Assembly: GCA_964483665.1 (NCBI GenBank)
Contig: CAZACP010000002.1
Coordinates: 33,171-97,170 of the forward strand
Length of the DNA: 64,000 nucleotides
From: an uncultured Candidatus Saccharibacteria bacterium
GTDB lineage: Bacteria > Patescibacteriota > Doudnabacteria > UBA920
Reading direction: 5' to 3'
Shown: piece after piece, positions 1-64,000 of the stretch
Layout of the letters: every line of letters begins with the position of its first letter
Position numbering within the stretch: position 1 is the first letter of the stretch
The notes under the pieces: generated by a model
What the model saw: the letters and a program-made list of their open reading frames with translations, nothing else
What the model was told of the DNA's origin: nothing
Databases searched by the model: none
Program-made: the position numbers and the translations under genes

Positions 1-600
<600 letters not shown>

Positions 601-606
601 GAAAAT

Positions 607-1461
607 TTGATTAATTTTCCCAACAATCTTGTGAGCAATATAACTTTTATAATTTTTACCTACAATGAAGAAAAACGTTTGCCATATGTTCTAAAAAACT
701 TTTCTAGATATGGGCAAATTTGCTTAATGGATGACGGTAGTACTGACAGGACCAGAGAGATTGCAGAAAGTTCCGGAGCCCTATATTTTAGGCGACCCGT
801 AAGCAATAGTGTTAATGTGGAAACAGTAGAAAATTTTAAATTTATAAAAACTTTTTTAAAAACAGAATGGATCTACTGGGGTTATGCAGATAACATTGCG
901 CCAAAAAGCCTTTTAGAAAAACTTACCGAGGTTTCAAAAGAGGAAAAATATAAACAAGTTTTCATTCCACTTTATACCTACTTGTGGGGCAATACTAAAA
1001 ATTACACCCTTAAAGCTTACGCCCCGTTTTTTTTTCACAAAGATTATATTGATTTTCAAAAAAATCATATCCATGGAATCGGTAAATTTTTAGGTTCTAA
1101 ATCACAGATTTTAAGGTTGCCCAACAAACCAGAATTTGCTTTAAGACATTTTAGCACTTATAATATTGAAAAATTTGTCCGAAATCATTTTAGATATAGT
1201 GACAAAGAGGCGCAAGAAAAATTTTTTCGGGGGGAAAAATTCAGCATTCTTAAGTTGCTTAGGGCTTTAGTTGCCTATGCCTGGTATTTTACCAAAGATA
1301 ATTACAAAAACGGCAAATTAGGATTTTTAATTCTACTCAATTATCTGTCCTATAGAATAATGACTTATACCAGGTTGTACGAAATTGAAAATAATATAAC
1401 TATTGAAAACATAGAGAATAATTATTCAAAAAAGAAAGCAGAGCTATTAAAGGATTTTTAA
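607..1461 (+). CDS. Glycosyltransferase family 2
   Basis: N-terminal GT-A signature IIFTYNEEKRLPYVLKNF...DDGSTDRT (DxD region). Confidence 0.65.
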   Translation: MINFPNNLVSNITFIIFTYNEEKRLPYVLKNFSRYGQICLMDDGSTDRTREIAESSGALYFRRPVSNSVNVETVENFKFIKTFLKTEWIYWGYADNIAPKSLLEKLTEVSKEEKYKQVFIPLYTYLWGNTKNYTLKAYAPFFFHKDYIDFQKNHIHGIGKFLGSKSQILRLPNKPEFALRHFSTYNIEKFVRNHFRYSDKEAQEKFFRGEKFSILKLLRALVAYAWYFTKDNYKNGKLGFLILLNYLSYRIMTYTRLYEIENNITIENIENNYSKKKAELLKDF

Positions 1462-2390
1462 TGTTAAGTAAAGTAATTGAATTTGTAAGAAATAACACGC
1501 CCCTTTGGTTACACCGGGCATTAGGCCCAATTTTAGCCAAAATCTTTTACTTTTTTCGTATTTACATACTTGGGAATAACCATACGCCAACAGTTTTGTC
1601 AATTATGGAAACTCTCAAGTTAGTAGAAAGAAATGGTCTGTCCTTTGTTCGTTTTGGTGATGGAGAGATTACTTTAATTGAAGGTAAGGATTTATTATTT
1701 CAAAAAGCCGACCCTAATTTAATTTTAAGATTAAAAAAGGTTCTAAAAGCAGATTTACCAGGATTTCTAATTTGTCTGCCTGATTTATTTGGCAAGTTAG
1801 ATGCTTATGTGGCTGAGGCCCATAAATTCGCTTTGCACCACCAATTTCATTATAGACACCAATGGTTAGAGCTGCTTTCCTTAAAACAAATTTATGGGAA
1901 TACCTTTGTAACCAGGCCTTATTTGGGTTTTAAAGATGATGAACGAAAAAAAAATAGCGCAGCTTTCAAAAAACTTTTTTCATTTTGGTATGGAAGAGAT
2001 GTGATTTTAGTAGAAGGCCTTAAGAGTCGTTTGGGTGTTGGAAATGATATGTTTAAAGAAGTAAAATCATTAAGAAGAATTTTATGTCCACCGGAAAATG
2101 CTTTTGAAAAATACACTCAAATTTTTGAAGCAGTAAGAAAAAAAAGCAAAGATCATTTGATTCTCCTATCATTGGGTCCGGCGGCTAAAGTTTTGGCCTA
2201 CGATTTATTTCTGGAAGGTTTTCGGGTTTTTGATATTGGGCATATAGATATGGAATATGAGATGTATTTAAAAAATGAACCAAAACTTACAAAGGTAAAG
2301 TACAAATATTTTAACGAAATAAATGAAAGGAATCCTGAAGATTGTAAAGACCCTGAATATTTGAGTCAAATCACAGAAAAAATTTTATGA
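1461..2390 (+). CDS. Putative GT-D/DUF1792-type glycosyltransferase
   Basis: The FVRFGDGE motif near the N-terminus is characteristic of the DUF1792 (GT-D fold) family. Its start overlaps the stop of the preceding gene. Confidence 0.45.
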   Translation: MLSKVIEFVRNNTPLWLHRALGPILAKIFYFFRIYILGNNHTPTVLSIMETLKLVERNGLSFVRFGDGEITLIEGKDLLFQKADPNLILRLKKVLKADLPGFLICLPDLFGKLDAYVAEAHKFALHHQFHYRHQWLELLSLKQIYGNTFVTRPYLGFKDDERKKNSAAFKKLFSFWYGRDVILVEGLKSRLGVGNDMFKEVKSLRRILCPPENAFEKYTQIFEAVRKKSKDHLILLSLGPAAKVLAYDLFLEGFRVFDIGHIDMEYEMYLKNEPKLTKVKYKYFNEINERNPEDCKDPEYLSQITEKIL

Positions 2391-3451
2391 AAAAAATAAG
2401 ATTAAAAATTTGCGACAAAAATTTAGGACAAAAATTTTCTTACGGAACCTTTTTTTTAAACCTTCTGAAAAAATATTATGAAGTTGAGCTTACTGAAAAA
2501 CCAGATTTTGTAATTTACAATGAATCAACTTTTGAGTATTTAAAATACGGGCAAGATCCTGTGCGACTTTTGTTTATAGGGGAGAATGTTTCTCCTGATT
2601 TTAATTTATGCGATTATGCGATCGGATTTGACTATCTTACTTTTCAGGATAGGTTTTACCGGATGCCTTTGTATTTAATTGCACAATTTTATTCAGACGC
2701 TGAAATTGAGTTGGCGGGGGGGATGGATTTCACCTTCCAAAAGCCCTTTTTAAAAGAAGAATTGGCAAAAAAAACTGGATTTTGCAGCTTTGTTTATAGT
2801 AATTATTTGGCAGGTGGCCAACGTGAAGAGATATTTTATAAATTATCTGAGTATAAGAAAGTTGATGCAGGGGGTGGCTATTTGAATAATGTGGGTGGTA
2901 AAATAAAAAATAAATTAGCCTTTGAAATGCAGCATAAATTTTCAATTGCCTTTGAGAATTCTTCCCGAAGTGGTTATACTACAGAAAAATTAGTCAATGC
3001 TTTTTCTGCAAGAACAATTCCAATTTACTGGGGTAATCCGGATGTTGGCCTTGAGTTTAATGAAAAGCGTTTTATAAATTGTCATTCTTATAAGAACTTT
3101 GGGGAAGTGGTAGCTCGCGTTAAGGAAATAGATCAAAATGACGAACTGTATTTGAAAATAATCAACGAGCCCGTGGCTGCAAGCGGTATGGAATTTAAAG
3201 TCTTAGAAGCAGGTTTAGAAAAGTTTTTGTGTCATATTTTTGACCAGTCTCCAGAACAAGCAAAACGACGAACAATTAACGCAGCCAGGGCGACAAATTT
3301 AGAACGACAAGAAAAGTTGATTGCTAAATATATGGCAAGAAATTTACTTATCAGGAAGGCTCTCGCTTTTTTTTACAAACCTTTTAAAAAAGTGGTTTTT
3401 ATGGAAAATTTGAAACAAAGAATTTTTGCGAAAAATATTTATAAAAAATAG
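2387..3451 (+). CDS. GT10-family alpha-1,3/4-fucosyltransferase-like protein
   Basis: The motif FENSSRSGYTTEKLVNAF matches the FucT signature FxxFENSxxxxYxTEK. It sits downstream of fcl. Confidence 0.6.
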   Translation: MKKIRLKICDKNLGQKFSYGTFFLNLLKKYYEVELTEKPDFVIYNESTFEYLKYGQDPVRLLFIGENVSPDFNLCDYAIGFDYLTFQDRFYRMPLYLIAQFYSDAEIELAGGMDFTFQKPFLKEELAKKTGFCSFVYSNYLAGGQREEIFYKLSEYKKVDAGGGYLNNVGGKIKNKLAFEMQHKFSIAFENSSRSGYTTEKLVNAFSARTIPIYWGNPDVGLEFNEKRFINCHSYKNFGEVVARVKEIDQNDELYLKIINEPVAASGMEFKVLEAGLEKFLCHIFDQSPEQAKRRTINAARATNLERQEKLIAKYMARNLLIRKALAFFYKPFKKVVFMENLKQRIFAKNIYKK

Positions 3452-3528
3452 AGTATTATATTTATTTTACCTAAAAACTACATTCAATTAGTCTTAAGTC
3501 TAACAAATAAATTATTCAGAGAATTTAA

Positions 3529-4152
3529 ATGGTAAATAAAACACCTAAATATTTAATTGGCAGGGCATTGGTAAAAGTAATGTGTTTAAAGGGTTTTTCG
3601 TATTCTTCTTTAAATGAAGATAACATTCTAGATTGGCTTACTGGCTATAAAGAAAAGGGGGTTTATATAGATATTGGGGCTTATAATCCTGATCATATAA
3701 ACAACACAAAGCTCTTTTATCAAAGAGGTTGGAGGGGTATAAATATAGAGCCAAATGAAGAGGGTTTTAAGAAGTTTTTGGAAAAAAGACCAGAAGATGT
3801 GAATTTAAATTGTGCTGTTGGCCTAGGGGAAGCGGATTACTATTTTGCCGAAGGTGGTAGTGGTAATACTTTTGTTAAGAATACCGCGGAACAGAGAGGA
3901 ATAGACAAAAAAATTAAAGTTAAGCTTAAACCCCTGTCAGAAATTTTTAAAGAGAACAACCTAAGCGTTGTTGATTTCATTTCAATGGATGTTGAAAATT
4001 TTGAACATGAGGTTATAAAAAGTAATGATTGGTTTAAATACAAAGCAAAAGTTTTGTGTTTGGAGGGTTCTGGTTACCCGGAGTTAAAAAAGTACGGGTA
4101 TAAGTTAGTATTTTGGGACGGTGGTAACTCCTACTTTAAGCTTGATTTATAG
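3529..4152 (+). CDS. FkbM-family methyltransferase
   Basis: IDIGAYNPDHINNTKLFYQRGWRGINIEPN resembles the FkbM SAM-binding region. Confidence 0.5.
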   Translation: MVNKTPKYLIGRALVKVMCLKGFSYSSLNEDNILDWLTGYKEKGVYIDIGAYNPDHINNTKLFYQRGWRGINIEPNEEGFKKFLEKRPEDVNLNCAVGLGEADYYFAEGGSGNTFVKNTAEQRGIDKKIKVKLKPLSEIFKENNLSVVDFISMDVENFEHEVIKSNDWFKYKAKVLCLEGSGYPELKKYGYKLVFWDGGNSYFKLDL

Positions 4153-4196
4153 TATATAGGGAGTAGTTTGGTACCTATTGACACTTTTTGACACAT

Positions 4197-4234
4197 AAAA
4201 AAACCTTTGATATGCTTAAATCAAAGGTTTTTTA
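4197..4234 (+). terminator. Rho-independent terminator
   Basis: Perfect hairpin aaacctttga/tcaaaggttt followed by a T-run. Confidence 0.6.
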
Positions 4235-4432
4235 CTCTATACTAGGAAGTCCTGAGGACGGAAGTCAGGGTAAAAGAGTGCCCACAAGTAGTCACACCCT
4301 GGCTTGAGTCCGGGGTAAATAGTATCCCTGAGATGAAATAATTAGCGTTTAATTTGATTGTAGTTGGGTTACGATCACTTGCGATCGTCACCAACAGAAA
4401 ACTCGCCCTTTAGGCGGGGAGGAGGTCATTTT

Positions 4433-4675
4433 ATGGAAATAAATCCCCACGAAATTTATACAACCCAAGAAACTCAAAAATTGCTTAAAGTAAGCAATAG
4501 TACAATTAAACGCATGCTAAAAAATGGTTTATTAAGAGCCAATAAAATTGGCAAGCAGTATCGGATTTTAGGCCATGAAATTTTACGCTTGGTTTCCCCG
4601 GAGGTTGAAAGAAAAGCAGTACAAGCCTATCAGGGAATAAAAACCAAAGCTCGAGTTAAGTTAGAAAATTGGTAA
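4433..4675 (+). CDS. Small HTH DNA-binding protein (excisionase/MerR-like HTH family)
   Basis: RBS GGAGGAGG sits 6 nt upstream of the ATG. The sequence TTQETQKLLKVSNSTIKRMLKNGLL fits a helix-turn-helix. The ORF track's longer 4364 start includes a GC-rich structured leader. Confidence 0.5.
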   Translation: MEINPHEIYTTQETQKLLKVSNSTIKRMLKNGLLRANKIGKQYRILGHEILRLVSPEVERKAVQAYQGIKTKARVKLENW

Positions 4676-4679
4676 TTTT

Positions 4680-5867
4680 ATGATTTTATATTTTGATACT
4701 TATATTATAGACCGCAGTTTAAGCAAAAAAAATCCTTTTGCAGAAAAAGATAATATTCGGGGAAAATCACCTGTATACCGAATGCCAAAAAAGATTGAAA
4801 TTGCAAAATACACATTAGCCAGCTACGCTACTTACCCATGGTCGCACGTTTTGATTAGATATGAATTAGCGGAGGGTGATTATAATGAGTTAGATGATTT
4901 TATTTACTCCCTGTTTCCAAAAGCTCAAATACTTCATACCCGAAGTGATAGTCAAATTGATTATTTAGATTCAATAAAATTGCTAGATAATGTGACTGAT
5001 GACTGGGTATTTTATTCGCCCAATAACGACCATCCCCTGTTGATTAGCCAGCCATCAGATATTGCTTTTATAAACAGTTTAATAAAAAAAGGCGATGAGT
5101 ATTCTGAAAAAAATAATTTTGTTTCGATTGCATATTCTCATTGGACTGAGTATATAAATGGGGTCAATAAAAGATTTGGCTATTTTCCAAAGGGCACACA
5201 GAAAATTGAAGACACAAGAGATTGTTTAGTTTTCGACGTACCGAAAGGTGATTATAGTTCAATCCAAATAGTGAATAAAAAACTTTTTAAGGATTGGTTT
5301 ACTTTTATGGATTTAAGCGGTCGTTTAATAATGCGAGCCGAAGATCTAGCGGCTTTACGGGACAAAAAACAAATAGAAATTGTACCCAAGAAGGAGTTAT
5401 GTTCACATTTTGATGGTTATGAGCATATGCTGGGGTATTCAAAGGAAATTTTTACCGATTTAATACCGCCTTTGTTTATACCGTTTGGATTTTTTGAAAA
5501 AAAAATAAAAATTGCCTACGGATATGATACATATCGCCCGGGTTGGACAAATATTAATCCTCTGGCGAAAAATTACAGTTTTCGCGATTTAGTCCACGGT
5601 ACGGATTTGAAATTAAACATCGAAGATATTCCTCTTTTCTGGAAATCAAGAATTTTGACCATAGATGTTAATCCAAAATTCAACCACGAAAAAGCAAAAC
5701 AATCCAAAGATCTTAAAATGCAAATTCTACTCAATCCCTGGTCACTAAAAAGCCAGGGCTGGAGTTTGAAAACCGCCAAATTTCAGGTAAAGCAACTTTT
5801 GTATCCTTACCGTAATTTTTTTGAAGCACTTGGTTTAATTCAGTTGTTAAAAAAATCTGGTAATTAA
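4680..5867 (+). CDS. Hypothetical protein (395 aa) inside the glycan locus
   Basis: Long ORF tightly coupled to its neighbours. No family recognised. Confidence 0.45.
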   Translation: MILYFDTYIIDRSLSKKNPFAEKDNIRGKSPVYRMPKKIEIAKYTLASYATYPWSHVLIRYELAEGDYNELDDFIYSLFPKAQILHTRSDSQIDYLDSIKLLDNVTDDWVFYSPNNDHPLLISQPSDIAFINSLIKKGDEYSEKNNFVSIAYSHWTEYINGVNKRFGYFPKGTQKIEDTRDCLVFDVPKGDYSSIQIVNKKLFKDWFTFMDLSGRLIMRAEDLAALRDKKQIEIVPKKELCSHFDGYEHMLGYSKEIFTDLIPPLFIPFGFFEKKIKIAYGYDTYRPGWTNINPLAKNYSFRDLVHGTDLKLNIEDIPLFWKSRILTIDVNPKFNHEKAKQSKDLKMQILLNPWSLKSQGWSLKTAKFQVKQLLYPYRNFFEALGLIQLLKKSGN

Positions 5868-5869
5868 TT

Positions 5870-7513
5870 ATGAAAAAAAGTGTTAACCATAAACAAATAT
5901 TTGCCATCATTCCTGCGGCTGGCAAGCCGAGTAATTTAATTATCCAACACTCGACCTTACCTGACACAATGTTGCCTATTAACGGCAAGCCAGTAATAGG
6001 TTATATTTTGGAGGATTTGTTAAGTAGGGGGATAAAAAATGCGGTTATTGCTTTGCATCCTGCGGATTCTCATACCCAAAAGTATGTTGAGCAAAAGTTT
6101 ACAGATAAAATGGGAATTAAGTTTATAAGAACTAATCCCGACAGGGGAGTGGGAAATTCAATTTATCTTGCCAGTAAGTTAGTCGAAAAAAATAATAGAA
6201 TTTTATTGTATTTGGGAGATACAATTTATAAAGGAAAATTAAATTTTGGTAATGATTTTTTAGTGTTTTCCAACCGATATGAAAATCCTGAAAAATGGTG
6301 TTTTATTGAAAAACACCACAACAGAAATTTTCTTTTTATCAATAAACCCGCAGAATATAAGTTAGGAGGCAAGGTTTTGTGCGGTGTTTATTATTTTAAA
6401 GATTATAAGAATTTTATTTTAGCAACTAACCGGGCAGTAAACAAAAATAAAAAAGTTGAAATTAGCCATATTTTAGAAGCTTATCAAAAATTTCATAAAT
6501 TTGATTTAATAAGTGCTAATCGTTGGTATGATTGTGGAAATATTGAAAATTACTATCAAGCCAAAGTTGATTTTTTACGGACAAGAAGTTTTAATCGGCT
6601 TAGTTATAATCCGCAATTCGGAATTATCACAAAAACTGGGACAAATATTCAAAAAATTAACCAGGAAATAAACTGGTATTTAAATACTCCCGACCCGCTA
6701 AAAATATTCTCACCAAGGTTATTTGACTACAAAATTGGGAAAAAAATGTCTTATTACAGTATTGAATATTACGGGTATCCGACCTTAGCTGACATTCATA
6801 TGTTTGCGTACATTAACCAATCTGTTTGGCAGTCAATTATTAACCGCTTGCTCGAAATCACAGAGCTTTTTAAAGGTTATCCAAATCATTTACCTAGAAG
6901 TTATTTTTCCGATATGTACGAAAAAAAAGTAGTCTTGCGATTAAATGATTTACAAAAACATTTTTATTGGAAAAAGGTTTTAAATAGGTCGACAATAAGC
7001 ATAAATGGGGTTGAACACAAAAATATAAGCTATTTTTTAAACAAGTTTGAAGAAATGACCGGCTTATTGTATGAAAAAAAAGATATGAGTTTTATTCATG
7101 GTGACTTTTGTATGGGAAACATATTGTATGATGTAAATAGCAAACTGCTCAAATTTTTAGACCCTCGCGGTTATTTTGGTAAAATGTCAATTTACGGAGA
7201 TATTAAATATGATATAGCAAAATTACGTCACAGTTTTTGTAGTTTTTACGATTTTATTGTTGCTGATTTATTTAAAATCATAGAGCCAGCGGAAGGTCAA
7301 TATTTTTACAATGTATATATTGATGATTATCACAGATTAATTGCTAATAAATTTGACGAGGTGCTTATAAAAAAAGGTTATAATTTAAAATTAATAAAAT
7401 ATGTGGAAGCTTTATTGTTTCTTTCGATGGCTTCTTTGCATTCAAATAGCTTGAGCCGTCAAAAAGCTATGTATGTTACGGGAATTAGACTTTTAAATGA
7501 GACATTTAAATAA
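5870..7513 (+). CDS. Bifunctional sugar-1-phosphate nucleotidyltransferase / APH-family anomeric sugar kinase (MurU-AmgK- or LicC-LicA-like fusion)
   Basis: The N-terminus IIPAAGKPSNL...LPINGKPVIGYILEDL shows an NTP-transferase fold. The C-terminus IHGDFCMGNILYD...LDPRG is a phosphotransferase-family (APH/choline kinase) catalytic motif. Confidence 0.6.
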   Translation: MKKSVNHKQIFAIIPAAGKPSNLIIQHSTLPDTMLPINGKPVIGYILEDLLSRGIKNAVIALHPADSHTQKYVEQKFTDKMGIKFIRTNPDRGVGNSIYLASKLVEKNNRILLYLGDTIYKGKLNFGNDFLVFSNRYENPEKWCFIEKHHNRNFLFINKPAEYKLGGKVLCGVYYFKDYKNFILATNRAVNKNKKVEISHILEAYQKFHKFDLISANRWYDCGNIENYYQAKVDFLRTRSFNRLSYNPQFGIITKTGTNIQKINQEINWYLNTPDPLKIFSPRLFDYKIGKKMSYYSIEYYGYPTLADIHMFAYINQSVWQSIINRLLEITELFKGYPNHLPRSYFSDMYEKKVVLRLNDLQKHFYWKKVLNRSTISINGVEHKNISYFLNKFEEMTGLLYEKKDMSFIHGDFCMGNILYDVNSKLLKFLDPRGYFGKMSIYGDIKYDIAKLRHSFCSFYDFIVADLFKIIEPAEGQYFYNVYIDDYHRLIANKFDEVLIKKGYNLKLIKYVEALLFLSMASLHSNSLSRQKAMYVTGIRLLNETFK

Positions 7514-7517
7514 TTTT

Positions 7518-8588
7518 ATGAGAATAATGTTAGATTTAGATGGGGTGATTTGCGAAATCCGAAAAGAAGGCCAAGATTATGATCAGGTCAGGGTAAATGA
7601 GGGAGCAATTGAAAAAATTAAGGAGTTAAAAGCAGCAGGCCATTATATTATTTTGCAGACCGCAAGACATATGAAGACCTGTAAGGGAGATCAGGGTCAA
7701 GTCGTGGCAAAAATTGGCAAAAAAACTTTGGATTGGTTGGAAAGGAATACTATTTTATATGATGAAATTTATTTTGGAAAACCGCACGCGGAAGTATATA
7801 TAGACGATTTGGCGTACGAGTTTAGAGGATGGGACAATATTTTACCTGATAATTTTGATTCAAATAAAGTCAACATACTAATTCCGATGGCGGGCGCTGG
7901 CTTGCGTTTTAAGCAAAAAGGTTTTGTCGATCCGAAGCCATTAATAAAGACAAAAGGTAAAACATTGGTAGAGTGGGCAGTTAGGTCCTTCCATTTTTTA
8001 AACAAGATAAAAACTTACCGTCTAATTTTTATTGTTTTAGATGAACATGTTAAAAAATTTCGGATCGATAAGCAGCTAAAAGAATTATTTGGAAATGAAA
8101 CTGTTGTTATAACGCAATTTGGCTTGCTTTCGGGTCAGGCCAAATCAAGCTATTTGGCAAAAGAATACATTGATAACTTTAACAAATTATTTATATTTAA
8201 CTGTGATACTTATTCGGAAAGTGCGATTTGGGAATTGATTGAAAAAGAAGACCCGGACGGAATTTTAGAAGTTTTTGAATCAAGCGAGCCTCGGTATAGT
8301 TTTGTAAAGTTAGATGAATTTGGTTACGTTACTCAGACTGCTGAAAAAGTGACAATTTCAAATTTAGCTTCAACCGGTATGTATTATTTTAAAAGGGGTA
8401 CAGATTTTGTTCGAGCAGCCGAGGCTCTTTTTATGCGACAAGAAACCCAAAATAACGAGTTTTATATAATACCTTGTTATAACGAAATGTTAAAATCTGG
8501 TAAAAAAATCAGGGCTGTGAAAGCTCTAAAAAATTATATACTTGGAACCCCCGAGGAATTAAAGGCTTTCGAAAAAAATAAGGAATAA
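7518..8588 (+). CDS. HAD-superfamily hydrolase fused to a nucleotidyltransferase domain
   Basis: The N-terminus MLDLDGVICE is HAD motif I (DxDG). The C-terminus ILIPMAGAGLRFKQKGFVDPKPL is a GT-A-like NTP-transferase glycine loop. The first non-overlapping ATG was chosen (the track starts at 7497). Confidence 0.55.
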   Translation: MRIMLDLDGVICEIRKEGQDYDQVRVNEGAIEKIKELKAAGHYIILQTARHMKTCKGDQGQVVAKIGKKTLDWLERNTILYDEIYFGKPHAEVYIDDLAYEFRGWDNILPDNFDSNKVNILIPMAGAGLRFKQKGFVDPKPLIKTKGKTLVEWAVRSFHFLNKIKTYRLIFIVLDEHVKKFRIDKQLKELFGNETVVITQFGLLSGQAKSSYLAKEYIDNFNKLFIFNCDTYSESAIWELIEKEDPDGILEVFESSEPRYSFVKLDEFGYVTQTAEKVTISNLASTGMYYFKRGTDFVRAAEALFMRQETQNNEFYIIPCYNEMLKSGKKIRAVKALKNYILGTPEELKAFEKNKE

Positions 8589-8591
8589 TGA

Positions 8592-10151
8592 ATGGAAGAA
8601 ACTTCTTTTTCTTACAAAACCCTAAAGAATTCAAGCTATTTGTTTGCCGGCTTTTTGTTGCCGATGGTTTTTACTATATTCGTTACCAGAGCGTTAGCTC
8701 TCAAATTAGGGAGTGTTGATTTTGGAATTTATTTGTTAGTAAACGCAATAAGTTCATTTGTGGGGTTTGTTGATTTGGGTTTAAGCAGCGCCATAACCAA
8801 ATACGCTTCGGAATATTTAGCTAAGGGTGATATTAAAGCTTTACAAAACTTGTTGGGTTCAGCTAGAAGCTTATTTTTAGCCCTGGGGTTTTTGGGTGTT
8901 TTGGTTTTTGTAGTAATTGGTAAATGGTTCTTGCCTTTATTTCATGTCACGGCCGAAAGTCAGACACATATTTTGATTGTCTTTTTACTTGCTGGAGCGG
9001 CTTTTTTGTTAAATACTTTTGGCTTGGTTTACGGGTCAATTTTAACAGCTTTGCAAAGATTTGATATTTCTACCAAACTTTCTATGACTAGTTTGATAGT
9101 TACAAGTTTGGGCTCGATTTGGCTTTTACAGAATAGTTATCAATTAAAGGCTGTAATGGCCCTTAATGTTTGTGTGATTTTATTTACAATCGTTTTTACA
9201 ATGTATTATTCCAGAAAACTTTTGCCTGATTTGCGATTGAAATTTAGTTTCAACAGGACAGAAATGAAAAAAGCCTACAGTTTTGGTTTTCAGACTTTTA
9301 TTTCAAATTTAGCAGCAAGTTGTTTGCAATATTTGGATCGCTTAATAATCCCATTTTTTTTAGGACCGGCAGTTTTGCCTTTTTATAGTGTGCCGGGTAA
9401 TATTGCGATTAAAATTGTTGGAGTGACCAACAGCCTCTCGGGTATGTTTTTTCCCATGGCTAGCAGTTTGTCAGGTTCGGGAGAAATGGAAAAATTAAAA
9501 CAAATTTACTTAAGAGCTTTTCGAAATTTAAGTGTAGTAGCCGCAGGAACTACAATAGCCATAGTATTATTTGCGCAAAAAATATTAATGTTTTGGCTAG
9601 GTTCTGAGTATGCGGCAAATGGCAGTAAAATCCTGGTAATTTTGGCAATTACTTATTATTTTATTGGACTTTATATACCTTTGCAGAGTATTTTGTTAGG
9701 TTTAGGAAAAATGAAATTTTTAATTCGACAATCTATTTTAATGTCAGCTATAAATCTTACACTGCTGTTAATACTGGTTCCGAAAGCTGGTATTCTGGGA
9801 GCGGCTTGGGCATACCTAATTGCGGTTTTGCCAATGGCTTATGCTTTTTATTGGACCGAGCGTAATATTTTTGGTTTAAAAAATCAGTCATCATTTTACT
9901 TAAAACTCTATCTAAAAATATTTTTAGTAGCTTTTGTAGATGTGTTAATAATATATTTTTTGATAGAGCCCATAACTACCAGTCTATCGTTGTTAGTCAT
10001 CAGTGGGCCATTTTCGGTCGTGTTGTATTTTGTTTTGTATTTTGCTTTTGGTTTTGTAGAAACAGATGATATTTTACTATTTAAAAGTTTTTTTTATAAA
10101 ATTTTTAGAATTAAGAAACCATTATATGAATCAGGCGCCCCAGATAAATAA
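8592..10151 (+). CDS. wzx: Polysaccharide biosynthesis protein / oligosaccharide flippase (Wzx, MOP superfamily)
   Basis: About 14 predicted TM segments across 519 aa. It sits in a glycan locus. Confidence 0.7.
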   Translation: MEETSFSYKTLKNSSYLFAGFLLPMVFTIFVTRALALKLGSVDFGIYLLVNAISSFVGFVDLGLSSAITKYASEYLAKGDIKALQNLLGSARSLFLALGFLGVLVFVVIGKWFLPLFHVTAESQTHILIVFLLAGAAFLLNTFGLVYGSILTALQRFDISTKLSMTSLIVTSLGSIWLLQNSYQLKAVMALNVCVILFTIVFTMYYSRKLLPDLRLKFSFNRTEMKKAYSFGFQTFISNLAASCLQYLDRLIIPFFLGPAVLPFYSVPGNIAIKIVGVTNSLSGMFFPMASSLSGSGEMEKLKQIYLRAFRNLSVVAAGTTIAIVLFAQKILMFWLGSEYAANGSKILVILAITYYFIGLYIPLQSILLGLGKMKFLIRQSILMSAINLTLLLILVPKAGILGAAWAYLIAVLPMAYAFYWTERNIFGLKNQSSFYLKLYLKIFLVAFVDVLIIYFLIEPITTSLSLLVISGPFSVVLYFVLYFAFGFVETDDILLFKSFFYKIFRIKKPLYESGAPDK

Positions 10152-11040
10152 TAACTCAGTTTCACAACACAAGGCTATAATTACAGCAGCATCGGGTAAA
10201 TATTTTCCATCTTTAATAAATTTATTAGGATCAATAAAACAAAATTACCCCGATCATCCTAAAATATTTGTTTATGATTTGGGTATGCCAGCTATTTTTG
10301 TCTCCGAGCTTAAAAGCCTAAAGGACGTGGAAGTAATAGCCATGCCCATTTTTTGCAAGTTCTGGCGTAGTTGTTATACTTGGAAAACTTATATATTTAG
10401 CCACCCTTTGGCAGATTTAAATTTTTATCTGGATGCTGGCTGTCAAGTGTTAAGACCGCTGGACCGAATATTTGATACGCTTGAAAAAGAAGATTTTTTT
10501 GCCATAGGCCAAGGGGTTTTACTGGAAAAAATTGTACCAAAAGAATATAAAGCAATATTTGAAATTTCAAATGAATTCGATGACTGTGAAGTAATCCATG
10601 CCGGGGAATTTGGCTTCAAAAATAAAGGGAAAATTTCAAATATTTTGAACCAGACTTTTGACTGTGCTTTAAGCGGGTTAGCTTTGGGTTTTTCACCTAA
10701 AGATATTTGGAGAAATAAAGGTTATAATAAAAGTCAATTTGTTAGAAACTGTGAAATTTTTAGGCATGATTTAACATTATTAAATATTCTAATAAGGAAA
10801 CATTTCGGAAGGAATGTAAAAATTCATTCAGTAGAACAATTTGCTGGCGGCCGTAATGCTCATCAAGAACAATTTATATGGCATCTAAGGATGGACTTTA
10901 AAAATTTGAGCTATGTAAATTTAAGGTTTTTACATACAGATTTTAGCTGCGTGATTTTATTAAATCGTCTTGTAATAAGTTTGATGATTTTGATAAAGAA
11001 TTTTAAAACTTTTTTCAGAGAATTTAAAATTGGGCTTTGA
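10126..11040 (+). CDS. Hypothetical protein, possibly a GT-A-like nucleotide-sugar transferase
   Basis: Motifs KIFVYDLG and YLDAGCQVL are present. The internal ATG at 10126 was preferred over the track start 10066, which lies deep in the flippase gene. The call is weak. Confidence 0.35.
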   Translation: MNQAPQINNNSVSQHKAIITAASGKYFPSLINLLGSIKQNYPDHPKIFVYDLGMPAIFVSELKSLKDVEVIAMPIFCKFWRSCYTWKTYIFSHPLADLNFYLDAGCQVLRPLDRIFDTLEKEDFFAIGQGVLLEKIVPKEYKAIFEISNEFDDCEVIHAGEFGFKNKGKISNILNQTFDCALSGLALGFSPKDIWRNKGYNKSQFVRNCEIFRHDLTLLNILIRKHFGRNVKIHSVEQFAGGRNAHQEQFIWHLRMDFKNLSYVNLRFLHTDFSCVILLNRLVISLMILIKNFKTFFREFKIGL

Positions 11041-11096
11041 CCTTAAATCTTAATTATTGTATAGTTTTATTGTAGAAAAATAGTAATTTTATATAT

Positions 11097-11891
11097 ATGA
11101 AAGTAATAATACTCTGCGGCGGGGAAGGAACCCGTATGAAGGAAGAAACCGAGTTTAAGCCCAAACCTTTGGTGGAAGTGGGCGGTAAGCCCATTTTGTG
11201 GCATATTATGAAAATTTACGCCCATTATGGTTTTAATGAGTTTATTTTGGCTTTGGGCTATAAAGGCAATAGTATAAAAGAATATTTTATGAACTGGAGG
11301 ACTTTTGTCAATGATTTTACTTTAGATACCAGCGAACACTCGTTAAGTTTTCATAACAAAAATCATGAAAATTTTAAAATAACTTTTGTGGATACAGGAC
11401 AAAAAAGTTTGACCGGTGAACGTCTGAGGAGGCTTGAAAAATATATTCCCGATCAGGAATTTATGCTAACTTATGGCGATGGGGTTGCAGATATTGATCT
11501 TGTTAAGCTTTTGGATTTCCATAAACGGCAAAATACCATTGGAACTATTACTGGTGTTAGACCTTTGACGAAGCTTGGAATAGTCCATCAAGACAAACAG
11601 ACAAAAAAAGTAATAGGTTTTAGTCAAAATTTAGTCGGGGATTTCGTTGACAAAGAGAATTACCATGATTTTTTAATTAACGGGGGTTTTATGGTTTTCA
11701 AAAAAGATGTTTTTAAGGATTTAAAACCAAATAGCATGATTGAAGAGTTATTCATTCCTCTGGCTAAACGGGGTCAATTGTCTTTATTTGATCATCAAGG
11801 AAAGTGGAAAGCCATGGACACCTATAAGGAAGTTGAGGAGATGAACGAGTATTGGGAAAAAAATCCTTTTTGGAAAATTTGGGAAAAATAA
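11097..11891 (+). CDS. rfbF: Glucose-1-phosphate cytidylyltransferase
   Basis: MKVIILCGGEGTRMKEETEFKPKPLVEVGGKPILWHIMKIY is an RfbF/DdhA hallmark. Confidence 0.85.
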   Translation: MKVIILCGGEGTRMKEETEFKPKPLVEVGGKPILWHIMKIYAHYGFNEFILALGYKGNSIKEYFMNWRTFVNDFTLDTSEHSLSFHNKNHENFKITFVDTGQKSLTGERLRRLEKYIPDQEFMLTYGDGVADIDLVKLLDFHKRQNTIGTITGVRPLTKLGIVHQDKQTKKVIGFSQNLVGDFVDKENYHDFLINGGFMVFKKDVFKDLKPNSMIEELFIPLAKRGQLSLFDHQGKWKAMDTYKEVEEMNEYWEKNPFWKIWEK

Positions 11892-11893
11892 TT

Positions 11894-12859
11894 ATGGAAA
11901 TAGCATTACAAAATAAGGCTTGCTTGGTAACCGGCGGCACTGGACTTGTAGGTTCCCATGTGGTTGAGAGGCTTTTAGGTTTAAACGCCCAGGTTTTTGT
12001 TGTTGATTTGCAGGTATTATCCAAAAGCTATTTTGATTTAAAAAAATTTTCAGACAAATGCCCGGTATTCATTCAGGATGTAAGGGATGCTGTCAAAATT
12101 AAAGAAATTGTAGATCAAAACAGGATTGAATATATATTTCATTTGGCGGCCCAACCTATTGTAGGAGAGGCATTTTTGCACCCCATGCTGACTCTTGATA
12201 CCAATATTATGGGCACGGTTTCAGTTTTGGAGGCCGCTAAGGAAAATAAAAATATTAAGGCTGTGGTTGTGGCTTCCTCAGATAAAGCATACGGAAAACA
12301 TTCATATAATGTTACGGAAGACCAGCCTTTAAGCGGAGATCATCCATATGATGTTTCAAAGTCAGCGGCTGATTTAATTAGCATGGCTTATTTTCATACT
12401 TATAATCTACCGGTGACGGTTAGCCGATTCGGCAATATTTTTGGGCCGGGTGATTTAAATTTTAGCCGGATTGTTCCCGGGGTTATGGACAGTATTATAA
12501 ATAATAAAAATTTGGAGATACGTAGCGATGGTACTTTTGTACGGGATTATGTTTATGTAAAAGATGTGGCTGATGGTTATGTGGTTTTAGCCGAGCAGAT
12601 TGGCAAAACAGCCGGCCAGGCTTTTAATTTTTCCAGCGGTCATAATTTGTCTGTCCTAAAAATAATTGAAGACATCGAGAAGGTTATAGGAAAAAAGTTA
12701 AAATATAGAGTTGTGAATAGCCAGCAAAATGAAATACCCAGACAAAGTTTGAACTATGAGAAAGTCAGAAAAACACTGGACTGGAAGCCTAAATTCACTT
12801 TTGAACAAGGTATTAAAGAAACTTTTGAGTGGTATAAAAGTTTTTTTAAGCAGGCTTAA
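11894..12859 (+). CDS. rfbG: NAD-dependent NDP-sugar dehydratase (likely CDP-glucose 4,6-dehydratase)
   Basis: The Rossmann motif VTGGTGLVGSHV and the catalytic YDVSK are present. It sits immediately downstream of rfbF. Confidence 0.55.
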   Translation: MEIALQNKACLVTGGTGLVGSHVVERLLGLNAQVFVVDLQVLSKSYFDLKKFSDKCPVFIQDVRDAVKIKEIVDQNRIEYIFHLAAQPIVGEAFLHPMLTLDTNIMGTVSVLEAAKENKNIKAVVVASSDKAYGKHSYNVTEDQPLSGDHPYDVSKSAADLISMAYFHTYNLPVTVSRFGNIFGPGDLNFSRIVPGVMDSIINNKNLEIRSDGTFVRDYVYVKDVADGYVVLAEQIGKTAGQAFNFSSGHNLSVLKIIEDIEKVIGKKLKYRVVNSQQNEIPRQSLNYEKVRKTLDWKPKFTFEQGIKETFEWYKSFFKQA

Positions 12860-12907
12860 AGAAACTTTTATATTAAAAACTGAATTAGAATATTAATAAA
12901 ATATTTT

Positions 12908-14086
12908 ATGAAATATCGTCTAACTTCCGCTGCGAACAATTTGGAGGGCCAGCCTATGTTTAAAGTTCTTGCCAAGGTTAAGGATTTAGAGAGACTTGGA
13001 GAGGATATCGTTCATTTTGAAATAGGTGATCCCGATTTTAACACCCCTGAGAATATTACAAATGCGGCTATCGATTCCCTTAAGCGAGGAGAAACGCATT
13101 ACCAAAGTTCTTACGGAATGACTGAATTTAGAGAATTAGTCAGGGATATAACTTTAAAATCAAGAGGTTTTAAGCCTGATTTAGACCAAGTTTTAATTAC
13201 ACCATCAGCAAATATAATTATTTATTATGCGGTGGCTTGTTTGGTGGAGCCGGGTGATGAGGTTATTGTGCCAGACCCGGGTTTTCCTACTTATAACGCG
13301 GTTTTAAAGTTTTGTGGAGTTAAGGCTGTAGGAATTCCTCTTTTAGAAAAAAATCATTTTCGAATGAGTCCTCAAGATGTTGAAAAAGCTATAACCGAAA
13401 AAACCCGAATGATTATTATGAATTCTCCACAGAATCCCACAGGCTCGGTTATGACTCCTGATGAAATAAATAAAATGGCTGAAATTGCTGAAAAGTACGA
13501 GATTTACCTTTATACTGATGAAATATATTCTCGTATGATTTTTGAGCCTTCTGACAGTTTTTGTTCCCCGGCAAAAAGGGATGGTTGTAAAAAGAGAACG
13601 ATTTTAGCAAATGGATTTTCTAAAGCTTTTGCAATGACAGGCTGGCGTTTGGGGGTATGCATTGCACCATCTGATGTGATTGAGAAAATGGCTTTACTTC
13701 TTCAGACTACTTCTTCTTGCACTTCGCCGTTTATTCAAAGAGCCGGTATGGAAGCAATTTCAGGTAGTCAAAAAAGTGTTGAAGCTATGGTAGCAGAATA
13801 CAAAGCCAGAAGGGATTTGCTAGTAGCAGGACTTAATAATATCCCTGGAATTACTTGTTTAACTCCTGGCGGAGCATTTTATGTTGTACCCAATATTACT
13901 AAAACCGGCATGACCTCAGAAGAATTTGCAAAATTTGCTTTGGAAAAGGCAAAAGTTGCACTTTTGCCTTTAACAAACTTTGGACCAAGCGGAGAGGGCT
14001 ACGTACGTTTGTGTTATGCAACTTCCAGAGAACGCATTCTGGAAGGGTTAAAAAGATTAAGCGCCGCACTTGAGGCGAGAAAATAA
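12908..14086 (+). CDS. Class I/II PLP-dependent aminotransferase (AspAT-like)
   Basis: The NSPQNPTGSVMT motif and the Lys region ANGFSKAFAMTGWRLGV are present. Confidence 0.7.
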   Translation: MKYRLTSAANNLEGQPMFKVLAKVKDLERLGEDIVHFEIGDPDFNTPENITNAAIDSLKRGETHYQSSYGMTEFRELVRDITLKSRGFKPDLDQVLITPSANIIIYYAVACLVEPGDEVIVPDPGFPTYNAVLKFCGVKAVGIPLLEKNHFRMSPQDVEKAITEKTRMIIMNSPQNPTGSVMTPDEINKMAEIAEKYEIYLYTDEIYSRMIFEPSDSFCSPAKRDGCKKRTILANGFSKAFAMTGWRLGVCIAPSDVIEKMALLLQTTSSCTSPFIQRAGMEAISGSQKSVEAMVAEYKARRDLLVAGLNNIPGITCLTPGGAFYVVPNITKTGMTSEEFAKFALEKAKVALLPLTNFGPSGEGYVRLCYATSRERILEGLKRLSAALEARK

Positions 14087-14092
14087 TATATT

Positions 14093-15889
14093 ATGCGAGT
14101 CGCTGATTATATTACTAAGTTTATTGAAAATTTAGGAGTTCAGGATATTTTTACACTTACTGGTGGTGGCGCGATGTTTTTAAATGATGCTGCAGCGCAA
14201 AATCAGAAAATTAGGAGTATTTTTAATCACCATGAACAATCCAGTGCAATGGCCGCTTTTGCTTATAGTAAATACACCGGGAATTGGGGAGTCGCTTATG
14301 TAACGACTGGTTGCGGAGGAACTAATGCCGTAACCGGGCTGCTTGATGCCTGGCAAGATAATATTCCTGTAATGATAGTTTCAGGCCAAGTTAAAAGAGC
14401 GGATACAATTTGGGCAATGCAGCAGCCACTTAGGCAGTATGGTGTTCAGGAAGCGGATATTATCCCTATAGTTCAGTCTTTGTGTAAATATGCAGTAATG
14501 GTTACTGAACCTGAGAAAATTCTTTATCATTTACAAAAGGCAGTCTATTTAGCAACTCATGGAAGGCCCGGGCCTGTTTGGCTTGACGTACCTTCGGATG
14601 TTCAAGGTGCAGTTGTTGATGAAAATAATTTGGTCAAATTTGATCCAAAAGATTTGCAAGTTGATTACAAAAACCAGTGCTCTCAAAATGATCTAGCAGG
14701 TTTAGAAAGATTATTGGGGGCGGCTAAACGGCCTGTTATTATTGCCGGACACGGTATCAGGCTCGCGCATGCTATCTCAACTTTTAAAACGTTTATTGAA
14801 ACTTATAATATTCCTTTTGTCGGAACTTATTTGGCGACGGATTTTGTTCCGGGAGACCACCCTTTATTTATTGGCCGTACCGGCCTTAAGGGAGATAGGG
14901 CAGGTAATTTTGCCATGCAGAACTCTGACCTTATTTTAAGTATTGGTAGTCGTTTGGGTGTTACGGTTATTGGCTATAACCCCAAAGAATTCGCTCGGGC
15001 CGCTAAAATTGTAGTTGTTGATATAGACCCAAATGAACATAAGAAAAAAACAATTCATATTGACCAGTTTATAAATGCTGACGCCAAATGGTTTTTGGAA
15101 AATTTCAAACCGCAGGGACTTGGCGATTTTAAAGAATGGAGAGAAAAGTGCAAAAATTGGAAGGATAATTATCCGGTTTGTCTGCCGGAATACAGGCAAA
15201 TCAAAAAAGGAATAAACTTATATCATTTTGTCGATGAGTTATGTAAGGCTTTGCCGGAAGATGGTGTAATTGTAGCAGACGCTGGTTCGGCGATTTATGC
15301 ACCAGCCCAAGGTTTTAAAGCCAAAACCAACCAGAGACTAATTCTTTCGGGTGCTCAAGCGGAAATGGGTTTTACTTTGCCTGGTTGTATTGGTGTTTGT
15401 GCTGCTAAAAAAGACGGGGAAGTGGTTGGTATAACCGGCGACGGTTCTTTTCAAACTAATTTACAAGAACTACAACTTTTAGTCGAGTATAAATTCCCAA
15501 TTAAGCTTTTTGTATGGAACAATGACGGCTATTTGTCGATTCGGGCTACTCAAACCAAAATTTTTGAGGGCCGTTTATATGGCACAGACAAAAGTAACGG
15601 AGTGTCTTTGCCTGACACCAAAAAAATTACAGAAGCCTATGGCTTGCCTTACGTAAAAATCGAAGGCAGTGAAAATTTAAATGAAAAAATTTCCGCTGTA
15701 CTTAATATGAAAGGACCTGTGGTATGTGAAGTTATGTGCATACGGGATCAGGAAATTGTACCAACAGTTTCTTCAAAAAAGTTACCCGACGGTAGAATGG
15801 TTTCTAAACCTTTGGAAGATTTATACCCGTTCTTAGATAGGGAAGTCTTTAAAAATGAAATGATAGTTGAGCCTTTGTCGGAAGAATAA
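14093..15889 (+). CDS. Thiamine-diphosphate-dependent enzyme, acetolactate-synthase-large-subunit-like (YerE-like candidate)
   Basis: The N-terminal Pyr domain TGGGAMFLNDAAAQ and the C-terminal TPP motif GITGDGSFQTNLQEL...NNDGY are present. At 598 aa it has the full three-domain ALS architecture. Confidence 0.7.
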   Translation: MRVADYITKFIENLGVQDIFTLTGGGAMFLNDAAAQNQKIRSIFNHHEQSSAMAAFAYSKYTGNWGVAYVTTGCGGTNAVTGLLDAWQDNIPVMIVSGQVKRADTIWAMQQPLRQYGVQEADIIPIVQSLCKYAVMVTEPEKILYHLQKAVYLATHGRPGPVWLDVPSDVQGAVVDENNLVKFDPKDLQVDYKNQCSQNDLAGLERLLGAAKRPVIIAGHGIRLAHAISTFKTFIETYNIPFVGTYLATDFVPGDHPLFIGRTGLKGDRAGNFAMQNSDLILSIGSRLGVTVIGYNPKEFARAAKIVVVDIDPNEHKKKTIHIDQFINADAKWFLENFKPQGLGDFKEWREKCKNWKDNYPVCLPEYRQIKKGINLYHFVDELCKALPEDGVIVADAGSAIYAPAQGFKAKTNQRLILSGAQAEMGFTLPGCIGVCAAKKDGEVVGITGDGSFQTNLQELQLLVEYKFPIKLFVWNNDGYLSIRATQTKIFEGRLYGTDKSNGVSLPDTKKITEAYGLPYVKIEGSENLNEKISAVLNMKGPVVCEVMCIRDQEIVPTVSSKKLPDGRMVSKPLEDLYPFLDREVFKNEMIVEPLSEE

Positions 15890-15894
15890 TTTTT

Positions 15895-16791
15895 ATGAGC
15901 GCCCAAAAAAGCATTTTGTTAACCGGAGGTAGCGGTTTTATTGGTAAGCATATTGTTGAGCAGCTTTTTAGTATTTACAATATATTGGCCCCAAAACATT
16001 CCGAGCTTGATATTTTAAACGCTGGCGAAGTTAGACAGTATATAAAAGAACATTCCGTAAAATCAGTCATCCATGCTGCCAATATTGGCGGCACCAGAAA
16101 AAATCAAGACACGCCCGAAGTTTACGAAAAAAATTTACAAATGTTTAAAAATTTATCCGATCTAGAAAATGAGTTGGATAAGATTATTTTTTTTGGTAGC
16201 GGGGCGGAGTACGATAAATCAAAACCAATTACGCGCGTAAAAGAGTCGGACTTTGGGAAAAATATTCCTAAAGACCAATATGGCTTAAGCAAGTTTGAGT
16301 GTTCTAAAATTATTTCCACTATGCGCAATTGCATTAATTTGCGCTGTTTTGGAGTGTATGGAATTTATGAAGACTACGATCTAAGATTTATTTCTTATGC
16401 TATTTTGCGGGCCTTGCTTAATTTACCTATTATAATAAAACAAGATGTTTTGTTTGAATATGTATACGCAAAAGACTTGTGCCTGGTAGTTGAATATTTT
16501 TTAAAACATCACCCGAAAGAAAAATTTTATAATATTGGCACCAATCAGCCAATTTTGCTTAGTGAATTAGCAGAAATAGTAAAGAGTGTAAGCAATAGCC
16601 AGTCGCAAATTTTAGTTTTAAGTTCTGGTTTAGGTAAAGAATACACTTGTAATTCAGAAAAGCTGTTAGTCGAATTAAAGGACTTTAAGTTTACGCCCCT
16701 TAAAGTTGCTATAAAGGAAATGTTTGATTGGTACAAAGCTAACCTTGGTAGTCTAGATTTGAAAAATATTAAAGCAGAATATCCTCTTTAA
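15895..16791 (+). CDS. NAD(P)-dependent NDP-sugar reductase/epimerase (SDR)
   Basis: The motif ILLTGGSGFIGKHI is present. Confidence 0.6.
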   Translation: MSAQKSILLTGGSGFIGKHIVEQLFSIYNILAPKHSELDILNAGEVRQYIKEHSVKSVIHAANIGGTRKNQDTPEVYEKNLQMFKNLSDLENELDKIIFFGSGAEYDKSKPITRVKESDFGKNIPKDQYGLSKFECSKIISTMRNCINLRCFGVYGIYEDYDLRFISYAILRALLNLPIIIKQDVLFEYVYAKDLCLVVEYFLKHHPKEKFYNIGTNQPILLSELAEIVKSVSNSQSQILVLSSGLGKEYTCNSEKLLVELKDFKFTPLKVAIKEMFDWYKANLGSLDLKNIKAEYPL

Positions 16792-16794
16792 GTA

Positions 16795-17682
16795 ATGAAC
16801 AGTATTAAACCCACAATTTTACTTACCGGAGCAACGGGTTTTTTAGGTAGCCATTTGCTTAAAAAATTGGTGAGCTTAGATATATATAATTTAGTTGTAC
16901 TTAAGCGTTCTATTTCTAACACCTTTAGAATTTCGGAAGCCATAGAAAAAGTTCAAACTTACGACTTAGACAAAATTAGCCTTGAAACAGTTTTTGCGCA
17001 TCATAAAGTTGATTACATACTTCATTGCGCAACTGACTACGGCCGTAAGAACAGCCCTGTTCAGCTAATTATAGAAGCTAATTTACTTTTACCGCTTAAA
17101 CTCTTAGAATTAGGCAAACAAAACGGCATAAAGAGTTTTATAAACACCGATACGATTTTAGACAAAAGAATCAACGCATATTCTTTGTCTAAAAAACAAT
17201 TTAAAGAGTGGCTTAATTTGTCCAAAAATTCTTTGGCTTGTGTAAATATTGCACTCGAACATTTTTTTGGGCCCGGCGATGACAAAACCAAATTTTCTAG
17301 TTATATTATAGACTCCTTACTACGAGGAGTGGAATCTATTGACTTAACTAAAGGGGAACAGCAGAGAGATTTTATTTATATAGACGACTGCGTTGACGCT
17401 TTTTTAACTATTATTGATTATGTAAAAAATCTTACCAGTGGTTTTTATGAATTCGAAATTGGCACTAACCAACCAGTGACTATAAAAGATTTCGTGCTTT
17501 TAATAAAAGAACTTTCCGGCAACACAGCCACGGTTTTAAATTTTGGAGCTCTGCCCTATAGGGAAAATGAAGTTATGGAATGCCGTACCAATACCGAACC
17601 TATTTGTAAGCTTGGCTGGGCGCCAAAATTTTCTTTAAAGTTAGGACTATTAAAAACTATTGAAAGAGAGAAGGAGTTATGA
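16795..17682 (+). CDS. NAD(P)-dependent NDP-sugar reductase (SDR; CDP-abequose/paratose-synthase-like)
   Basis: The motif ILLTGATGFLGSHLLKKL is present and the protein is about 295 aa. Confidence 0.6.
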   Translation: MNSIKPTILLTGATGFLGSHLLKKLVSLDIYNLVVLKRSISNTFRISEAIEKVQTYDLDKISLETVFAHHKVDYILHCATDYGRKNSPVQLIIEANLLLPLKLLELGKQNGIKSFINTDTILDKRINAYSLSKKQFKEWLNLSKNSLACVNIALEHFFGPGDDKTKFSSYIIDSLLRGVESIDLTKGEQQRDFIYIDDCVDAFLTIIDYVKNLTSGFYEFEIGTNQPVTIKDFVLLIKELSGNTATVLNFGALPYRENEVMECRTNTEPICKLGWAPKFSLKLGLLKTIEREKEL

Positions 17683-18707
17683 AATATTTAATTACTGGAG
17701 GAGCTGGATTTTTAGGATCAAATTTAGCCGCCGAAGTTTTAAAAAGAAAAGAGAAATTAGTCATTTATGACAATCTCTCCCGCATGGGAAGTGAGAAGAA
17801 TTTAGAATGGCTTAAGACCCAAGGTGAGTTTGAATTTTTAAAAGAAACTACCGCAGATTTTAAATCTCTGACTGAAATTTTAAAAAATTTTCAGCCTGAC
17901 GTAATTTTCCATTTGGCCGGCCAGGTGGCAATGACAACATCTATTTTTGACCCACGTAAAGATTTTGAAACCAACGCGTTAGGCAGCTTTAATGTTTTAG
18001 ATGCAGTTAGGCTATACGCACCTAATGCTGCGGTTATTTATTCTTCCACCAACAAAGTCTACGGGGATTTAGAGTATTTGAATTATAAAGAAACCAATAC
18101 CCGTTACGAGCTGACCGATTTCCCGAAAGGACTGCCGGAGTCAGTTAGTTTGGACTTTGCTTCGCCTTACGGCTGCTCTAAAGGCAGCGCGGATCAGTAT
18201 ATGCACGATTTTTACAAAACTTTTAAAGTCAAAACCGTAGTATTTAGGCACTCTTCTATGTACGGGGGCCGCCAGTTTTCTACCTTTGACCAGGGCTGGC
18301 TGGGCTGGTTTTGTGAGCAGGCGGTGTTGTCTAAATTAGGAAAGCTTTCAAAACCCTTCACTATTTCCGGCAATGGTAAACAAGTTCGCGATGTTTTGCA
18401 TTCACAAGATATGGTAGCTTTATATTTTAAAGCAGCAGAAAATATAAGCAGTATTGCCGGAGAAGTTTTTAACATAGGCGGGGGACAAGAAAATAGCTTG
18501 TCTTTAATTGAACTTTTTTCTATTTTAGAAAAACAGCTAGAAGTTAAATTAAGTTTTACCCAATTGCCAACCAGGCAGAGTGACCAAAAAGTTTTTGTGG
18601 CTGACATTGCCAAAGCTAAACGGCTAATTGGCTGGGAGCCTAAAGTTTTGGCAAAAGAGGGTATACGGCAAATGTTGGAATGGGTTAAGAGCATAAACAA
18701 TGAATGA
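17679..18707 (+). CDS. NAD-dependent NDP-sugar epimerase (CDP-paratose/tyvelose 2-epimerase-like)
   Basis: The motifs LITGGAGFLGSNLA and SSTNKVYGDL are present. Confidence 0.6.
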   Translation: MKYLITGGAGFLGSNLAAEVLKRKEKLVIYDNLSRMGSEKNLEWLKTQGEFEFLKETTADFKSLTEILKNFQPDVIFHLAGQVAMTTSIFDPRKDFETNALGSFNVLDAVRLYAPNAAVIYSSTNKVYGDLEYLNYKETNTRYELTDFPKGLPESVSLDFASPYGCSKGSADQYMHDFYKTFKVKTVVFRHSSMYGGRQFSTFDQGWLGWFCEQAVLSKLGKLSKPFTISGNGKQVRDVLHSQDMVALYFKAAENISSIAGEVFNIGGGQENSLSLIELFSILEKQLEVKLSFTQLPTRQSDQKVFVADIAKAKRLIGWEPKVLAKEGIRQMLEWVKSINNE

Positions 18708-21700
18708 AGTTGAAATAAGCGTTGTTATACCAGCCTATTTAGAAGCCGAAAATTTGCGGCTGCTTTTACCGCGTCTTAAAAATATTTTAGCAAAACTATC
18801 TTCCAGTTCTGAAATAGTGGTAGCAGATACGCTAGAGCCAAAAGATGACACTCCTGTGGTATGCAAGGAGCAAGGAGTAGTGTATTTAAATAGGCAAGGC
18901 GGCAATACTTATGGCGATGCTGTAAGAACCGGTATAAAAAATGCCAAAGGTAAATATATTGTCTTTATGGATGCAGACGGTTCTCACGATCCGGAGTTTA
19001 TAGAAAAACTATATGCGGAAAGAACGGCACACGATGTGGTCATAGCCTCTCGCTATGTACAAGGCGGCAATACGGACAATACTTTTATATCAAAGCTTAT
19101 GAGCCTTACGGTTAACAAATTGTTTGCCCTTGGCCTTGGGCTGCCTTATAAAGACGTTTCCAATAGCTTTAAACTCTACAACGCCGAGCAATTAAAAAAT
19201 TTGCAACTCTACTGCAATAACTTTGACATAATAGAGGAAATTTTGTATAAGCTCAAAAAAAATAAGAAAAATTTGTTGGTAAAAGAAATCCCTTTTTATT
19301 TTAAAAAAAGGATTTATGGCGAAACCAAAAGAGAGTTGGTAAAGTTTATATTTTCTTACGCCCGCACAATGTTTCGCCTAAGATTTGGAAATTCTGGCAA
19401 CAAAATGACTAGAATACCCGAGCTTTATAGCAAATTAAAACAGAGTAGTTTTGTTCGGTTCTGCATAGTAGGAACTATAGGCGTTATTACTAACCTGGTG
19501 GTTTTTTATTTAACCAGGCATTACTTAGCCCTTAGTGTAAGCTTAGCTGCTGTTGCTGCTTTTTTGGTCGCAGTTACGCAAAACTACTATTTTAACCACA
19601 AATGGACATTTAGCTTTGACGAGCAATCAAAGCCCAATTTATTTAGTTTTATAAAGTATGCGGGTGTTAACTTGTTTAGTTTGGCTGTTAATTTGATAGT
19701 TACCAACTTAGTCCTGTTTTTTGCGGGCAAAGGCTTTTCTGAAAGCTTGGCCCAGGCTTTTGGCATATTAACCGGGTTTGTTTTAACTTACGTGGGTTCT
19801 TCGGTGTTTATTTTTGCCAAAAAAGACAACCTCTCTTTGCTGTTTAAAGAGCGCTTTGTTATGGCCAACAGGGTTGAATATTTGTTAAAGTTAAAAAATA
19901 ATTTGTTTTATTTTTTTAAAAATGAGTACAAAGTTTTTATAAGTTTTGCCATTTTGTTTTTAGGGCTTTTATATTTAGGGCAAGTAGTTTCGGTGATTGG
20001 CAATAAAACTATTTTACAACCAGTTACTATTGAGGCTTATAATCAAGCCGACCAAAACCCTGAGTCTTTAGAGCGCTTTATGCAGCTTGCGAGGGCTGGT
20101 AACTATACTTTCCTAAAACCCAATTTAGAATCCAAGCAGCCTTGGACAGTCGAAAATGTTTTTTTTAAAAAAGTCCTGGTTGGAATGAGTGAAAAAGACC
20201 TTAAAACTTTAAAAGTCATTTCGGTAAAAATAGGTAATTCTGATTTCGCATATACTCAAGATGAATTTCTAGATTCTTGGAACAGTGTTGACCTAAATCT
20301 TTTAAAAGGCAATTTGTCCGGAAAGGAAGATGTAGATTTTAAGTTGTTTGAATCTCCGGAAGCTTTAAGCCTGCCAAAGTCGCACATTCCTGTTTACAAA
20401 AGTTTTTTTGGCAGCATAATAAACTGGGGAGGGGACAGTACTTTGTTTTTAAAACCCCTGAAAAATGCTTTAGGGGCTTGGGTTTTGGTTTTGTTTTTGA
20501 CTATTTTTATAAGGGTTGTTTATTTAATCGTGCGAAATAGTAGTTTTTTAGAGAGCCATGAACAAGAAGAGTTAAGAAAATACATAGCTTTTAGTTTAAG
20601 TATATATACCAGTGTTTTTTGTTTGCTTTTGTTAAATATTTTTTTAAAGCTTTTTTACAAGCCCAATACCGCGGGTATTTTGTCGCAAGCAAAACTAGAC
20701 TACGTTAATTACTTTTTCAAATCTATAAGGCCAAAGCCGGTTGAAAGGCTTCAGTTTGTCCTAAGCACAGTTTTGTCGCCGTTTTTGGTTTATTTTTCTT
20801 ACTTATGGTTTGAAAAGAAAAATTTTTTTTCTAAAGCTTTGTACAAAGTCCTTTTCTTTTTTAACCTATTTTTGTTTGCCAGTGTTATTTATTTAGGTTT
20901 GGCTGTGAGCGGTTTCTTTTTTGTCAGAGATAGTTTTTTTGCAGGCTTTTACTTCCGCTATGTGTATGCTTTAATTTTATTTCCGCTGTGCTTTGTGTTT
21001 TTGTATTACAAAAATCCGCCTAAGAGCGTACTATTATTTTTAAAGCTTCTTGGGCTTTTGGCAGTTGTGACAGTATTTAGTTTGGGAATAGTTAATTTAT
21101 TTGACGGGTATTTGCCCTTAGATTTAGACCCGGTAATTTACCCGCAAATTCAAGTATTGTCCGGTAAAAATTTACTCGCGCCGGTTACCAGTTTTTATGG
21201 CCTTTACGCGTTTTTCCTACAGCCCATTTTTAAACTAATTGGCTTTTCGGTTTTAAAATTTTCTTTAGTAATGTCCAGCTTAATGCTATTAAGTTTTTGG
21301 TTTTTGAAAAAAATGTTAAGACGCGCAGTAGAGAACACCACCATTTATTTATTAGGTTTTCTTGCTATAGTTTTTTACACTGTGTTAGCTACAAGAACAA
21401 TGCCGGAATACTATTTTCAGTATTGGCCAATTCGTTTTATATTTCCAGCTTTAGGTTTTTACCTAATTACCTGGTATTTAAAAAATAAAAGTCAGTTAGC
21501 TTATTTTTTCGGAATTTTGCTTAGTGCAATTGGAGTTTTGTGGAATTTAGATGTTGGTCTTGTTTTGTTTATAGCTCTCATGGCAACTTTAATTTTAGAT
21601 GCTTGGTGTGGTAAACAAAACATAAAAGATTTTTTTAAAAAGACATTTTGGCATATAGTTTACGGAGCGCTCGGTTTAATTTTAGTAGTAGGCTTTTTTG

Positions 21701-22527
21701 CAGAAGTTACTCATTTACAAAGTGGTATGTGGCCAGACGTAGCTCTGCTTTTGCGCTATCAAAAGTTGTTTGTTTCAGGCTACCTAAATATTCCTATGGT
21801 TCCACCCCCACATACTTGGACTGTAGTTTTACTTGTTTATTTAATTGGCCTTATAAGTGTAGCTAAAGACTTAGTAAAAAAAGAAGTTACTTACCAAAGC
21901 AAAATTATTTTTTTTAGTGGTATTTTAGGCCTTGGTTTGTTTGCTTACTACGAAGGGCAGTCGAGCGACATAACTTTGTTCCGTACTTCTTACCCTGCGC
22001 TTATAATTGTTATTATGTTTGTTGACAAGCTTTGGACAGAGCTTAAAGCCAAGGGACAATTAATTTTTGGTAAATTTGTAATTCTTAGTTTTTTGTTATT
22101 TGTCCTTTTTTCCGTACCGTTTAGTTTAATAGCTAACTTAGGTAGTTACTACGTTTTTGCTAAAGACGCTGTAAAGAATATTCAGCTTAAAGACTCTAGC
22201 TATTTAAGGAATGTAAAGTTTATAAAACAAAATACTCAACCAAACGAACGAGTTTTTATATTGGCCAGTCCGCAGCAAGGGGTTTACTACACAGAAAGCA
22301 AAACTTTGCCGGTAGTAACTGTGGCTTCGGTCGCGGATATAGTTTTTCCCAAAGACTTGGATGTCCAATATAATTTTTTACAGACCAATAAGGCCACAAA
22401 AGTTTTTGCATTAATGCCTTTGGAAAACTATGATAAATTTGACCCGCGGCTTAAAAAAATTATTATGGAGCAATACAAACAAGTTTTAAAGTCCGAAGAT
22501 GGAATGGTATACTTTTTACCCAAATAA
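18700..22527 (+). CDS. 1275-aa fusion: GT2 polyprenyl-phosphate sugar synthase (GtrB/DPM1-like) + GtrA-like 4-TM domain + large polytopic GT-C-like domain with a C-terminal soluble domain
   Basis: Residues 1-230: VVIPAYLEAENL...DADGSHDP. Around residues 245-370: FVRFCIVGTIGVITNLVVFYL (GtrA family). Residues 380-1275 carry more than 20 hydrophobic segments. Confidence 0.7.
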   Translation: MNEVEISVVIPAYLEAENLRLLLPRLKNILAKLSSSSEIVVADTLEPKDDTPVVCKEQGVVYLNRQGGNTYGDAVRTGIKNAKGKYIVFMDADGSHDPEFIEKLYAERTAHDVVIASRYVQGGNTDNTFISKLMSLTVNKLFALGLGLPYKDVSNSFKLYNAEQLKNLQLYCNNFDIIEEILYKLKKNKKNLLVKEIPFYFKKRIYGETKRELVKFIFSYARTMFRLRFGNSGNKMTRIPELYSKLKQSSFVRFCIVGTIGVITNLVVFYLTRHYLALSVSLAAVAAFLVAVTQNYYFNHKWTFSFDEQSKPNLFSFIKYAGVNLFSLAVNLIVTNLVLFFAGKGFSESLAQAFGILTGFVLTYVGSSVFIFAKKDNLSLLFKERFVMANRVEYLLKLKNNLFYFFKNEYKVFISFAILFLGLLYLGQVVSVIGNKTILQPVTIEAYNQADQNPESLERFMQLARAGNYTFLKPNLESKQPWTVENVFFKKVLVGMSEKDLKTLKVISVKIGNSDFAYTQDEFLDSWNSVDLNLLKGNLSGKEDVDFKLFESPEALSLPKSHIPVYKSFFGSIINWGGDSTLFLKPLKNALGAWVLVLFLTIFIRVVYLIVRNSSFLESHEQEELRKYIAFSLSIYTSVFCLLLLNIFLKLFYKPNTAGILSQAKLDYVNYFFKSIRPKPVERLQFVLSTVLSPFLVYFSYLWFEKKNFFSKALYKVLFFFNLFLFASVIYLGLAVSGFFFVRDSFFAGFYFRYVYALILFPLCFVFLYYKNPPKSVLLFLKLLGLLAVVTVFSLGIVNLFDGYLPLDLDPVIYPQIQVLSGKNLLAPVTSFYGLYAFFLQPIFKLIGFSVLKFSLVMSSLMLLSFWFLKKMLRRAVENTTIYLLGFLAIVFYTVLATRTMPEYYFQYWPIRFIFPALGFYLITWYLKNKSQLAYFFGILLSAIGVLWNLDVGLVLFIALMATLILDAWCGKQNIKDFFKKTFWHIVYGALGLILVVGFFAEVTHLQSGMWPDVALLLRYQKLFVSGYLNIPMVPPPHTWTVVLLVYLIGLISVAKDLVKKEVTYQSKIIFFSGILGLGLFAYYEGQSSDITLFRTSYPALIIVIMFVDKLWTELKAKGQLIFGKFVILSFLLFVLFSVPFSLIANLGSYYVFAKDAVKNIQLKDSSYLRNVKFIKQNTQPNERVFILASPQQGVYYTESKTLPVVTVASVADIVFPKDLDVQYNFLQTNKATKVFALMPLENYDKFDPRLKKIIMEQYKQVLKSEDGMVYFLPK

Positions 22528-22554
22528 CCAAAATTATTAATTGTAATAAATAGT

Positions 22555-22707
22555 ATGCACTATATTTGTACCGGCGGATGTAAAGGAGTTTCCGAAACTC
22601 CCGGCACTTGCCAAGCTAAAGACTGCCCTTTGTATGGTCACGAGCTTCAGCCTTGCGACTGCACAGACGGAAAACATTACGGTAAGCAAGACGAAAAAGC
22701 CGAATAA
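22555..22707 (+). CDS. Small Cys-rich protein (50 aa, 6 Cys), hypothetical
   Basis: Translation is MHYICTGGCKGVSETPGTCQAKDCPLYGHELQPCDCTDGKHYGKQDEKAE. It lies between the giant GT gene and its own terminator, and was not in the ORF track because it is shorter than 60 aa. Confidence 0.35.
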   Translation: MHYICTGGCKGVSETPGTCQAKDCPLYGHELQPCDCTDGKHYGKQDEKAE

Positions 22708-22720
22708 GCAAAACTCACTA

Positions 22721-22750
22721 AAAGCAAGGCCAAAAACCCTTGCTTTTTTG
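22721..22750 (+). terminator. Rho-independent terminator
   Basis: Hairpin gcaagg/ccttgc followed by a T-run. Confidence 0.55.
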
Positions 22751-22855
22751 TATGTTTTATGATATATTATAACGTCGCCCCAATTGCCATAAAGGGCGAA
22801 TTTGATGCGGCACTCGCATCATAGGTTTGGCAAAAAAGACCCCAGGAGGTGGGGA

Positions 22856-23608
22856 ATGGATTGGAAAGATAGACTGAAAAAGGAAAAATGGGTGGAGGGA
22901 AGGCTTATTTATTTTCACCCTTCCTCTTACCGCCACCGAGTGGTGGTGGTATGCTATGAACTTGGTCGTCAGAAAGCCGAGTTCTCAAATGGCACTCTCA
23001 ACTACGGTGCGTATGTTGAACTGTGTCGCCCGGATGGTACCTGGATCCGGGAAGGAGTCAACGTCGTGCCGGTTTTACCGGACGGCCGTATCGTTATGGT
23101 TGTTGAACAACGCCCCGCTCAATTTGCTTATGGAGACTGTCCTTCTCAGATTGAGACAGAAGGGCACAAGGCAATGGATTTGGAGAAATTTGGCCCCTAC
23201 AGCTCCTTGGAGTTTCCGGGAGGTGGTGTGGACGCGGATCAAAATTTCCATGCCGCTTTTCTTGCCGAACTAATCGGAGAAACAGGACTCGAAGATCAGA
23301 CCGCAACACTGATCACGCGGGAACCGTATTTCTATCCGGCGGGTGCGGACGTCGCTCTTCGTTCTAAGCAAGCTGTAATTTACCTGACTGGGATGAAGTT
23401 TGAAGGTTATGTGAACGATGACGGCGGTCTGCATGTCTTGGCATTGAGTCCTTATGACATTCTCCGTAATATCCGCACCGGTGCTTTGGCTTCGTCGCAG
23501 ACCGTGCTCTTGCCGTGGTATTTCTACCAGGAGTTACAAAATTCAGATACATCGGCTCTCGAAAAGACCGGGTACATCTCTCGTAAGGAGGTGAAGATCA
23601 AAAAGTAG
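22856..23608 (+). CDS. NUDIX hydrolase, carried on a GC-rich islet
   Basis: A strong RBS AGGAGGTGGGGA precedes the ATG. A Nudix-box-like region EFPGGGVDADQNFHAAFLAELIGETGL is present. GC content jumps well above the surroundings. Confidence 0.6.
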   Translation: MDWKDRLKKEKWVEGRLIYFHPSSYRHRVVVVCYELGRQKAEFSNGTLNYGAYVELCRPDGTWIREGVNVVPVLPDGRIVMVVEQRPAQFAYGDCPSQIETEGHKAMDLEKFGPYSSLEFPGGGVDADQNFHAAFLAELIGETGLEDQTATLITREPYFYPAGADVALRSKQAVIYLTGMKFEGYVNDDGGLHVLALSPYDILRNIRTGALASSQTVLLPWYFYQELQNSDTSALEKTGYISRKEVKIKK

Positions 23609-23641
23609 GAAAGTATGAGGAGGAAAGGAGACAAGTAGCAT

Positions 23642-23708
23642 AAAGCGCTGGAAGTACGTTAGTTGTGCCCGAGTCGACGGCGGCACAAAGGACAGACTTT
23701 CAGCGCTT
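23642..23708 (+). terminator. Long GC-rich hairpin, probable terminator of the NUDIX gene
   Basis: Arms aagcgctggaagt / actttcagcgctt, with an inner gtgcc/ggcac stem around a gtcgac palindrome. Confidence 0.45.
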
Positions 23709-23859
23709 CTTTCAATGGTGGAAATAGCTCTTTCTTTTTTGTTTATTTTCTGGTAATCTAAACCACAGATACGCAAATTATCATAAATCACACAGATTTA
23801 AAAAATCAAACAAATATCTGCGTTATCTGCTTTTATCTGTGTATCTGTGGACTAAAAAT

Positions 23860-25140
23860 ATGAGTTCAAAATACCCCTCGCATCACGATATAAAAACCGG
23901 TTACATAAACTATTGCCAAATTTGTAATTCCCAAAAACTCCATACTATTTTAGACTTAGGCCACCAGCCTTTATGCGACACTTTGCTTACCCAAAAATCT
24001 TTAAACGAACCGGAAAAAACTTATCCTTTAAGGATGATCTGGTGTGAAAATTGCACAGGCGTGCAAATTGACTATTGTGTAGACGGCAGCGAAGTTTATC
24101 ACCCGGACTATCCATACAAAAGCGGGGTGACTAAAGAATTGGTAGAGTACCAAGTTAAAATTGGCCAGGGGCTTATAAAAAAGTTTAATTTAAAAGAAGG
24201 TGACTTGGTTATAGATGTAGGTTCCAACGACGGCACGCTTTTAAGCGGCTTTAAAGGCACAGGCATAAAAACTGTTGGCATAGAGCCTACCAACATAGCA
24301 AAACTTGCAAACCTTGCAGGCATAGAAACTGTTCAGGCATTTTTTAATATAGAAACTTCAGAAAAAGTTAAAGAAAAATACGGACAAGCCAACGTAATAG
24401 TTACAACCAATACTTTTGCTCATATGCAAGGATTGGGTGAATTTATAATGGGCGCTTACAATTTGCTTAAAGATGGCGGGGTGTTTGTTTCTGAAACCCA
24501 TTATTTACTAGACGCGCTCCAAGGCGGACAGTTCGATACTATTTACCACGAGCATTTAAGAACTTATTCTTTGCATAGCTTAATAGCGTTGTTCGACCAA
24601 TATGACTTTACCGTGGTAGATGTAGAAAGAGGGGAACGTTATGGTGGCAATATTCGTGTTTATGCAGCGAAAGGTAAGGGTAAAGAAGTTAGCCAAGCGG
24701 TTACTGACTTGCTTAAAAAAGAAAAAGAAGCGGGTTTGGACAAAATCGAAACTTACACTAAATTTGCCGACCGAGTAAAGAAAGCGCGACTTGAATTTGT
24801 AGACTTTTTAATAAAAGCAAAAAAAGAAGGTAAGAGCATTGTTGGGAACTCTTGTCCGGGCAGGTCGAGCACTTTACTTAACTACTACGGTATAGATACA
24901 GAACTTTTGCCTTACTTAGCCGAGCAGCCACAGTCCCTAAAACTTGGAATGTATTTACCGGGTAAGCATATACCAGTGGTAAACAACCAACGCTTAATAG
25001 ACGAACAACCAAATTATGTAGTTTTGCTGGCTTGGCACTATGCCAAACCTATAATGCAGCAGCTAAAAGCGCGAGGGCTTAAATCGGACTTTATAATTCC
25101 TTTACCTGAATTTACAATTGTAAAAAATTCCGAAGTATAA
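23860..25140 (+). CDS. NDP-hexose C-methyltransferase (TylCIII/Methyltransf_13-14 family)
   Basis: The N-terminal zinc-ribbon CQICNSQ...LGHQPLCDTL...YPLRMIWCENCTGVQI is present, followed by a class-I SAM MTase region. The track starts at a GTG (23839); the first ATG is 23860. Confidence 0.65.
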   Translation: MSSKYPSHHDIKTGYINYCQICNSQKLHTILDLGHQPLCDTLLTQKSLNEPEKTYPLRMIWCENCTGVQIDYCVDGSEVYHPDYPYKSGVTKELVEYQVKIGQGLIKKFNLKEGDLVIDVGSNDGTLLSGFKGTGIKTVGIEPTNIAKLANLAGIETVQAFFNIETSEKVKEKYGQANVIVTTNTFAHMQGLGEFIMGAYNLLKDGGVFVSETHYLLDALQGGQFDTIYHEHLRTYSLHSLIALFDQYDFTVVDVERGERYGGNIRVYAAKGKGKEVSQAVTDLLKKEKEAGLDKIETYTKFADRVKKARLEFVDFLIKAKKEGKSIVGNSCPGRSSTLLNYYGIDTELLPYLAEQPQSLKLGMYLPGKHIPVVNNQRLIDEQPNYVVLLAWHYAKPIMQQLKARGLKSDFIIPLPEFTIVKNSEV

Positions 25141-25144
25141 AATT

Positions 25145-26143
25145 ATGCTTAAAGTGGGGATTATAGGAACCGGGTTTGGTATGTATGGGCATTTGCCGGC
25201 TTTCGCAACTACAAATAATTGCCAAGTAGTTAGCATATGTGGAGAAAAAAGTGAACGTCTTTCAAAGTTTTGTAAGAAGTATAAAGTTGAAAAAGTTTAT
25301 AGTGACTGGAAAGAGATGCTAAAAGCTGAAAAGCTAGACGCTGTAAGTATAGCCGTGGTGCCCGACGCACAATATGAAATTGCAAAGTTTGCTATAAAAA
25401 AAGGTATAAATGTTTTTGCTGAAAAACCTTTGACCGCAAATCTTAAACAAGCAGAAGAACTTTACAGGCTTTCACAAAAAGCTAAGATTACGACCGCGGT
25501 AGATTTTATTTTTCCTCAAGTACCAGAATTTAAAAAAGTTAAAGAATTACTTGTAAAAAAAGAAATAGGGGAACTAGAATATATAAAAGCCGAATGGGAT
25601 TTTTTAAGCCACGATTTGGCTCGTAAGCTAAAATCGTGGAAAACAGACTCAAAAAAAGGCGGAGGTGCGCTAGCTTACTATTTCTCACATGTTTTGTACT
25701 ACTTAACTGACTTTTTAGGAGAAATAACTTTTAAAAAAGCTCAGCTAATTCATTCCCAAAAAAGTTTAAGCGGCGGTGAAGCGGGTGTGGATGTATTTTT
25801 TAAGGCTAAAAAGGCTACAGGTATAGCGCATCTAAACTGTTCGGCAGAAGGCTTAAATAGGCACAGTATAATTTTTACCGGGGGAAAGGGGGGTATTGTT
25901 TTAGAAAATAAACAAGATGTAGTACAAGGTTTTGAAATTACAGTCTACAGGAATTCAAAAGTAAAAAAAGTTAAAGCCGGCAAAAAATTTATTGCAAACG
26001 AAGACCAGCGGGTAGCTATAGTTAAAGAAAATGTTTCCAAGTTTGTGGAAGGCTGTTTAAAACATAAGCCAATTAAGCCTTCTTTCAAAGAAGGCTTAGA
26101 AGTTCAAAAGTTAATTAGTCATTTACGAAAAATATCAATATGA
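25145..26143 (+). CDS. Gfo/Idh/MocA-family NAD(P)-dependent oxidoreductase
   Basis: The motif MLKVGIIGTGFGMYGHLPAF is present. Confidence 0.65.
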   Translation: MLKVGIIGTGFGMYGHLPAFATTNNCQVVSICGEKSERLSKFCKKYKVEKVYSDWKEMLKAEKLDAVSIAVVPDAQYEIAKFAIKKGINVFAEKPLTANLKQAEELYRLSQKAKITTAVDFIFPQVPEFKKVKELLVKKEIGELEYIKAEWDFLSHDLARKLKSWKTDSKKGGGALAYYFSHVLYYLTDFLGEITFKKAQLIHSQKSLSGGEAGVDVFFKAKKATGIAHLNCSAEGLNRHSIIFTGGKGGIVLENKQDVVQGFEITVYRNSKVKKVKAGKKFIANEDQRVAIVKENVSKFVEGCLKHKPIKPSFKEGLEVQKLISHLRKISI

Positions 26144-27357
26144 AAAAAGAAAAATATTTAAGAGTTCCCTATGGTTTTTCCGTACACGGTAAAGAAGAAA
26201 TTGCCGCGGTGGTAAAAGTTTTAGAAGGCAATACCGCAATGGGCGACTACACCAAAGAGTTTGAGGAAAAAGTCGCTAAAATGTTTGGTAAAAAATATGG
26301 CATAATGGTCAACTCCGGCAGCAGCGCCAACTTGCTGGCTTTTGAACTTTTAAATTTGCCTAAAGGTAGTGAAGTTATTACACCGATTCTTACTTTTTCC
26401 ACCACTGTGGCGCCAATTGTTCAGAAAGGCTTGGTACCGGTGTTTTGTGATGTAAAAAAACATACTTTGCAAATTAATATTGACCAGTTGGAAAAGGCTA
26501 TTACCAAAAAAACCCGCGCGCTTATGATTCCGTCTTTAATGGGCAATATACCAGATTTGCCAAGACTACAAAAAATTGCCAGAAAACATAAAGTATTTTT
26601 AATAGAAGATTCTTGTGATACTTTGGGAGGCCAGATAAACGGTCAGCCCACCGGCAAATTTAGCGATATTTCCATAACCAGTTTTTATGGTAGTCATGTT
26701 ATTAACGGGGCTGGGGGTGGTGGAATGATTATGGTTAACAATCCAAAGTGGGCTGAGCGTTTAATGATTTTGCGCGGGTGGGGCAGGCGTTCAAGTTTGT
26801 TTGGGGAAAAACAAAATAGTGAACAATTGAAAAATCGGTTTCGCAGCAAGCTTTCAGGTGTGCCTTACGATGAGAAATTTGTTTTTAGCGAAATTGGCTA
26901 CAATTTTTTGCCTTTGGAAATTTCTTCCGCGTTTGCACTGGAGCAGTTAAAAAAATTTCCAAGTTTTAAAGCTGTTAGAAAAAATAACTGGGAAAATTTG
27001 AAAAAGTATTTCTTTTTAAATAATAAATATTTTAATTACGGCGAGACAACCCCCAAAACAGAAAGTATTTGGCTTGCCTTCCCTATATTTATAAAGCCCG
27101 AAGCGCCTTTTAGTCGCTTTGAGCTTGTTAAATTTTTAGAAGACCATAATATTCAAACCAGACCTGTATTTACCGGTAATATACTCAAACAGCCGGGTTT
27201 TAAAAACTTTAAATATAAAACTCCTTTTACTGACTATCCGAATGCTGAATATATAATGCGAAATGCGTTCGTTGTCGGTTCTCATCACGGTCTGGATCAA
27301 AAGCAGATTAACCACATAAAAAACAGCATTAGTGATTTCATTGCTAAGTATGAATAA
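26140..27357 (+). CDS. DegT/DnrJ/EryC1 fold-type-I enzyme of the PMP-dependent sugar 3-dehydrase type (E1/DdhC or ColD-like)
   Basis: The family motif normally reads SFHxxK. Here it reads ITSFYGSHVIN, with His where the Schiff-base Lys sits, as in E1 and ColD dehydrases. Confidence 0.65.
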   Translation: MKKEKYLRVPYGFSVHGKEEIAAVVKVLEGNTAMGDYTKEFEEKVAKMFGKKYGIMVNSGSSANLLAFELLNLPKGSEVITPILTFSTTVAPIVQKGLVPVFCDVKKHTLQINIDQLEKAITKKTRALMIPSLMGNIPDLPRLQKIARKHKVFLIEDSCDTLGGQINGQPTGKFSDISITSFYGSHVINGAGGGGMIMVNNPKWAERLMILRGWGRRSSLFGEKQNSEQLKNRFRSKLSGVPYDEKFVFSEIGYNFLPLEISSAFALEQLKKFPSFKAVRKNNWENLKKYFFLNNKYFNYGETTPKTESIWLAFPIFIKPEAPFSRFELVKFLEDHNIQTRPVFTGNILKQPGFKNFKYKTPFTDYPNAEYIMRNAFVVGSHHGLDQKQINHIKNSISDFIAKYE

Positions 27358-28264
27358 TCCGCTTTTGAGCATCGCCATACCCACTTTTAACCGTAAAGAT
27401 TGTCTTAAAGAATGCTTGGAGAGCATACTTTCCCAGTTTTCTGATCAGAATATTAGTAATTTGGTAGAAGTGGTTATTTCAGACAACGCAAGCACTGACG
27501 GCACAGAGCAGATTATTGAGGAATATAAAAAAAAATATCAACAGATTACTTACAAAAAAAACCCGGTTAATTTTGGGGTCGACAAAAATATTTTGCAAGT
27601 CGCGGCAATGTCCGCGGGAAAATATGTTTGGTTTTTAGGGGATGATGACGCGCTTTTTTCTGATGCCCTTTTGACCGTTTTAAATATTTTAAAAACTGAA
27701 AAAGCCGACTATTTAATTGTAAATTGCTGGGGATACGATAAAAGTTTAACAGATAAAGCCGTAAATAAACCCAATATTTTAATTTCCGAGAACCAATACT
27801 ACGCAAGCCTTAAAGACTATGTTGTTAAAGCTCCTCATAATAATAGCTTAGTCGGCATGTTCTGCGGCTTGTCCATGCAAATTTTTTTAAAAGTCCCCTG
27901 GGAAAGATTGGCCAATAAGGATCGATTTATAGGGACTAACGCAGTACATATGCATTCGCTTATGTTGGCAATGAAAAACAGAAAGTTTGGGCTGATTGCC
28001 AAGCCTTGTGTAAAAGTTAGGGCGGACAACATTCGTTGGGAGGTTTTTGAAGGTTTGGAGAATGCAAAAAAGAGGGCATTGCTTACTCAGCAAGCGTTAG
28101 TATGGATTTTGAATGAATATTCAATCAGATATTCTAAGCTTAGACTGAGAATTATTTATTTGAACGGGATTATTTTTGACGAATTGCGACTAGTATTAAG
28201 AAAATATATTTTGACTAATCAAAAATCGAGGGATATGCTAAAAAAAATTTTAGGCAAATTATAA
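27350..28264 (+). CDS. Glycosyltransferase family 2
   Basis: The motif LLSIAIPTFNRKDCL...VVISDNASTDGT is present. Confidence 0.65.
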   Translation: MNNPLLSIAIPTFNRKDCLKECLESILSQFSDQNISNLVEVVISDNASTDGTEQIIEEYKKKYQQITYKKNPVNFGVDKNILQVAAMSAGKYVWFLGDDDALFSDALLTVLNILKTEKADYLIVNCWGYDKSLTDKAVNKPNILISENQYYASLKDYVVKAPHNNSLVGMFCGLSMQIFLKVPWERLANKDRFIGTNAVHMHSLMLAMKNRKFGLIAKPCVKVRADNIRWEVFEGLENAKKRALLTQQALVWILNEYSIRYSKLRLRIIYLNGIIFDELRLVLRKYILTNQKSRDMLKKILGKL

Positions 28265-29163
28265 TGCTGTATCTATATTCTGAAAATTTTTTTTTGATGG
28301 GCAAACTCAAAAAAGGCCTAAAATATTTATTAGGTGTTAGGAGTAGAGGACCTGAGGCAGTTTTTAAGTCTTTGACAAAAGGTCTTACTGAAGCCGGGGT
28401 TGATTTTGAGGTAAATAAAACTATAAAAAATCAAATTGAGACGGCCTGCGTTATAAGTGGCGTAAAAACATTAAGCTGGGCAATAGAACAAAAACGGCTG
28501 GGCAAAATAAATCACATAGTCGCAGGTCCAAATTTGGTTATTTCACCAGACGACAGCGGGGGGATTTTAAAGGATTCCTTAATAGATGCAATTGTGGTAC
28601 CAAGCCAGTGGGTTTTAGAACATTACGCTAAAGTTGAGCCTAGTATACTCAGCAAAATTAAAATTTGGACGGCAGGGGTAGGAATGCCTATAAAAGCCGA
28701 GGTGTCAAAAGACCTGGATTTTTTGGTATATAATAAAATCGGCAGAGTCGGGTTATTTAAAAATATTTGTGAAAAACTAAACAAAAAAGGATTTTCTTAT
28801 AAGGTTTTAGAGTACGGCAAATTTACTCAAAACGAGTACTTTAACCTTTTAGACAAAGCTAAGTACGAGATCTATTTGTCAGCTTCTGAAAGCCAAGGAC
28901 TTGCTATGTTTGAAGCCTGGGCTAGGGGGGTACCAACTTTCATTTGGGAGAACGGGCAATTTTCTAAAGACGGAGTAAAAATTACGGGTAAAATTAGCGC
29001 TCCTTATTTAACCGACCAATGTGGATTAAGTTTCCTTTCTGAAAAAGAATTTGAATCAAAGTTACAGGAGTTTCTTGAAAAGTCTTATATGCCAAGGGAA
29101 TATATAGAAGAAAATTATACAGATAAAATTTCTGCTTTAAAATATTTTAAAATAATGAATTAA
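28264..29163 (+). CDS. GT-B (GT4-like) glycosyltransferase, short N-domain
   Basis: The C-terminal motif LSASESQGLAMFEAWARGVPT follows the E-x7-E pattern. Confidence 0.45.
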   Translation: MLYLYSENFFLMGKLKKGLKYLLGVRSRGPEAVFKSLTKGLTEAGVDFEVNKTIKNQIETACVISGVKTLSWAIEQKRLGKINHIVAGPNLVISPDDSGGILKDSLIDAIVVPSQWVLEHYAKVEPSILSKIKIWTAGVGMPIKAEVSKDLDFLVYNKIGRVGLFKNICEKLNKKGFSYKVLEYGKFTQNEYFNLLDKAKYEIYLSASESQGLAMFEAWARGVPTFIWENGQFSKDGVKITGKISAPYLTDQCGLSFLSEKEFESKLQEFLEKSYMPREYIEENYTDKISALKYFKIMN

Positions 29164-29319
29164 ATAAACATTATGAGAGAGTATGGTATAAATCCTGAAG
29201 AAGTGGAAAAAATAAAAAGCCATATCAAGCAATTGTGGTAATGCCGTATAGTTCTGGTGAGTATGTATGGGGCAGGAGGTCGAAAATAAGTCCTAACTTA
29301 TGAGTCAAAATTATCTGCG

Positions 29320-29682
29320 TTGGCCGCGTATCAAGCCTTTAAGGAAGGAAAAGCTGATAAAATAATTCTTACGGGAGAAAGCACTGTCGGGGCACCTGAA
29401 TATTCAACTACAGATTTTTTAAAAGAGTTTCTTGTTTCTAAGGGGGTGCCGGGTTCTTCGATTGAGGTATATAGCAATCTGCAAAACTCAGCGGAACAGT
29501 TGCAGAAGATTAAGGAGGTTCAAGGGCAAAATGATAAATTTTTAATTATATCTTTAGGCTTTCATACAAAAAGGGTCAAGGTGATATCAGATAGCGAAGA
29601 GATACAAGCTGAGCATCAAGTAGCTGAAGATTTACTTAAAAAACGCAATAAGAAATATGAAGGAATAATGCAATTGGAATAA
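29320..29682 (+). pseudogene. DUF218/YdcF-like domain fragment (TTG start, N-terminally truncated); probable gene remnant
   Basis: AAYQAFKEGKADKIILTGES resembles the central DUF218 motif. Only 120 aa remain. Upstream at 29174-29300 there are short out-of-frame ORFs. Confidence 0.3.
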
Positions 29683-29947
29683 ATCCAAGGGATTAAAATC
29701 AGCAAGAAAATTAGAGGCAATACTAACACCTCTAAGCAGATATGAACTAGCACGCAAATTCTTAAATTTAATAACGGCTCTAAAAGGTACTCGTAAGCCT
29801 TTAACTGCCGGAGAGTTTCCACGAAAGCCTAAAAAAGGTATAAACACATAACTCTTAAAAAAACTTTTTTGCGTAATATTCTAATTTATTGTAATGGCTT
29901 ACTTGCCTTAAAGTTAGTGCGGGCTAAGAAAAATCAGCAAAATATAA

Positions 29948-31144
29948 ATGCTTGACTACATCGTATCCCGATTACAAAGAACTACTAATTCAACAGTTTT
30001 TATTCCTCAGGTAGATGGACTGAGATTCATTGCTATTTTCAGCGTTGTATTGCTGCATATAAACGGTTTTATAACAAATAAAGCGCCTTTTATTTTTGAT
30101 AAAAGTCCTCAAAGTTACGGTTGGTTTTATTATGTGTTAAGCGCAGGTTTTGGGGGACATAAGGCAGTCCTCTTGTTTTTTGTTATAAGCGGATTTATTT
30201 TAAGCTTGCCATTTGCCAAGTATTATTGGCAAGAAGGCAAACCCGTAAATTTAAAATCATATTTTCTACGCAGGCTGACAAGGTTAGAGCCTCCATATAT
30301 AGTAAATATGGTCACGGTTACATTTTTGCTAATATGGTTTGGTAACCCTGATTTTTTTCTAACTAATCCTAGGAGTTTAGAGTCTTTATTACCTAATTTA
30401 GCCGCGTCTTTGGCTTATGTTCACAATCTTGTATTTCCTAAAGGTTTTTCGGTTAACGCCGTTGCTTGGTCTCTGGAAATTGAAGTGCAATTTTATATTT
30501 TAATGCCATTGTTCGTACAAGTGCTGAGACTAGAAAAAAAACTTAGGCGTTTTTTTATTTGTATAGCAATTGTTGTATTGGTTTTTTTACAGCACGCATA
30601 TCCGACTGATCGGATTAGCTTGTTTAATTTCATACAATATTTTTTTCTCGGATTTTTGTTGGCAGACTTGTATTTAAACAAGATAAGACTAAATATTGGA
30701 AGTCTAGTGAGTTTTTTTGCGGGAATGGGTGTTTTGTTGTCCGAAATGTCCATAGTTGATATTTATTCAAATATTTATTTTGAATTTGTTTTTATTATTT
30801 TTCTTTTTATTTTTTGTTTTTTGGTTTTAACCGATGCTTTTTGGATCAGGATTTTTAGCTTGAAGCCTTTAACAGTAATAGGGGGTATGTGTTACTCAAT
30901 TTATTTATGGCATGATATTGTAATTTCTGCTGTAGGGAGATATACTATATATTTAAATATTTCATACTCGTATCCGATAGCTTTCTTCTGGCATTCAGTA
31001 ATACTTCTTTTGTCAGTGTTGTTTTTTTCCGCCCTAATGTTTCTATTTATTGAAAAACCTTGCATGGATAGACTCTGGCCGCATAAATTTTTTGAGTGGG
31101 CTAAAAAATTACCGCAACTTGTTGCTAAGTTTTATTTTAACTAG
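29948..31144 (+). CDS. Acyltransferase family 3 (O-acyl/acetyltransferase, membrane)
   Basis: The opening FIPQVDGLRFIAIFSVVLLH is typical of the family, and the protein has about 10 TM segments. Confidence 0.7.
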   Translation: MLDYIVSRLQRTTNSTVFIPQVDGLRFIAIFSVVLLHINGFITNKAPFIFDKSPQSYGWFYYVLSAGFGGHKAVLLFFVISGFILSLPFAKYYWQEGKPVNLKSYFLRRLTRLEPPYIVNMVTVTFLLIWFGNPDFFLTNPRSLESLLPNLAASLAYVHNLVFPKGFSVNAVAWSLEIEVQFYILMPLFVQVLRLEKKLRRFFICIAIVVLVFLQHAYPTDRISLFNFIQYFFLGFLLADLYLNKIRLNIGSLVSFFAGMGVLLSEMSIVDIYSNIYFEFVFIIFLFIFCFLVLTDAFWIRIFSLKPLTVIGGMCYSIYLWHDIVISAVGRYTIYLNISYSYPIAFFWHSVILLLSVLFFSALMFLFIEKPCMDRLWPHKFFEWAKKLPQLVAKFYFN

Positions 31145-31180
31145 TAAGCTATAATCAAATATATAATTTAAATAAAATTT

Positions 31181-31915
31181 ATGAAAGCTTTTATTTTGGC
31201 CGCCGGACTTGGTACCCGGCTTAGACCCTTAACTGAAAAACAGCCTAAAGTTATGGTCGAAGTGGGTGGACAAAAAATTTTAGAACGCACCATAGACCAA
31301 CTGCGCGCGGCAGGGGTAGATGAATTTATAATAAATACCCACTATTTTCCGGAAATAGTTCCAAACTATTTTGGCGATGGACATAAGTGGGGTGTAAAAA
31401 TTGAATATTCTCATGAACGTGATATTTTGGGTACTGCCGGTGGATTAAAAAAAGTTGAAGAGAGGTTTAGGAGTGAAAAAGAATTTTTAGTAGTCTATGG
31501 AGATAATGTTTTTGATTTAGATTTTTCCCCGTTTATTCAGAAACCTTTGGCCGGCAGTTGTATGCTAATGCTATATGATAGGAGTAAAAGTCCTAACAGC
31601 GAGGCTGTCGCGGGTCTGGTAGAGTTAGATGAAAATGGCTTAGTCAAATCTTTTTACGAGGGAGTGGAAAAAACGGAATTAATTTATGGTAATGGCGGAG
31701 TGTATAAATGCAGTCCCCAAATTTTTGAATTTATTCCACCTGCTCAGTTTTTTGATTTTGGCCGGCAGGTTTTTCCGGAAATGCTTAAGAGTGATGTAAA
31801 AATTGAAACATATATTATTTCTCCAAACGAGGCTTTGTTTGGGATAGATAATTTGGACTGTCTGGAAAAGGCAAATCAGTATTTTAATTCCAGAATGCAT
31901 GGACTGAGGGGTTAA
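31181..31915 (+). CDS. Sugar-phosphate nucleotidyltransferase
   Basis: The motif MKAFILAAGLGTRLRPLTEKQPKVMV is present. Confidence 0.65.
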   Translation: MKAFILAAGLGTRLRPLTEKQPKVMVEVGGQKILERTIDQLRAAGVDEFIINTHYFPEIVPNYFGDGHKWGVKIEYSHERDILGTAGGLKKVEERFRSEKEFLVVYGDNVFDLDFSPFIQKPLAGSCMLMLYDRSKSPNSEAVAGLVELDENGLVKSFYEGVEKTELIYGNGGVYKCSPQIFEFIPPAQFFDFGRQVFPEMLKSDVKIETYIISPNEALFGIDNLDCLEKANQYFNSRMHGLRG

Positions 31916-31916
31916 T

Positions 31917-32657
31917 ATGCCTAAAATTTCCGTTAATATTTTAACCAAAAACCGGAAAGATCAATTGCAAAAAGCCATTGAGTCTGTTTTGAAGCAATCT
32001 TTTAAGGACTATGAAATAATTGTGGTAAATGACGGATCAACTGATAAAACAGAGGAAATAATATTGAGGTATAAGGATATTAAGGTATTGAGGCACGAAA
32101 CATCGGTTGGAATAACCCAAAGCAGGCAGGAAGCATTAGAAGCATCGCAAGGAGAATATATTGCAATTTTGGACGACGATGACGAATGGATTGATACCGA
32201 TAAGTTAAAAAAGCAGGTAGAGTTTTTAGACAAACACAATGACTATGTTTTGGTGGGAGGAGGAGTTAGAATATCAAATATCAATCCGCCAGCTGGCGGA
32301 CAAATATCAAAATTCAGACCTAAGACAGACAGCCAGATTCGGAACTGGATGCTTTTAAAAAATCCATTTTTTACTTCAACTGTAATGTTTAGAAAATCCG
32401 CTGCTTTTAAAGCTGGAGGTTTTAAAAAAGACCAAATAGATTTAGGAGAAGACTATGACCTTTGGCTCAGAATGGGACTCTTAGGCAAACTGCATAATTT
32501 TCAGGAAGTCTTTACCTTGTACCGCGAATCCAGCTATAATAAAGCTAAATTTAAGCTATTTTTAAAAAAGCAGCTTAAATTAATAACTGCTTTTAAAAGT
32601 AATTACCCCTTTTTTTGGTTAAGTAATATAATTTTAAGGCTTAGGTTAATGTTATGA
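31917..32657 (+). CDS. Glycosyltransferase family 2
   Basis: The motif ISVNILTKNRKDQL...IIVVNDGSTD is present. Confidence 0.65.
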   Translation: MPKISVNILTKNRKDQLQKAIESVLKQSFKDYEIIVVNDGSTDKTEEIILRYKDIKVLRHETSVGITQSRQEALEASQGEYIAILDDDDEWIDTDKLKKQVEFLDKHNDYVLVGGGVRISNINPPAGGQISKFRPKTDSQIRNWMLLKNPFFTSTVMFRKSAAFKAGGFKKDQIDLGEDYDLWLRMGLLGKLHNFQEVFTLYRESSYNKAKFKLFLKKQLKLITAFKSNYPFFWLSNIILRLRLML

Positions 32658-33958
32658 GAAAGTCCAGTTCGCTTTGGTTGTTAATTATTCCCGACGTAAT
32701 TCTGTTTTACGCGTCTTTGTATTTGGCAATTTTAATACGTTACCCCGATAGTTATAACAATATAAACTGGCAAGCTCATTTTACGCCTTTTAGTTTTTTG
32801 TTTGCTGTTTGGATTTTGGTATTTTTTATATACGGCTTGTTTGATATTTCTTCTTTGCGCCGGTATAGCGGCTTGGTTATAAAACTAACCGGAGCAACAC
32901 TAATAAATTTGTTGGCAGCGATTATTTATTTTTATTTTCAGCCCAATTTGATTTTAACCCCAAGGCGTTTTTTGCTTATAGACATAGCTGTAAGCTTTTT
33001 GTTAATTTCAGCCTGGCATTTGCTAGCCAAATATTTTTTAAAGAACCGCTTTTACGAAAATTTATATTTATTTTCTTTTGACACAGAATTAAACGACTTA
33101 GAAAGAGAAATCAAGCATCACAGCTATTTAGGCTATAAGGTCTTGGGGCACTTAAACCCCGGCCAACTTTCTTTGCAGTCAATTCATAATAACGCAAGCA
33201 TTGTTTTACCCGACAATTTGCATAGCCGCCCCGAAGTTTTGCAGCAGTTTTATACTTTGAGAAAAAACGGCGTTGCTTTTTACAATTACCGCTCGTTTTA
33301 TGAAAATCTTTTAAGGCGGGTTTATTTGGCGGAAATAAACGAGCTTTGGTTTTTAGAAAATATTAATTATAAAGAAAAACGTTTTTATAATTTTGTTAAG
33401 CGTTTTTTGGACATAATTTTCGGATTTTTGGGTACTTTGATTTTTTTAATTACATTTCCGTTAATCGCCCTGTTAATTATGCTCAGTTCAAAAGGCCCAA
33501 TTTTGTTTATTCAGCAAAGGGTGGGTAAAAACGGCAAAATATTTAAGGTTTATAAGTATAGGACAATGAAAACCGATACCGCGGCCAATACTTGGACTTC
33601 GGTAAACGACCCCAGAGTCACGTTTGTCGGTAAATTTTTGAGAAAAAGCCGCATAGATGAGTGGCCTCAATTTGTAAATTTGTTAATTGGCAATATGAGC
33701 CTGGTGGGTCCGCGTCCGGAACAGCCCAATATAGTTGAAGATTTGCGAAAAATTATACCTTTCTACGACGAAAGGCATTTGGTAAAGCCAGGCATAACCG
33801 GCTGGGCGCAAATTAACAACATTTACGCCGGCAGCGAGGAGGAGACCAAGCTTAAACTTCAGTTCGACTTATACTACGTAAAACATAAAAGCGTATTTTT
33901 TGACTTGGAAATTATATTAAAAACAATTTATTATATTTTCACCTGGCAGGGTAGGTAA
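32654..33958 (+). CDS. Polyprenyl-phosphate glycosyl-1-phosphate transferase (bacterial sugar transferase, WbaP/WcaJ type), initiating enzyme
   Basis: An N-terminal TM block is present. The C-terminal catalytic domain carries KFRTM-like YKYRTMK and the SLVGPRPE motif. Confidence 0.8.
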   Translation: MRKSSSLWLLIIPDVILFYASLYLAILIRYPDSYNNINWQAHFTPFSFLFAVWILVFFIYGLFDISSLRRYSGLVIKLTGATLINLLAAIIYFYFQPNLILTPRRFLLIDIAVSFLLISAWHLLAKYFLKNRFYENLYLFSFDTELNDLEREIKHHSYLGYKVLGHLNPGQLSLQSIHNNASIVLPDNLHSRPEVLQQFYTLRKNGVAFYNYRSFYENLLRRVYLAEINELWFLENINYKEKRFYNFVKRFLDIIFGFLGTLIFLITFPLIALLIMLSSKGPILFIQQRVGKNGKIFKVYKYRTMKTDTAANTWTSVNDPRVTFVGKFLRKSRIDEWPQFVNLLIGNMSLVGPRPEQPNIVEDLRKIIPFYDERHLVKPGITGWAQINNIYAGSEEETKLKLQFDLYYVKHKSVFFDLEIILKTIYYIFTWQGR

Positions 33959-34074
33959 TTTTTGTTGACATTGTTTTTGAAGATCGCACTTTGCGATTTT
34001 TTGTTTTTCTGTTATAATAAATAAGTCAATTTATCCACAAAGAAACAAAATTCCTAATATCAAGACGTTAAAAA

Positions 34075-35832
34075 ATGGATATCAAACAGCTTAATGCTGC
34101 TTTAAAAGAAAAGCGGATATTAAACGAGGAAAAAATAAAAGCCCTGGAAAAAGACAGGCTTTCTTCCAAGAACCCAAGCGCTTGGGAAGATTTTTTAGTG
34201 GAAAAAAAGCTTTTGTTAGAGGAAGATTTGCTAAAAATAAAGGCGGAAATACTTAGCGTGCCGGTGGTGGATTTAAAAAATACCCAAATTTCTCAAGATG
34301 TTTTAAATTTAGTGCCAGAGCCTATTGCTCACAGGCATAAAGTTATAAGTTTTGCTAAAACCAAAGAAGGACTTTCTTTGGCAATGGTAGACCCCGACGA
34401 CATTCAAACCAGGGATTTTATACAAAAAAAGACAGGCCTTAAAATTCAAACTTTTTTAATTGGCAAAACTAGCTTAGACTCCGGGCTTTCTAAGTATCAC
34501 TCAAGTTTGGAAAAAGAAATTAAGCATTTGTTTACCCCGGAAGGCAAGTCCTTAACCGAAGGCGCTAAAGCCGAAGGGGAGAGCGCGGACGACGGCCTTA
34601 AGAAAATGGCCGAAGAGATTCCCGTTATACGCGTGGTAGACACTTTGCTTGAATACGCTGTATTTGAAAAAGCTTCCGACATTCATATTGAGCCGCAGGA
34701 AAGCGCGGTCACGGTTAGGTACCGTATAGACGGCGTGCTGCACGACGTTATGACTTTGCCTAAGGTAATTCAGGCGGCTATTGTTGCCCGCGTGAAGGTT
34801 TTGTCTAACTTAAAAATAGACGAACACAGGCTGCCTCAGGACGGCAGGTTTAAAATTGAAAAAGAAGGCTATAAGTTCAGTTTGCGCGTTTCTACCATAC
34901 CTATTTTTGACGGGGAAAAAGTAGTTATACGTCTTTTGGACGAATCTGCCAAAGCTCAGAGCCTGGAAGATTTGGGTTTTGAAAAATCTGCTTACGAAGC
35001 TATTTCTAGGAATGTAAAAAAGCCCCACGGCATGCTTTTAATTACCGGACCTACGGGAAGCGGCAAATCTACCACGCTTTATACCTTGCTTTCAATGCTA
35101 AATACTAAGTCTGTAAATATTTCAACCATTGAAGACCCTGTCGAATATCGAATTTCCGGCACCAACCAAATGCAGGTAAACCCGAAAATCGGCTTAACTT
35201 TTGCCATGGGTTTGCGTTCGCTTTTAAGGCAAGATCCTAACATAATTATGATTGGTGAAATCCGCGACAAAGAAACCGCGGAAGAAGCGGTGCACGCGGC
35301 AATGACCGGCCACGTTGTGTTTTCCACGCTTCATACCAATACCGCTGCCGGAGCTTTGCCCAGGCTTTTAGATATTGGAGTCGAAGCTTACCTTATTGCC
35401 TCCACCGTAAATGCCGTACTTGCTCAGCGTTTGGTTAGAGTAGTCTGCAAAGACTGCAAGACCAAGTATGAGTTAGACGACGCCATGATAGACAGTCTTT
35501 CCAAAATTTTTCATTTAGACAAATTAATGCCCGTGCTTACCAGGGAAGGGGTTGTTCCGGCAAAAGCAAAAAGCATAAAAGACCTGACTTTTTATAAAGG
35601 CGCGGGCTGCGACAAATGCAATAACAGCGGCTATAAAGGCCGTATGGGCATACACGAAATTTTGGAGGTTACTCCAGAAGTGGCCGACTTAATTATGCAG
35701 CACAAGAGCGCGCAGGAAATACAGGACGAAGCCGAAAAGCACGGCATGGTTTTAATGTGGGAGGACGGTTTTATAAAAGCCTTAAAGGGCATAACCACAG
35801 TTGACGAAATACTTAGAGTGAGCAAGGAATAA
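34075..35832 (+). CDS. pilB: Type IV pilus assembly ATPase PilB (GspE family)
   Basis: The Walker A motif GPTGSGKSTT is present, along with the tetracysteine CKDC...CDKC and an N-terminal GspE-N domain. Confidence 0.85.
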   Translation: MDIKQLNAALKEKRILNEEKIKALEKDRLSSKNPSAWEDFLVEKKLLLEEDLLKIKAEILSVPVVDLKNTQISQDVLNLVPEPIAHRHKVISFAKTKEGLSLAMVDPDDIQTRDFIQKKTGLKIQTFLIGKTSLDSGLSKYHSSLEKEIKHLFTPEGKSLTEGAKAEGESADDGLKKMAEEIPVIRVVDTLLEYAVFEKASDIHIEPQESAVTVRYRIDGVLHDVMTLPKVIQAAIVARVKVLSNLKIDEHRLPQDGRFKIEKEGYKFSLRVSTIPIFDGEKVVIRLLDESAKAQSLEDLGFEKSAYEAISRNVKKPHGMLLITGPTGSGKSTTLYTLLSMLNTKSVNISTIEDPVEYRISGTNQMQVNPKIGLTFAMGLRSLLRQDPNIIMIGEIRDKETAEEAVHAAMTGHVVFSTLHTNTAAGALPRLLDIGVEAYLIASTVNAVLAQRLVRVVCKDCKTKYELDDAMIDSLSKIFHLDKLMPVLTREGVVPAKAKSIKDLTFYKGAGCDKCNNSGYKGRMGIHEILEVTPEVADLIMQHKSAQEIQDEAEKHGMVLMWEDGFIKALKGITTVDEILRVSKE

Positions 35833-35942
35833 ATAAAATGACAAAAACGACGAAAATGAGCAAAAATGACAAAAATAGACTGCAATCTGCAGCAATATTT
35901 TTGTCATTTTTTTAATTTTTGTTCATTTTTGTCATTTAACCT
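35833..35942. promoter_or_regulatory. Highly palindromic intergenic element between pilB and pilC
   Basis: aaatgacaaaaa ... ctgcaatctgcag ... tttttgtcattt. The near-perfect dyad symmetry spans about 90 nt. Confidence 0.5.
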
Positions 35943-37154
35943 ATGGAATTCTCCTACGAAGCCATTGCAAAAGACGGGCACAGGGAAACTGCTACCATAA
36001 CGGCGGCTGACTCTGCCGCAGCCGGACATATGCTAAAAGAGCAGGGGCTTATACCAGTGGAAATAAAAGAAAAAGGCGCGGGCAATAATATTCTCGATAC
36101 GTTAAGAAAGTTTTCTACTATTTCTTTGGCGGAAAAAATCGGCTTTGTTGAAAATTTGCATATTATGTATAAAGCCGGCATTGCCTTGCCAAGAGCTTTG
36201 CAGATTTTGGTCAAGCAAAGTAAAAATTTAAGGTTTAAATTGGTTTTAACCGACATTTATAACCAAGTTCAATCGGGTAAATATTTGTCTGAAGCCTTGG
36301 AATCTCATTCTGAAGTTTTTTCCAATATTTTTTTAAGCATGGTAAGAGTGGGGGAAATGTCCGGCAGTTTAGAAAAGAGTCTTGAATATTTAAGCATTCA
36401 GCTTAAAAGAGAAGCGGATCTTAAAAGCAAAACCAAAGGCGCAATGATATATCCTTCGGTTATAGTCGGCGCCATGCTAATAATCGGCGTATTAATGTCA
36501 ATTTTTGTTTTGCCAAAATTGACTTCTGTTTTTAAGGATTTTAGCACTGATCTGCCTTTTGCCACGGTTATGGTTATAAAATTTGCGGACTTTATGCAAG
36601 GTAATGCGGTTTTGGTTATTGGCATGATGGTAGCTATAGTTGTTGCCTTTGTGTATTTGCTTAAAACGTATGTGGGAAAAAAATATTTTGGGTTTTTAAT
36701 TCTTCATACTTTAGTCATTGGGGAAATAGTCAGAAAAGTCAATTTAGCCCGTTTTGCCCGCATATTAAGCTCGCTTTTAAAAAGCAGCGTGAATATGGTT
36801 CAGGCGCTGCAGGTTACCTCGGAATCTTTGGGAAATGTGGCTTACCGCGAAATTGTTGCTCAATCGGCTGAGACTGTAAAACTCGGGAAAAATTTAACCG
36901 AAAGCCTGAGCAAAGAGCCTAATTTATTTCCTATTTTGGTGGTGCAAATGCTGCAGGTGGGGGAGGAGAGCGGAACCATAGAAGAAATGCTAAACCAGTT
37001 GGCTGAACACTATGAAGACGAGGTGGATACCACTCTAAAAAACCTGTCTTCCATAATAGAACCTTTGCTGCTTTTGGTTATTGGCGGAGTGGTTGGGCTG
37101 CTTGCCATGGCATTAATTATGCCAATTTATAATATTGGTGCTAATATAAAGTAA
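35943..37154 (+). CDS. pilC: Type IV pilus inner-membrane platform protein PilC (GspF family)
   Basis: It has the two-repeat GspF architecture and 3 TM segments. Confidence 0.8.
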   Translation: MEFSYEAIAKDGHRETATITAADSAAAGHMLKEQGLIPVEIKEKGAGNNILDTLRKFSTISLAEKIGFVENLHIMYKAGIALPRALQILVKQSKNLRFKLVLTDIYNQVQSGKYLSEALESHSEVFSNIFLSMVRVGEMSGSLEKSLEYLSIQLKREADLKSKTKGAMIYPSVIVGAMLIIGVLMSIFVLPKLTSVFKDFSTDLPFATVMVIKFADFMQGNAVLVIGMMVAIVVAFVYLLKTYVGKKYFGFLILHTLVIGEIVRKVNLARFARILSSLLKSSVNMVQALQVTSESLGNVAYREIVAQSAETVKLGKNLTESLSKEPNLFPILVVQMLQVGEESGTIEEMLNQLAEHYEDEVDTTLKNLSSIIEPLLLLVIGGVVGLLAMALIMPIYNIGANIK

Positions 37155-37178
37155 TACTACAGAGCTGTTGTTTTTCCG

Positions 37179-37295
37179 CACTACAGATGCCTACAGAAAT
37201 AAATTTATACATAAACCAAGCAATATAATTTTAAGAAATAAATATTATTAACTTCTTTAACTTTTAAATAGTAATTCTGTAGGCATTTGTAGTTT
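37179..37295. repeat. Inverted-repeat pair CTACAGATGCCTACAGAA / TTCTGTAGGCATTTGTAG flanking a 76-bp AT-rich core (copy A)
   Basis: Seen directly. The arms lie at 37179-37198 and 37275-37295. Confidence 0.7.
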
Positions 37296-37318
37296 ATCTT
37301 ATTCGTAGCTCAGTAGTT

Positions 37319-38371
37319 ATGTTTAATTTTTCTAAAACTTTAAGTTCCATAGGCCTGGACATAAGCTCGGGCAGCATCAAGCTAATGCAGGTAAAAAAAG
37401 ACGGCAAAAATTTTGTTGTTAAAGCTTTTTCCCGCGCTTCTTTGCCTAAAGGCGCTGTAATTAACGACCTTGTGGCAGACCAAAAAACTTTTGGTTTTTT
37501 AATTAAGCAGGCTCTAGACAAGCCGCAGTTTGGCAGGTTTGATACCCAATATGTAACAGTTTCTTTACCCGAGGCTAAATCTTTTATTCGGGTAATACAA
37601 ATACCTAAAATGTCCGACCTGGAAAGCGAATCGGCTGTGCCTTACGAAGCGGAGAGCTTTATACCTATGCCTATTGACCAGGTCTATTTGGACTGGCAAA
37701 AGGTAGGCGAGACTTCGGAAAAAAACAACATATTAATTATTGCTAGCCCGAAAGAGTATGTTGAAAAATATTTGGAACTAATTGACTTAAGCGGTCTTAA
37801 GCCGACAGCGCTTGAGGCTGAATCGCAAAGTTTGTGCAGAAGCCTAATTGGTTGGAAGTCGGAGGAGACCTCGTTTATTGCCGATATAGACGCAAGTCGG
37901 AGCAATTTGGTTATGATAGAAGCGGGAAATTTGCAGTTTTCTTCTACTGTGCCTATAGCCGGGGGAGCCTTTACCGAGAGCTTGGCTCGGTCTTTGGGCG
38001 TTGCTTCGGCAAAAGCCGAAGAAATAAAAAAGAAAGTCGGGCTTTTAAACACCGCCGAGTACCCGAACATTAAAATTTCTTTAGCGCCGATTTTAAATAA
38101 TTTAACTGCCGAAATTAAAAATGTTTTAAAATTTCACTCGGAAAGGTCTGAAAAACCGGTTGAAAAAGTTATATTGGCCGGAGGCGGCGCAAAGTTAAAG
38201 GGGATGATAGATTTAATGCAGAATGATTTTGCTTCGGAAGGCAATATTAAAGTGGAACTTGGTAATCCGTGGAGGAATTTAAGCGAACTTAAATCCCCGC
38301 CAATTTTTGGCGAGGAGGCCTTAAGCTGGAGCACGGCGATTGGCCTTGCTATAAGAAATTATGAAGAGTAG
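37319..38371 (+). CDS. pilM: Type IV pilus assembly protein PilM (actin-like ATPase fold)
   Basis: The motif SIGLDISSGSIKLMQV is present and the protein is 350 aa. Confidence 0.7.
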   Translation: MFNFSKTLSSIGLDISSGSIKLMQVKKDGKNFVVKAFSRASLPKGAVINDLVADQKTFGFLIKQALDKPQFGRFDTQYVTVSLPEAKSFIRVIQIPKMSDLESESAVPYEAESFIPMPIDQVYLDWQKVGETSEKNNILIIASPKEYVEKYLELIDLSGLKPTALEAESQSLCRSLIGWKSEETSFIADIDASRSNLVMIEAGNLQFSSTVPIAGGAFTESLARSLGVASAKAEEIKKKVGLLNTAEYPNIKISLAPILNNLTAEIKNVLKFHSERSEKPVEKVILAGGGAKLKGMIDLMQNDFASEGNIKVELGNPWRNLSELKSPPIFGEEALSWSTAIGLAIRNYEE

Positions 38372-38396
38372 TCTACAGAATCATTAAGCATATTGC

Positions 38397-38514
38397 ACCA
38401 CAGATGCCTACAGAATCTAACTAATAAAATTTTCTTTATGTTAATATCTTTAGTAATAAAAATATTAAATTTATTCCATATAAAAATATAAAAAATCTGT
38501 AGGTATCTGTAGTG
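38397..38514. repeat. Inverted-repeat pair CCACAGATGCCTACAGAATC / AATCTGTAGGTATCTGTAG flanking a 75-bp AT-rich core (copy B)
   Basis: Seen directly. It has the same length class (118 bp) as copy A. Confidence 0.7.
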
Positions 38515-38541
38515 TTTTTAATCCGTAGTTTATGTAGTTTT

Positions 38542-39093
38542 ATGAAATTAATTAACCTGTTACCAAAAACCAGACAAGAGGAGCTGCGCTACGAGCGAGT
38601 TTTGCAGCGTTTTTTGAAAATCTTTTGGTTTTCATTGAGTAGCTTTATAGTTGTTATAGGCCTTCAGCTTGGGGCAAAAATTTATTTGCAGGGTCAAGCT
38701 GTGCGGGTTTCCGCTGAAATTCAGAATTTAAAAAATCAGGTTAGCAAGAGCGAAAACGAGCAGATAAAAAAGAAAATAACCGCTCTAAATAATTACATTG
38801 CGGATTATAAGAATCTATCCACTGTGCCTAAATGGTCCAAAGCACTGCTGGCTTTTTCTGCTTTGCCCCCTGAAGAAGTTGCTATTACTTCGCTCAATTT
38901 AGACGTAAAAACTAAGACAGTTAAAATACTTGGTTTTGCGCCGACCAGAGAAAAAGTTATAGAGTTTTATAACAGTATTAAAGCCGATGAGAAGGAATTT
39001 ACCGGGGTAGACTACCCGTTAGAGAACGTGGCTAAGCCCACGGACAACAATTTTCATTTTACTTTTTTTATTAAAGACGAGTTAATTCAATAG
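38542..39093 (+). CDS. pilN: PilN-like pilus assembly protein (single N-terminal TM)
   Basis: MKLINLLPK is a typical PilN start, followed by one TM segment and a coiled coil. The internal ATG was preferred over the track start 38512. Confidence 0.5.
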   Translation: MKLINLLPKTRQEELRYERVLQRFLKIFWFSLSSFIVVIGLQLGAKIYLQGQAVRVSAEIQNLKNQVSKSENEQIKKKITALNNYIADYKNLSTVPKWSKALLAFSALPPEEVAITSLNLDVKTKTVKILGFAPTREKVIEFYNSIKADEKEFTGVDYPLENVAKPTDNNFHFTFFIKDELIQ

Positions 39094-39095
39094 GC

Positions 39096-39165
39096 TACGA
39101 AAGTACTAAACATACGAAAATACTAAATCAAACTTTCGTACTTTAGTAAATTTTCGTACTTTAGC
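39096..39165. repeat. Clustered short repeats upstream of the pilO-like gene
   Basis: tacgaaa[g/a]tactaaa occurs twice at 39096-39127. tttcgtactttag occurs twice at 39134-39165. Both sets share a GTAC core. Confidence 0.6.
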
Positions 39166-39173
39166 AGCCATTT

Positions 39174-39728
39174 ATGAAGCCAATGTCAGCGAAAAATAAA
39201 ATAGTTATTGCCGTAGTTTTGTGGCTGGTGGTTTCGGCTGCCATGATTATGTATGGCTTTAATATATTTTCGGGCAGCAATCAGAAAATGCTTTTTCAAA
39301 TCCAGGAGTCTAAAAAAGAACTTGCTGCTTTGCAGGAAGAAAAAAACAGTTACACGCAGGCCCAAAAAGACCTGGAACAGATGCAAAAAAAAGACATTCA
39401 GCCCTCAGATTTTTTTAGTAAAGATATTACTTTGGTCGAAGAACTGAAAATTTTAGAAGATTTGCAGGAAAGCTTACAAATTAAACTCACGGTTTCGGGA
39501 GTTAGCGGCACTGCCGGAACTGCCCCAAAAGCAAAAACTCAAAGCGACATTGTGGTTGTGCCCTATGCAATTTCTGCTTCGGGTCCGTTTGAAAATATTT
39601 TAAAATTGGTTCAGACTTTGGAGAATTTGCCCTTTATAACCAACATCGGTTCTTTGGCAGTGAGCACGGGTGAAAAGGGAAGTGTAAATTTTTCCACCAG
39701 CGCAAATTTCTATTTAAGAAGAAACTAA
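39174..39728 (+). CDS. PilO-like pilus assembly protein (N-terminal TM, coiled coil)
   Basis: Topology and operon position support the call. There is no strong motif. Confidence 0.4.
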   Translation: MKPMSAKNKIVIAVVLWLVVSAAMIMYGFNIFSGSNQKMLFQIQESKKELAALQEEKNSYTQAQKDLEQMQKKDIQPSDFFSKDITLVEELKILEDLQESLQIKLTVSGVSGTAGTAPKAKTQSDIVVVPYAISASGPFENILKLVQTLENLPFITNIGSLAVSTGEKGSVNFSTSANFYLRRN

Positions 39729-39750
39729 AATAATTTACCAACTACGAATC

Positions 39751-39818
39751 TGTACTAATATACTAATTTGTCACAACTTAATTAAATTATTAGTTACGGG
39801 TATTAGTATATTAGTATC
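39751..39818. repeat. 16-bp inverted repeat tactaatatactaat flanking a 30-bp spacer
   Basis: Arms tgtactaatatactaattt (39751-39769) and gtattagtatattagtatc (39800-39818). Confidence 0.6.
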
Positions 39819-39838
39819 AATTAGTATTTAGTAAAGAT

Positions 39839-40135
39839 ATGTCTAATATTTCTATAGGTATAAAAAATTTTACGGCCAAAATATTGTCTATAAAAAATAA
39901 TTTTTCAATATTTTTTTACATTGGTTTGGCCATACTACTTTTTTTTGAATTTTTAGTTTTGCAAGATTTGCTGAAAGTTATTCTTGAATCCGCCAAGGAC
40001 CAGTTACCCAGCCATTCGGTGCAGAGAGTAAGAATTAATTTTGCCGATTACGATCAAAATTTAAAAAAAGTTGAAGACGCCCAGAATTTTGAGGCAGACA
40101 TAAGTCCGCCCCAAAACCCTTTTAAGAGCAAATAA
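39839..40135 (+). CDS. Small membrane protein, last gene of the pilus operon (hypothetical)
   Basis: 98 aa with one TM segment. Confidence 0.3.
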   Translation: MSNISIGIKNFTAKILSIKNNFSIFFYIGLAILLFFEFLVLQDLLKVILESAKDQLPSHSVQRVRINFADYDQNLKKVEDAQNFEADISPPQNPFKSK

Positions 40136-40158
40136 AGCTACAGAATGTACAGTTAAAT

Positions 40159-40210
40159 ACACTACAGATGCCTACAGAACAAGGAGTTTTGGGGGTCATT
40201 TGTAGTTTTT
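40159..40210. repeat. Third copy of the CTACAGATGCCTACAGAA motif with a degenerate partner TCATTTGTAGTTTTT
   Basis: acactacagatgcctacagaac lies at 40159-40180. The partial arm lies at 40197-40210. Confidence 0.55.
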
Positions 40211-40302
40211 AAATTGTGGACATTTGGCCATGTTTTCCAGTATAATATAATACAACCCTGAACCCGTAGCTCATTTGGATACCCGCTCGACCCTTACAAC
40301 TA

Positions 40303-40379
40303 GGCTCCGTAGCTCATTTGGATAGAGCGCCTGGCTTCGAACCAGGAGGTAGTAGGTTCAAATCCTACCGGAGTCACCA
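40303..40379 (+). tRNA. tRNA-Arg (anticodon UCG)
   Basis: Manual cloverleaf. Acceptor ggctccg/cggagtc (one G-U pair). D-arm gctc-atttggata-gagc. Anticodon stem cctgg/ccagg with loop cttcgaa. T-arm gtagg-ttcaaat-cctac. Discriminator A and an encoded CCA. Confidence 0.75.
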
Positions 40380-40403
40380 CGAATCATTTTTGCGAGTCAG
40401 GCG

Positions 40404-40500
40404 GGTGGGAAGCGCCTGGCTTCGAACCAGGAGGTAGTAGAGCCTGTCCTGAGCGAAGTCGAAGGATTCGAATTCTACCGGGTGCGCCATTGAAAAATAT
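40404..40500 (+). other. tRNA-derived fragment / pseudo-tRNA
   Basis: A 28-nt exact copy of the tRNA-Arg anticodon arm (40413-40440) sits in a context that does not fold as a cloverleaf. A second 18-nt copy of the D-arm lies at 40264-40281, just 5' of the tRNA. Confidence 0.5.
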
Positions 40501-40558
40501 AGCTAACTAATGTAAACTGTCATAGTGTCTAAAAATATGCTCCCTTAATAAGGGAACC

Positions 40559-40636
40559 CCAAAAATTAGGAGCGCACACAATCTACTTTTTCTAGCCTTA
40601 AAAAAGTAGATTGGGGAGCACGGATTTTTGGGGAGA
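40559..40636 (+). ncRNA. Candidate structured RNA element (nested hairpin), unclassified
   Basis: ccccaaaaat...aatctacttttt-ctagcctta-aaaaagtagatt...atttttgggg. Outer and inner perfect stems enclose GC-rich internal loops. Two more hairpins follow at 40655-40700. Confidence 0.3.
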
Positions 40637-40705
40637 GGAGCAATTGCGAAGGGTATGAGTTTTGGTCTAAAGACCAAAACGTAAGCCCGAAGCAAATTGC
40701 GACGT

Positions 40706-40781
40706 GGATCGGTAGCTCAGTTGGTAGAGCAGCGGACTCTTAATCCGCTTGTCGTGGGTTCGATCCCCACCCGATCCACCA
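40706..40781 (+). tRNA. tRNA-Lys (anticodon CUU)
   Basis: Acceptor ggatcgg/ccgatcc. D-arm gctc-agttggta-gagc. Anticodon stem gcgga/tccgc with loop ctcttaa. T-arm gtggg-ttcgatc-cccac. An A followed by CCA is encoded. Confidence 0.85.
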
Positions 40782-40815
40782 AAACAGCTTAAATTTGAGC
40801 TGTTTTTTAAATGGT
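40782..40815 (+). terminator. Rho-independent terminator after tRNA-Lys
   Basis: Hairpin aacagct/agctgtt followed by a T-run. Confidence 0.55.
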
Positions 40816-40832
40816 GGTACTATTAGCTGGCT

Positions 40833-41825
40833 ATGTTGTATTTATATTTAGGGGCGGATGATTTTACGAAAAAACAGAAAATTGACTCTTTGGTTAAAGA
40901 AAAAAGGGCGGAGTTAGTCGTGTTTGGAGAGGGCGATGAAACACCAAAAGTTCAGGATTTAATAGCAACAGATTTATTCTCAAAGCCAAAGGTTTTTGTT
41001 CTTAGTCTCCCTCCCCCTTTGGGGGAGGGTAAGGGAGAGGGTGTATTGATTATTGACAAATTAATATTATCTTCCAACCACATAGTTATTTCAACTATTT
41101 CTTTAGACAAGCGAAAAAAAGAAAACAAGGATATATTGCTAAACAAAAAAATAATAGTAAAGGAATTTATTTTGCCTCACGGCCAAGAGCTTGATAAATG
41201 GATTTTAGAAAGAGTCTTGTTGCTTGGCGGAAAAATGTCAAAAGACGCGGCAAACCAATTGGCCGTGCGGTTAGGCCGGGACGAAGCAAAAGAAACTAAA
41301 TTTGGCGGTAAAGTGGTAAGCACCGAAGAAGTTTTTAGCTTATGGCAAGCGGACAGTGAAATTAAGAAATTAATAGCTTATTCAGGCGGACGAGAAATAA
41401 CAAAAGAAGATGTAATAGAATTAGTTTCGGAAAATGGGGAGGTCGATGCTCTGCAAATAACTAACGCTCTTGCGGACAAGAACAAGGAACTCTCATTTTT
41501 GCTAATACAAAAGTTTTTAAAAGAACAAACGGCAAGCGACGAAAAAGGCAGCATAATTCAACTAAACGCGCTACTTTCTGAGCAGTTTAGGAACGTGGCA
41601 ATCACGCAGGATTTTGCAAATAGAAAAACAAATGAGGCGGAAATTTTGGAAAAAACCGGGTGGAAAAGCGGAAGGCTTTTTGTAATGAAGAAAATTTCCG
41701 ACAGATTCGACCAGGCTAAAGTAGTGGAAACTTTAAGCAAATTAGCCAGTTTAGACGAGGAAATTAAGACTTCCCAAATGCCGCCAAGAGTGCTGCTCGA
41801 GCTTATTTTGGGGCAATTGTTTTAG
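40833..41825 (+). CDS. holA: DNA polymerase III delta subunit-like protein
   Basis: The N-terminus LYLYLGADDF matches the delta-subunit opening pattern, and the length is about 330 aa. The gene contains an in-frame GC-rich palindromic insert at 41027-41063. Confidence 0.45.
   Translation: MLYLYLGADDFTKKQKIDSLVKEKRAELVVFGEGDETPKVQDLIATDLFSKPKVFVLSLPPPLGEGKGEGVLIIDKLILSSNHIVISTISLDKRKKENKDILLNKKIIVKEFILPHGQELDKWILERVLLLGGKMSKDAANQLAVRLGRDEAKETKFGGKVVSTEEVFSLWQADSEIKKLIAYSGGREITKEDVIELVSENGEVDALQITNALADKNKELSFLLIQKFLKEQTASDEKGSIIQLNALLSEQFRNVAITQDFANRKTNEAEILEKTGWKSGRLFVMKKISDRFDQAKVVETLSKLASLDEEIKTSQMPPRVLLELILGQLF
41027..41063. repeat. GC-rich palindromic element (copy 1) inside the holA-like CDS
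   Basis: ccctccccc-ttt-gggggaggg followed by taagggagagggtg. It encodes LPPPLGEGKGEG in-frame. Confidence 0.65.
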
Positions 41826-41931
41826 TTGTAACAGTTTAGAGATTATTGCGTTATATTATGTGGTATAATAAATATAAGTATTAATTGCCTAATAAATCGC
41901 AAATTAGCGAAAGGGCAGGAGACAAAAATAA

Positions 41932-42984
41932 ATGAATAACAAGATGCTTAAAATTGCAGCGAGCGCTGCAATTTCCGCCGGACTTATTTTTCCGGCATTT
42001 TCAGCATTAGCTGTTACATCCCAAGAATTACAAGGAAAAATATTGGGCATTCAGACTTCAATGAAAGAACAGTCTGAATCGTACAAAAAAGAAATGGAAC
42101 AGAAGCGCGAAGAGCTTAAAGATTTAATGGAAGCCAAGGCTGAATCTTATAAGAAGGAAATGGAAAGCAAGCGAGAAGAGTTAAAGAAGTTGTCGGAAGA
42201 AAAAAAAGAAGCTTTGAAAAAAGAAGCCGAAAGCAAGAGAGAAGAGCTGAAGAAGAAAGCGGAAGAACAGAAAGAGGCTTTAAAAATTTGTAAGCAGCAG
42301 AATAAAGATGTAAATGAAGATTATTCTGAAGCTGCCAAAGTTGCCAGGGAAGTTCGCTCGGAAGCGTTAAAAAAAGCCAGGGAGACCAGGCAGACTGAGT
42401 TAAAAACTGCTTTAGAAACAAGAAAAGCGGCTCGCGCCCAGGTAATTGGCACTAGTACCACCACTAACAGTACCTTAAAAGCCACAAGAAACGCTGCTAT
42501 TGAAACTGCTAAGAATACCAGAAAAACTGAAATTGAAGCCGCTAAAACCGTACTTAATAATGTATTAAATGCAAGTTCAACCCCGGAAAGCATTGCCGCT
42601 GCTAAGGTTGCTTACGAAGCTGCGGTTAAAGCTGCGAACCAAAAGTACGAAGCTGCGGTAAAAGCGGCTAATGAAGCCTATAAAGCAGCTGCAGGCACAA
42701 GCGCAGATTCTTATAAAGAAGCAATGAAAGATGCTAACGAAGCATATGCGGAGGCGGTTAAAGCGGCTAATGAAAAATATAATGCTGCGGTAAAAGCGGC
42801 TAATGAAGCCTATAAAGCAGCTACAAAAACAGCCGGCGAAACTAGAAAGTCAAATATAAAAAATTGCACAACCTCGGGAAATTCAACTTCTACACCTCCC
42901 TCTACAACCCCGACACCTACGCCGACTCCTTCGCCCACAGTCACTCCAACTCCAACCCCTACAGCCACCCCGACCCCCACCTAA
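41932..42984 (+). CDS. Secreted repetitive protein (signal peptide, coiled-coil repeats, AAVKAANEAYKAA repeats, C-terminal Pro/Thr-rich tail)
   Basis: The signal peptide MNNKMLKIAASAAISAGLIFPAFSALA is present. Tandem repeats at the DNA level span 42060-42300 and 42600-42830. The C-terminal tail reads TPTPTPTPSPTVTPTPTPTATPTPT. Confidence 0.6.
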   Translation: MNNKMLKIAASAAISAGLIFPAFSALAVTSQELQGKILGIQTSMKEQSESYKKEMEQKREELKDLMEAKAESYKKEMESKREELKKLSEEKKEALKKEAESKREELKKKAEEQKEALKICKQQNKDVNEDYSEAAKVAREVRSEALKKARETRQTELKTALETRKAARAQVIGTSTTTNSTLKATRNAAIETAKNTRKTEIEAAKTVLNNVLNASSTPESIAAAKVAYEAAVKAANQKYEAAVKAANEAYKAAAGTSADSYKEAMKDANEAYAEAVKAANEKYNAAVKAANEAYKAATKTAGETRKSNIKNCTTSGNSTSTPPSTTPTPTPTPSPTVTPTPTPTATPTPT

Positions 42985-43327
42985 GCTAGCTTTAAAAACT
43001 CCCTTGCTATCTGCCCGCCAAAGTTATTCCAAAATACCTAATAGGACAAATAACACAGATAAAATACGTCTAGAGAGTATTTAATCTGTGGGATCAAGTG
43101 GTATTAGTGAATTTATGGTTAAAAACCTTGGCAGGCAGTTTACCCAGCACCTTTCTTTGTGAACTTAAACTTCCCAGGAATTAAATCTCAATAATTATTT
43201 TGGAATAATAGTTTAGGAGATTTTGAAAGGTGCTGGGTTTAGCAGGGGAGTTTTTGTTTGTTTTTTATTTAAATCCCAGCCAGCATTAGGGGGGATTTTT
43301 TGGTATAATTATTCCAAGGAGGGCCTA

Positions 43328-43825
43328 ATGAGGCTGCTAGCTCTTTTCTTGTTCGCTTTTCTTGCCTACGGGCAAGACGTTTTGGTGGAAAACTTGACGT
43401 TCCCGCCCCTTGCGCGGCAGGCCCGGATCGGGAGTGAAGTGATAATATTGGTTGGACGAGAGGGCGTTGAGGTTTTGTCAGGGCACTGGCTGTTTGTGCC
43501 AACTGCTATTTCCAACCTGGCCGTTTTAGCGGCGCTTGGGGCCATTCCTGATAGTGTTTTGGTTGCTCAGTATTACTTCATTATCGAACACCCGGAAACA
43601 CTTATGACTACGGAATATGTTGACCGTAATTTTTTTAGTCGCATATTTTTAAAGTTGTTCCGGCGCCCTACGGGCAAAATAATTCAATATAAAAATTGTA
43701 TTAACCCAACTGAACAGCAAAAGAAAAACACATTCTCAGTCATAAAAGGCGTGTTGAGGGTTACTGTCCAACATCAAGCTCAATGCTTGGTGACAGAACC
43801 CTCTCGGCTGCTCGCCGAAAAATGA
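43328..43825 (+). CDS. Hypothetical secreted protein on a GC-rich islet
   Basis: The RBS AAGGAGG and an ATG at 43328 give the signal-like N-terminus MRLLALFLFAFLAYG. GC content is elevated over 43250-43880. Confidence 0.4.
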   Translation: MRLLALFLFAFLAYGQDVLVENLTFPPLARQARIGSEVIILVGREGVEVLSGHWLFVPTAISNLAVLAALGAIPDSVLVAQYYFIIEHPETLMTTEYVDRNFFSRIFLKLFRRPTGKIIQYKNCINPTEQQKKNTFSVIKGVLRVTVQHQAQCLVTEPSRLLAEK

Positions 43826-43848
43826 GTTTGACTGCGGCAGGAGACAAC

Positions 43849-43881
43849 TTGGCCAGGGCGACCGCCTTGGCCAGTTTTTTT
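43849..43881 (+). terminator. Rho-independent terminator
   Basis: ggccagggcg-acc-gccttggccag followed by a T-run. Confidence 0.5.
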
Positions 43882-43929
43882 ATTTTGGATTTTAATGTAA
43901 AATATATAAAGTTATTAATCTGAATTTTA

Positions 43930-44808
43930 ATGAATTGGATTCTATTTTCAATTTTAGCGGCGTTCGTTTGGGCTTTGGGGAATGTCTTAGACAAATACAT
44001 ATTTAACAAATGGATTAAAGAGCCTAACGTAGCGCTTCTGTTTTTCGGATTCTTTGGGCTAATATCGAGCTTGATAGTTTTTTGGTATAGCGGATTTACT
44101 TATTTAAACTTCCATCAATTAACAACAGTAGGTTTAGTAGGGTTCGTATATGTTGTGGCCTGCAAGCTCTATTATACAGCGTTAAAGAGCGGCGAGGTGT
44201 CTGTTGTTGTGCCGTTAATTTATTTGGATCCTCTATTTACAGCAATGTTTGCTGGAATTTTTATAAACGAATTATTCCCAGCCTATAAATATATTGGCGT
44301 ATGTCTTATAGTTTTCGGTGCCATGTTAATTTCATTCAAAGATGCTGGTAGCCTTAAGTTGAATAAAGCAGTTGGGCTGGCTGTACTCTCGGCAATTTTT
44401 TTCGGTGCATATAATGTAATTCTAAAAAGTTTACTCAGTGAGATGAACTTTTGGAAGGTATTCGCATATGTCCGTTTTTCAACGTTCGTGTTTTTAATAC
44501 CTTTATATTTTGTTTACTTTAAACAGATGGTTATGATTTTAAAACAACCTAAAGCATTTAGTGTGGTGGGGGTTAGTAACGTGTTTAGTTTTACCGGAAT
44601 ATTGTTTTATACTCTTGCTACATCTTTAACTTTTATAACATTCACTTCCACACTTACGGCATTACAGCCTTTTTTTGTTTTAATGATTACTTTGTTTTTA
44701 AGCATTTTTGCGCCAAAAATATTTAAGGAAGAAACCAGTCGTCGCCATTTTGTGCAAAAGGTCGCGGCTGTGGTTTTGATGTTTGTTGGAATATATTTAA
44801 CAAGTTAA
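43930..44808 (+). CDS. EamA/DMT-family transporter
   Basis: It has 10 TM segments and the EamA-like N-terminus ILFSILAAFVWALGNVLDK. Confidence 0.65.
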   Translation: MNWILFSILAAFVWALGNVLDKYIFNKWIKEPNVALLFFGFFGLISSLIVFWYSGFTYLNFHQLTTVGLVGFVYVVACKLYYTALKSGEVSVVVPLIYLDPLFTAMFAGIFINELFPAYKYIGVCLIVFGAMLISFKDAGSLKLNKAVGLAVLSAIFFGAYNVILKSLLSEMNFWKVFAYVRFSTFVFLIPLYFVYFKQMVMILKQPKAFSVVGVSNVFSFTGILFYTLATSLTFITFTSTLTALQPFFVLMITLFLSIFAPKIFKEETSRRHFVQKVAAVVLMFVGIYLTS

Positions 44809-44813
44809 AAACT

Positions 44814-45200
44814 ATGATGGTTAAAAATTTAGGTAAAATAGAAATAGTTACAGCTATCTTAATATTGCTTTTAGTTATGTGGAATGCTAAGTTAGCCGCC
44901 TTTTTAGCTGTTGTTGCTTTATTAATTTTTGGGTTTTTAAGATATAAAAATAGCCGGGCGGATGATTTAGAAGGCAATGTTTTAAACCCGCAGGCTATAA
45001 AACAGAGGCGCGAGAATTTAGACAAAATTATGCAGCTTGCGGCTATACACCCGCGTTTGACCAATAACATAGTTGAGCAAAACCTAAAAGTTTCCGACGC
45101 TACCGCAACCAGGTATTTAACCTATCTTGCTAACTTAGGAAACTTAGTCCGTATAAACGACAGGGGTAGGGAAGTGTACTACCAATTACCCAAAAAATAA
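44814..45200 (+). CDS. Hypothetical membrane-anchored protein with a C-terminal winged-helix-like domain
   Basis: One TM pair is followed by LTNNIVEQNLKVSDATATRYLTYLANLGNLVRIND. Confidence 0.4.
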   Translation: MMVKNLGKIEIVTAILILLLVMWNAKLAAFLAVVALLIFGFLRYKNSRADDLEGNVLNPQAIKQRRENLDKIMQLAAIHPRLTNNIVEQNLKVSDATATRYLTYLANLGNLVRINDRGREVYYQLPKK

Positions 45201-45339
45201 GGCTTTTTAAAGGCTCACTCGGAGTGAGCCTTTAAAGTCGATTGCCTTTTACTTTAGTGTACTAGTACGGTGATACACAAAAAAAGAGACAGCGCCAAGG
45301 AATTGCTTCCAAGGCGCTTTTGGGGGTTGGTGGACGAGC

Positions 45340-45630
45340 TTACGCGGCCCTTGCCGTTGCGTCCAGGCAACAGGCAAATGTGCTAAAGGGGACGCACATT
45401 CCTTCCACTTTGGAAGAGAGCCCTAGGACAGGGCTCCATCTACTAAAATAGACTTGGGTTGCTGTTTTCGACCACTCTCGTCTATTTAGGCAATTGGCCA
45501 ACTCTTCCATTCTGTGTACGTGTGGCGTTCCCTCGTCGTCCTGTGGGATGAACTCCGTTCTTGTCTGGTTTAGGAAGTGCCCTTCGGGCCCTTCCACAAT
45601 ATAGCCTTCAACGTGTGTGGGGCGCGACAT
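45340..45630 (-). CDS. Hypothetical protein on a GC-rich islet (may alternatively be a structured RNA)
   Basis: A GGAG RBS lies 7 nt upstream of the ATG at 45630. However, the GC-rich context makes long spurious ORFs likely, and extensive hairpins are present. Confidence 0.25.
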   Translation of the reverse strand: MSRPTHVEGYIVEGPEGHFLNQTRTEFIPQDDEGTPHVHRMEELANCLNRREWSKTATQVYFSRWSPVLGLSSKVEGMCVPFSTFACCLDATARAA

Positions 45631-45828
45631 AGTTTCTCCTGTGTGTTGTACTTATAGGCATTTTAACAGGTTATTTAACTAGATGGTAGATTATTAGATA
45701 ATAGAATTATCCACAACCCAGTACCTTGCATAAAAAGGTAGCGAGTGCTATACTTCAGTTAGCGAATAGAGAATAGTGCCTAGAGACAAGAAAAGCACAA
45801 AGAAAATTTATTATTCAAACACAATTTT

Positions 45829-46185
45829 ATGGAAAAGGAACAAGACATAGAAAATAGCAAAGCGCAAATGCGCAAGGGGATTTTAGAGTTTTGTATATTA
45901 CTCATTATTTCCAAAGAAGAGGTTTACCCTTCCGATATTTTAAAGGAGCTTAAAGAATTTGACTTAATTGTGGTGGAAGGTACGCTGTATCCGCTTTTAA
46001 GTAGGCTTAAGGACTATGGGCTTCTTGAATATCGGTGGGAAGAAAGCAAATCAGGTCCCCCTAGAAAATACTACAAGCTTACTTTGGAGGGTAAGAAAGT
46101 TTTGAGCCAAATGGAAAAGAACTGGGCGGAACTTAGTAAAAGTATTCAAGCATTAATAAAAAAACACGGAGGGAATGAGAAGTAA
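45829..46185 (+). CDS. PadR-family transcriptional regulator
   Basis: ILEFCILLIISKEEVYPSDILKEL...EGTLYPLLSRLKDYGLLEYRWEE...PRKYYKLT matches the family. Confidence 0.8.
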   Translation: MEKEQDIENSKAQMRKGILEFCILLIISKEEVYPSDILKELKEFDLIVVEGTLYPLLSRLKDYGLLEYRWEESKSGPPRKYYKLTLEGKKVLSQMEKNWAELSKSIQALIKKHGGNEK

Positions 46186-46301
46186 GAATGGGATAAAATA
46201 AATTTACCATTCCGAAAGCAGTGAGGAATCCCTTTTATAAGTTTTAAGGGATCCTTCGCTCCGCTCTGGATGGTAACATAACATCAATTAATTAAAATAA
46301 T

Positions 46302-48152
46302 ATGAACAAAACAATATCAATTAACTTAGGCGGCAGAAACTTTTTTATAGAAGAAGATGCCTATAAAAAACTGGACGAATATTTAAAAGCCATAAAATTG
46401 CGTTTTGCAGAATACGCGGGAAGCGAGGAAATTGTGGCAGATATGGAAAGCAGAATCGGTGAAAAGTTTACAGACAAGTACGAGGGCAAGACACAGGCGG
46501 TTATAACTTTGGGCGATGTAGACAGCCTGATTTTAGAACTTGGCAGCGTGGACGACATTGCGGGCGACGACCCTTCGACAAGCTCAGGACCTAGCGGGGT
46601 CGAGAGAAGGAATAATAACTATAATAACGACAAAACATCATTCGCGCCTAAACGGCTTATGCGTAATGGGGAAGACAAAATTATTGCCGGCGTTGCTTCG
46701 GGGTTAGCCGCGTATTTTGACGTAGACCCGATTATTTTTAGGGCTCTATTTGTAATTTTGCTGTTTGCCTGGGGAACTATGATCCCTATTTATTTGGTTT
46801 TATGGCTTATAATGCCTGAGGCTAAAACTCTCACTGAAAAAATGCAAATGCGCGGCCAGGCGCTAAATTTAGACAACATAGGCGAAACCATAAAAGAGAG
46901 GGCAGAGGAATTTAAGGCTCACATTAACGGGGTAAAAAACAAAGAAGAGTGGAAAGAATGGGGCAAGAAGGCAAAAGCGGATGTAAAAGCCGTGGGGGAA
47001 GACATAAAACAAAGCGCGCAAAGTATGGGACGGGAAGCGGGCGAAGTTAGTAAAAAAAAAGCCCAAGGGCTAGCTAATTTTTTGCGCCAAATTTTTCAGG
47101 GTTTAGGAAGGCTAATTGCCTTTGTATTTATACTGCTTCGCAGAGTAGTCAGCTTTGCGTTAATTGCGGCGTTTGGTCTTGCCATAGCCGGCCTGACTCT
47201 GGCTTTTGTTACCGCAGTTTTTAATGTAACTTCGCCTTACGTATTTTTGCCCATTGCCGGCATAGCACATACGGCGCCGTTCTATGTTTTGCTTATAGCC
47301 GCGTATGTTTTGGCTTTTGTGCCCATTTTGCTTTTACTGCTTTTGGCAGTCAGCCTGTTTAACCTTAAGTCCGCGTTTAAGCCGGCTTTGGGCTTTAGCT
47401 TGTTTGGGGTTTGGGTCATAGCTTTGGCAATAGGCGGAGCGGTAGGTGCCCGCTATGCGCCTGCCTATGTGGAGCAAATAAAAAACAGCCCCGAGCTTAA
47501 AACTACAACTAAAAGTTTTAATGTTAGCGAATTTGAAAATTTAGATTTGGGAAGTTCGGTAGAGTACAGGCTTACGCAGGGGAGTGAATATAAAATTGAG
47601 GCAGAAGGCTGGAACATAGACCTAGAAAGGCTAAGCGCCAACGTTTCAAACAAAACATTGGTGGTGGAAAAAACAAATAAAAACTTTTGCATATTTTGCC
47701 TAAGCGGCAGGCCAAAAGTTACCATAACCGCGCCCGGCTTTGTTAATATTCGAGCGACCAACTCTTCTACCGTCAACTCCGAAGCTATTGTGGCCACCTC
47801 TACAACACTAAGCCTTGCCAACTCTTCCCGCGCGAACATTAATTTTACTGTTAGCGAGCTAATTTTAAATTTAAGCAATTCCAGTTCCGCGAATTTGTCC
47901 GGCAGCGCAAATTTAATGACCGCTAAGTTAAGCAACTCTTCGCGCCTTTATGGAGAAGATTTAAATATAAAAAACGCGGGTATTACCGCGTCTAACTCTT
48001 CGGTTGCCAATGTAAACGTGAGCGAAAAGTTATACTACAATACTTCTAACTCCAGCCGGATTTATTACACCGGCAGTCCGCAAATAATTACTGAACAAGA
48101 AGAAAGTTTCAAATTGCCGAAAATTCCCGAAACTCCAATAATAATAAATTAA
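46302..48152 (+). CDS. PspC-domain membrane protein with a C-terminal DUF4097/DUF2807 beta-helix (putative adhesin-like) region
   Basis: The PspC domain reads EDKIIAGVASGLAAYFDVDPIIFRALFVILLFAWGTMIPIYLVLWLIMP. The C-terminal repeats read NSSRANINF...NSSSANLSGSANLM...NSSVANVNVS. Confidence 0.7.
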   Translation: MNKTISINLGGRNFFIEEDAYKKLDEYLKAIKLRFAEYAGSEEIVADMESRIGEKFTDKYEGKTQAVITLGDVDSLILELGSVDDIAGDDPSTSSGPSGVERRNNNYNNDKTSFAPKRLMRNGEDKIIAGVASGLAAYFDVDPIIFRALFVILLFAWGTMIPIYLVLWLIMPEAKTLTEKMQMRGQALNLDNIGETIKERAEEFKAHINGVKNKEEWKEWGKKAKADVKAVGEDIKQSAQSMGREAGEVSKKKAQGLANFLRQIFQGLGRLIAFVFILLRRVVSFALIAAFGLAIAGLTLAFVTAVFNVTSPYVFLPIAGIAHTAPFYVLLIAAYVLAFVPILLLLLLAVSLFNLKSAFKPALGFSLFGVWVIALAIGGAVGARYAPAYVEQIKNSPELKTTTKSFNVSEFENLDLGSSVEYRLTQGSEYKIEAEGWNIDLERLSANVSNKTLVVEKTNKNFCIFCLSGRPKVTITAPGFVNIRATNSSTVNSEAIVATSTTLSLANSSRANINFTVSELILNLSNSSSANLSGSANLMTAKLSNSSRLYGEDLNIKNAGITASNSSVANVNVSEKLYYNTSNSSRIYYTGSPQIITEQEESFKLPKIPETPIIIN

Positions 48153-48165
48153 AATGAATACAGCG
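48039..48165. repeat. Direct repeat copy 1 (3' end of the PspC-domain gene plus its terminator hairpin)
   Basis: About 90% identical to 48705-48829. Confidence 0.75.
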
Positions 48166-48209
48166 TGCTCGTAACTGGTACGAGCGCGCTGTAGAAAGCG
48201 TTTTGGGAG

Positions 48210-48599
48210 TCATGCTCCCTTTGCCACCAAAATGTCAATGAACTCACCAATCGTGGCTGTAGGCTCCATGTCTGGCAAGAAAACCATGTTGCGGTTGGAC
48301 GTCCACAAAATCTTCGCAAGCAGAATATTATATTCAAGCTGATTGGTGATATACCGCTGCAGAGGTTGTGCATCGGCAATTTCTTCGATGCTGACTTTGC
48401 ATGTCGAAGATATAAATCTGTATATCGCCTTTGCAATCCGGAATTCCGGCTTCTCATCACACAGCTGCTGTTCGGCAATCTGCCAGTTTGCTAGCTGGTC
48501 CGGATTTGTAGACTCGAGCCAAACCTGCATTGCCCGCATGCGGATTATTTCCACCCGCTGTTTTTCCCTTGGAAGGCTTTCGAATTCAATTGTCATCTG
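48210..48599 (-). CDS. Hypothetical protein (about 130 aa) on a GC-rich insert
   Basis: ATG at 48599 (MTIEFESLPREKQ...). It is the lower-coordinate part of the track ORF 48210..49148. No family recognised. Confidence 0.35.
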   Translation of the reverse strand, partial: QMTIEFESLPREKQRVEIIRMRAMQVWLESTNPDQLANWQIAEQQLCDEKPEFRIAKAIYRFISSTCKVSIEEIADAQPLQRYITNQLEYNILLAKILWTSNRNMVFLPDMEPTATIGEFIDILVAKGA

Positions 48600-48704
48600 C
48601 TCCTCCAGTTTGTTGGCCAAGCACAGGCCTTGTGCGCCGCGGGTTCTGCCGTGGCTCAGTTTGGTAAGTAAGTTATTGTAGTAAAAACGTCTAAAAAAAT
48701 CAAT

Positions 48705-48829
48705 AATACTTCCAACTCCAGCCGGGTTTACTACACCGGTAGCCCGGAAATAATTACAGAAGAAGAAAGTTTCAAATTGCCGGAAATTCCCGAAACGCCA
48801 ATAATAATAAATTAAAATGAATACAGCGC
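48705..48829. repeat. Direct repeat copy 2 (orphan duplicate of the gene 3' end; encodes ...SNSSRVYYTGSPEIITEEESFKLPEIPETPIIIN*)
   Basis: Aligned by eye to copy 1. It carries a 3-nt in-frame deletion and about 10 substitutions, and is followed by its own GC-rich hairpin. Confidence 0.75.
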
Positions 48830-48876
48830 GCTGCCTTGGGGGCGGCGCGCTGTTATGGCGAGTCGTCGAGCGGTGC

Positions 48877-49215
48877 TTAGGCTGCCTTGTACCAGATGAA
48901 GACACTTGACAGCTGGAGGCGCTGAACTGGTTCTTCGGGGACAGCTTTGTCATTCCCGGATCCGTCGCCGGGGTCAAATGTCGCAGGTATGATGAACGCG
49001 ACCTCTTCAACCCATGCCCGTTTACGCAGGATGGCTCGTGCGATGCTTTTCGAACTGTGCACGTAACAGGCCGCCAGTTCCGGCCTGTCGATCCATCGGG
49101 GTCTGCGAAGCTCGCCCTTTTTGTTCCAGCGGCTTCCGCTGAGAGCAATTACTTCGCCGTTGTCGCGTATTTTCAGTACAATGATGTAGCCACGAACCGG
49201 TTTGGCTGTTGGCAT
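48877..49215 (-). CDS. Hypothetical protein (112 aa) on a GC-rich insert
   Basis: ATG at 49215 (MPTAKPVRGYIIVLKIRDNGEVIALSG...). No family recognised. Confidence 0.3.
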   Translation of the reverse strand: MPTAKPVRGYIIVLKIRDNGEVIALSGSRWNKKGELRRPRWIDRPELAACYVHSSKSIARAILRKRAWVEEVAFIIPATFDPGDGSGNDKAVPEEPVQRLQLSSVFIWYKAA

Positions 49216-49368
49216 ATGTCTTCCTTTTCTTTGTATTCTGCCGTATTTGGTTGTTCACCAAGCAGGCAGTTAGAAAATTTTATCAAATATAAGCAGAAAA
49301 AGCAATGCGTTAGTGTTTAGATTCCGGATAAATTTTGTTGCTAAAAATTTTCCGGAATGACACAAACA

Positions 49369-49402
49369 AAAATCCCCTTGAGGATTATTCTCAAGGGGAT
49401 TT
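49369..49402 (-). terminator. Rho-independent terminator of typA
   Basis: Perfect hairpin aatccccttgag/ctcaaggggatt with a T-run on the minus strand. Confidence 0.6.
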
Positions 49403-49442
49403 AATATATGTTTTGTTCTCGACAAGCTCGAACAATATTGCT

Positions 49443-51278
49443 TTACCTCTTAGCTCTTTTTCGTTCGGTTGCGGAAAGGATTTTTTTGCGGATGCGAATA
49501 GAAAGGGGAGTTACTTCCAAAAGTTCGTCGGGCCCTATATATTCCATAGCAAAGTCTAAGGTGATTGGCCTAGGCGGGGTTAGAATTATGGCATCATCTG
49601 CACCGCTTGAGCGCATATTGGTTAACTTTTTGGTCTTGGTAACGTTAAGCTCTAAGTCAGTGTCAACCGCGTTTTGACCAACTACCATACCTTCGTAAAC
49701 TTCTACGGCCGGGCCTATAAACATAGTACCGCGTTCTTGAGCGTTGTTAAGGCCGTAAGCGTTAGAAACGCCCGCCTCGCTGGCTATAAGCGAGCCGTGG
49801 TCAGAAACATGTTCGTCAATGTCGTGCGCGGGTTTATAGCTATCAAACAAATTGTTTACAACCGCAGTACCGCGGGTTCTGGTTAACAGTAAATTTTTTA
49901 AACCAATTAAACCACGGGTTGGTATTAAATATTCCGCGTGAAGTTCGCCGCCCGGAGTGGTGTCCATATGCTGAAGTTCTCCGCCACGTTTGCCCATTTC
50001 TTCTATTACCACGCCCTGGTATTCGCTAGGTATGTCTATAGTACAAATTTCGTAAGGCTCATGTTTTACGCCATCAACCTGGTGGTAAATAACCTGAGGC
50101 TGCGAAACCTGCAGTTCAAAACCTTCTCTGCGCATTGTTTCAATTAAAATGCCTAAGTGCAGTTCGCCGCGGCCTGAAACCAAAAAGCTCTCGGCGCCTT
50201 CTTCCGAAGGGTCAACTTTTAAAGCCACGTTGGTTTCCAGTTCCTTGTAAAGCCGTTCGCGCAAATTTCTGGAAGTGACAAATTTTCCTTCCCGGCCGGC
50301 AAAAGGGGAAGTGTTAACGCCAAAAGTCATTTTTATGGTCGGCGGTTCTATTTCCACAGGCGGCAAGGCAACCGGATTTTGAGGGTCGGTTAAAACGTCG
50401 CCAATATGAATGTCGTCAAAACCGGCTATGGCAACAATGTCGCCGGCTTCCGCTGTTTCTACGTCTATTTGCTTTAAGCCCTGGTACATAGAAAGCGCGG
50501 TCACTCTGCCGGTTTCTTTTTCTCCGCTTTGTTTGGCGTGTAAAACATTTTCCGCTTTTTTAACTTTGCCGGAAACAATTTTGCCTATGCCCATTTTGCC
50601 TTTGTAATTGTCGGACATTAAGGCAAAAACCTGCATAGCAAAATTTTGGCCGTCAAAGACCGTGGGAGCCGGAATGTGTTTGACTATGGCTTCAAAAAGC
50701 GCGGTTAAGTCCGGCGGGGTGGATTCGTCGCTGACTTTTAAAAGCAGTTCTTCGGCGGATTCGCTGGCAAGCCCCCTTATGCCGGAAGCGTAAATAATAG
50801 GGAAGTCGAGCTGCAAATGTGTGGCGTTTAACTTTACAAACAAGTCAAAAGTTTTGTTTAAAGCTTCGTCTATGTTGGCGCCGGGTTTGTCTACCTTGTT
50901 TATAACCACAATCGCTCGGTGGCCTAAAGCCAAAGCTTTTTTTAGCACAAACTTGGTTTGAGGCATAGGGCCTTCTTTGGCGTCTACCAAAAGCAAAACG
51001 CCGTCCGCCATTTTTAGGGTGCGTTCTACTTCTCCGCCAAAATCCGCGTGACCGGGAGTGTCTACTATATTTATTTTGGTGTCCCCATACATCATAGAAG
51101 CGTTTTTAGCTTTTATGGTTATGCCGCGCTCTCTTTCTAAATCCATACTGTCCATAACTAAATCGGCCTGTTCGTCTTTTACAGTGTGAGTGGCTTTAAG
51201 CATTGCGTCTACCAGCGTAGTTTTTCCATGGTCGACGTGAGCTATAATGGCTATGTTTCTTAAGTTGTCTCTGGTCAT
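49443..51278 (-). CDS. typA: Translational GTPase TypA/BipA
   Basis: [18 protein letters not shown] (G1), [14 protein letters not shown] and NKVDKPGA are present. The protein is about 610 aa. Confidence 0.9.
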
Positions 51279-51466
51279 ATTTATACTGATTAACACTGAT
51301 TTTTACGGAAGGACACGGATTTAGTACAATCGTTGTAACTTTATTTCCGTGTAAATCTGTTTTTATTAATCTGTGTAGGTGTGTTTTTATTAATTCAACC
51401 TGCTAATAATACCAAAAATTTCATAAAAAGTCAATTATCTGATATAATATATTTATAATCAGTCGT

Positions 51467-52492
51467 ATGAAAACTTTAAAACAAAACCGTCAACTTATAG
51501 GTTTTTTTCTGTTACTTAGCATAACTTCTATAGTGGTTTTAATGATGCTTTTTCCGCTTTGGCAGATTTTGGCTTTGGCAGGAATTTTCGCGGTTATTTT
51601 TCACCCTTTATACGAAAGAATAAATAGGGGAATGGCTAGCCCAAATCTGGCTTCGGTTTTAACAATACTAATAATTATTTTAGTGGCGATTTTGCCTTTG
51701 TGGTTTATAGGCCAATTGCTGTTTAACGAAATTGTAGACGTTTATAACAAGTTTCGCTTTGGCGAGTTGGTGTTTAATCAGGCCGATTTTATAGCCCGCT
51801 TGCCCCAGCAAGTACAAAATATTTTGCAAAGTTTAAATAACGATATTAACGCCATAGTTTCCCGCTTTACCGGCAGTGCTTTTAACTTAGTCTCGGGCCT
51901 GCTTTCTAATTTGGCCAGTTTTTTCCTGTCTTTATTTTTACTTATCTTTATTCTATTTTTCTTTTTAAGAGACGGAAAAAAATTAAAGGATTTGGTTAAA
52001 GAGCTTTCGCCTTTGTCTGAAGCGTACGACTCGGTGTTAATGACTAAACTGGAAACCGCGGTCGGCGGAGTGCTTAAGGGTTCGTTTTTAATCGCCTTAA
52101 TTCAGGGAACGGTTGCGAGCGTGGGGTTTGTTATTTTTGGCGTACCTCAGCCCGTTTTATGGGGCGCTTTTACCGTGCTTACGGCTTTGGTGCCCACGGT
52201 CGGAACTTCTATTTCTTTAATTCCGGCTATTTTGTATTTGTTTTTTACCGGGCATACTGGAGCCGGCATAGGCATGGCCATTTGGGGAGCGGTGGCAGTA
52301 GGCGCCATAGACAACATAGTCGGTCCAAGGCTGGTGGGAGAGAAAATAAATTTACACCCGTTGTTGGTTTTGCTTTCAGTCTTAGGCGGCATCCAGCTGT
52401 TTGGTTTTTTGGGTTTTTTATTTGGCCCCATACTTATGTCGGTGTTTGTTGCGCTTTTAGACATTTATAGAAAGAATTTAAAAGCGCCTTAG
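51467..52492 (+). CDS. AI-2E family transporter (PerM/UPF0118)
   Basis: It has 8 TM segments and a typical length and hydrophobicity pattern. Confidence 0.65.
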   Translation: MKTLKQNRQLIGFFLLLSITSIVVLMMLFPLWQILALAGIFAVIFHPLYERINRGMASPNLASVLTILIIILVAILPLWFIGQLLFNEIVDVYNKFRFGELVFNQADFIARLPQQVQNILQSLNNDINAIVSRFTGSAFNLVSGLLSNLASFFLSLFLLIFILFFFLRDGKKLKDLVKELSPLSEAYDSVLMTKLETAVGGVLKGSFLIALIQGTVASVGFVIFGVPQPVLWGAFTVLTALVPTVGTSISLIPAILYLFFTGHTGAGIGMAIWGAVAVGAIDNIVGPRLVGEKINLHPLLVLLSVLGGIQLFGFLGFLFGPILMSVFVALLDIYRKNLKAP

Positions 52493-52505
52493 TCGAAATA
52501 TATTT

Positions 52506-52534
52506 TAAAAAGGCTTTTGTTAAAAGCCTTTTTT
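52506..52534 (+). terminator. Rho-independent terminator
   Basis: aaaaggctttt-gtt-aaaagcctttt followed by a T-run. Confidence 0.55.
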
Positions 52535-52563
52535 TATTTTTTGTGTTATTATAGTTATAAGTT

Positions 52564-54027
52564 ATGAAGAAATTTAGTTCCTTAAACTTGCCCGAAAATT
52601 TGCCTCCCACCATACTGACTATTTTTGGGGCTACCGGAGACCTTTCTGCCGACTATTTGTTGCCGGCGCTTTTGCGTATGGACAAGCAAAAACTTTTGCC
52701 CAAAACGTTTAAGCTGGTGTGCGTGGGCAGAAGGGAGCTGACTAATAAGACTTTTTTAGATTTTATAGTTAAAAAATCAGGCGTTGTAAAAAAACTTTCG
52801 CCTTCGGCAAAAAAAAGTTTTTTAAAGCACCTGGTCTACTTTCAGGGTGACTTTGAAAATCCGGAAAGCTTTAAAGCCCTTTCGGCAATTTTGGCAGACC
52901 AAGAAAAACCAAAGCACGCCTGCTATAACCGGCTTTTTTATTTTGCTACCAAACCCCAGCAATTTGCCGATTTGGCCCATATACTTAAGTCGCAGGGCCT
53001 GCTTATGGCTTGTGCTATACACAAGCGCCAGTCAAGAGTTTTGGTAGAAAAGCCGTTTGGTTTTAACTTAAAGTCTGCCCAGGCTTTAAACCAGCTGCTT
53101 TTGAAATATTTTAAGGAAGAACAAATTTACAGAATTGACCATTACGCGGGCAAGGAAACCGTACAGAATTTAATGGTTGTCAGGTTTGCTAACAGCCTTT
53201 TTGAGCCGTTGTGGAATAACCGGTTTATTGACCATGTGGAAATTTCTGTTTTGGAGAAAGACGGAATTCGCGGACGGGCGGAATACTATGACCAAACCGG
53301 CGCGGTAAAAGATTTTTTGCAAAATCACATTCTGCAAATGCTTGCCTTAATTGCCATGGACGAGCCTTACAATATGACGGCCGATTTAATCCGGGACCAG
53401 AAACTTTCGGTTTTAAAAGCCCTTGAGCCCTTTGAAAGTGCGAAAATGTCTGCCCGGGTGGTAAAAGGGCAGTATAAAGGTTATGCCAAAGACATAAAAG
53501 GTTCGAGCGAGACAGAAACCTATTTTGCCTTAAAGACTTATGTGAACCTGCCAAGGTGGGCAGGCGTGCCGTTTTATTTGCGCACCGGCAAAAGGCTTTC
53601 CAAAAAACTTACCCAAATTTCCATACATTTTAGAGAGCCTATTCGCTGTTTGTTTGAGGGCTGCGCGGAAAATGTTTTAACTTTTACCATTCAGCCTAAC
53701 GAGTCAGTGCATTTGCAAATTAACAACAAAATTCCGGGCTTTGGCGTTAAGCTGCACCAGGGCGATTTAGAGTTTGGCTACAAGCAGGCGTTTAAGGGAG
53801 AAATTCCTTCGGCTTACGAGCGCTTGCTTTTGGATTTTATGGAAGGCGATCAGCGTTTGTTTATTCGCAGTGACGAAATAGAGGCAGCTTGGAAATACGT
53901 GGACAGCATTTGCGAGAGCCCAAGTTTTAAAAAATTGCCTTTGTACGTTTATAAACCCGGCAGCAACGGGCCAAAAGAAGCGGAGAAGTTTATAGAGAAA
54001 GACGCGAAAACTTGGAGGACCAAGTAA
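52564..54027 (+). CDS. zwf: Glucose-6-phosphate 1-dehydrogenase
   Basis: The NADP site LTIFGATGDLSADYLLPAL and the signature RIDHYAGKETVQNL are present. Confidence 0.9.
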   Translation: MKKFSSLNLPENLPPTILTIFGATGDLSADYLLPALLRMDKQKLLPKTFKLVCVGRRELTNKTFLDFIVKKSGVVKKLSPSAKKSFLKHLVYFQGDFENPESFKALSAILADQEKPKHACYNRLFYFATKPQQFADLAHILKSQGLLMACAIHKRQSRVLVEKPFGFNLKSAQALNQLLLKYFKEEQIYRIDHYAGKETVQNLMVVRFANSLFEPLWNNRFIDHVEISVLEKDGIRGRAEYYDQTGAVKDFLQNHILQMLALIAMDEPYNMTADLIRDQKLSVLKALEPFESAKMSARVVKGQYKGYAKDIKGSSETETYFALKTYVNLPRWAGVPFYLRTGKRLSKKLTQISIHFREPIRCLFEGCAENVLTFTIQPNESVHLQINNKIPGFGVKLHQGDLEFGYKQAFKGEIPSAYERLLLDFMEGDQRLFIRSDEIEAAWKYVDSICESPSFKKLPLYVYKPGSNGPKEAEKFIEKDAKTWRTK

Positions 54028-54057
54028 ATATAAGATATAGGATGTAAGATATAAGAT

Positions 54058-54822
54058 ATGAAGAACAAAAACACATCGTGGGGTGGGGTTGCTAAGTGGT
54101 ATGAAAAAACGGTTTCAGATGACAGCAGTTATCAGAACACTGTTATTAAGCCGAATCTACTTAGGATACTAAACATTAGCAAGGGAGAAAATATACTTGA
54201 TGTTGCCTGCGGCAGCGGGTTTTTTGCGCGAGAGTTTTCTAAAGTAGGCGCTAAAGTTACGGGTTTGGATATTGGAGCGGAATTAGTTAAAATTGCCAAA
54301 CAGCAAGACCCTAAAGGCACATATTTAGTGGGCAATGCCGAGAAAATGAATAACATAGAAACTGGAAAATTTGATGTCGCGACTATTGTCCTTGCCTTGC
54401 AAAACATAAAAAATTTTCAAAATGCGCTTAGCGAAATAGCCCGGGTTTTAAAGCCGAACGGCAGATGCTTAGTAGTTTTAAACCACCCGGCTTTCCGCAT
54501 ACCGGGTAAAACCTCGTGGGAGTTTGATGAACAATCTAATATACAATATCGTCGAGTCGATGCGTATTTAAGCGAAGGCAGTAAGGCGATGGATATGCAC
54601 CCGGGCCGGAAAAAATCACAATTAACTTATTCTTTTCACCGCCCTTTGCAGGTTTATTTTAAAGCTTTTGCAAAACATAATCTTGCGGTAAAAAACTTGG
54701 AAGAGTGGATTTCGCCCAAACAAAGCGACAAAGGCTCGCGTAAATTAGCGGAAGACAAAGCACGCAAAGAGTTTCCATTGTTTATGTGTTTGGAGCTAAA
54801 AAAAACCGATGAACACCGATAA
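54058..54822 (+). CDS. Class I SAM-dependent methyltransferase
   Basis: Motif I ILDVACGSGFFAREF is present. Confidence 0.6.
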   Translation: MKNKNTSWGGVAKWYEKTVSDDSSYQNTVIKPNLLRILNISKGENILDVACGSGFFAREFSKVGAKVTGLDIGAELVKIAKQQDPKGTYLVGNAEKMNNIETGKFDVATIVLALQNIKNFQNALSEIARVLKPNGRCLVVLNHPAFRIPGKTSWEFDEQSNIQYRRVDAYLSEGSKAMDMHPGRKKSQLTYSFHRPLQVYFKAFAKHNLAVKNLEEWISPKQSDKGSRKLAEDKARKEFPLFMCLELKKTDEHR

Positions 54823-54909
54823 AGAAACAGATAATCACGGACTTATGGAATAAAGGTCGTAATTTTGGTCTGTGCTAATCCGTAAATATCCGCGTTAGTC
54901 TGTATATAA

Positions 54910-55152
54910 ATGAATATTGAGCAAGAAATTTTAGAAATTAAGGAGCGTAACGAAAAAGTGGAAAACGATAAAGCTTGGGAAATAAGCTTTGCGCGGAGAT
55001 TTTTTATTTCCGTCGTAACTTATATATTCGCTTTTTGGTGGCTGTTTATAATACAAGAGCCCAAAGCGTGGCTTAAAAGCTTTGTGCCGGTTATTGGGTA
55101 TGTTGTATCTACGCTTTCATTGCCAATAGTAAGAAAAATTTGGACAAAATAA
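54910..55152 (+). CDS. Small 2-TM membrane protein (hypothetical)
   Basis: ORF with two hydrophobic segments. Confidence 0.35.
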   Translation: MNIEQEILEIKERNEKVENDKAWEISFARRFFISVVTYIFAFWWLFIIQEPKAWLKSFVPVIGYVVSTLSLPIVRKIWTK

Positions 55153-55189
55153 ATATTCCAACATTCTGCAGAATGTTGGAATATTTTAA

Positions 55190-56560
55190 TTAGCGGTATC
55201 TTTTTGGGGAACGGTGGTTGCCGAATTTACCGGGGCGGGGAGGTTTTTGAATAAAGTAGCCTTTGCCACTTTCGCCGCGTTCCTGGCTTTTTGTAAAATC
55301 ATCGTGCTGATGATTTTTTTGTTGTCCGTGCTTATTGTTAAAATTCTTAAAAGGATGGCGGGGAGAACGGTGAAAATTATTTCTGCCCCTGGGTCTTTGA
55401 AAATTGTCTTCTCTTATAGGAGCGTCAAAAGCTCTGGTGGGGGGCAGGTCAGGCAAAGCTGCCAGCGGCAACTGCTTTTTTATAAGCCTTTCTATTGTTC
55501 TTACGTCAAACTTTTGGTCAGGCGTGGCAAAAGAAATGGCGTGGCCTTTGTGGCTGGCTCTGCCGGTTCGGCCAATTCTGTGCACGTAGTCTTCGGCGTT
55601 TTCCGGCAAATCAAAATTTATAACCAGTTCTATGCCGGTTACGTCTATGCCTCTGGCTGCAATGTCGGTAGCTACTAAAACGCGATATTTGCCGATTTTA
55701 AAACCTTGCAAAGCTTCCAGGCGCTGGTTAAGCGAGCGGTTAGAATGGATCTCGGCCGAATTATGGCCCATTTTTCTGACAGTAGCGGCAATTTTTTTTG
55801 CGCCAAATTTAGTTCGGCTAAAGACCAAAACGCTGCCTCTATATTCCTTAAGTATATTTTCTAAAAGCGCAAGCTTGTTTTGCTTTTGCACTACGTAAAG
55901 TTCCTGGGTTACGTTTTCCGTGGCTGTGCCGGCCGGCGCTACTTCCACTCTTACGGGAAGCTGCATATAGGTTTTGGCAATGTCTACAATTTCGTGCGGC
56001 ATGGTTGCGGAAAAGAGCATAGTTTGGCGAACCTTTGGCACTGTGGCAAGGATTTTTTTAATCTGCGGAGCAAAACCCATATCTAACATTCTGTCGGCTT
56101 CGTCTAAAACCAACACTTTTACGGCATCTAGCCGTATGGTTTTTTGTTCAAGATGGTCTATTAAACGGCCCGGGGTGGCAATTATTATGTGCGGGTTATT
56201 TTTAAGCATCCTTACCTGTTTGCCTATGTTTTCGCCGCCAATTAAAATAGCGGTTTTAAGGCCTAAAAAGCGGCCGACTTTGTTTAAAGATTCATCTACT
56301 TGAACGGCCAGTTCGCGAGTTGGCAACAGTACCAAGCCTTTGCCGCCGCTTTGAGCCAGGCGCTGGATCATCGGCAAACCAAAAGCCAGAGTTTTGCCTG
56401 TGCCGGTTTGAGCAATACCCATAATGTCTTTGCCTTCCAGAGCGGTCGGTATAGACTGCGCCTGAATGGGCGTGGGAGTGGTAAATTTAAGCTTGTCTAA
56501 AATCTCCAATAGTTTTGGAGCAATATTTAGTCCGTCAAAGCTGGTGGGAATTTGTGGTGT
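55190..56560 (-). CDS. DEAD-box ATP-dependent RNA helicase with an RG-rich C-terminal tail
   Basis: The Q-motif TPIQAQSIP, the Walker A motif AQTGTGKT, DEAD and SAT are present. The ATG at 56560 was preferred over the track start. Confidence 0.85.
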   Translation of the reverse strand, partial: TPQIPTSFDGLNIAPKLLEILDKLKFTTPTPIQAQSIPTALEGKDIMGIAQTGTGKTLAFGLPMIQRLAQSGGKGLVLLPTRELAVQVDESLNKVGRFLGLKTAILIGGENIGKQVRMLKNNPHIIIATPGRLIDHLEQKTIRLDAVKVLVLDEADRMLDMGFAPQIKKILATVPKVRQTMLFSATMPHEIVDIAKTYMQLPVRVEVAPAGTATENVTQELYVVQKQNKLALLENILKEYRGSVLVFSRTKFGAKKIAATVRKMGHNSAEIHSNRSLNQRLEALQGFKIGKYRVLVATDIAARGIDVTGIELVINFDLPENAEDYVHRIGRTGRASHKGHAISFATPDQKFDVRTIERLIKKQLPLAALPDLPPTRAFDAPIREDNFQRPRGRNNFHRSPRHPFKNFNNKHGQQKNHQHDDFTKSQERGESGKGYFIQKPPRPGKFGNHRSPKRYR

Positions 56561-56681
56561 CATAATAAGCATTATAAAACCCCGAAAATCGGGGGCGTGG
56601 ACAATAAGCCACTTGTTTATATAATTATAGCACAACTGCATATTTTTGTCAAATATATAGTTATAATGCTATAGTTATGTC

Positions 56682-56873
56682 ATGAATTCTCAACATCGCG
56701 ATGATATAAAAATAGGGGCCGAAGTGGAGATTGTTTTAAAACAAGACCAAGGGAGCGGAGCGCTTACCCGCGGGTTTGTGGAAGAAATTTTAACCAACTC
56801 GGGCTTTCATCCGCACGGCATAAAGGTAAGGCTACAGGACGGGCAAGTGGGCAGGGTTAAAAATATTCTATGA
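56682..56873 (+). CDS. YwbE-family small protein
   Basis: GAEVEIVLKQDQGSGALTRGFVEEILTNSGFHPHGIKVRLQDGQVGRV matches the YwbE consensus. Confidence 0.5.
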   Translation: MNSQHRDDIKIGAEVEIVLKQDQGSGALTRGFVEEILTNSGFHPHGIKVRLQDGQVGRVKNIL

Positions 56874-57181
56874 CTTTTAAAGAAGCCGTTATTTTGCTTG
56901 TAAAAAAAATTCCCAAAGGCAAAGTTGCAAGTTACGGGCGAATTGCGGCAATGGCAGGGCAGCCAAGAGCGGCCAGGCAGGTTGGGCAGATATTAAAGAT
57001 AATTGATATTGCAAATTTGGAAGTTCCCTGGTGGAGAGTTGTAAATAGCAAGGGCGTTATATCAATTAAGGGAAATTTAACAGCGACAAAGGAGCTGCAA
57101 AGGGATTTTTTGAAACGTGATGGCGTAAAAATAAGTAGAGATTTTAAAATAAGTATGGAAAAATACAATTGGAAAAAATAA
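56870..57181 (+). CDS. Alkyltransferase-like protein (MGMT DNA-binding domain lacking the acceptor Cys)
   Basis: PWWRV sits in place of the PCHRV active-site motif. The upstream HTH KVASYGRIAAMAGQPRAARQVG is present. Confidence 0.6.
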   Translation: MTFKEAVILLVKKIPKGKVASYGRIAAMAGQPRAARQVGQILKIIDIANLEVPWWRVVNSKGVISIKGNLTATKELQRDFLKRDGVKISRDFKISMEKYNWKK

Positions 57182-57663
57182 AACAAAAAGGGTTTACTCT
57201 TATTGAGCTGGTTATTACTATTGGAATTATAGGACTGCTTTCCTCGGTTCTTGTTGTCGCTACTTTAAATGCCAGAGTAAAAGCCAGAGACGTAAAAAGA
57301 AAAAGTTCTTTGGCGCAAATGGGCAGACTTTTGTTTTCTTCCAGTTGTTATGCGCCAAACAGCGGTGCTGGGGATTACGATTTAGCAGATTTGGTTCCTG
57401 AACTTACCGTTAAATACCCACAGCTCGCGCAATATAGCTCTATGCTGCCTAAAGACCCAAAAACCGGTACTGAAAACAAAACAAATTACGGTTATGTGTA
57501 TACATCCGACGGGCATTGCGCGCTTTATACGAATTTTGAAAATGAAAAAGAAACTGTAAATTTAAGCGTTACAACAGTAACGCCCACAGCCGGCCAGGGC
57601 GTCTTTAAGGCCACAACTGAAGGCCCAAACGGCAGTAATATTTATTTCCAAATTGGTAAATGA
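57169..57663 (+). CDS. Type IV pilin / pseudopilin (prepilin N-terminal methylation domain)
   Basis: KQKG|FTLIELVITIGIIGLLSS is a class III signal peptide. Confidence 0.7.
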   Translation: MEKIKQKGFTLIELVITIGIIGLLSSVLVVATLNARVKARDVKRKSSLAQMGRLLFSSSCYAPNSGAGDYDLADLVPELTVKYPQLAQYSSMLPKDPKTGTENKTNYGYVYTSDGHCALYTNFENEKETVNLSVTTVTPTAGQGVFKATTEGPNGSNIYFQIGK

Positions 57664-58205
57664 ACAACCAAGTTCTAACTTATAAATTAAAACGCAGCAA
57701 AAAAGCCAGGCTTATGAGGATTTCGGTTTCTTGCGATGCCGGCGTGGTGGTAACCGTACCCTGGGGAATGGAAGAAAGCCGGTTTGAAAAATTTATAAGA
57801 GAAAAAACAAATTGGATTTTACAAAAGCTTAAGTATGTTAGCCGGTTTCAAAATTTACCGAGAATAAAAACATCGGCTGTAGAATATCGTAAACTAAAAT
57901 TACAAGCACTAAATTTAGCTAAAGAAAAACTTAAATACTGGAACCAATTTTATAATTTTAGTTACAATAGGGTAAGCGTTAAAAACCAAAAAACCCGTTG
58001 GGGCAGCTGCAGCAGAAAAGGGAATTTAAATTTTAATTATAAAATTGTCCATTTGCCCGAGGACCAGCTGGACTATTTAATAGTCCACGAGCTATGTCAT
58101 TTAAAAGAAATGAATCACAGCCGTGGGTTTTGGGAATTGGTCGGCCGAACTATTCCTAAGTTTAAAATTTTAAGAAAAGAATTAAGAAATATTATTTTAA
58201 AATGA
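57660..58205 (+). CDS. YgjP-like (DUF45) zinc metallohydrolase
   Basis: The motif RWGSCS...YLIVHELCHLKEMNHSRGFW (HExxH) is present. Confidence 0.7.
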   Translation: MNNQVLTYKLKRSKKARLMRISVSCDAGVVVTVPWGMEESRFEKFIREKTNWILQKLKYVSRFQNLPRIKTSAVEYRKLKLQALNLAKEKLKYWNQFYNFSYNRVSVKNQKTRWGSCSRKGNLNFNYKIVHLPEDQLDYLIVHELCHLKEMNHSRGFWELVGRTIPKFKILRKELRNIILK

Positions 58206-58813
58206 AAGAGACTACAAAACACAAAATATTTTTAGGCCTGGCTACGTTAGTTTTTATTTGGTCGGCAATTGGGCCAAAAGACTATTTAACCTGGTCTATG
58301 GAAGTAGCGCCCGCGGTAATAGGTTTTTTTATTTTATATTTTACTTATGACCGCTTTAGGTTAAGTACGCTTTTGTACGGGTGTATTGCGCTTCACGCCA
58401 TAATTTTAATGGTGGGCGGGCATTATACTTACGCCGAGGTACCTTTATTTAATTGGTTTAAAGACATTGGGCTTTTTGCGCGCAACAACTACGACAAAGT
58501 TGGACATTTGGCCCAAGGTTTTTTCCCAAGCCTGGTGGCCAGGGAAATTTTTATTAGAACCTCGCCTTTAAAGCCGGGCAAGTGGCTTAACTTTGTAATT
58601 ATTTGCGTGGTGCTTGCCATAAGCGCTTTGTATGAACTTATTGAATGGGCGGGCGCGCTAATAATGGGTGATGCGGCTACCGACTTTTTAGGCACGCAAG
58701 GCTATGTTTGGGATACGCAGTCAGATATGTGGTACGCGTTAATTGGTGGAATTTTAGCTTTACTTTTGTTTAGCAAAATTCATGACAGGGCAATGAAAAA
58801 GTTAAATAAATAA
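58202..58813 (+). CDS. Polytopic membrane protein (possibly DUF2238/YjdF-like)
   Basis: It has 5-6 TM segments. The family guess is weak. Confidence 0.4.
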   Translation: MKETTKHKIFLGLATLVFIWSAIGPKDYLTWSMEVAPAVIGFFILYFTYDRFRLSTLLYGCIALHAIILMVGGHYTYAEVPLFNWFKDIGLFARNNYDKVGHLAQGFFPSLVAREIFIRTSPLKPGKWLNFVIICVVLAISALYELIEWAGALIMGDAATDFLGTQGYVWDTQSDMWYALIGGILALLLFSKIHDRAMKKLNK

Positions 58814-58816
58814 ATT

Positions 58817-59368
58817 ATGAATAATCAAAATTCAAATAATAATATAGCCGTGTTCGGTAACGGGTGTTTCTGGTGCACGGAGGCAATATTTCAAAAGCTA
58901 AAGGGAGTAATTAGCGTAAAGCCGGGCTACAGCGGAGTCACCAAACCAAACCCCAGCTACGAGGAAGTTTGTAACGGCAATACCGGGCATGCGGAAGTTA
59001 TAAAAATCGAGTATGACCCGACGCAAATAGAATACAAAGTTTTGCTGGAAGTGTTTTTTTTCACTCACGATCCGACCACTTTAAACAGGCAGGGGAATGA
59101 CGTGGGGGAACAATACCGAAGCGTGATTTTTTACGCCAGCGATGATCAGAAAACCGAAGCAGAAAAATTTATTGGCCAGCTAACCTCGGAGAGTGTATAT
59201 TCATCGCCAATCGTTACCGAACTTAAGCCTTTAGATAAATTTTTTGAAGCCGAAGACTACCACCGTAACTATTACGAAAGAAACAAAGACAAGCCTTACT
59301 GCCAGGTAATAATTAACCCAAAGCTGCAAAAATTTAAACAGCATTATTCAAAATTAATGAAGGAGTAA
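58817..59368 (+). CDS. msrA: Peptide methionine sulfoxide reductase MsrA
   Basis: The active-site motif AVFGNGCFWCTEA is present. Confidence 0.9.
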   Translation: MNNQNSNNNIAVFGNGCFWCTEAIFQKLKGVISVKPGYSGVTKPNPSYEEVCNGNTGHAEVIKIEYDPTQIEYKVLLEVFFFTHDPTTLNRQGNDVGEQYRSVIFYASDDQKTEAEKFIGQLTSESVYSSPIVTELKPLDKFFEAEDYHRNYYERNKDKPYCQVIINPKLQKFKQHYSKLMKE

Positions 59369-59371
59369 ACA

Positions 59372-59815
59372 ATGACTTTGGATATTTTAGGATTATTTTT
59401 ATTGCTTTCCGGGTTTATTGTGGGTCTTGGCGCGGTTACGGTTATAGACATTCACGGGTTTTTGGGAAGAAAGTCAGGCTACTGGACTGAAGCCACTACG
59501 CGCGCGCATAAAGTTACCAAGCCATTGATTTGGCTAGGTATGTTTTTAGCAATACTTGGTGGTCTAATATTTTTCCGCCAGGACTATTGCGGCACCCCAA
59601 GTATTTTAGGCGCGGTTGCTATAGTGCTTATTTTAAACGGCATTTTTTTGAGTTTTTCTGTCAGCCCGTTTTTATTAAAGCGGGAAAAAGAGGGCAGGCA
59701 GGCCGAACTCTTACCCAAAGAATGGCAGAATAGAATTATAGTAAGTTTAATAGTTTCAGACCTCGGCTGGTGGGGAAGCTTGCTATTGTTAGTTATTTAT
59801 TTGCTAAGAGCGTGA
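59372..59815 (+). CDS. Hypothetical 4-TM membrane protein
   Basis: ORF translationally coupled to msrA. Confidence 0.4.
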   Translation: MTLDILGLFLLLSGFIVGLGAVTVIDIHGFLGRKSGYWTEATTRAHKVTKPLIWLGMFLAILGGLIFFRQDYCGTPSILGAVAIVLILNGIFLSFSVSPFLLKREKEGRQAELLPKEWQNRIIVSLIVSDLGWWGSLLLLVIYLLRA

Positions 59816-59849
59816 TATAATTTACTATATAAATATTTATAATAAAACG

Positions 59850-60803
59850 ATGCAAATAGCGGTGTTTGGACTGGGAAAAATGGGCATGCAAATTGCCAAA
59901 AGGCTGTCCGATAATGGTTTTTCGGTTTTAGCCTGGAACAGGTCAGAGGGACCAAGGCAGGAGTTTGAAAAGTTTTTATTAGAGAAAAGAGAAGAGAGGA
60001 AAGAGAAAAGGGGTGTGTTTTCAAGTATTGACGATTTAGCCAATGCGTTTAAACACGAGCCAAGAATTTTTTGGTTAATGCTGCCTTCCGAAACCGTGGA
60101 AGATTTTATATTTAACAAAGAACTTTTGGGCGGGGTTTTAAAGAAGGGCGATATAGTTATAGACGGCGGCAACAGTCATTATAAAAAAAGCATTGAGCGC
60201 GCGCAAAAACTAAAAGAAATGGACGTGCATTTTTTTGACGTAGGCGTAAGCGGAGGGGTTTGGGGCTATAAAAACGGTTTTGCGCTTATGGCGGGCGGAT
60301 CAATACAAAATTATAAACATATTGAACCTATACTTAAAGCATTATCATCCGGCGAAAATTACGGACTGGTGGGCCCTAGCGGCGCCGGACATTTTGTAAA
60401 AATGGTTCATAACGGCATAGAGTACGGCATGATGGAAGCTATAGGCGAGGGTTACGGGATTATGAAGGAAAGTAAAATGGATTTAGACTTACTTCAAGTT
60501 ACTAAAATTTACCAGGAAGGCACGGTTATACGAAGCTGGCTTATAGATTTAACCCGCAATATTTTTGAACAGGAAGATTTGGAAAAAACCAAAGGCGAAA
60601 TAAATATGCTGGGCGAGGGGGAGTGGACAGTAGAAACCGCCAAGGAACTTGGCGTTGACGCGAGAGTAATAGAAGATTCGGTAAATGTGCGTAAGGAATC
60701 TAAAGACCCTAAAAATCAAAAAAAGTTTTCCAACAAAATTGTCGCACTTTTAAGAAAGCAGTTCGGGGGACACAAGGTCAATGACAAAATTGACCATAAT
60801 TGA
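59850..60803 (+). CDS. gnd: 6-phosphogluconate dehydrogenase, short (decarboxylating, YqeC/GndA-like) form
   Basis: The motifs MQIAVFGLGKMGMQIAKRL and MVHNGIEYGMMEAIGEGY are present. Confidence 0.8.
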   Translation: MQIAVFGLGKMGMQIAKRLSDNGFSVLAWNRSEGPRQEFEKFLLEKREERKEKRGVFSSIDDLANAFKHEPRIFWLMLPSETVEDFIFNKELLGGVLKKGDIVIDGGNSHYKKSIERAQKLKEMDVHFFDVGVSGGVWGYKNGFALMAGGSIQNYKHIEPILKALSSGENYGLVGPSGAGHFVKMVHNGIEYGMMEAIGEGYGIMKESKMDLDLLQVTKIYQEGTVIRSWLIDLTRNIFEQEDLEKTKGEINMLGEGEWTVETAKELGVDARVIEDSVNVRKESKDPKNQKKFSNKIVALLRKQFGGHKVNDKIDHN

Positions 60804-60809
60804 TCAGAA

Positions 60810-61469
60810 TTGAGCAAAATTTATAATACAGAAGAAGAAAAAATTTTCAAAAAACTGAATTCGTCTAAGAAAATTCAGGATTTTTTGAATTCACTTACCA
60901 TCAACTTTGAAAAAAAGGGGGAGACGGTTTATTCACCAAGGATGGTTATAAAACATAAAAAAGCGCATTGTATGGAAGGCGCTATGTTTGCGGCCGCGGC
61001 TTTGGAATATCATGGTCAAAAGCCGTGGGTAATGGATTTGCGTTCTATAGATAGCGATTATGACCACGTGGTTGCGGTGTTTCAGCAGTTTGGCTGCTAT
61101 GGGGCAATTTCTAAAACTAACCACGCAGTGCTTAGATATCGCGAACCAATTTATAAAACTATACGCGAACTGGCCTTGTCGTATTTTCATGAATATTTTA
61201 CAGACAGCGGCAAAAAAACTTTAAGGGAATACTCAAGAATTTTTGATTTAAGCTGGTTTGATAAGCACCCTCACCCCCAACCCCTCTCCCAGAGGGAGAG
61301 GGGAGAAAAATATAGTTGGAGAACGAGTGAAGAAAATTTATTTGAAATACCGGAAAAGTTAGATAAAATAAAGCACTACTCAATACTATCATCAGCACAG
61401 GTTAAAAACCTTCGCAAGGCAGATGCAATAGAAATAAAAGCCGGGAAGTTGGTGGAATTTAAAAGTTAG
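60810..61469 (+). CDS. Hypothetical protein carrying an in-frame GC-rich palindromic insert
   Basis: ORF. The insert at 61266-61305 encodes HPHPQPLSQRERGEK. Confidence 0.45.
   Translation: MSKIYNTEEEKIFKKLNSSKKIQDFLNSLTINFEKKGETVYSPRMVIKHKKAHCMEGAMFAAAALEYHGQKPWVMDLRSIDSDYDHVVAVFQQFGCYGAISKTNHAVLRYREPIYKTIRELALSYFHEYFTDSGKKTLREYSRIFDLSWFDKHPHPQPLSQRERGEKYSWRTSEENLFEIPEKLDKIKHYSILSSAQVKNLRKADAIEIKAGKLVEFKS
61266..61305. repeat. GC-rich palindromic element (copy 2, opposite orientation to copy 1)
   Basis: cccctctccc-aga-gggagagggg preceded by caccctcacccccaa. Its reverse complement parallels copy 1. Confidence 0.65.
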
Positions 61470-61521
61470 TTTTAGTCTGTTTTTTGTGCTATAATCAGGA
61501 AAAGTATTTAGCTTTAATTTT

Positions 61522-62718
61522 ATGAGAAAATTTAAGGAAATTTTAAGAACAGGGGTTATTTTGGGCGGCATGGTAGCTGCCGAAGATGCAATGGGTCAAG
61601 AAGTTTTTGAAGAAAGCAAGCAATCCCAAGTTAATTCTGAAAGTATAAGAGATAGCTCAACCAAGATAGGAATAGAAAAAATTAATCCCTCTAGCTTAGA
61701 TGACTTTAAAATAAAATTAAAACGCCTGTCTGAACAGAAAAATAAAGGCCAGTATTCAGAAAGTTTTTTTTTAAGTGAGGCAGTTGCTCGTTTTGATGAG
61801 TATAGTAAATTTCCAGGGGCGGATGATTTTTTGGTAGAATGCGGTGAAAAATATTTGAAAGATTTACCCAATTATTTTTTTTCGAACTTAGAGAATGTTT
61901 CCAGCGCTTTGCCAGTCAAATTTGAAAGTTTGATTATAAGAGCTGCCAAAGAATACCCTTTACAAGCTTTGCATGATGATAATATTTTAAAAAATTTTGA
62001 AAAAATTTATCCACAAATTATTTTGGCGACTTTGAATAAAGAATTATTGTCTCAAAATAAAACAGAAGAATTAATAGGCGCATATTTAAATATTTTAAAA
62101 GCAAAAACAACTCATCCCGCTTCCGAAATATTGAAGGATATATTAAACGAAAAACTTAAAAATAAAGCAAGAGAAAACCCTCAAGAAATTTTTCAGTTAG
62201 CGATGGGGAATCTTGAAGAGTGGTCAACAAATATTTTTCCTGAAAAAAATGAAAGAGAAGAATTTCTATATATTTTTTTAAGTGGACTAATAGGAAAAGG
62301 GAATACCGAAGAGATTTTTTCAGACTTTGAGTTGTTTGCGAAATATGAAATGTGCCGGTCGCTGCTTTTTGTTTTGATAGAAAAAACACCTGAACGTGTT
62401 TTACAGGTAGCGGAAGGCGAGTTAGGAGGCGTAAGTGTGTCGGGAGCCAGCTCATTAAGCTTGCCAGATAATGTTAGAGACTTTTATTTTTTTCTTATTT
62501 CAGAATCATTGCTTAAAGCAAAAGTAGGAGAGGGGCAAGAAGATTATGACCCAAGCCCAAATAATTGGGGGGTAATAAAATTTTTGTACCCCCAGGCCTA
62601 TGAAAACTTACAAAGTAAATTTGGTAATAAAAAAGAATTGAGGGAAATTTTTGGTAAGGATGCAAAGTTAGAACTAAACACTGAACTAAAAGACTTTCTC
62701 TCACAAAAAGGTAAATAA
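61522..62718 (+). CDS. Hypothetical protein (398 aa)
   Basis: ORF with a hydrophobic N-terminus. Confidence 0.45.
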   Translation: MRKFKEILRTGVILGGMVAAEDAMGQEVFEESKQSQVNSESIRDSSTKIGIEKINPSSLDDFKIKLKRLSEQKNKGQYSESFFLSEAVARFDEYSKFPGADDFLVECGEKYLKDLPNYFFSNLENVSSALPVKFESLIIRAAKEYPLQALHDDNILKNFEKIYPQIILATLNKELLSQNKTEELIGAYLNILKAKTTHPASEILKDILNEKLKNKARENPQEIFQLAMGNLEEWSTNIFPEKNEREEFLYIFLSGLIGKGNTEEIFSDFELFAKYEMCRSLLFVLIEKTPERVLQVAEGELGGVSVSGASSLSLPDNVRDFYFFLISESLLKAKVGEGQEDYDPSPNNWGVIKFLYPQAYENLQSKFGNKKELREIFGKDAKLELNTELKDFLSQKGK

Positions 62719-62735
62719 AATTAAATCAGAATTTA

Positions 62736-62759
62736 AAAGCAGCCGTTAAGGGCTGCTTT
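62736..62759. terminator. Bidirectional terminator hairpin between convergent genes
   Basis: aaagcagcc-gtta-agggctgcttt with T-runs on both sides. Confidence 0.5.
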
Positions 62760-63924
62760 TTTGTGAGAGGATTTTTTTATAATAGTCCATGTACTTTGGA
62801 ACTATTTTTGAGCTGCAGAATTTTTCATTTGCGGCTTTTTTGGCATTTTCACCCATTTGTTTTCTTAAATCGCTATTCGCTATAAGCAGTTTTAAATTTT
62901 TAACAAAGCCTTTTACGTCGCCAACTTTGCAGAGCAGGCCGGTTTTGTTGTGCACTATTACCTCGGGCGTACCTCCGCTGTTTGTGGCCAAAACAGGACT
63001 GCCGTAACTCATAGCTTCTAAAGCGCCCATACCAAAACTTTCCGTTTCAGAAGTAAAAATTCCAATGTCGGCTGCGTTTAAATAGTTTTCTATGTCTTTA
63101 ACTTTTTCCTTAACTATTATTTTATTTTGTATTCCGAGTTTTTTAACAAGTGGTTTGTAGGGAGAAAAATCTGCGCCAGACAAAATAAGTAGTTTAAATT
63201 TTGGCTCGTTTTTGATCTGTGCCACTATTTTTAGCAGATCTGGAATTCTTTTTACCGGGCGAAGATTTGAAAGATGGATGACTAGAATATCGCTGTCCTT
63301 AATTTTTAATCCTTTGCGCATTGCGGCGCGCGACTTAGTGGGAGTTGGGGGAGAATAGAAGTTATATATAACTTCTATAGGTTTGTCGGTTTTTAATACT
63401 TTTATTGTTTCTTCTTTTAAACTTTGGGAAACCGTTGTCACACCATGGCTGCGTTCAATAGAATATTTTATGGCTTCAAAGAGGTTTGGGTCTTTAGCTA
63501 GCAGGGTAATGTCGGTTCCGTGAAGAGTGGTGACTATTTTTGGCAGCGGAATATTGTTGCTGCGCATAATTCGCCTGGCCAGTAATGCTGCGGCCGCGTG
63601 CGGGAAAGCATAATGAACATGTAAAATATCTAACTCAAATTTTTTTTGCACTTTTTCTATTTCCACAGCCAAAGGTAGGGTATAGTCCGGGTACTTGAAC
63701 AAGCTGTATTCGTTTATATGGACTTTGTGAAAAAAAATATTTTTATGTTTTCCCATTAATCTAAAAGGCGGTTCATAGGAAATAAAATGAACCTCGTGGC
63801 CTAATTTAGAAAGTTCAAGGCCCAAATTAGTGGCAACAATTCCGCTGCCGCCGACAGAAGGGTAGCAGACAATACCAATCTTTAGATTTAAGATTGAAGA
63901 TTTAGGATTTAAGATTTTATTCAT
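62746..63924 (-). CDS. GT4 glycosyltransferase, BshA-like (N-acetylglucosaminyl-malate synthase-like)
   Basis: The N-terminus LKIGIVCYPSVGGSGIVATNLGLELSKLGHEVHFIS closely follows the BshA opening. The C-terminal EX7E region ETESFGMGALEAMSYGSPVLAT is present. Confidence 0.7.
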   Translation of the reverse strand: MNKILNPKSSILNLKIGIVCYPSVGGSGIVATNLGLELSKLGHEVHFISYEPPFRLMGKHKNIFFHKVHINEYSLFKYPDYTLPLAVEIEKVQKKFELDILHVHYAFPHAAAALLARRIMRSNNIPLPKIVTTLHGTDITLLAKDPNLFEAIKYSIERSHGVTTVSQSLKEETIKVLKTDKPIEVIYNFYSPPTPTKSRAAMRKGLKIKDSDILVIHLSNLRPVKRIPDLLKIVAQIKNEPKFKLLILSGADFSPYKPLVKKLGIQNKIIVKEKVKDIENYLNAADIGIFTSETESFGMGALEAMSYGSPVLATNSGGTPEVIVHNKTGLLCKVGDVKGFVKNLKLLIANSDLRKQMGENAKKAANEKFCSSKIVPKYMDYYKKILSQKSSP

Positions 63925-64000
63925 TTAAATTAGTAATTGCGCGAAGATAGGTTTAAGTCACTCAACGTGTCTATTCTAACCGGATCATTAATCCAAAGGC

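Follow-up and report, generated by a model that had tools for sequence, protein, structure and literature searches.

A short GC-rich islet (positions 22555–23710, GC content of about 0.50; flanks of about 0.34) lies among glycan genes in the 64,000-nt stretch of DNA that we analysed, which we refer to as the window, and encodes a protein with a Nudix fold (Table 1). The GC-rich stretch starts at around 22555, earlier than the 22800 given in a preliminary description of this DNA, and consists of two GC-rich genes with an AT-rich terminator/promoter spacer between them. The abrupt switch in composition that had been described is present: 300-nt intervals have a GC content of 0.45–0.52 from 22650 to 23700 and of 0.31–0.36 on either side. 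The first of the two genes encodes a small Cys-rich protein that has no match in Pfam or NCBIfam and has 11 small homologues. The second, the NUDIX gene, truly starts at ATG 22856, not at TTG 22802. For the C-methyltransferase gene further downstream, the true start is probably ATG 23860, not GTG 23839, and the N terminus matches those of the orthologues in two related loci, L006 and L003. All NUDIX loci that we compared (L numbers) were retrieved through the NUDIX protein itself.

Table 1. Features of the GC-rich islet and its borders, in window coordinates
Feature	Position	Strand	Remarks
50-aa Cys-rich ORF	22555–22707	+	left shoulder of the islet; GC 0.477
Intrinsic terminator of the Cys-rich ORF	22720–22753	+	AAAAGCAAGG-N8-CCTTGCTTTT, then T-run
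Putative promoter of the NUDIX unit	22740–22768	+	read from the sequence
GC-rich 5′ leader of the NUDIX gene	22769–22855	+	visible small hairpins
SD-loop hairpin CCCCA-GGAGG-TGGGG	22840–22854	+	−8.5 kcal/mol; Shine–Dalgarno shown in the loop
CDS of the 250-aa two-domain Nudix-fold protein (NudF/NudK-like)	22856–23608	+	
Purine-rich tract GAGGAGGAAAGGAGA	23617–23631	+	just past the NUDIX stop codon
Long conserved 3′ hairpin, T-rich tail after it	23643–23745	+	AAGCGCTGG...GTGCC-loop-GGCAC...CAGCGCTT
Imperfect 35-nt-arm palindrome with TATCTGYG repeats	23763–23850	+	leader/promoter region of the C-methyltransferase gene
NDP-hexose C-methyltransferase gene, first of the downstream sugar-modification operon	23860–25140	+	Pfam Methyltransf_13/23/14

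The upstream terminator noted in the preliminary description has a 10-bp stem (22720–22747) followed by a T-run. A GCAAG...CTTGC-TTTTTT hairpin stands directly 5′ of the NUDIX gene in L006, L001 and L003, and L008 has the variant CAAGG...CCTTG-ATTTTTT. Embedded in the 3′ arm of this terminator is the −35 hexamer (TTGCTT, 22740–22745) of a candidate promoter, with a 17-nt spacer, TG (22760–22761) and the −10 hexamer TATATT (22763–22768). Because its −35 is weak, a consensus promoter scan did not call it. A like arrangement (TTGCTT, 17 nt, then TATAAT or TATACT) precedes the gene in L006 and L001, and L003 and L008 have weaker −10 or variant −35 hexamers at the equivalent place. The leader (22765–22855) has a GC content of 0.495, compared with 0.18–0.38 for typical intergenic DNA of the window, and leads to an extended Shine–Dalgarno (SD) sequence, AGGAGGTG (22844–22851), which is separated by 4 bases from the start codon. 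Its predicted pairing with the anti-SD (−15.1 kcal/mol; median of −4.1, next-best of −11.7) ranks first of 52 ORFs, in agreement with the description of a strong ribosome-binding site that is atypical among neighbouring genes. The SD of the NUDIX gene is also the strongest of its locus in 13 of 20 loci, and the stem that holds it in a loop covaries, with GCCCA/TGGGC in L006, GTTCCA/TGGAAC in L001, TCCCA/TGGGA in L008 and CCCA/TGGG in L019.

Downstream, the long GC hairpin of the preliminary description is found at 23643–23708, with arms of 27 nt and a predicted fold of the surrounding RNA of −45.7 kcal/mol (z = −3.97). Each locus that has it carries a single copy, which always follows the NUDIX gene immediately; it is restricted to the closest clade, and compensatory changes are seen in 3 of its 24 pairs. 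The hairpin is probably a terminator or an mRNA 3′ stabiliser of the NUDIX unit. We rejected an origin as a dispersed repeat or MITE because of this single, fixed placement, and identity as an integron attC site because the hairpin has no GTTRRRY/RYYYAAC ends, there is no integrase and there is just one cassette. The purine-rich tract before the hairpin could pair with a pyrimidine tract on its 3′ side, and comparable tracts are present in L006, L001, L003 and L008; a small ORF behind this SD-like sequence was rejected, as the reading frames differ between the window and L006. The inverted repeats that had been noted in the next intergenic region, CCACAGATAC...GTATCTGTGG, are also present (predicted RNA fold of −25 kcal/mol, z = −6.1), and TATCTGYG occurs 6 times in the window compared with 1.66 expected. 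This palindrome lies outside the NUDIX unit and has no conserved counterpart in the corresponding spacers of L006 and L003. At gathering thresholds, Rfam models identified only two tRNAs, and an E-value search of 22500–23900, covering the leader, the 3′ hairpin and the palindrome, gave an implausible best match (E = 0.67).

The 250-amino-acid protein belongs to a Patescibacteria family with at least 108 members, the profile of which matches the sequences of MutT (E = 6 × 10−7), NudF and NUDT5. Most homologues carry a precomputed match to the Pfam NUDIX model (PF00293); the window protein scores 20.1 bits, compared with a gathering score of 21.1, over residues 135–182 only. Its Nudix box (G123–L145) is a variant, G-x5-Q-x7-A-E-L-I-G-E-T-G-L against the consensus G-x5-E-x7-R-E-U-x-E-E-x-G-U. 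Positions G1N, E16N (E138), U17N, E20N (E142), G22N and U23N are kept, whereas E7N, R15N and E19N are replaced by Q129, A137 and G141. The L006 protein has the same variant, and the box is fully canonical in 65 of 109 family members. Across the columns that are at least 85% conserved in the family, the window protein departs at one position only. An AlphaFold (AF2) model has a Nudix fold (pLDDT of 91.2, pTM of 0.86), and a Foldseek search of the PDB with it gave 238 matches at E ≤ 1 × 10−3, of which the 50 listed are Nudix-family proteins; the top matches (5c7q, 3o52 and 1g0s) have E values of about 1 × 10−9 and target TM scores of 0.65–0.75. The model, which is of a monomer, places N-terminal strands at residues 17–57, and its alignments to 5c7q and 3o52 cover about 220 columns.

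The best structural matches are nucleoside diphosphate sugar hydrolases (NDPSases), Bd3179 of Bdellovibrio (5c7q/5c7t) and the GDP-mannose hydrolase YffH/NudK of Escherichia coli (3o52/3o61). NDPSases have an N-terminal β-sheet domain before the Nudix fold and form a domain-swapped dimer (PMC4629899). In its model the window protein shows this domain order, its gene too is linked to nucleotide-sugar metabolism, and a strand motif of its family, VPVLPdGrllMVvEQRP, aligns with IPLLPNGNVVMIHQYRH of 5c7q. It is only 12–17% identical to the NDPSases and exceeds them in length by about 60 residues: its N-terminal domain is larger, there is an insertion at around residues 87–115, and a strand is added at the C terminus. 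The variant box of the window copy is a further difference. The motif that defines NDPSases is Asp-x-Lys on helix α3, at about G22N+65 (PMC4629899); D-x-K is absent between G22N+55 and +75 from all 106 family sequences examined, and a conserved S-G-Q occupies its position within the family motif N-I-x-x-G-x-I-x-S-G-Q-A-A-L. The fold class and domain order are also those of the ADP-ribose pyrophosphatases (E. coli NudF (1g0s/1ga7), the Klebsiella pneumoniae ADPRase and human NUDT5), with which the family shares a conserved proline shortly past the Nudix box. This proline is at G22N+13 or +14 in 104 of 106 sequences and at the diagnostic +15 in 2; in the window protein P157 is at +13 and F159 at +15. 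Moreover, the genomic context of the family is CDP/NDP-hexose genes, not NAD or ADP-ribose metabolism. A literature search on this Nudix family in CPR/Patescibacteria found nothing relevant.

In about 17 of 21 loci, the NUDIX gene is accompanied by linked genes of an NDP-hexose pathway. The neighbouring genes score best as RfbF-, RfbG- and RfbH-like, and the conserved order is GT2-GtrA, NUDIX, C-methyltransferase, GFO, DegT and GT2, with an upstream slot that differs among the window, L006 and L003. When the C-methyltransferase served as the anchor of a scan, 80 loci that lack a NUDIX gene were found, which establishes that the gene is dispensable for the pathway and that it was gained at some time in the past. 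These loci have a different operon layout and are at most 76% identical, and no strict empty site was found among them. The preliminary description had proposed that a NUDIX enzyme beside an NDP-sugar pathway might modulate it, and both the fold, that of NDP-sugar and ADP-ribose pyrophosphatases, and the genomic linkage support this idea. The same logic is known from Gmm/WcaH/NudD, the GDP-mannose mannosyl hydrolase of colanic-acid and O-antigen clusters, which presumably adjusts the pool of nucleotide-sugars. That enzyme is a small Nudix protein of one domain; its box is altered, it cleaves at C1 of the sugar, and its gene lies inside the operon, whereas the NUDIX gene here is an insulated monocistronic unit. 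Judged by its fold and neighbourhood, the most likely activity of the protein is hydrolysis of a nucleotide-sugar, be it a CDP-hexose, a related NDP-sugar or ADP-ribose, with NMP and sugar phosphate as products. Such hydrolysis may clear or recycle intermediates of the adjacent sugar pathway.

Catalysis is not assured, because the protein scores below the Pfam gathering threshold and carries three substitutions in the Nudix box. We therefore considered that it might instead be a ligand-binding regulator, similar to NrtR, or an activator, similar to ACT of Bacillus methanolicus. The substituted box in the window and L006 copies is consistent with this, as is the presence of ACT among the top structural matches, and certain Nudix proteins do bind substrate without hydrolysis (PMC4629899). 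However, E16N is kept in 108 and E20N in 107 of 109 sequences, and the many members with a fully canonical box also count against a non-catalytic role. No helix–turn–helix domain was found in the window protein with Pfam or NCBIfam, and its C-terminal helices align with the α2/α3 region of NudF-type enzymes, not with a winged helix. We consider a non-catalytic protein quite unlikely.

Within the window, the composition of the gene is clearly deviant. Its coding sequence has a GC content of 0.498 and a GC3 of 0.518, compared with gene means of 0.381 and 0.366, and ranks second of 55 ORFs (z = 2.9). Part of this contrast arises because the adjoining glycan genes are unusually AT-rich (GC content of 0.30–0.39, compared with 0.41–0.46 for housekeeping genes of the same window). 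The rise in GC affects each of the three codon positions as well as the untranslated regions, and about half of the excess in the gene is due to amino-acid composition and half is synonymous. In its composition-normalised dinucleotide signature (δ*), the islet ranks at the 99th percentile among 900-nt segments, and among the Ile codons of the gene ATC makes up 0.64, compared with 0.06 in the host, and ATA none, compared with 0.4. Both codon usage and k-mer signature are thus unlike those of the host, as the preliminary description had anticipated.

That description read these signs as horizontally acquired DNA. As a recent event in this genome, we find such an acquisition very improbable. It would account for the GC step, the extreme δ* and the Ile codons, and a weak 33-nt T-rich direct repeat (D1, 76%) flanks the unit; however, this repeat is merely the T-rich tails of two terminators. 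Neither a tRNA nor an integrase or transposase adjoins the unit (the neighbours are glycan enzymes, and the only tRNAs of the window are at 40.3–40.8 kb), whereas a real-looking insert at 48.0–49.2 kb has a flanking repeat of about 130 nt with 87–90% identity. Above all, orthologues occupy the same site in L006, L003 and L008 and have diverged as their neighbours have. Between the window and L006, NUDIX identity is 74% and that of the neighbours 52–89%; it lies inside the range of the neighbours in four comparisons, and pairwise NUDIX divergence correlates, modestly, with that of the neighbours (ρ of 0.34–0.62). The unit resembles phage ‘morons’ and genomic islets in being a stand-alone, terminator-bounded unit with a composition unlike that of its neighbours. 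It differs from them in that it is chromosomal, keeps both its position and its deviant composition throughout deeply diverged lineages, and has neither mobility genes nor viral homologues. A viral route of transfer was rejected, as no homologues of the protein were found on viral contigs. We also weighed a chimeric assembly of DNA from two organisms at the GC boundaries, for which only the abruptness of the shift speaks, and attach a negligible probability to it. Misassembly is excluded because an independently assembled JGI contig (L025), 99.94% identical over 22122–23723, spans the left boundary and reaches about 15 nt beyond the 3′ hairpin, and because the same junctions are found in L006, L003 and L008, which come from other studies.

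Comparison with relatives shows that the unusual composition belongs to the gene family. The NUDIX gene is more GC-rich than the rest of its locus in all 22 loci (protein identities of 37–75%), by 0.013 to 0.179 (mean of 0.10; P = 6 × 10−5, Wilcoxon test), and is the GC-richest ORF in 13 of 20. For four metagenome-assembled genomes with a GC content of 34, 43, 39 and 46% in their names, the NUDIX gene has 46, 55, 50 and 51%, respectively. The GC meta-profile is box-shaped, with flanks within about 0.03 of the baseline (−0.06 just upstream) and a gene core at +0.11 to +0.14, which reaches +0.15 to +0.20 in the closest clade. NUDIX GC follows host GC with a constant positive offset (r = 0.57), and the genes lie outside the dinucleotide signature of their host in 21 of 21 loci. 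A non-host-like composition is therefore not diagnostic of recent arrival in this case. Codon identity at conserved residues, relative to the random expectation, was 0.44/0.39, 0.33/0.35 and 0.35/0.32. Synonymous sites are thus saturated between lineages, which means that the composition is actively maintained and not residual. A recent import is not supported; the GC-richness of the islet is a property of this Patescibacteria Nudix family.

A deviant composition in nearly every host would also be expected if the unit of promoter, ORF and terminator were exchanged time and again, either at its own site or by passage from one member of the Patescibacteria to another, out of a pool of genes with a higher, more neutral composition, and so never became fully host-like. 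Consistent with recurrent exchange, the composition of the gene is neutral (effective number of codons (Nc) of around 60, ρ of about 1), NUDIX GC regresses on host GC with a slope of about 0.5, and the gene is absent from the loci found through the C-methyltransferase. The conserved boundaries of the unit could serve as recombination anchors. In addition, a DDE transposase and the repeat-flanked segment at 48.2–49.2 kb are among the ORFs with its codon signature, so the signature also marks DNA that is probably foreign. Against this, position is conserved and divergence is commensurate with that of the neighbours in five lineages, and no recent transfer is seen among the 22 loci, in which synonymous sites are saturated and the top identity is 75%. 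The positive GC offset extends to the GC-richest hosts. The signature of the NUDIX gene is nearer to that of its own host (δ* of 130) than to those of other hosts (157), and NUDIX genes are no more alike among themselves than their hosts are (129 compared with 122). With neither viral copies nor adjacent mobility genes, we regard recurrent exchange as fairly unlikely.

The force that maintains the GC content is compositional. Classic translational selection, which favours optimal codons where expression is high, could explain the strong SD, the enrichment of ATC, AAC, TAC, GAC and TTC and the avoidance of TTA, AGA and ATA in most of the 21 loci, and the larger shift in codon families in which the first two bases are A or T. 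However, the Nc of the gene (59.9) is the value expected from its GC3 (60.5), on which grounds we rejected such selection; the difference from expectation is −4.4 in 21 orthologues and −4.3 in 302 other ORFs (P = 0.89). The gene uses its codons more evenly than its neighbours do, AAG and GAG are raised too, and GC3 is just 0.03 higher at conserved than at variable residues. The ORFs with look-alike codon usage encode a transposase, radical-SAM enzymes and unknown proteins; none is a ribosomal or elongation-factor gene. This leaves selection of that kind extremely improbable. Avoidance of GATC or of restriction sites as the source of the GA/TC depletion in the host was likewise rejected (GATC observed/expected of 1.04).

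A uniform lift over conserved and variable residues, at all codon positions and in the untranslated regions, with no codon-specific bias, is what GC-biased gene conversion would produce at a recombination hot spot, with the NUDIX gene as a homologous anchor for the swapping of flanking glycan cassettes. The gene does sit between variable glycan blocks, as the differing upstream slot illustrates. Conversion tracts should blur the edges of the islet, yet the flanks are within about 0.03 of the baseline less than 100 nt from the gene ends. The C-methyltransferase gene is more conserved (82–89%) and would be the better anchor, but has a GC content of 0.39, and the homologue of the Cys-rich gene in L006 is at another position in that glycan locus and is still GC-rich (0.49; flanks of 0.35). 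Gene conversion is improbable as the cause.

We conclude that the islet is probably a monocistronic expression unit of long residence, which belongs to CDP/NDP-hexose glycan loci of Patescibacteria as a conserved accessory and is GC-rich as a family trait. Its parts would be a terminator with an embedded −35, a structured leader, an SD in a hairpin loop, the Nudix protein and a long terminator hairpin. A persistent GC-favouring force may act on this transcription unit alone, erasing the host signature atop an AT-biased host background. Because the exceptionally strong SD and the insulated promoter and terminator architecture are conserved, this force is most likely selection, at the level of transcript or DNA, on a gene that needs strong expression.

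The single-genome tests for foreign DNA (GC step, codon usage and k-mer signature) were all positive here and nevertheless misleading, and the family origin of the anomaly became visible only through comparison of orthologues. The analysis brings to light an uncharacterised NudF/NudK-like Nudix subfamily in Patescibacteria that is associated with CDP/NDP-hexose glycan loci and has a putative specificity motif of its own and, from its sequence signals, a conserved and unusually strong expression architecture. It also raises the question of what holds one non-housekeeping gene around 10 GC points above the genome across a whole radiation, as neither codon selection nor regional gene conversion fits the persistent excess. 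A bolder reading, unlikely as we judge it, is that the islet is an insulated cassette, kept GC-rich and free of the host signature for strong constitutive expression in AT-rich, rapidly exchanged glycan islands, and encodes an abundant, hitherto uncharacterised subfamily of CDP-sugar pyrophosphatases. If so, a pyrimidine (CDP)-sugar pyrophosphatase would be central to the recycling of nucleotides and sugar phosphates in salvage-dependent Patescibacteria, and single-gene GC islands could flag, from sequence alone, those accessory genes that are strongly expressed in uncultivated bacteria of AT-rich composition.

An abrupt compositional step, as the preliminary description had reported, sets the islet apart: in 300-nt windows, GC content is 0.45–0.52 across positions 22650 to 23700 and 0.31–0.36 on both sides. 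At a fine scale, the islet consists of two GC-rich genes, one for a Cys-rich protein and one for a NUDIX protein, with an AT-rich spacer between them that holds a terminator and a promoter. The NUDIX gene has a GC content of 0.498 and a GC3 of 0.518 (window means, 0.381 and 0.366) and ranks second in GC among 55 ORFs of the window. An ORF-finder start at TTG 22802 was rejected because it lies 5′ of the ribosome-binding site. The flanking glycan genes (0.30–0.39 GC) fall below the housekeeping genes of the same window (0.41–0.46 GC; BipA, G6PD, DEAD-box helicase, MsrA and PilB-type ATPase), so part of the contrast is due to the neighbours. The GC content expected from the NUDIX protein sequence is 0.441 compared with the window mean of 0.381, which attributes approximately half of the excess to amino-acid composition; the remaining half is synonymous (+0.058).

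Within this single genome, the gene does not resemble its host. Among Ile codons, ATC accounts for 0.64 in the NUDIX gene and 0.06 in the host, and ATA for 0.00 and about 0.40; TTC (0.40 versus 0.11) and CTC (0.22 versus 0.03) are similarly shifted. Measured by Karlin’s delta*, a dinucleotide distance normalized for base composition, the islet falls at the 99th percentile among windows of 900 nt. The rho of GA/TC is 1.17 in the gene and 0.72–0.75 (depleted) in the host, and that of the GC dinucleotide is 0.79 and 1.47–1.49 (over-represented), respectively. Taken alone, the GC step, codon use and delta* would uphold the earlier inference of horizontally acquired DNA. The host signature itself extends over the whole window and most related loci, with GA/TC depleted (rho of 0.68–0.80 in the closest loci), the GC dinucleotide over-represented (1.35–1.65) and AA/TT enriched; the GA/TC depletion is visible as near-avoidance of ATC, CTC and TTC codons, and host DNA shows no specific avoidance of GATC itself.

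Codon usage and delta* are thus as non-host-like as the preliminary description expected, but comparison with orthologous loci overturns the import that it proposed. The NUDIX protein has 108 homologues. Of the 19 genome loci, three are recorded only as ‘bacterium’ and all others carry Patescibacteria/CPR MAG labels. In the related loci L006, L003 and L008 (74%, 54% and 53% identity), the NUDIX gene is followed by genes for an NDP-hexose C-methyltransferase (C-MT), a GFO/IDH/MocA oxidoreductase and a DegT/RfbH-like enzyme, with GT2 next in L006 and L003; in L001 (61%), it lies directly upstream of DegT and GT2. NUDIX identity falls inside the range of its neighbours (74% versus 52–89% between the window and L006), and pairs of loci that differ more in NUDIX tend to differ more in the adjoining pathway genes too (rho = 0.34–0.62). 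In all 22 loci, NUDIX GC exceeds that of the remaining locus sequence (by +0.10 on average; Wilcoxon P = 6e-5), and in 13 of 20 no other ORF has a higher GC content. Four MAGs whose names give genome GC contents of 34, 43, 39 and 46% carry NUDIX genes of 46, 55, 50 and 51%. The locus-averaged rise is a box: flanking DNA departs from baseline by no more than about 0.03, apart from the 100 nt immediately 5′ of the gene (-0.06), and the gene core is raised by +0.11 to +0.14, or by +0.15 to +0.20 among the closest clade. NUDIX GC tracks host GC (r = 0.57). In all 21 loci compared, NUDIX has a higher rho(TC/GA) than host DNA, and in 20 of them its rho(GC) is lower; even so, the gene signature lies closer to that of its own host (delta* 130) than to those of other hosts (157). 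At conserved residues, codon identity with the window is 0.44 for L006, 0.33 for L003 and 0.35 for L008, compared with 0.39, 0.35 and 0.32 expected from codon usage alone; synonymous sites have turned over fully between these loci. A GC lift that is kept in each lineage despite this turnover is a maintained equilibrium, not a remnant of import. We found no NUDIX homologues on viral contigs and no tRNA or mobility gene adjoining the unit. Synteny, neighbour-like divergence, the universal GC excess and saturated synonymous sites therefore do not support horizontal acquisition. The suspected chimeric assembly is excluded by a separately assembled contig (L025) that is 99.94% identical to the window over 22122–23723, through the left GC boundary.

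Elsewhere in the window, at 48039–49215, two direct-repeat copies of about 130 nt each (48039–48169 and 48705–48832; 87–90% identity, spacing of about 665 nt) carry a duplicated 3′ end, with its stop codon, of a PspC/DUF2807 gene. They bracket or precede GC-rich DNA (0.46–0.555) with minus-strand ORFs that have no Pfam match and non-host codon usage. This segment has the appearance of a true insertion or duplication; its flanking-repeat hallmark is absent from the NUDIX islet. The highest delta* in the window (200–218) lies at 41400–42984 (AT skew of 0.376), where a 350-aa ORF (41932–42984) has skewed composition and no Pfam match. In two distant loci (L020 6408–8602; L021 6186–8677 and 11245–11550), the NUDIX gene sits inside a multi-gene GC-rich block with radical-SAM/SPASM enzymes of the same codon signature. 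The Cys-rich protein (MHYICTGGCKGV...CDCTDGKHYG), also encoded in L006 (1752–1904), could be assigned to no family and has only 11 homologues, all small; its gene is GC-rich in both loci despite differing positions in the glycan locus. Upstream, 18700–22527 encodes a 1275-aa fusion of an N-terminal GT2 glycosyltransferase, a GtrA-like domain and a very long polytopic membrane region (L006 orthologue: 1040 aa, 52% identical).

The NUDIX gene is carried in a conserved, strongly signalled monocistronic unit. The strong ribosome-binding site that had been described as atypical for the neighbourhood ranks first among 52 ORFs: its anti-SD pairing energy is -15.1 kcal/mol, compared with a median of -4.1 and with -11.7 for the runner-up, even with all other ORFs scored from their best candidate start, and the NUDIX gene has the strongest SD of the locus in 13 of 20 loci. 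A hairpin with a covarying stem presents the SD in its loop. The upstream terminator, the long downstream hairpin and the inverted repeats of the next intergenic region were all recovered. In five loci, a putative promoter -35 sits within the upstream terminator; the long 3′ hairpin is conserved and occurs after the NUDIX gene only. The leader (0.495 GC) and 3′ UTR (0.50) compare with 0.18–0.38 for most other intergenic DNA.

Features of the islet and the adjoining spacer (window positions)
Feature	Position	Remark
Cys-rich ORF, 50 aa	22555–22707	Ended by terminator 22720–22747
Upstream terminator	22720–22747	Ends Cys-rich ORF 22555–22707
Shine–Dalgarno AGGAGGTG	22844–22851	5′ of ATG 22856
NUDIX ORF	22856–23608	Start ATG
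Downstream hairpin	23643–23708	Fold z = -4.0 versus shuffled sequences
Inverted repeat	23763–23850	Fold z = -6.1 versus shuffled sequences

The motif TATCTGYG occurs 6 times in the window versus 1.66 expected (23763–23850, 29312–29319 and 43054–43061). Four copies build the palindrome 5′ of C-MT and one lies directly 5′ of the ORF at 29320; the motif may be an operator or leader structure, and the spacers of L006 and L003 do not conserve it. The C-MT start is most likely ATG 23860, which fits the MxxxYPxHH N termini of orthologues; the listed GTG 23839 falls within the palindrome.

In most loci, the NUDIX gene favours ATC and C-ending two-fold codons and avoids TTA, AGA and ATA; when 344 ORFs are ranked on a composite codon index, 9 of the first 10 are NUDIX orthologues. 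Classic translational selection was rejected as the cause. The window gene has an Nc of 59.9 against 60.5 expected from GC3, deviation from Wright’s curve is -4.4 for 21 orthologues and -4.3 for 302 other ORFs (P = 0.89), and GC3 is near-uniform (conserved residues, 0.556; variable residues, 0.512). Among non-NUDIX ORFs, the same codon index marks no ribosomal or elongation-factor genes but a DDE transposase, radical-SAM/SPASM enzymes, an epimerase and unknowns; in the window, such look-alikes occur only in the repeat-flanked segment at 48.1–49.2 kb. The maintaining force is, by these tests, compositional: it is gene-wide, favours GC, removes the host signature and also covers the leader and 3′ UTR. 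Regional biased gene conversion fits poorly as its source, given the sharp edges of the GC box, an adjoining C-MT that is more conserved yet has 0.39 GC, and a Cys-rich gene that keeps its GC (0.49 versus flanks of 0.35) at another position in L006. Exchange of cassettes from a GC-richer pool is possible but less parsimonious, because the NUDIX position is conserved, the GC offset is positive in every locus and the gene signature bears a partial host imprint. The expression architecture (strong SD, SD-in-loop hairpin, embedded -35 and 3′ hairpin) leads us to prefer expression-linked selection on the transcription unit, which would keep the unit GC-rich and is most likely the force behind the composition. 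A GC-rich, signature-neutral composition is maintained specifically in the NUDIX gene across the radiation.

The AlphaFold2 model of the protein is confident (pLDDT 91.2) and, as a query, best matches solved structures of a Bdellovibrio NDP-sugar hydrolase, the Escherichia coli GDP-mannose hydrolase YffH/NudK and ADP-ribose pyrophosphatases (E of about 1e-9, 12–17% identity); by sequence, the family profile matches MutT, NudF/NDPSase and NUDT5. NDPSases are defined by a D-x-K motif and ADPRases by a proline at +15 (PMC4629899). The D-x-K motif is absent from 106 of 106 scorable family members, in which the site holds a family-specific N-I-x-x-G-x-I-x-S-G-Q-A-A-L motif, and the family proline is at +13 or +14. 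These two differences place the family on a distinct branch outside both characterized groups, as a Nudix subfamily of Patescibacteria that is still uncharacterised. The variant Nudix box of the window protein (Q129, A137 and G141) is shared by L006, and a similar set of three substitutions is seen again in another subgroup; E138 is kept in 108 of 109 sequences and E142 in 107. Outside the box, the window protein differs from well-conserved columns at one position only; this putative hydrolase is under constraint.

Neighbouring genes score best as glucose-1-phosphate cytidylyltransferase, CDP-glucose 4,6-dehydratase and RfbH-like dehydrase, all under equivalog cut-offs, alongside a TPP-dependent enzyme, a C-methyltransferase and glycosyltransferases. 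In about 17 of 21 loci, homologues of the cytidylyltransferase and/or dehydratase, C-MT or DegT lie no more than 10 kb from the NUDIX gene; their order and orientation vary. The slot upstream also varies, holding the Cys-rich ORF in the window, an HAD-family phosphatase in L006 (9066–9719) and a second, canonical 154-aa Nudix protein in L003 (9459–9923), the last two immediately 5′ of the NUDIX gene and hinting at a small module of nucleotide and sugar-phosphate hydrolases. No NUDIX gene occurs in the loci anchored on C-MT, which contain RfbF-like, RfbG-like, C-MT and GFO genes; the NUDIX gene is therefore a pathway accessory. Fold and neighbourhood together support the earlier proposal of a function in NDP-sugar metabolism, in which the enzyme would act on the nucleotide-sugar pool.

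Follow-up and report, generated by a model that had tools for sequence, protein, structure and literature searches.

MITEs such as the Correia elements of Neisseria and the pneumococcal RUP are short, non-coding, intergenic, inverted-repeat-bounded elements, which are co-transcribed and form hairpins, and whose ends are common to larger gene-carrying elements. In the REP/REPIN-RAYT systems of Enterobacteria and Pseudomonas, each REP is an imperfect palindrome with GT[AG]G ahead of it, and the RAYT is a Y1 HUH enzyme; GTAG is reportedly the tetranucleotide of REPs. To our knowledge, no lone PD-(D/E)XK nuclease has been described as a transposase, and we know of no transposase activity of this fold. 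23S_rRNA_IVP ORFs occur in rRNA insertions of CPR bacteria (PMC11270868), and the function of the GxxExxY family (TIGR04256 / PF13366 PDDEXK_3) is listed as unknown (PMC3424549). The searched literature on GxxExxY, PDDEXK_3 and Saccharibacteria repeats contained no account of inverted tandem-repeat arrays beside GxxExxY genes, nor of derivatives that lack the gene.

In the 64-kb stretch of DNA analysed here (the window), the 17-18-nt arm CTACAGAtgcCTACAGA occurs five times against 0.01 expected, as two inverted pairs plus a partial one; of the 13 CTACAGA heptamers (2.65 expected), 11 fall inside the three resulting elements (Table 1). The first-pass annotation had described three copies with conserved arms and placed them between pilC and pilM, between pilM and pilN and between the last operon gene and a tRNA promoter; the arm count bears out the former, and the coordinates of the ORFs and of the promoter (TGGACA-18-TATAAT, with a tRNA-Arg, downstream of copy 3) the latter. 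The inverted-repeat search put the complementarity of the arms at 91% and their separation at 70 nt, delimiting a short non-coding element bounded by terminal inverted repeats. The cores of copies 1 and 2 are AT-rich (10-13% GC) and unrelated in sequence (z -1.1 and 0.5), as had been noted. Each arm forms the inner portion of a ~41-nt unit with heptamers at positions 1, (9), 25 and 35; the partial half-sites already pointed out upstream of each copy are real and lie 24-25 nt before the left arms. In addition, two half-sites past each right arm of copies 1 and 2, missed at first, finish 2-4 nt ahead of the next ATG. Within the arm the CTACAGA heptamer recurs every 10 bp as a direct repeat; the arm lacks self-complementarity, and GTAG terminates every CTACAGA unit.

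Table 1. Heptamer elements of the window and the genes of the pilus operon next to them.
Feature	Position	Strand	Parts and description	Basis
Copy 1 (W1), pilC-pilM junction	37157..37316	+	outer heptamer 37157-37163; left arm 37181-37197; AT-rich core 37199-37274; right arm 37276-37292; right outer heptamers TTCGTAG 37302-37308 and TCAGTAG 37310-37316; pilM ATG 37319	inverted-repeat and motif searches, RNA fold
Copy 2 (W2), pilM-pilN junction	38373..38537	+	outer heptamer 38373-38379; left arm 38398-38414; core 38415-38494; right arm 38496-38512; right outer heptamers TCCGTAG 38522-38528 and TATGTAG 38531-38537; likely pilN ATG 38542	motif search, RNA fold
Copy 3 (W3), after last operon ORF	40138..40210	+	outer heptamer 40138-40144; left arm 40162-40178; 20-nt loop; lone right heptamer TTTGTAG 40199-40205; T5 40206-40210	motif search, RNA fold
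CTACAGATGCCTACAGAA matches	37181(+), 37275(-), 38398(+), 38495(-), 40162(+)		0-2 mismatches
pilB-pilC junction palindrome	35829..35944	+	~four tandem GAC(A/G)AAA-type units per arm; 49-nt arms	inverted-repeat search
pilN-pilO junction palindrome	39094..39173	+	(TACGAAA-GTACTAAA) x2, then inverted copy
pilO/98-aa ORF junction palindrome	39734..39835	+	CTACGAAT / TACTAAT units	inverted-repeat search
C-methyltransferase upstream array	23763..23850	+	inverted CACAGAT/CGCAAAT-type units; ends 9 nt before ATG 23860	repeat search
Short hairpin downstream of 350-aa ORF	43053..43096	+	one CACAGAT / ATCTGTG unit per arm	direct reading of the sequence
PilC (T2SSF)	35943-37154
PilM	37319-38371
Last operon ORF	39839-40135

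The pilC-pilM spacing is 164 nt here and 174 nt, with the same element, in the closest relative L129 (PilM 85% identical), and the copy 1 core is recognisably homologous to the orthologous L129 core (z 2.8), the only core that aligns. The junction measures 5-72 nt and lacks CTACAGA in L126, L128, L130 and L131 (PilM 72-74%); L127 (PilM 62%) has a junction of 185 nt with a palindrome of another, ATGACA type. In these five relatives at 62-74% the pilM-pilN junction spans 0-24 nt and the pilN-pilO junction 4-16 nt. CTACAGA sites at orthologous pil positions are found in L129 only and in none of the five; copy 3 is absent in L126. Present in L129 and absent from the five relatives at 62-74%, the element is therefore a lineage-specific insertion, and comparison of the junctions shows that CTACAGA elements entered formerly tight pilus-operon junctions within this lineage. 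No target-site duplication was seen between the filled and empty pilC-pilM and pilM-pilN junctions (flanks TA / TT and T / TTTT), and no insertion or loss event was caught between strains, copies 1 and 2 being identical in seven strain contigs. The loop of copy 3 varies among otherwise near-identical strains, with the heptamers retained.

Outside the operon, the arm search gave 119 genome matches, 34 of them from ~20 Patescibacteria MAGs, with chance expected to account for most matches. The ~41-nt unit occurs in ~20 related Patescibacteria MAGs adjoining unrelated genes, singly or in inverted pairs 0-490 nt apart, and single units also occur where hairpin formation is impossible. As read from the match listing, a distance of 24-26 nt separates the arm from the first outer heptamer in most of ~30 units. 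The outer end of the unit adjoins a start codon in 25 of 65 cases (most often 4 nt off) and a stop codon in 15 of 65, and the neighbours comprise rplK, pgk, topA, lysS, a histidine kinase gene and the 3' ends of genes, as well as positions between stop codons and terminators. Mismatches between the arms of 22 CTACAGA pairs fall in the spacer and the RR positions with no RNA strand bias (11 / 14 / 13). At the N position of the cassette-flank consensus (A/C)T(A/G)C-N-AAT described below, the two arms differ in 49% of units, against at most 9% at conserved positions. Because of where the arm mismatches fall, it is the motif that is conserved and not the base pairing. RNA covariation was rejected, the mismatches having no strand-consistent G.U bias, and Rfam returned tRNAs only in the window and nine related loci including lysS leaders.

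The same units were found around a gene in L212, L033 and L015, namely one for a ~125-aa GxxExxY (PF13366/TIGR04256) PD-(D/E)XK nuclease. The arms in L212 and L033 are CTACAGAtgcCTACAGA, and L015 has a longer array of variant heptamers. The L033 protein, scored directly, matched PF13366 at 5e-20 and TIGR04256 at 3e-19; the L212 protein (P0127) has a precomputed PF13366 match, and the L015 protein was assigned to the family by its 57% identity to that of L033. Inverted arrays of tandem units with the consensus (A/C)T(A/G)C-N-AAT flank 82% of 68 metagenomic GxxExxY genes and none of 15 control ORFs, and the best flank-to-flank inverted repeat has a median of 17.2 for the 68 genes versus 8.0 for the 15 other ORFs (p = 7e-9). 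Neighbours of the GxxExxY genes are co-oriented (45 of 47 and 41 of 42), and the two larger genomes checked (L222, L223) show the same flanking arrangement. In L133, L135 and L137, GxxExxY cassettes with TACAAAT/TACGAAT arrays are located at the pilB-pilC junction of orthologous operons. At least two CTACARA units occur in 5 of 7 loci whose protein shares 59% identity or more with that of L033, versus 7 of 63 of the rest, a correlation of protein clade and unit type that could stem from host phylogeny. The residues D, E-x-K and Q-x-x-x-Y are invariant, and judged by its sequence the nuclease looks active; a sequence search of solved structures gave nothing usable. The 64-kb window has no GxxExxY gene by tblastn and copies 1 to 3 contain no ORF; the window copies are therefore regarded as gene-less derivatives.

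The arrays of the window fit tandem (A/C)T(A/G)C-N-(A/G)A(T) units, arranged as two arrays of opposite orientation with their outer ends at gene boundaries. The remaining pil junctions have the same architecture with variant heptamers. The TACGAAA-GTACTAAA unit type of the pilN-pilO junction also occurs at the L126 pilB-pilC junction and around many GxxExxY genes, and the CTACGAAT / TACTAAT units fit the cassette-flank consensus given above. The related half-sites that had been cited at three further places were found: a 35-nt inverted repeat before the C-methyltransferase gene, read as an array of CACAGAT-type units, and, by direct reading, inverted CACAGAT/ATCTGTG and CACGGAT/CCGTG motifs in the hairpin after the 350-aa ORF and around 51300-51380. 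In L223, CCACAGAC-type arrays flank a GxxExxY gene.

On this evidence, we favour, as the reasonably probable explanation, that the CTACAGA elements of the window are gene-less, hairpin-forming (MITE/REPIN-like) derivatives of small operon-dwelling nuclease-gene cassettes, tolerated at junctions. A full cassette would begin with a ~41-nt tandem-heptamer end unit whose outer end comes right after the upstream stop codon, continue with a ~125-aa GxxExxY (PD-(D/E)XK, Cas4/RecB-like) gene in the orientation of the operon, and close with an inverted end unit that stops ~4 nt before the next start codon. The window copies would have kept both end units, with merely a 20-80-nt fast-evolving AT-rich loop between them. 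The heptamers may be duplex-DNA recognition sites of the cognate nuclease, which may in turn mediate spread or maintenance of the cassette. The elements would be co-transcribed with the operon, and their fold-back would juxtapose the stop codon and the next start codon; insertions of this shape may be tolerated at junctions because the two codons are joined in this way. Copy 3, whose hairpin is directly followed by UUUUU and then by the tRNA promoter, probably doubles as the operon terminator; it is not listed by the terminator scan because its loop exceeds 8 nt. That the cassettes move, and by what mode, we infer. The MITE-like reading offered in the first-pass annotation thus survives in part: the elements are inverted-repeat-bounded insertions, absent from orthologous junctions of relatives, with ends common to gene-carrying cassettes, whereas the end is a modular heptamer unit of ~41 nt instead of an 18-bp repeat, target-site duplications were not seen, the cores are unrelated and the partner is a small PD-(D/E)XK nuclease and not a known transposase. 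A broader proposal is tentative: the GxxExxY genes may encode the nuclease of selfish cassettes embedded in operons, a class so far unrecognised, with inverted heptamer-array ends, a unit of its own recognised by each nuclease clade, and gene-less derivatives that colonise operon junctions of Patescibacteria.

The reverse order of events, in which the palindromes of heptamer arrays belong to the host as intergenic structures and selfish small ORFs, of the GxxExxY family and others, enter their loops only later, like the ORFs of 23S rRNA intervening sequences, appears unlikely. It would account for the different cargo, as the arms enclose a GxxExxY gene in some loci, an unrelated 95-aa ORF with no Pfam match in L047 and a 486-nt non-coding stretch in L094, a variety that also counts against the cassette reading. 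ORF-less CTACAGA pairs (~22) outnumber those with an ORF (3-4), and the lysS leader has a GC-rich palindrome that is compact in L031 and L109 and interrupted by ~110 AT-rich nt in L080. However, the arrays stand at nearly every GxxExxY gene and their type follows the protein clade; therefore the protein would still need to recognise the arrays if the hairpins came first. In addition, the orthologous junctions of relatives lack the hairpins themselves.

Selection for mRNA structure, by which intercistronic stem-loops would serve processing, stability or translational coupling of the pilus genes whatever their origin, is improbable in our view, even with the strong predicted RNA folds of -43 kcal/mol (z -5.8), -36.3 kcal/mol (z -4.9) and -22.3 kcal/mol (z -3.8) for copies 1, 2 and 3. 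The feet of the helix lie at stop and start codons, the outer helix of copy 1 beginning 2 nt past the stop codon and finishing 2 nt before the AUG; moreover, all five of the five pil junctions are occupied and almost none of the other >40-nt intergenic stretches of the window, and a GGAG-type Shine-Dalgarno is missing, as read from the sequence, at the junctions shown. The crowding of six elements into an operon of 4.4 kb may indicate a host function and in this respect counts against a cassette. Against a selected structure, junctions of 0-24 nt suffice in relatives, arm mismatches show no G.U bias on either strand, variable positions do not keep pairing, and some single units sit where no hairpin is possible.

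The other reading of the first-pass annotation, that paired operators for a transcription factor (e.g. an OmpR/PhoB-type dimer on 10-bp direct repeats) loop out promoters in the AT-rich cores, is very improbable. The 10-bp period of the heptamers and the conservation of motif over pairing are both typical of protein-binding sites, but the sites are not conserved in orthologous operons, loop length spans 0 to 490 nt, and the units adjoin unrelated genes and lie also between stop codons and terminators, not just upstream of surface genes as a regulon would require. The idea that the cores contain promoters finds no support either, since the promoter scan gave no + strand match in the core of either copy 1 or copy 2. 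An alternative promoter for leaderless mRNAs was also rejected, because 15 of 65 units face a stop codon, where they would fire antisense, and because this genome has normal TATAAT promoters; the 24-25-nt spacing and the heptamer-N4-ATG distance do resemble -35/-10 geometry. A REP/REPIN-type system mobilised by a RAYT (Y1 HUH) transposase, which would suit the extragenic inverted doublets of ~110-120 bp and the GTAG at the end of all units, is scarcely credible, as the arms are direct heptamer repeats and not self-complementary REPs, and the gene between arms is of the PD-(D/E)XK (PDDEXK_3) type with no other family recurring there.

Several further candidates were discarded. A DNA uptake sequence was rejected because the heptamers are clustered and not dispersed, and an invertible promoter switch because loops of 0-30 nt cannot invert. 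For a phage vector, all 53 viral-contig matches were single arms, about chance level by a rough estimate, and one had a nearby outer heptamer. Likeness of the right flank to a tRNA D-arm (cgtagctcagt) and of some units to the streptococcal cin-box (TACGAATA) was treated as coincidence of the heptamer consensus.

If the cassette explanation is correct, the intergenic heptamer palindromes of this genome would be one repeat superfamily and not regulatory sites, which would guard against false regulon and promoter calls in genomes of candidate phyla. It would also give the widespread GxxExxY nuclease family of unknown function its first genomic context and a testable substrate. Furthermore, it suggests how an insertion can occupy a tightly coupled operon without breaking it, as the fold-back would keep stop and start codons adjacent.

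Similar to MITEs, the elements of the window are short, non-coding, intergenic, inverted-repeat-bounded and hairpin-forming, would be transcribed together with their neighbours, and share their ends with gene-carrying cassettes. They differ in the ~41-nt tandem-heptamer ends, in cores unrelated between copies and in the lack of a visible target-site duplication, and their partner encodes a ~125-aa PD-(D/E)XK nuclease instead of a DDE transposase. With REP/REPIN-RAYT systems they share the extragenic location, the occurrence as single units or inverted doublets of ~100-120 bp, the GTAG motif and one nuclease-type gene flanked by the repeats, whereas their arms are direct repeats and not palindromes, the associated gene is Cas4/RecB-like and the copy number per genome appears lower. 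The ORF-carrying 23S rRNA intervening sequences (23S_rRNA_IVP, GxxExxY) likewise have, within a host transcript, a long stem whose loop contains a small ORF with no known function; here the transcripts come from protein-coding operons, tandem-repeat arrays make up the stems and an ORF is missing from most copies. With the GxxExxY family (TIGR04256 / PF13366) the connection is one of membership: it includes the ORFs enclosed by CTACAGA arms in L033, L015 and L212, with the window copies as the gene-less counterparts.

Searching the window with the 18-mer CTACAGATGCCTACAGAA at up to 2 mismatches returned five matches (37181+, 37275-, 38398+, 38495- and 40162+) against 0.01 expected, confirming the repeated arms reported in the first-pass annotation. 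The arm is a CTACAGA heptamer directly repeated with a 10-bp period, and 11 of the 13 CTACAGA occurrences in the window (2.65 expected) fall within three elements, copy 1 (37157-37316) between pilC and pilM, copy 2 (38373-38537) between pilM and pilN, and copy 3 (40138-40210) after the last ORF of the operon. The surrounding genes encode PilB (T2SSE), PilC (T2SSF), PilM, PilN (weak match), PilO and a 98-aa ORF; a TGGACA-18-TATAAT promoter lies downstream of the operon, followed by tRNA-Arg and tRNA-Lys. As first described, the long cores of copies 1 and 2 are AT-rich (10-13% GC). They are also unrelated to each other, which rules out a simple local duplication.

When 82 arm-like sequences of the window and of related loci, allowing up to 4 mismatches, were set in the same orientation, an extra CTACAGA-like heptamer, often two, appeared upstream of the arm, starting 24-26 nt ahead of it in most of about 30 units measured. 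Therefore, the unit spans about 41 nt and has its heptamers at positions 1, (9), 25 and 35. Copies 1 and 2 each comprise two such units facing one another; the outer heptamer begins 1-2 nt past the upstream stop codon and the final one stops 2-4 nt short of the next ATG. Copy 3 comprises a complete left unit, a 20-nt loop, a single right heptamer and T5. The remaining three pil junctions hold similarly built palindromes whose units are variants (GACAAAA, TACGAAA/TACTAAA and TACGAAT/TACTAAT), as does 23763-23850, where a related repeat had been noticed ahead of the C-methyltransferase gene. The longest-ORF GTG starts of PilN (38512) and of the C-methyltransferase (23839) lie within repeat arms, and the ATG codons just beyond the arrays (38542 and 23860) are more likely the true starts. 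The length of PilN differs among public gene calls (193 vs 183 aa). The window also holds an unlisted 50-aa cysteine-rich ORF, MHYICTGGCKGVSETPGTCQAKDCPLYGHELQPCDCTDGKHYGKQDEKAE (22555-22707), within an "intergenic" gap of 274 nt; a terminator-like hairpin comes after the ORF.

The best named relatives of the window's PilM are Candidatus Doudnabacteria (72% identity). A degenerate arm pattern scanned against 185,579 species genomes returned 119 matches, with an estimated 550 or so expected by chance; 34 of the 119 came from about 20 Patescibacteria MAGs. Some units there stand singly and others are paired, either inverted around a loop of 0-50 nt or separated by 390-490 nt. In 25 of 65 units, an ORF of 70 aa or more begins within 15 nt past the outer end (commonest gap 4 nt), and in 15 of 65 a gene stop codon adjoins the outer end (gap 0-2 nt in 13); some lone units separate a stop codon from an intrinsic terminator. 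The adjoining genes are mutually unrelated, namely rplK, pgk, topA and lysS, named by eye from N-terminal sequence, and a histidine kinase gene, named from Pfam. These results show that the three elements are real members of a dispersed family, and they speak against a regulon of surface genes.

LysS is 84-90% identical between L031 and L080, titled Saccharibacteria, and L109, titled Doudnabacteria; L031, L080 and other such co-assembly MAGs are probably mislabelled as Saccharibacteria. A GC-rich palindrome in the lysS leader, CCTGCCTGCCGGCAGGCAGG, forms a tight hairpin in L031 (7300-7330) and L109 (6555-6575); in L080 (680-790) about 110 AT-rich nt interrupt it, a loop expansion of the kind seen in copies 1 and 2. 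In addition, two MAGs share a conserved non-coding stretch adjoining CTACAGA units (L094 3030-3495, L067 6490-6700), with motifs AAAACTCGGGCT.ACCCGAGTGAAA and CCAACTGTCATTGGA and, in L094, four ATCCGCGT repeats. It has no match in Rfam and could be an RNA gene of a new type.

Orthologous pil junctions in window and related contigs (PilM identity is to the window; blank junction cells, not covered)
Contig	PilM	pilC-pilM	pilM-pilN	pilN-pilO
Window		164 nt, CTACAGA element	~170 nt, CTACAGA element	80 nt, TACGAAA-type palindrome
L129	85%	174 nt, same element as window	contig stops 38 nt past pilM, no CTACAGA there	
L126	72%	72 nt, without CTACAGA	1 nt	16 nt
L128	73%	36 nt, without CTACAGA	8 nt	
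L130	73%	5 nt	0 nt	86 nt as called, start uncertain
L131	72%	31 nt, without CTACAGA	24 nt	4 nt
L127	62%	185 nt, ATGACA-type palindrome	13 nt	6 nt

Comparison of orthologous junctions shows that the elements are lineage-specific insertions and not conserved operon architecture. The L129 element has perfect heptamers and changed 3-nt spacers, and its core is still alignable with that of the window (z 2.8). Other junctions of the relatives hold different palindrome types, such as TACGAAA/TACTAAA (L126) and CAGTT arrays (L130) between pilB and pilC; therefore, junction occupancy turns over. The alternative first proposed, paired operators looping out internal promoters, finds no support, as the elements are missing from the orthologous junctions of five relatives (all but L129) and the units lie beside unrelated genes. 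Across seven contigs conspecific with the window, copies 1 and 2 are identical, and copy 3 keeps its heptamers with a strongly divergent loop. A divergent patch of about 235 bp (40027-40261) separates the window from the otherwise near-identical strain contigs L001, L002, L004 and L005, with 9 SNPs in the last ORF and 14 differences over 24 nt of the copy 3 loop; it resembles a recombination tract with the copy 3 hairpin at its centre. Within 40262-40490, parts of tRNA-Arg(TCG) (40303-40379) are duplicated as an 18-nt 5' piece upstream (40264-40281) and a 29-nt anticodon-arm piece downstream (40412-40440), the latter within a tRNA-like remnant ending ...GGGTGCGCCA. Neither fragment was called by ARAGORN or Rfam, and both may be scars of integration at this tRNA gene.

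The L033 arms lie on either side of a 393-bp insert whose ORF matches PF13366 PDDEXK_3 (5e-20) and TIGR04256 GxxExxY (3e-19), a nuclease family of about 125 aa; L015 is arranged likewise. In L212, from the JGI sample series shared with the window's strains, a GxxExxY gene (protein 79% identical to that of L033) lies between perfect CTACAGAtgcCTACAGA units, with a TAG stop immediately upstream and a histidine kinase ATG 11 nt downstream. The GxxExxY genes of L077 and L125 are flanked by arrays that are inverted as well and consist of different units. An alignment of four GxxExxY proteins, used to scan metagenomes, returned 80 loci. Among the 68 with sufficient flank, the best flank-to-flank inverted repeat scored at least 13 in 82% (median 17.2), against a median of 8.0 and a maximum of 11 for 15 other ORFs of the same loci (p = 7e-9). 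The arrays are tandem 8-10-nt units, consensus (A/C)T(A/G)C-N-AAT. Neighbouring genes share the nuclease gene's orientation (45/47 and 41/42), with gaps of about 74 nt on either side. In L133, L135 and L137, whose operons are orthologous to that of the window (PilB 74-82%, PilC 59-60% identical), such cassettes occupy the pilB-pilC junction, and inverted arrays also flank GxxExxY genes in two larger genomes checked (4.5 and 2.8 Mb). The window elements and the GxxExxY genes are bounded by the same end units; no GxxExxY gene was found in the 64-kb window. A 95-aa ORF without Pfam or NCBIfam match lies between CTACAGA units upstream of rplK (L047 295-582), so the arms can hold other cargo. Across 49 homologues, G, E, D, E-x-K, Q and Y are invariant, which together with an AlphaFold2 model (pLDDT 91.6) identifies the protein as a minimal, apparently intact RecB/Cas4-type nuclease. 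The function of PF13366 has been given as unknown (PMC3424549), and a literature search found no account of arrays flanking GxxExxY genes.

Across cassette flanks, 49% of aligned units show a difference between the two arms at the N position, against at most 9% at conserved positions. In 22 CTACAGA pairs, CTAC and the final A are nearly invariant; the spacer accounts for 18 mismatches and the two purine positions for 14. By strand, 11 mismatches are G.U-compatible on one strand, 14 on the other and 13 on neither. The constraint acts on the motif and not on base pairing, a pattern that fits unit-by-unit recognition on duplex DNA, not selection for an RNA helix. Of 7 loci with a protein sharing 59% identity or more with that of L033, 5 have at least two CTACARA units, against 7 of 63 others. 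Unit type thus tracks protein relatedness, to which host phylogeny could contribute.

We propose that the window elements are gene-less derivatives of GxxExxY cassettes, with the heptamers as putative recognition sites of the nuclease. Fold-back of copies 1 and 2 (z -5.8 and -4.9) would keep each stop codon next to the following start codon and so preserve coupling, and copy 3 would act as the operon terminator. Six elements in 4.4 kb may reflect local spread or host benefit. The MITE-like reading first offered is partly right, in that the elements are lineage-specific insertions. They belong to a known kind, the non-autonomous palindromic intergenic repeats, but their end structure and candidate partner gene are unusual.

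Follow-up and report, generated by a model that had tools for sequence, protein, structure and literature searches.

We have found that a complete tRNA-Arg(UCG) gene in this 64,000-nucleotide stretch of DNA (the window) lies inside a second gene for tRNA-Arg(UCG), which we term the outer gene. The D-loop of the outer gene is broken by 124 nt (40282-40405) and its T-loop by a further 25 nt, leaving a 5' part at 40260-40281 and a 3' part at 40406-40489 (Table 1). The D-loop insert is an inverted-repeat helix of 10 bp, whose tip bears the complete inner tRNA together with its leader and trailer. We propose, with moderate confidence, that the locus is one tRNA transcription unit with a nested tRNA-Arg(UCG) pair, and that in this species the outer member is most likely a dispensable paralogue in decay.

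The tRNA fragments upstream and downstream of the inner gene are the two halves of one second arginine-tRNA gene. An earlier note on this DNA had described them as partial duplications, and at the level of the repeats it was largely accurate: an 18-nt copy of the D arm lies 21 nt upstream (CCGTAGCTCATTTGGATA, 40264-40281, identical to 40307-40324 of tRNA-Arg), and the downstream copy of the anticodon arm is present but extends over 30 nt (40411-40440 against 40326-40355, 100%), not 28. It overlooked that the two fragments belong together as one gene. When the halves were joined and both inserts deleted in silico (40260-40281 + 40406-40441 + 40467-40489), ARAGORN recognized the product as a 77-nt cloverleaf, tRNA-Arg(tcg). 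As encoded, the outer gene went undetected by ARAGORN (including its intron mode) and by Rfam RF00005 at E<=10. Deletion of the T-loop insert, a sequence that occurs once in the window, restores GTAGA-TTCGAAT-TCTAC.

The acceptor strands of the two halves pair with each other and not with the annotated tRNA. The outer acceptor GAACCCG/CGGGTGC pairs at 6/7 positions in the window (the 40260 side with 40479-40485), and the GCACCCG of strains L082 and L084 gives 7/7 pairing with the outer 3' strand. The inner acceptor, GGCTCCG/CGGAGTC, pairs well with neither outer acceptor strand. Relative to the inner tRNA, the outer tRNA shows compensatory changes at acceptor pairs 3:70 and 4:69 and at T-stem pair 53:61 (A53-U61 in the outer gene), and its T-loop and acceptor 3' side are a diverged copy of the inner ones (40467-40481 versus 40357-40371, 87%). 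In our reading, a single tRNA-Arg(UCG) gene has its 5' part in the upstream fragment and its 3' part in the downstream one, and gene conversion between the inner and outer copies best explains the perfect repeats of 18 and 30 nt. The nested region (40255-40495) folds no more stably than shuffled sequences (z = -0.43); thus, the case rests on comparison.

Table 1. Features of the nested tRNA-Arg locus and its surroundings, in window coordinates
Feature	Start	End	Strand	Basis or content
Sigma-70-like promoter, two overlapping candidates	40217	40251	+	TGGACA-18-TATAAT, TTGGCC-16-TATAAT
Outer tRNA-Arg, 5' segment	40260	40281	+	Acceptor GAACCCG, TA, D-stem 5' strand GCTC, D-loop ATTTGGATA
D-loop insertion helix, 5' arm CCCGCTCGAC	40282	40291	+	Complementary to 40396-40405, 9/10 including one G-U (inspection)
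Inner tRNA leader CCTTACAACTA	40292	40302	+	TACAAC resembles outer-gene leader ATACAACC
Inner complete tRNA-Arg(UCG), encoded CCA	40303	40379	+	ARAGORN; Rfam RF00005, 70.5 bits (gathering score 29)
Inner tRNA trailer CGAATCATTTTTGCGA	40380	40395	+	
D-loop insertion helix, 3' arm GTCAGGCGGG	40396	40405	+	Pairs with 40282-40291
Outer tRNA-Arg, 3' segment, part 1	40406	40441	+	D-loop remnant TGGG, D-stem 3' strand AAGC, G26, anticodon arm CCTGG-CTTCGAA-CCAGG (anticodon TCG), variable AGGTA, T-stem 5' strand GTAGA
25-nt insert at T-stem/T-loop junction (position 53/54) of outer tRNA	40442	40466	+	
Outer tRNA-Arg, 3' segment, part 2	40467	40489	+	T-loop TTCGAAT, T-stem TCTAC, acceptor CGGGTGC, discriminator G, encoded CCA
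Small spacer hairpin	40541	40555	+	UCCCUU-AAU-AAGGGA
Long nested hairpin	40557	40633	+	Ends CCCCAAAAAT / ATTTTTGGGG; inverted pairs, folding
Long hairpin, stopping 5 nt before tRNA-Lys	40640	40700	+	
tRNA-Lys(CUU), encoded CCA	40706	40781	+	ARAGORN, Rfam
Terminator-like hairpin AAAACAGCTTAAA/TTTGAGCTGTTTT, then TT (T-run)	40781	40810	+	Inverted pair and inspection

Related genomes provide the undisturbed state. A related Doudnabacteria MAG, L029, is syntenic with the window (98-aa ORF, tRNA-Arg, tRNA-Lys and holA) and has a plain tRNA-Arg without extra DNA; the inner tRNA is 96% identical to it, and the inner trailer is weakly like its trailer (p about 0.02). The tRNA-Arg(TCG) at 40303-40379 and the tRNA-Lys(CTT) at 40706-40781 are the only ARAGORN and Rfam calls, and ARAGORN's intron mode gives no second tRNA on the native sequence. 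We take the inner tRNA to be the functional gene. In the closest other species, L026 (genome GCA_964484145.1, which also contains L001; PilO 82% identical), the same promoter is followed by GCACCCG and an uninterrupted D arm, after which the contig stops inside the T arm. This uninterrupted arm argues that the outer-type gene is a real gene, and L026 might instead have arisen by recombination that joined an outer 5' part to an inner 3' part, in which case it would not be an intact ancestral gene. The contigs of L001, L002, L004, L024, L026, L028 and L030 end inside tRNA-Arg or the hairpin spacer, and internal repeats may contribute to such short-read contig ends at the locus in several relatives.

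The promoter candidates, with 11/12 and 10/12 consensus matches, end 9-14 nt 5' of the outer tRNA, and the same promoter sequence stands ahead of the homologous tRNA in L026. Given this promoter-like site before the outer gene and the hairpin and T-run after tRNA-Lys, we infer a single transcript of the outer 5' part, the inner tRNA, the outer 3' part, a 210-nt spacer and tRNA-Lys(CUU). The terminal hairpin (40781-40810) is not among the calls of a consensus terminator scan. Transcription would begin at the promoter just 5' of the outer gene, and RNase P together with 3' trimming would free the inner tRNA to serve as the cell's working tRNA-Arg(UCG). Two outer pieces would remain, possibly still paired through the acceptor stem, the D stem and the helix, and the outer copy would have been free to degenerate once a working copy sat within it.

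Between the outer gene and tRNA-Lys lies a strongly structured spacer, part of which is conserved in one relative; it may be a small ncRNA co-transcribed with the tRNAs, the alternative that the earlier note had raised. As the earlier note had it, the downstream segment is structured (40493-40705, z = -7.25, 0/200 shuffles folding as well) and further hairpins precede tRNA-Lys; the nested perfect hairpin is also present, with outer arms complementary at 10/10 positions and inner arms (40579-40591 / 40601-40613) at 13/13, but its coordinates are corrected from 40559-40636 to those of Table 1. The hairpin adjoining tRNA-Lys is kept in L001 with one compensatory pair (GCAATT/AATTGC to GTAATT/AATTAC) and one G-C to G-U change. 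No known Rfam family matched the spacer at 40500-40705, and none accounts for the non-tRNA remainder even at E<=10; Plastid-ycf2 (antisense to the tRNAs), tmRNA_permuted, YrlA and snoRNA matches were sub-threshold chance matches and were rejected. A second element, with ends CCCCAAAA / TTTTGGGG, lies at 40109-40194.

The locus recurs in at least seven other independent metagenome assemblies of the same species, with 97.6-99.9% identity across the intergenic region, and is thus not an assembly artefact. Samples that contain the organism include those behind ERZ17987007, ERZ27282915 and JGI 3300045394. All five polymorphisms in tRNA sequence (5/5) fall in the 81 nt of outer exons, where several of them break pairs, and none in the 153 nt of inner tRNA and tRNA-Lys (calculated p about 0.005); the inner tRNA has zero polymorphism in any assembly. 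The outer copy thus looks degenerate and is probably under weaker constraint in the window species. Its damage in the window comprises the 25-nt T-loop insert, an A2:G71 mismatch (G5:G68 in other strains) and a D stem of 3/4 pairs, and its encoded CCA persists, as does a flawless anticodon arm; in some strains the acceptor stem also pairs fully. Helix arms, spacers and the T-loop insert carry no polymorphism, against five in the outer exons, an odd distribution that sits uneasily with neutral decay. A recombination breakpoint was noted near 40265, at the end of a divergent haplotype block.

The nested topology was found in at least four other lineages: L005, L006 (=L016), L013 and L015/L017-L019, which include Paceibacterota and Saccharibacteria, both bacteria of the candidate phyla radiation (CPR). 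A scan of 185,579 species genomes yielded three nested lineages and a metagenome scan two families; the genome-scan hits L007, L009, L010 and L014 were false positives (tandem repeats or coding sequence), and L008, L011 and L012 (Pseudomonadales) represent a different phenomenon, with truncated upstream tRNA-Arg copies. Like these lineages, the window has a complete tRNA-Arg(UCG) in the D-loop of a second with complementary acceptor halves, and G/C-rich arms CCC... / ...GGG-TG at the D-loop break. The position and CCCGC start of the 5' arm agree with the other nested loci, and the 3' arm GGCGGG followed by TG presents the same bases at the same position in L005 and L015 (GGCGGGTG, identical in both). 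The four lineages share the junction motifs 5' AA(G)CTTG-CCC... and 3' ...GGG-TGAAGATA; AA(G)CTTG and TGAAGATA are absent from the window copy, which has ATTTGGATA and TGGGA instead. The outer exons of the window are 64-70% identical to the outer genes of the other lineages and 85% to their own inner tRNA. The topology is the same, and homology of the window's nesting with the four-lineage family is not established.

In an alignment of the outer genes, hand-built around the proposed structure, 94% of cells pair, against 35-53% in slid controls, and 15/31 pairs change on both sides; this covariation could be older than the nesting itself. Decay of outer copies would lead one to expect additional lesions, and three of the five have them: the T-loop insert and mismatch in the window, a 2-nt deletion in the 5' acceptor strand of L006 and a 20-nt palindrome at position 9/10 in L005. 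The outer stems of L013 and L015 are perfect, and outer copies are 72-86% identical across lineages versus 66-82% for inner ones; together these hint at long-term selection on the outer RNA. When the helix was deleted from the outer genes of L005, L013, L006 and L015, ARAGORN made no call, probably owing to D-loops of 13-15 nt. The inner and outer genes of the window both encode CCA, and those of L005, L013 and L015 both lack it; thus, the outer 3' end tracks each genome's tRNA convention.

It is possible, although we regard it as rather doubtful, that the outer gene is functional. Once the inner tRNA had been excised, acceptor stem, D stem and a helix of 10-17 bp would keep the outer pieces annealed as a two-piece or somehow religated tRNA-Arg-like RNA, with a role in translation or another reaction dependent on Arg-tRNA, and the nesting would be a conserved gene architecture. 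The junction motifs common to the four lineages, the helix (4 of whose first 10 pairs changed on both sides), the perfect stems of L013 and L015, the 3' CCA convention, the greater conservation of outer than of inner copies and a predicted piece-annealing ddG of -14 to -35 kcal/mol all favour this account. So does the retention of GATA (G19-A20-U-A21), which includes A20, a major ArgRS identity element. However, the window copy has a T-loop insert, a mismatch, a reduced D stem and segregating polymorphisms that break pairs, the L006 and L005 copies are also damaged, and no G18-G19 is left in the D-loop of the outer genes of the four other lineages. Moreover, a long arm projecting from the elbow would probably interfere with the contacts between tRNA and ribosome, the cell already has this anticodon from the inner tRNA, and the architecture is rare, with three lineages among the species genomes scanned and two metagenome families. 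In the same tentative spirit, some CPR bacteria may encode a conserved nested tRNA, the working tRNA-Arg(UCG) being borne on a long helix that extends from the D-loop of the outer one. RNase P and 3' trimming, the ordinary steps of tRNA processing, would then produce the normal tRNA and, besides it, a tRNA-Arg-like RNA in two pieces and with an extra arm that has a function of its own, a proposal to which we give a minor share of our confidence; the window would then be a diverged or independently formed copy.

Two other origins are less likely. Unrelated slippage or partial tandem duplications of a single tRNA-Arg, giving a 5' copy upstream and a 3' copy downstream that never formed one gene, would account for the tracts of 18 and 30 nt that the fragments share with the inner tRNA and for the leader motif TACAAC, which is duplicated in the inner and outer leaders; the Pseudomonadales MAGs show that simple upstream partial copies of tRNA-Arg do occur. 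We nevertheless consider this improbable, as the fragments are mutually complementary in the acceptor stem with compensatory changes relative to the inner tRNA, L026 has an outer-type 5' acceptor on an unbroken D arm, and what lies between the repeats, at 40282-40302 and 40380-40410, does not derive from tRNA and makes up an inverted repeat.

Insertion and excision by an integrase at a tRNA gene typically leave part of the tRNA duplicated, and the earlier note had read the fragments as such a footprint; disruption of a tRNA gene is borne out, whereas attL/attR-type duplication by an integrase is very improbable, even with the breakpoint near 40265, as a Pfam scan of ten ORFs at 37.3-46.2 kb (PilM, PilN, PilO, holA, EamA, PadR and unknowns) revealed no integrase, the repeats, with start-to-start spacings of 43 and 85 nt, enclose only the tRNA, and one of them is a 5' fragment lying upstream, which duplication of a 3'-end att site does not produce. 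The island that comparison with relatives might have disclosed is missing: L029, with the same flanks, shows neither island nor scar, and L030 has no upstream fragment. Origin from a phage or mobile element was likewise rejected: two viral-contig scans with the four-lineage junction motifs, which are not those of the window copy, returned coding-sequence or chance matches and no nested arrangement, and nested loci elsewhere are flanked by housekeeping genes (trigger factor, AP endonuclease, Nudix, ribosomal protein S7, M50 peptidase and CCA-adding enzyme).

Among the known systems closest to the nested pair are the disrupted tRNA genes of Archaea. In multi-intron archaeal tRNAs with introns at non-canonical positions and in the split tRNAs of Nanoarchaeum and Caldivirga, as in the window, genes are interrupted outside the anticodon loop, in the D and T regions, at more than one site per gene, a G/C-rich helix of flanking sequences brings the parts together, and standard tRNA finders miss them. 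Unlike these, the window belongs to a bacterium (pilM/N/O, holA and a sigma-70-type promoter), and its intervening sequence holds a whole tRNA of the same anticodon. By inspection, no canonical bulge-helix-bulge (3-nt bulge, 4-bp helix, 3-nt bulge) was recognized at the junctions, which in the four lineages consist of CTT/AAG (3 bp), a G facing a 2-nt TG and a further AA(G)/ATA internal loop, and in the window of TA/TG and then the helix. A kink-turn for GGGT-GAA-GA was rejected by inspection, the opposite strand having CTT rather than GA beside the helix. We know of no splicing endonuclease for these organisms.

Group I intron-bearing tRNA genes of Patescibacteria and Cyanobacteria (PMC13011429) are similar in that CPR tRNA genes are interrupted and escape annotation, and in that the interruption is transcribed with the tRNA, as it would be in the window. 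Those introns interrupt the anticodon loop, with a mean length of about 257 nt (PMC13011429), and contain a ribozyme core detectable by Rfam. The window inserts instead interrupt the D-loop (124 nt) and the T-loop (25 nt), match neither group I introns nor any other Rfam family and consist largely of another tRNA. The same logic is followed by integrative elements that insert into tRNA genes and bring along a copy of the tRNA part they displace, as the insert supplies the function and a redundant fragment is left. Unlike them, the window insert lacks an integrase and carries nothing but the tRNA; it provides the whole tRNA where those elements provide a 3' end, and it occupies the D-loop with only 124 nt. 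Bacterial rRNAs with helix-borne intervening sequences and the two-piece tmRNA of permuted genes are precedents for a bacterial structural RNA that still functions in pieces, without religation, once a helix-tip insertion has been removed, as a functional outer tRNA would. The sole tmRNA_permuted match in the window is a sub-threshold one next to tRNA-Lys (21 bits versus a gathering score of 47). A 2014 review found bacterial tRNA genes surprisingly uniform, the only significant exception being group I/II introns next to the anticodon (PMC4033280), and in open-access full texts we found no description of tRNA-in-tRNA nesting or of disrupted bacterial tRNA genes other than those with group I introns.

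With a tRNA gene whose D-loop is broken by another of the same anticodon, disrupted tRNA genes are now seen in Bacteria in a new form, present in at least five lineages, the window included. ARAGORN and Rfam overlook the outer copies or find them only at the borderline. It offers a simple path to the disruption of a tRNA gene without loss of function, since the insert carries its own replacement, and this path bears on models of the origin of introns and split tRNAs. If the outer pieces are stable, they would constitute a natural two-piece tRNA-like RNA. A conserved nested tRNA, if true, would give Bacteria their first example of a fragmented or split tRNA and would define a new class among disrupted tRNA genes.

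The locus is a doubly interrupted tRNA-Arg gene, with 124 nt inserted in the D-loop and 25 nt in the T-loop; the D-loop insert contains a complete tRNA-Arg(UCG). The upstream fragment of this outer gene, GAACCCG-TA-GCTC-ATTTGGATA, comprises the acceptor 5' strand, nucleotides 8-9, the D-stem 5' strand and the D-loop. The downstream fragment, (A)AGC-G-CCTGG-CTTCGAA-CCAGG-AGGTA-GTAGA and, after 25 nt, TTCGAAT-TCTAC-CGGGTGC-G-CCA, spans the D-stem 3' strand through the CCA end. The acceptor strands of the two fragments form 6 of 7 pairs with each other and pair poorly with the inner strands GGCTCCG/CGGAGTC. Compared with the inner tRNA, both sides have changed at 3:70 (C-G to A-U), 4:69 (U-A to C-G) and 53:61 (G-C to A-U), and once both interruptions are deleted in silico the joined sequence is called by ARAGORN as a 77-nt tRNA-Arg(tcg). 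Thus, mutual acceptor pairing, compensatory changes and the call on the joined pieces together identify an interrupted gene.

In the native sequence, ARAGORN and Rfam report only two genes, tRNA-Arg(TCG) and tRNA-Lys(CTT), with no pseudo- or intron-containing tRNA called at 40381-40500, and a permissive Rfam search of 40100-40900 gave nothing credible beyond these and no Rfam family for the structured segment. A repeat finder confirmed the 18-nt D-arm copy that the earlier note described upstream of the gene; the anticodon-arm copy downstream is present and perfect, at 30 nt rather than the 28 nt claimed. The hairpins seen before tRNA-Lys are also genuine (40493-40705, fold z = -7.25).

Features of the nested tRNA-Arg locus, with polymorphic sites and Pseudomonadales loci
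Feature	Position	Detail
CCCCAAAA...TTTTGGGG, first copy	40109-40194	overlaps 3' end of 98-aa ORF
Outer gene, upstream fragment	40260-40281	
Polymorphism A/C	40261	position 2; C restores 2:71 pair
Polymorphism C/G	40264	5:68 pair broken
18-nt copy	40264-40281	acceptor/D arm; equals 40307-40324 of inner tRNA
Polymorphism C/A	40270	in D stem
D-loop insert	40282-40405	124 nt
Insert part 1		10-nt arm CCCGCTCGAC
Insert part 2		11-nt leader
Insert part 3, inner tRNA	40303-40379	complete tRNA-Arg
Insert part 4		16-nt trailer
Insert part 5		complementary arm GTCAGGCGGG; 9/10 pairs with the 10-nt arm, one G-U included
Outer gene, downstream fragment	40406-40489	
30-nt copy	40411-40440	D-stem 3' strand, anticodon arm, variable region; equals 40326-40355
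T-loop insert	40442-40466	25 nt
87% copy	40467-40481	T-loop and acceptor 3' side, after the 30-nt copy
Polymorphism T/C	40474	53:61 pair broken
Polymorphism G/A	40486	discriminator base
CCCCAAAA...TTTTGGGG, second copy	40557-40633	
tRNA-Lys(CTT)	40706-40781	
Pseudomonadales L008	4060-4230	
Pseudomonadales L011	1010-1086, minus	tRNA-Arg
Pseudomonadales L012	7457-7533, minus	tRNA-Arg; upstream copies to ~7750

The nested arrangement is genuine, being found again in independent assemblies from ENA and JGI, and is peculiar to this species when the same site is compared in its relatives. The window is bacterial (pilB/C/M/N/O upstream, holA downstream), and its closest named relatives are Candidatus Doudnabacteria MAGs. 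One of these, the syntenic L029 (PilO 63% identical), has a plain tRNA-Arg, GACTCCG...CGGAGTC-A-CCA, with the same 98-aa ORF and holA, tRNA-Lys on the opposite strand and no island, which argues against the integrase-mediated insertion that the earlier note read from the tRNA fragments. Relative L030 (PilO 66%) carries a GGCTCCG-type tRNA-Arg without the upstream fragment, and L003 (holA 67%) a plain tRNA-Arg and tRNA-Lys elsewhere. In L026 (PilO 82%) the same promoter precedes GCACCCG-TA-GCTC-ATTTGGATA-GAGC..., a tRNA-Arg with an outer-type acceptor and an uninterrupted D arm; the contig ends within the T arm. GCACCCG, also the allele of strains L082 and L084 of the window's species, complements the window's CGGGTGC at every base; thus, judged by sequence, the outer gene appears to be a genuine paralogue that was split, and no random scrap.

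Short-read contigs of several relatives end inside the tRNA-Arg or the hairpin spacer (ends of L026, L028 and L030; starts of L001, L002 and L004), so the region is absent from several MAGs; internal repeats at the locus could cause these breaks. The orientation of tRNA-Lys(CUU) also varies, being plus in the window (40706-40806) and L001 and minus in L029 (4070-4145), L003 (1420-1495) and L004 (1-110), and the right-hand breakpoint of the flip seems to fall within the hairpin loop after tRNA-Lys.

Nested tRNA-Arg genes recur in other lineages. A scan of one genome per species, seeking pairs of Arg-UCG anticodon arms spaced 55-85 nt, yielded L005 (Paceibacterota), L006 (Saccharibacteria) and L013 (a MAG) as its three relevant loci, and scanning metagenome contigs for TGAAGATA plus anticodon arm added the L015/L017/L018/L019 family and recovered L006 again. 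All share one order. The 5' strands of the outer acceptor and D stem come first, followed by AA(G)CTTG, a helix arm of 13-17 bp that begins with CCC, a complete tRNA-Arg(UCG) and the complementary arm, which ends in GGG; then come TGAAGATA, the 3' strand of the D stem, the anticodon arm (UCG) and the T arm, and last an acceptor 3' strand complementing the far-upstream 5' strand. CTTGCCC lay outside both search patterns, and TGAAGATA outside the first. In an alignment of six outer genes, hand-built around the proposed structure, 94.1% of cells pair, versus 35-53% with partners slid; 15 of 31 pairs show both-side changes, and none of 500 shuffles matches the observed values. Covariation in the tRNA stems could be older than the nesting; for the helix it cannot be. 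The outer 3' parts score 30-33 bits with the Rfam tRNA model, just over threshold. CCA is encoded in the window's inner tRNA, outer tRNA and tRNA-Lys, and in neither tRNA of L005, L013 and L015. The flanks elsewhere are unrelated housekeeping genes with no recombinase, and scans of viral contigs for the junction motifs of these lineages gave no such nested arrangement.

Several further observations concern these loci. At L006, whose tRNAs lack encoded CCA, a divergently transcribed CCA-adding enzyme gene (4584-6053) adjoins the nested tRNA. The L005 outer tRNA (minus strand, ~1570-1551) bears a perfect 20-nt palindrome, CCTGCCTGCCGGCAGGCAGG, between positions 9 and 10. The base of the D-loop helix looks acceptor-stem-like: the L006 arms GCCCCCA/TGGGGG (minus strand, ~4481-4464 and ~4387-4371) match its inner tRNA's acceptor strands exactly, and ACCCG (window 40281-40286) and CGGGTG (40401-40407) equal portions of the outer ones. 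Either a third tRNA layer, now almost erased, has left this trace, or it may just reflect G/C-rich composition. Partial tRNA duplication of another kind is seen in Pseudomonadales MAGs, where the intact tRNA-Arg(UCG) gene is preceded by one to three truncated copies of its 5' two-thirds, each with a mutated D-loop and then a TACAAT/TATAAT-like box.

The window shares topology and helix ends (CCCGC..., ...GGCGGG-TG) with the other lineages' loci but differs at the junctions (ATTTGGATA and TGGGA instead), and its outer exons share 85% identity with the window's inner tRNA versus 64-70% with the other outer genes. Inner-to-outer gene conversion, made plausible by the 18-nt and 30-nt identical tracts, could explain this likeness, and an independent origin is possible. 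The window has the same architecture as these loci, and our claim is limited to architecture, not common descent.

Among the species' assemblies, polymorphism in tRNA-like sequence is confined to the outer exons (5 of 81 sites, versus 0 of 153 in the inner tRNA and tRNA-Lys; p ~0.005 by our calculation). Together with the T-loop insert and an outer D stem of three pairs out of four, this points to probable relaxed constraint on the outer copy. However, these assemblies do not vary in the helix arms, spacers or T-loop insert, which counts against such relaxation, and the case is weakened by two of the five sites falling within a divergent haplotype block (40177-40264; ~17 differences, including a 3-nt deletion, from L020, L082, L084 and L086). 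The block ends near 40265, at the outer 5' acceptor, with identity from there through the inner tRNA, which suggests a possible recombination breakpoint at the nested gene.

We favour, with moderate confidence, a reading in which the working gene is the inner one. In this view the inserted DNA contained, or introduced, a functioning copy of that tRNA, so that the outer gene, disrupted by the insert, would be dispensable and decaying in this species; inside and outside would thus always share an anticodon. Transcription would begin at the outer gene's promoter, with RNase P and 3' trimming presumably maturing the inner tRNA. Extra lesions in three of five outer copies (a T-loop insert and mismatch in the window, a 2-nt acceptor deletion in L006, the L005 palindrome) fit such decay. 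The main rival, a functional two-piece tRNA-like RNA made of the outer pieces, seems unlikely, even with predicted annealing of those pieces (ddG -14 to -35 kcal/mol), retention of G19-A20-U-A21 and greater conservation of outer than inner copies across lineages in its favour.

A promoter-like site 9-14 nt upstream of the outer 5' end and a hairpin with T-run after tRNA-Lys, absent from the consensus terminator scan's list, lead us to infer a putative single transcription unit from the outer gene to tRNA-Lys. Between the 98-aa ORF stop and this promoter, 40139-40180 holds several CTACAG(A) copies, a motif that L026 (3965-4050) also has, in both direct and inverted orientation (ctacagaa ... ttctgtag); regulators may bind at such copies. 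Three hairpins lie in the spacer at 40493-40705, for which Rfam gave no match. L001 (holA 76% identical) keeps the 3' 90 nt of this spacer, with one compensatory pair change and one G-C to G-U; L029, with its inverted tRNA-Lys, lacks the spacer. Two copies of the CCCCAAAA...TTTTGGGG element are present, both near the locus, with none expected by chance. The spacer might act in processing, give rise to a small RNA or be the scar left by inversion of tRNA-Lys.

Bacterial tRNA genes were described as uniform in a 2014 review, the sole notable exception being group I/II introns at the anticodon loop (PMC4033280), and a survey from 2026 on tRNA introns of Patescibacteria reports, for that phylum, group I introns at the anticodon loop and no others (PMC13011429). 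Our full-text search of the open-access literature returned no description of a nested tRNA. We doubt that the locus represents a functional two-piece tRNA system of a categorically new kind; instead, we rate the nested tRNA-Arg as belonging with disrupted tRNA genes, in an apparently undescribed form.
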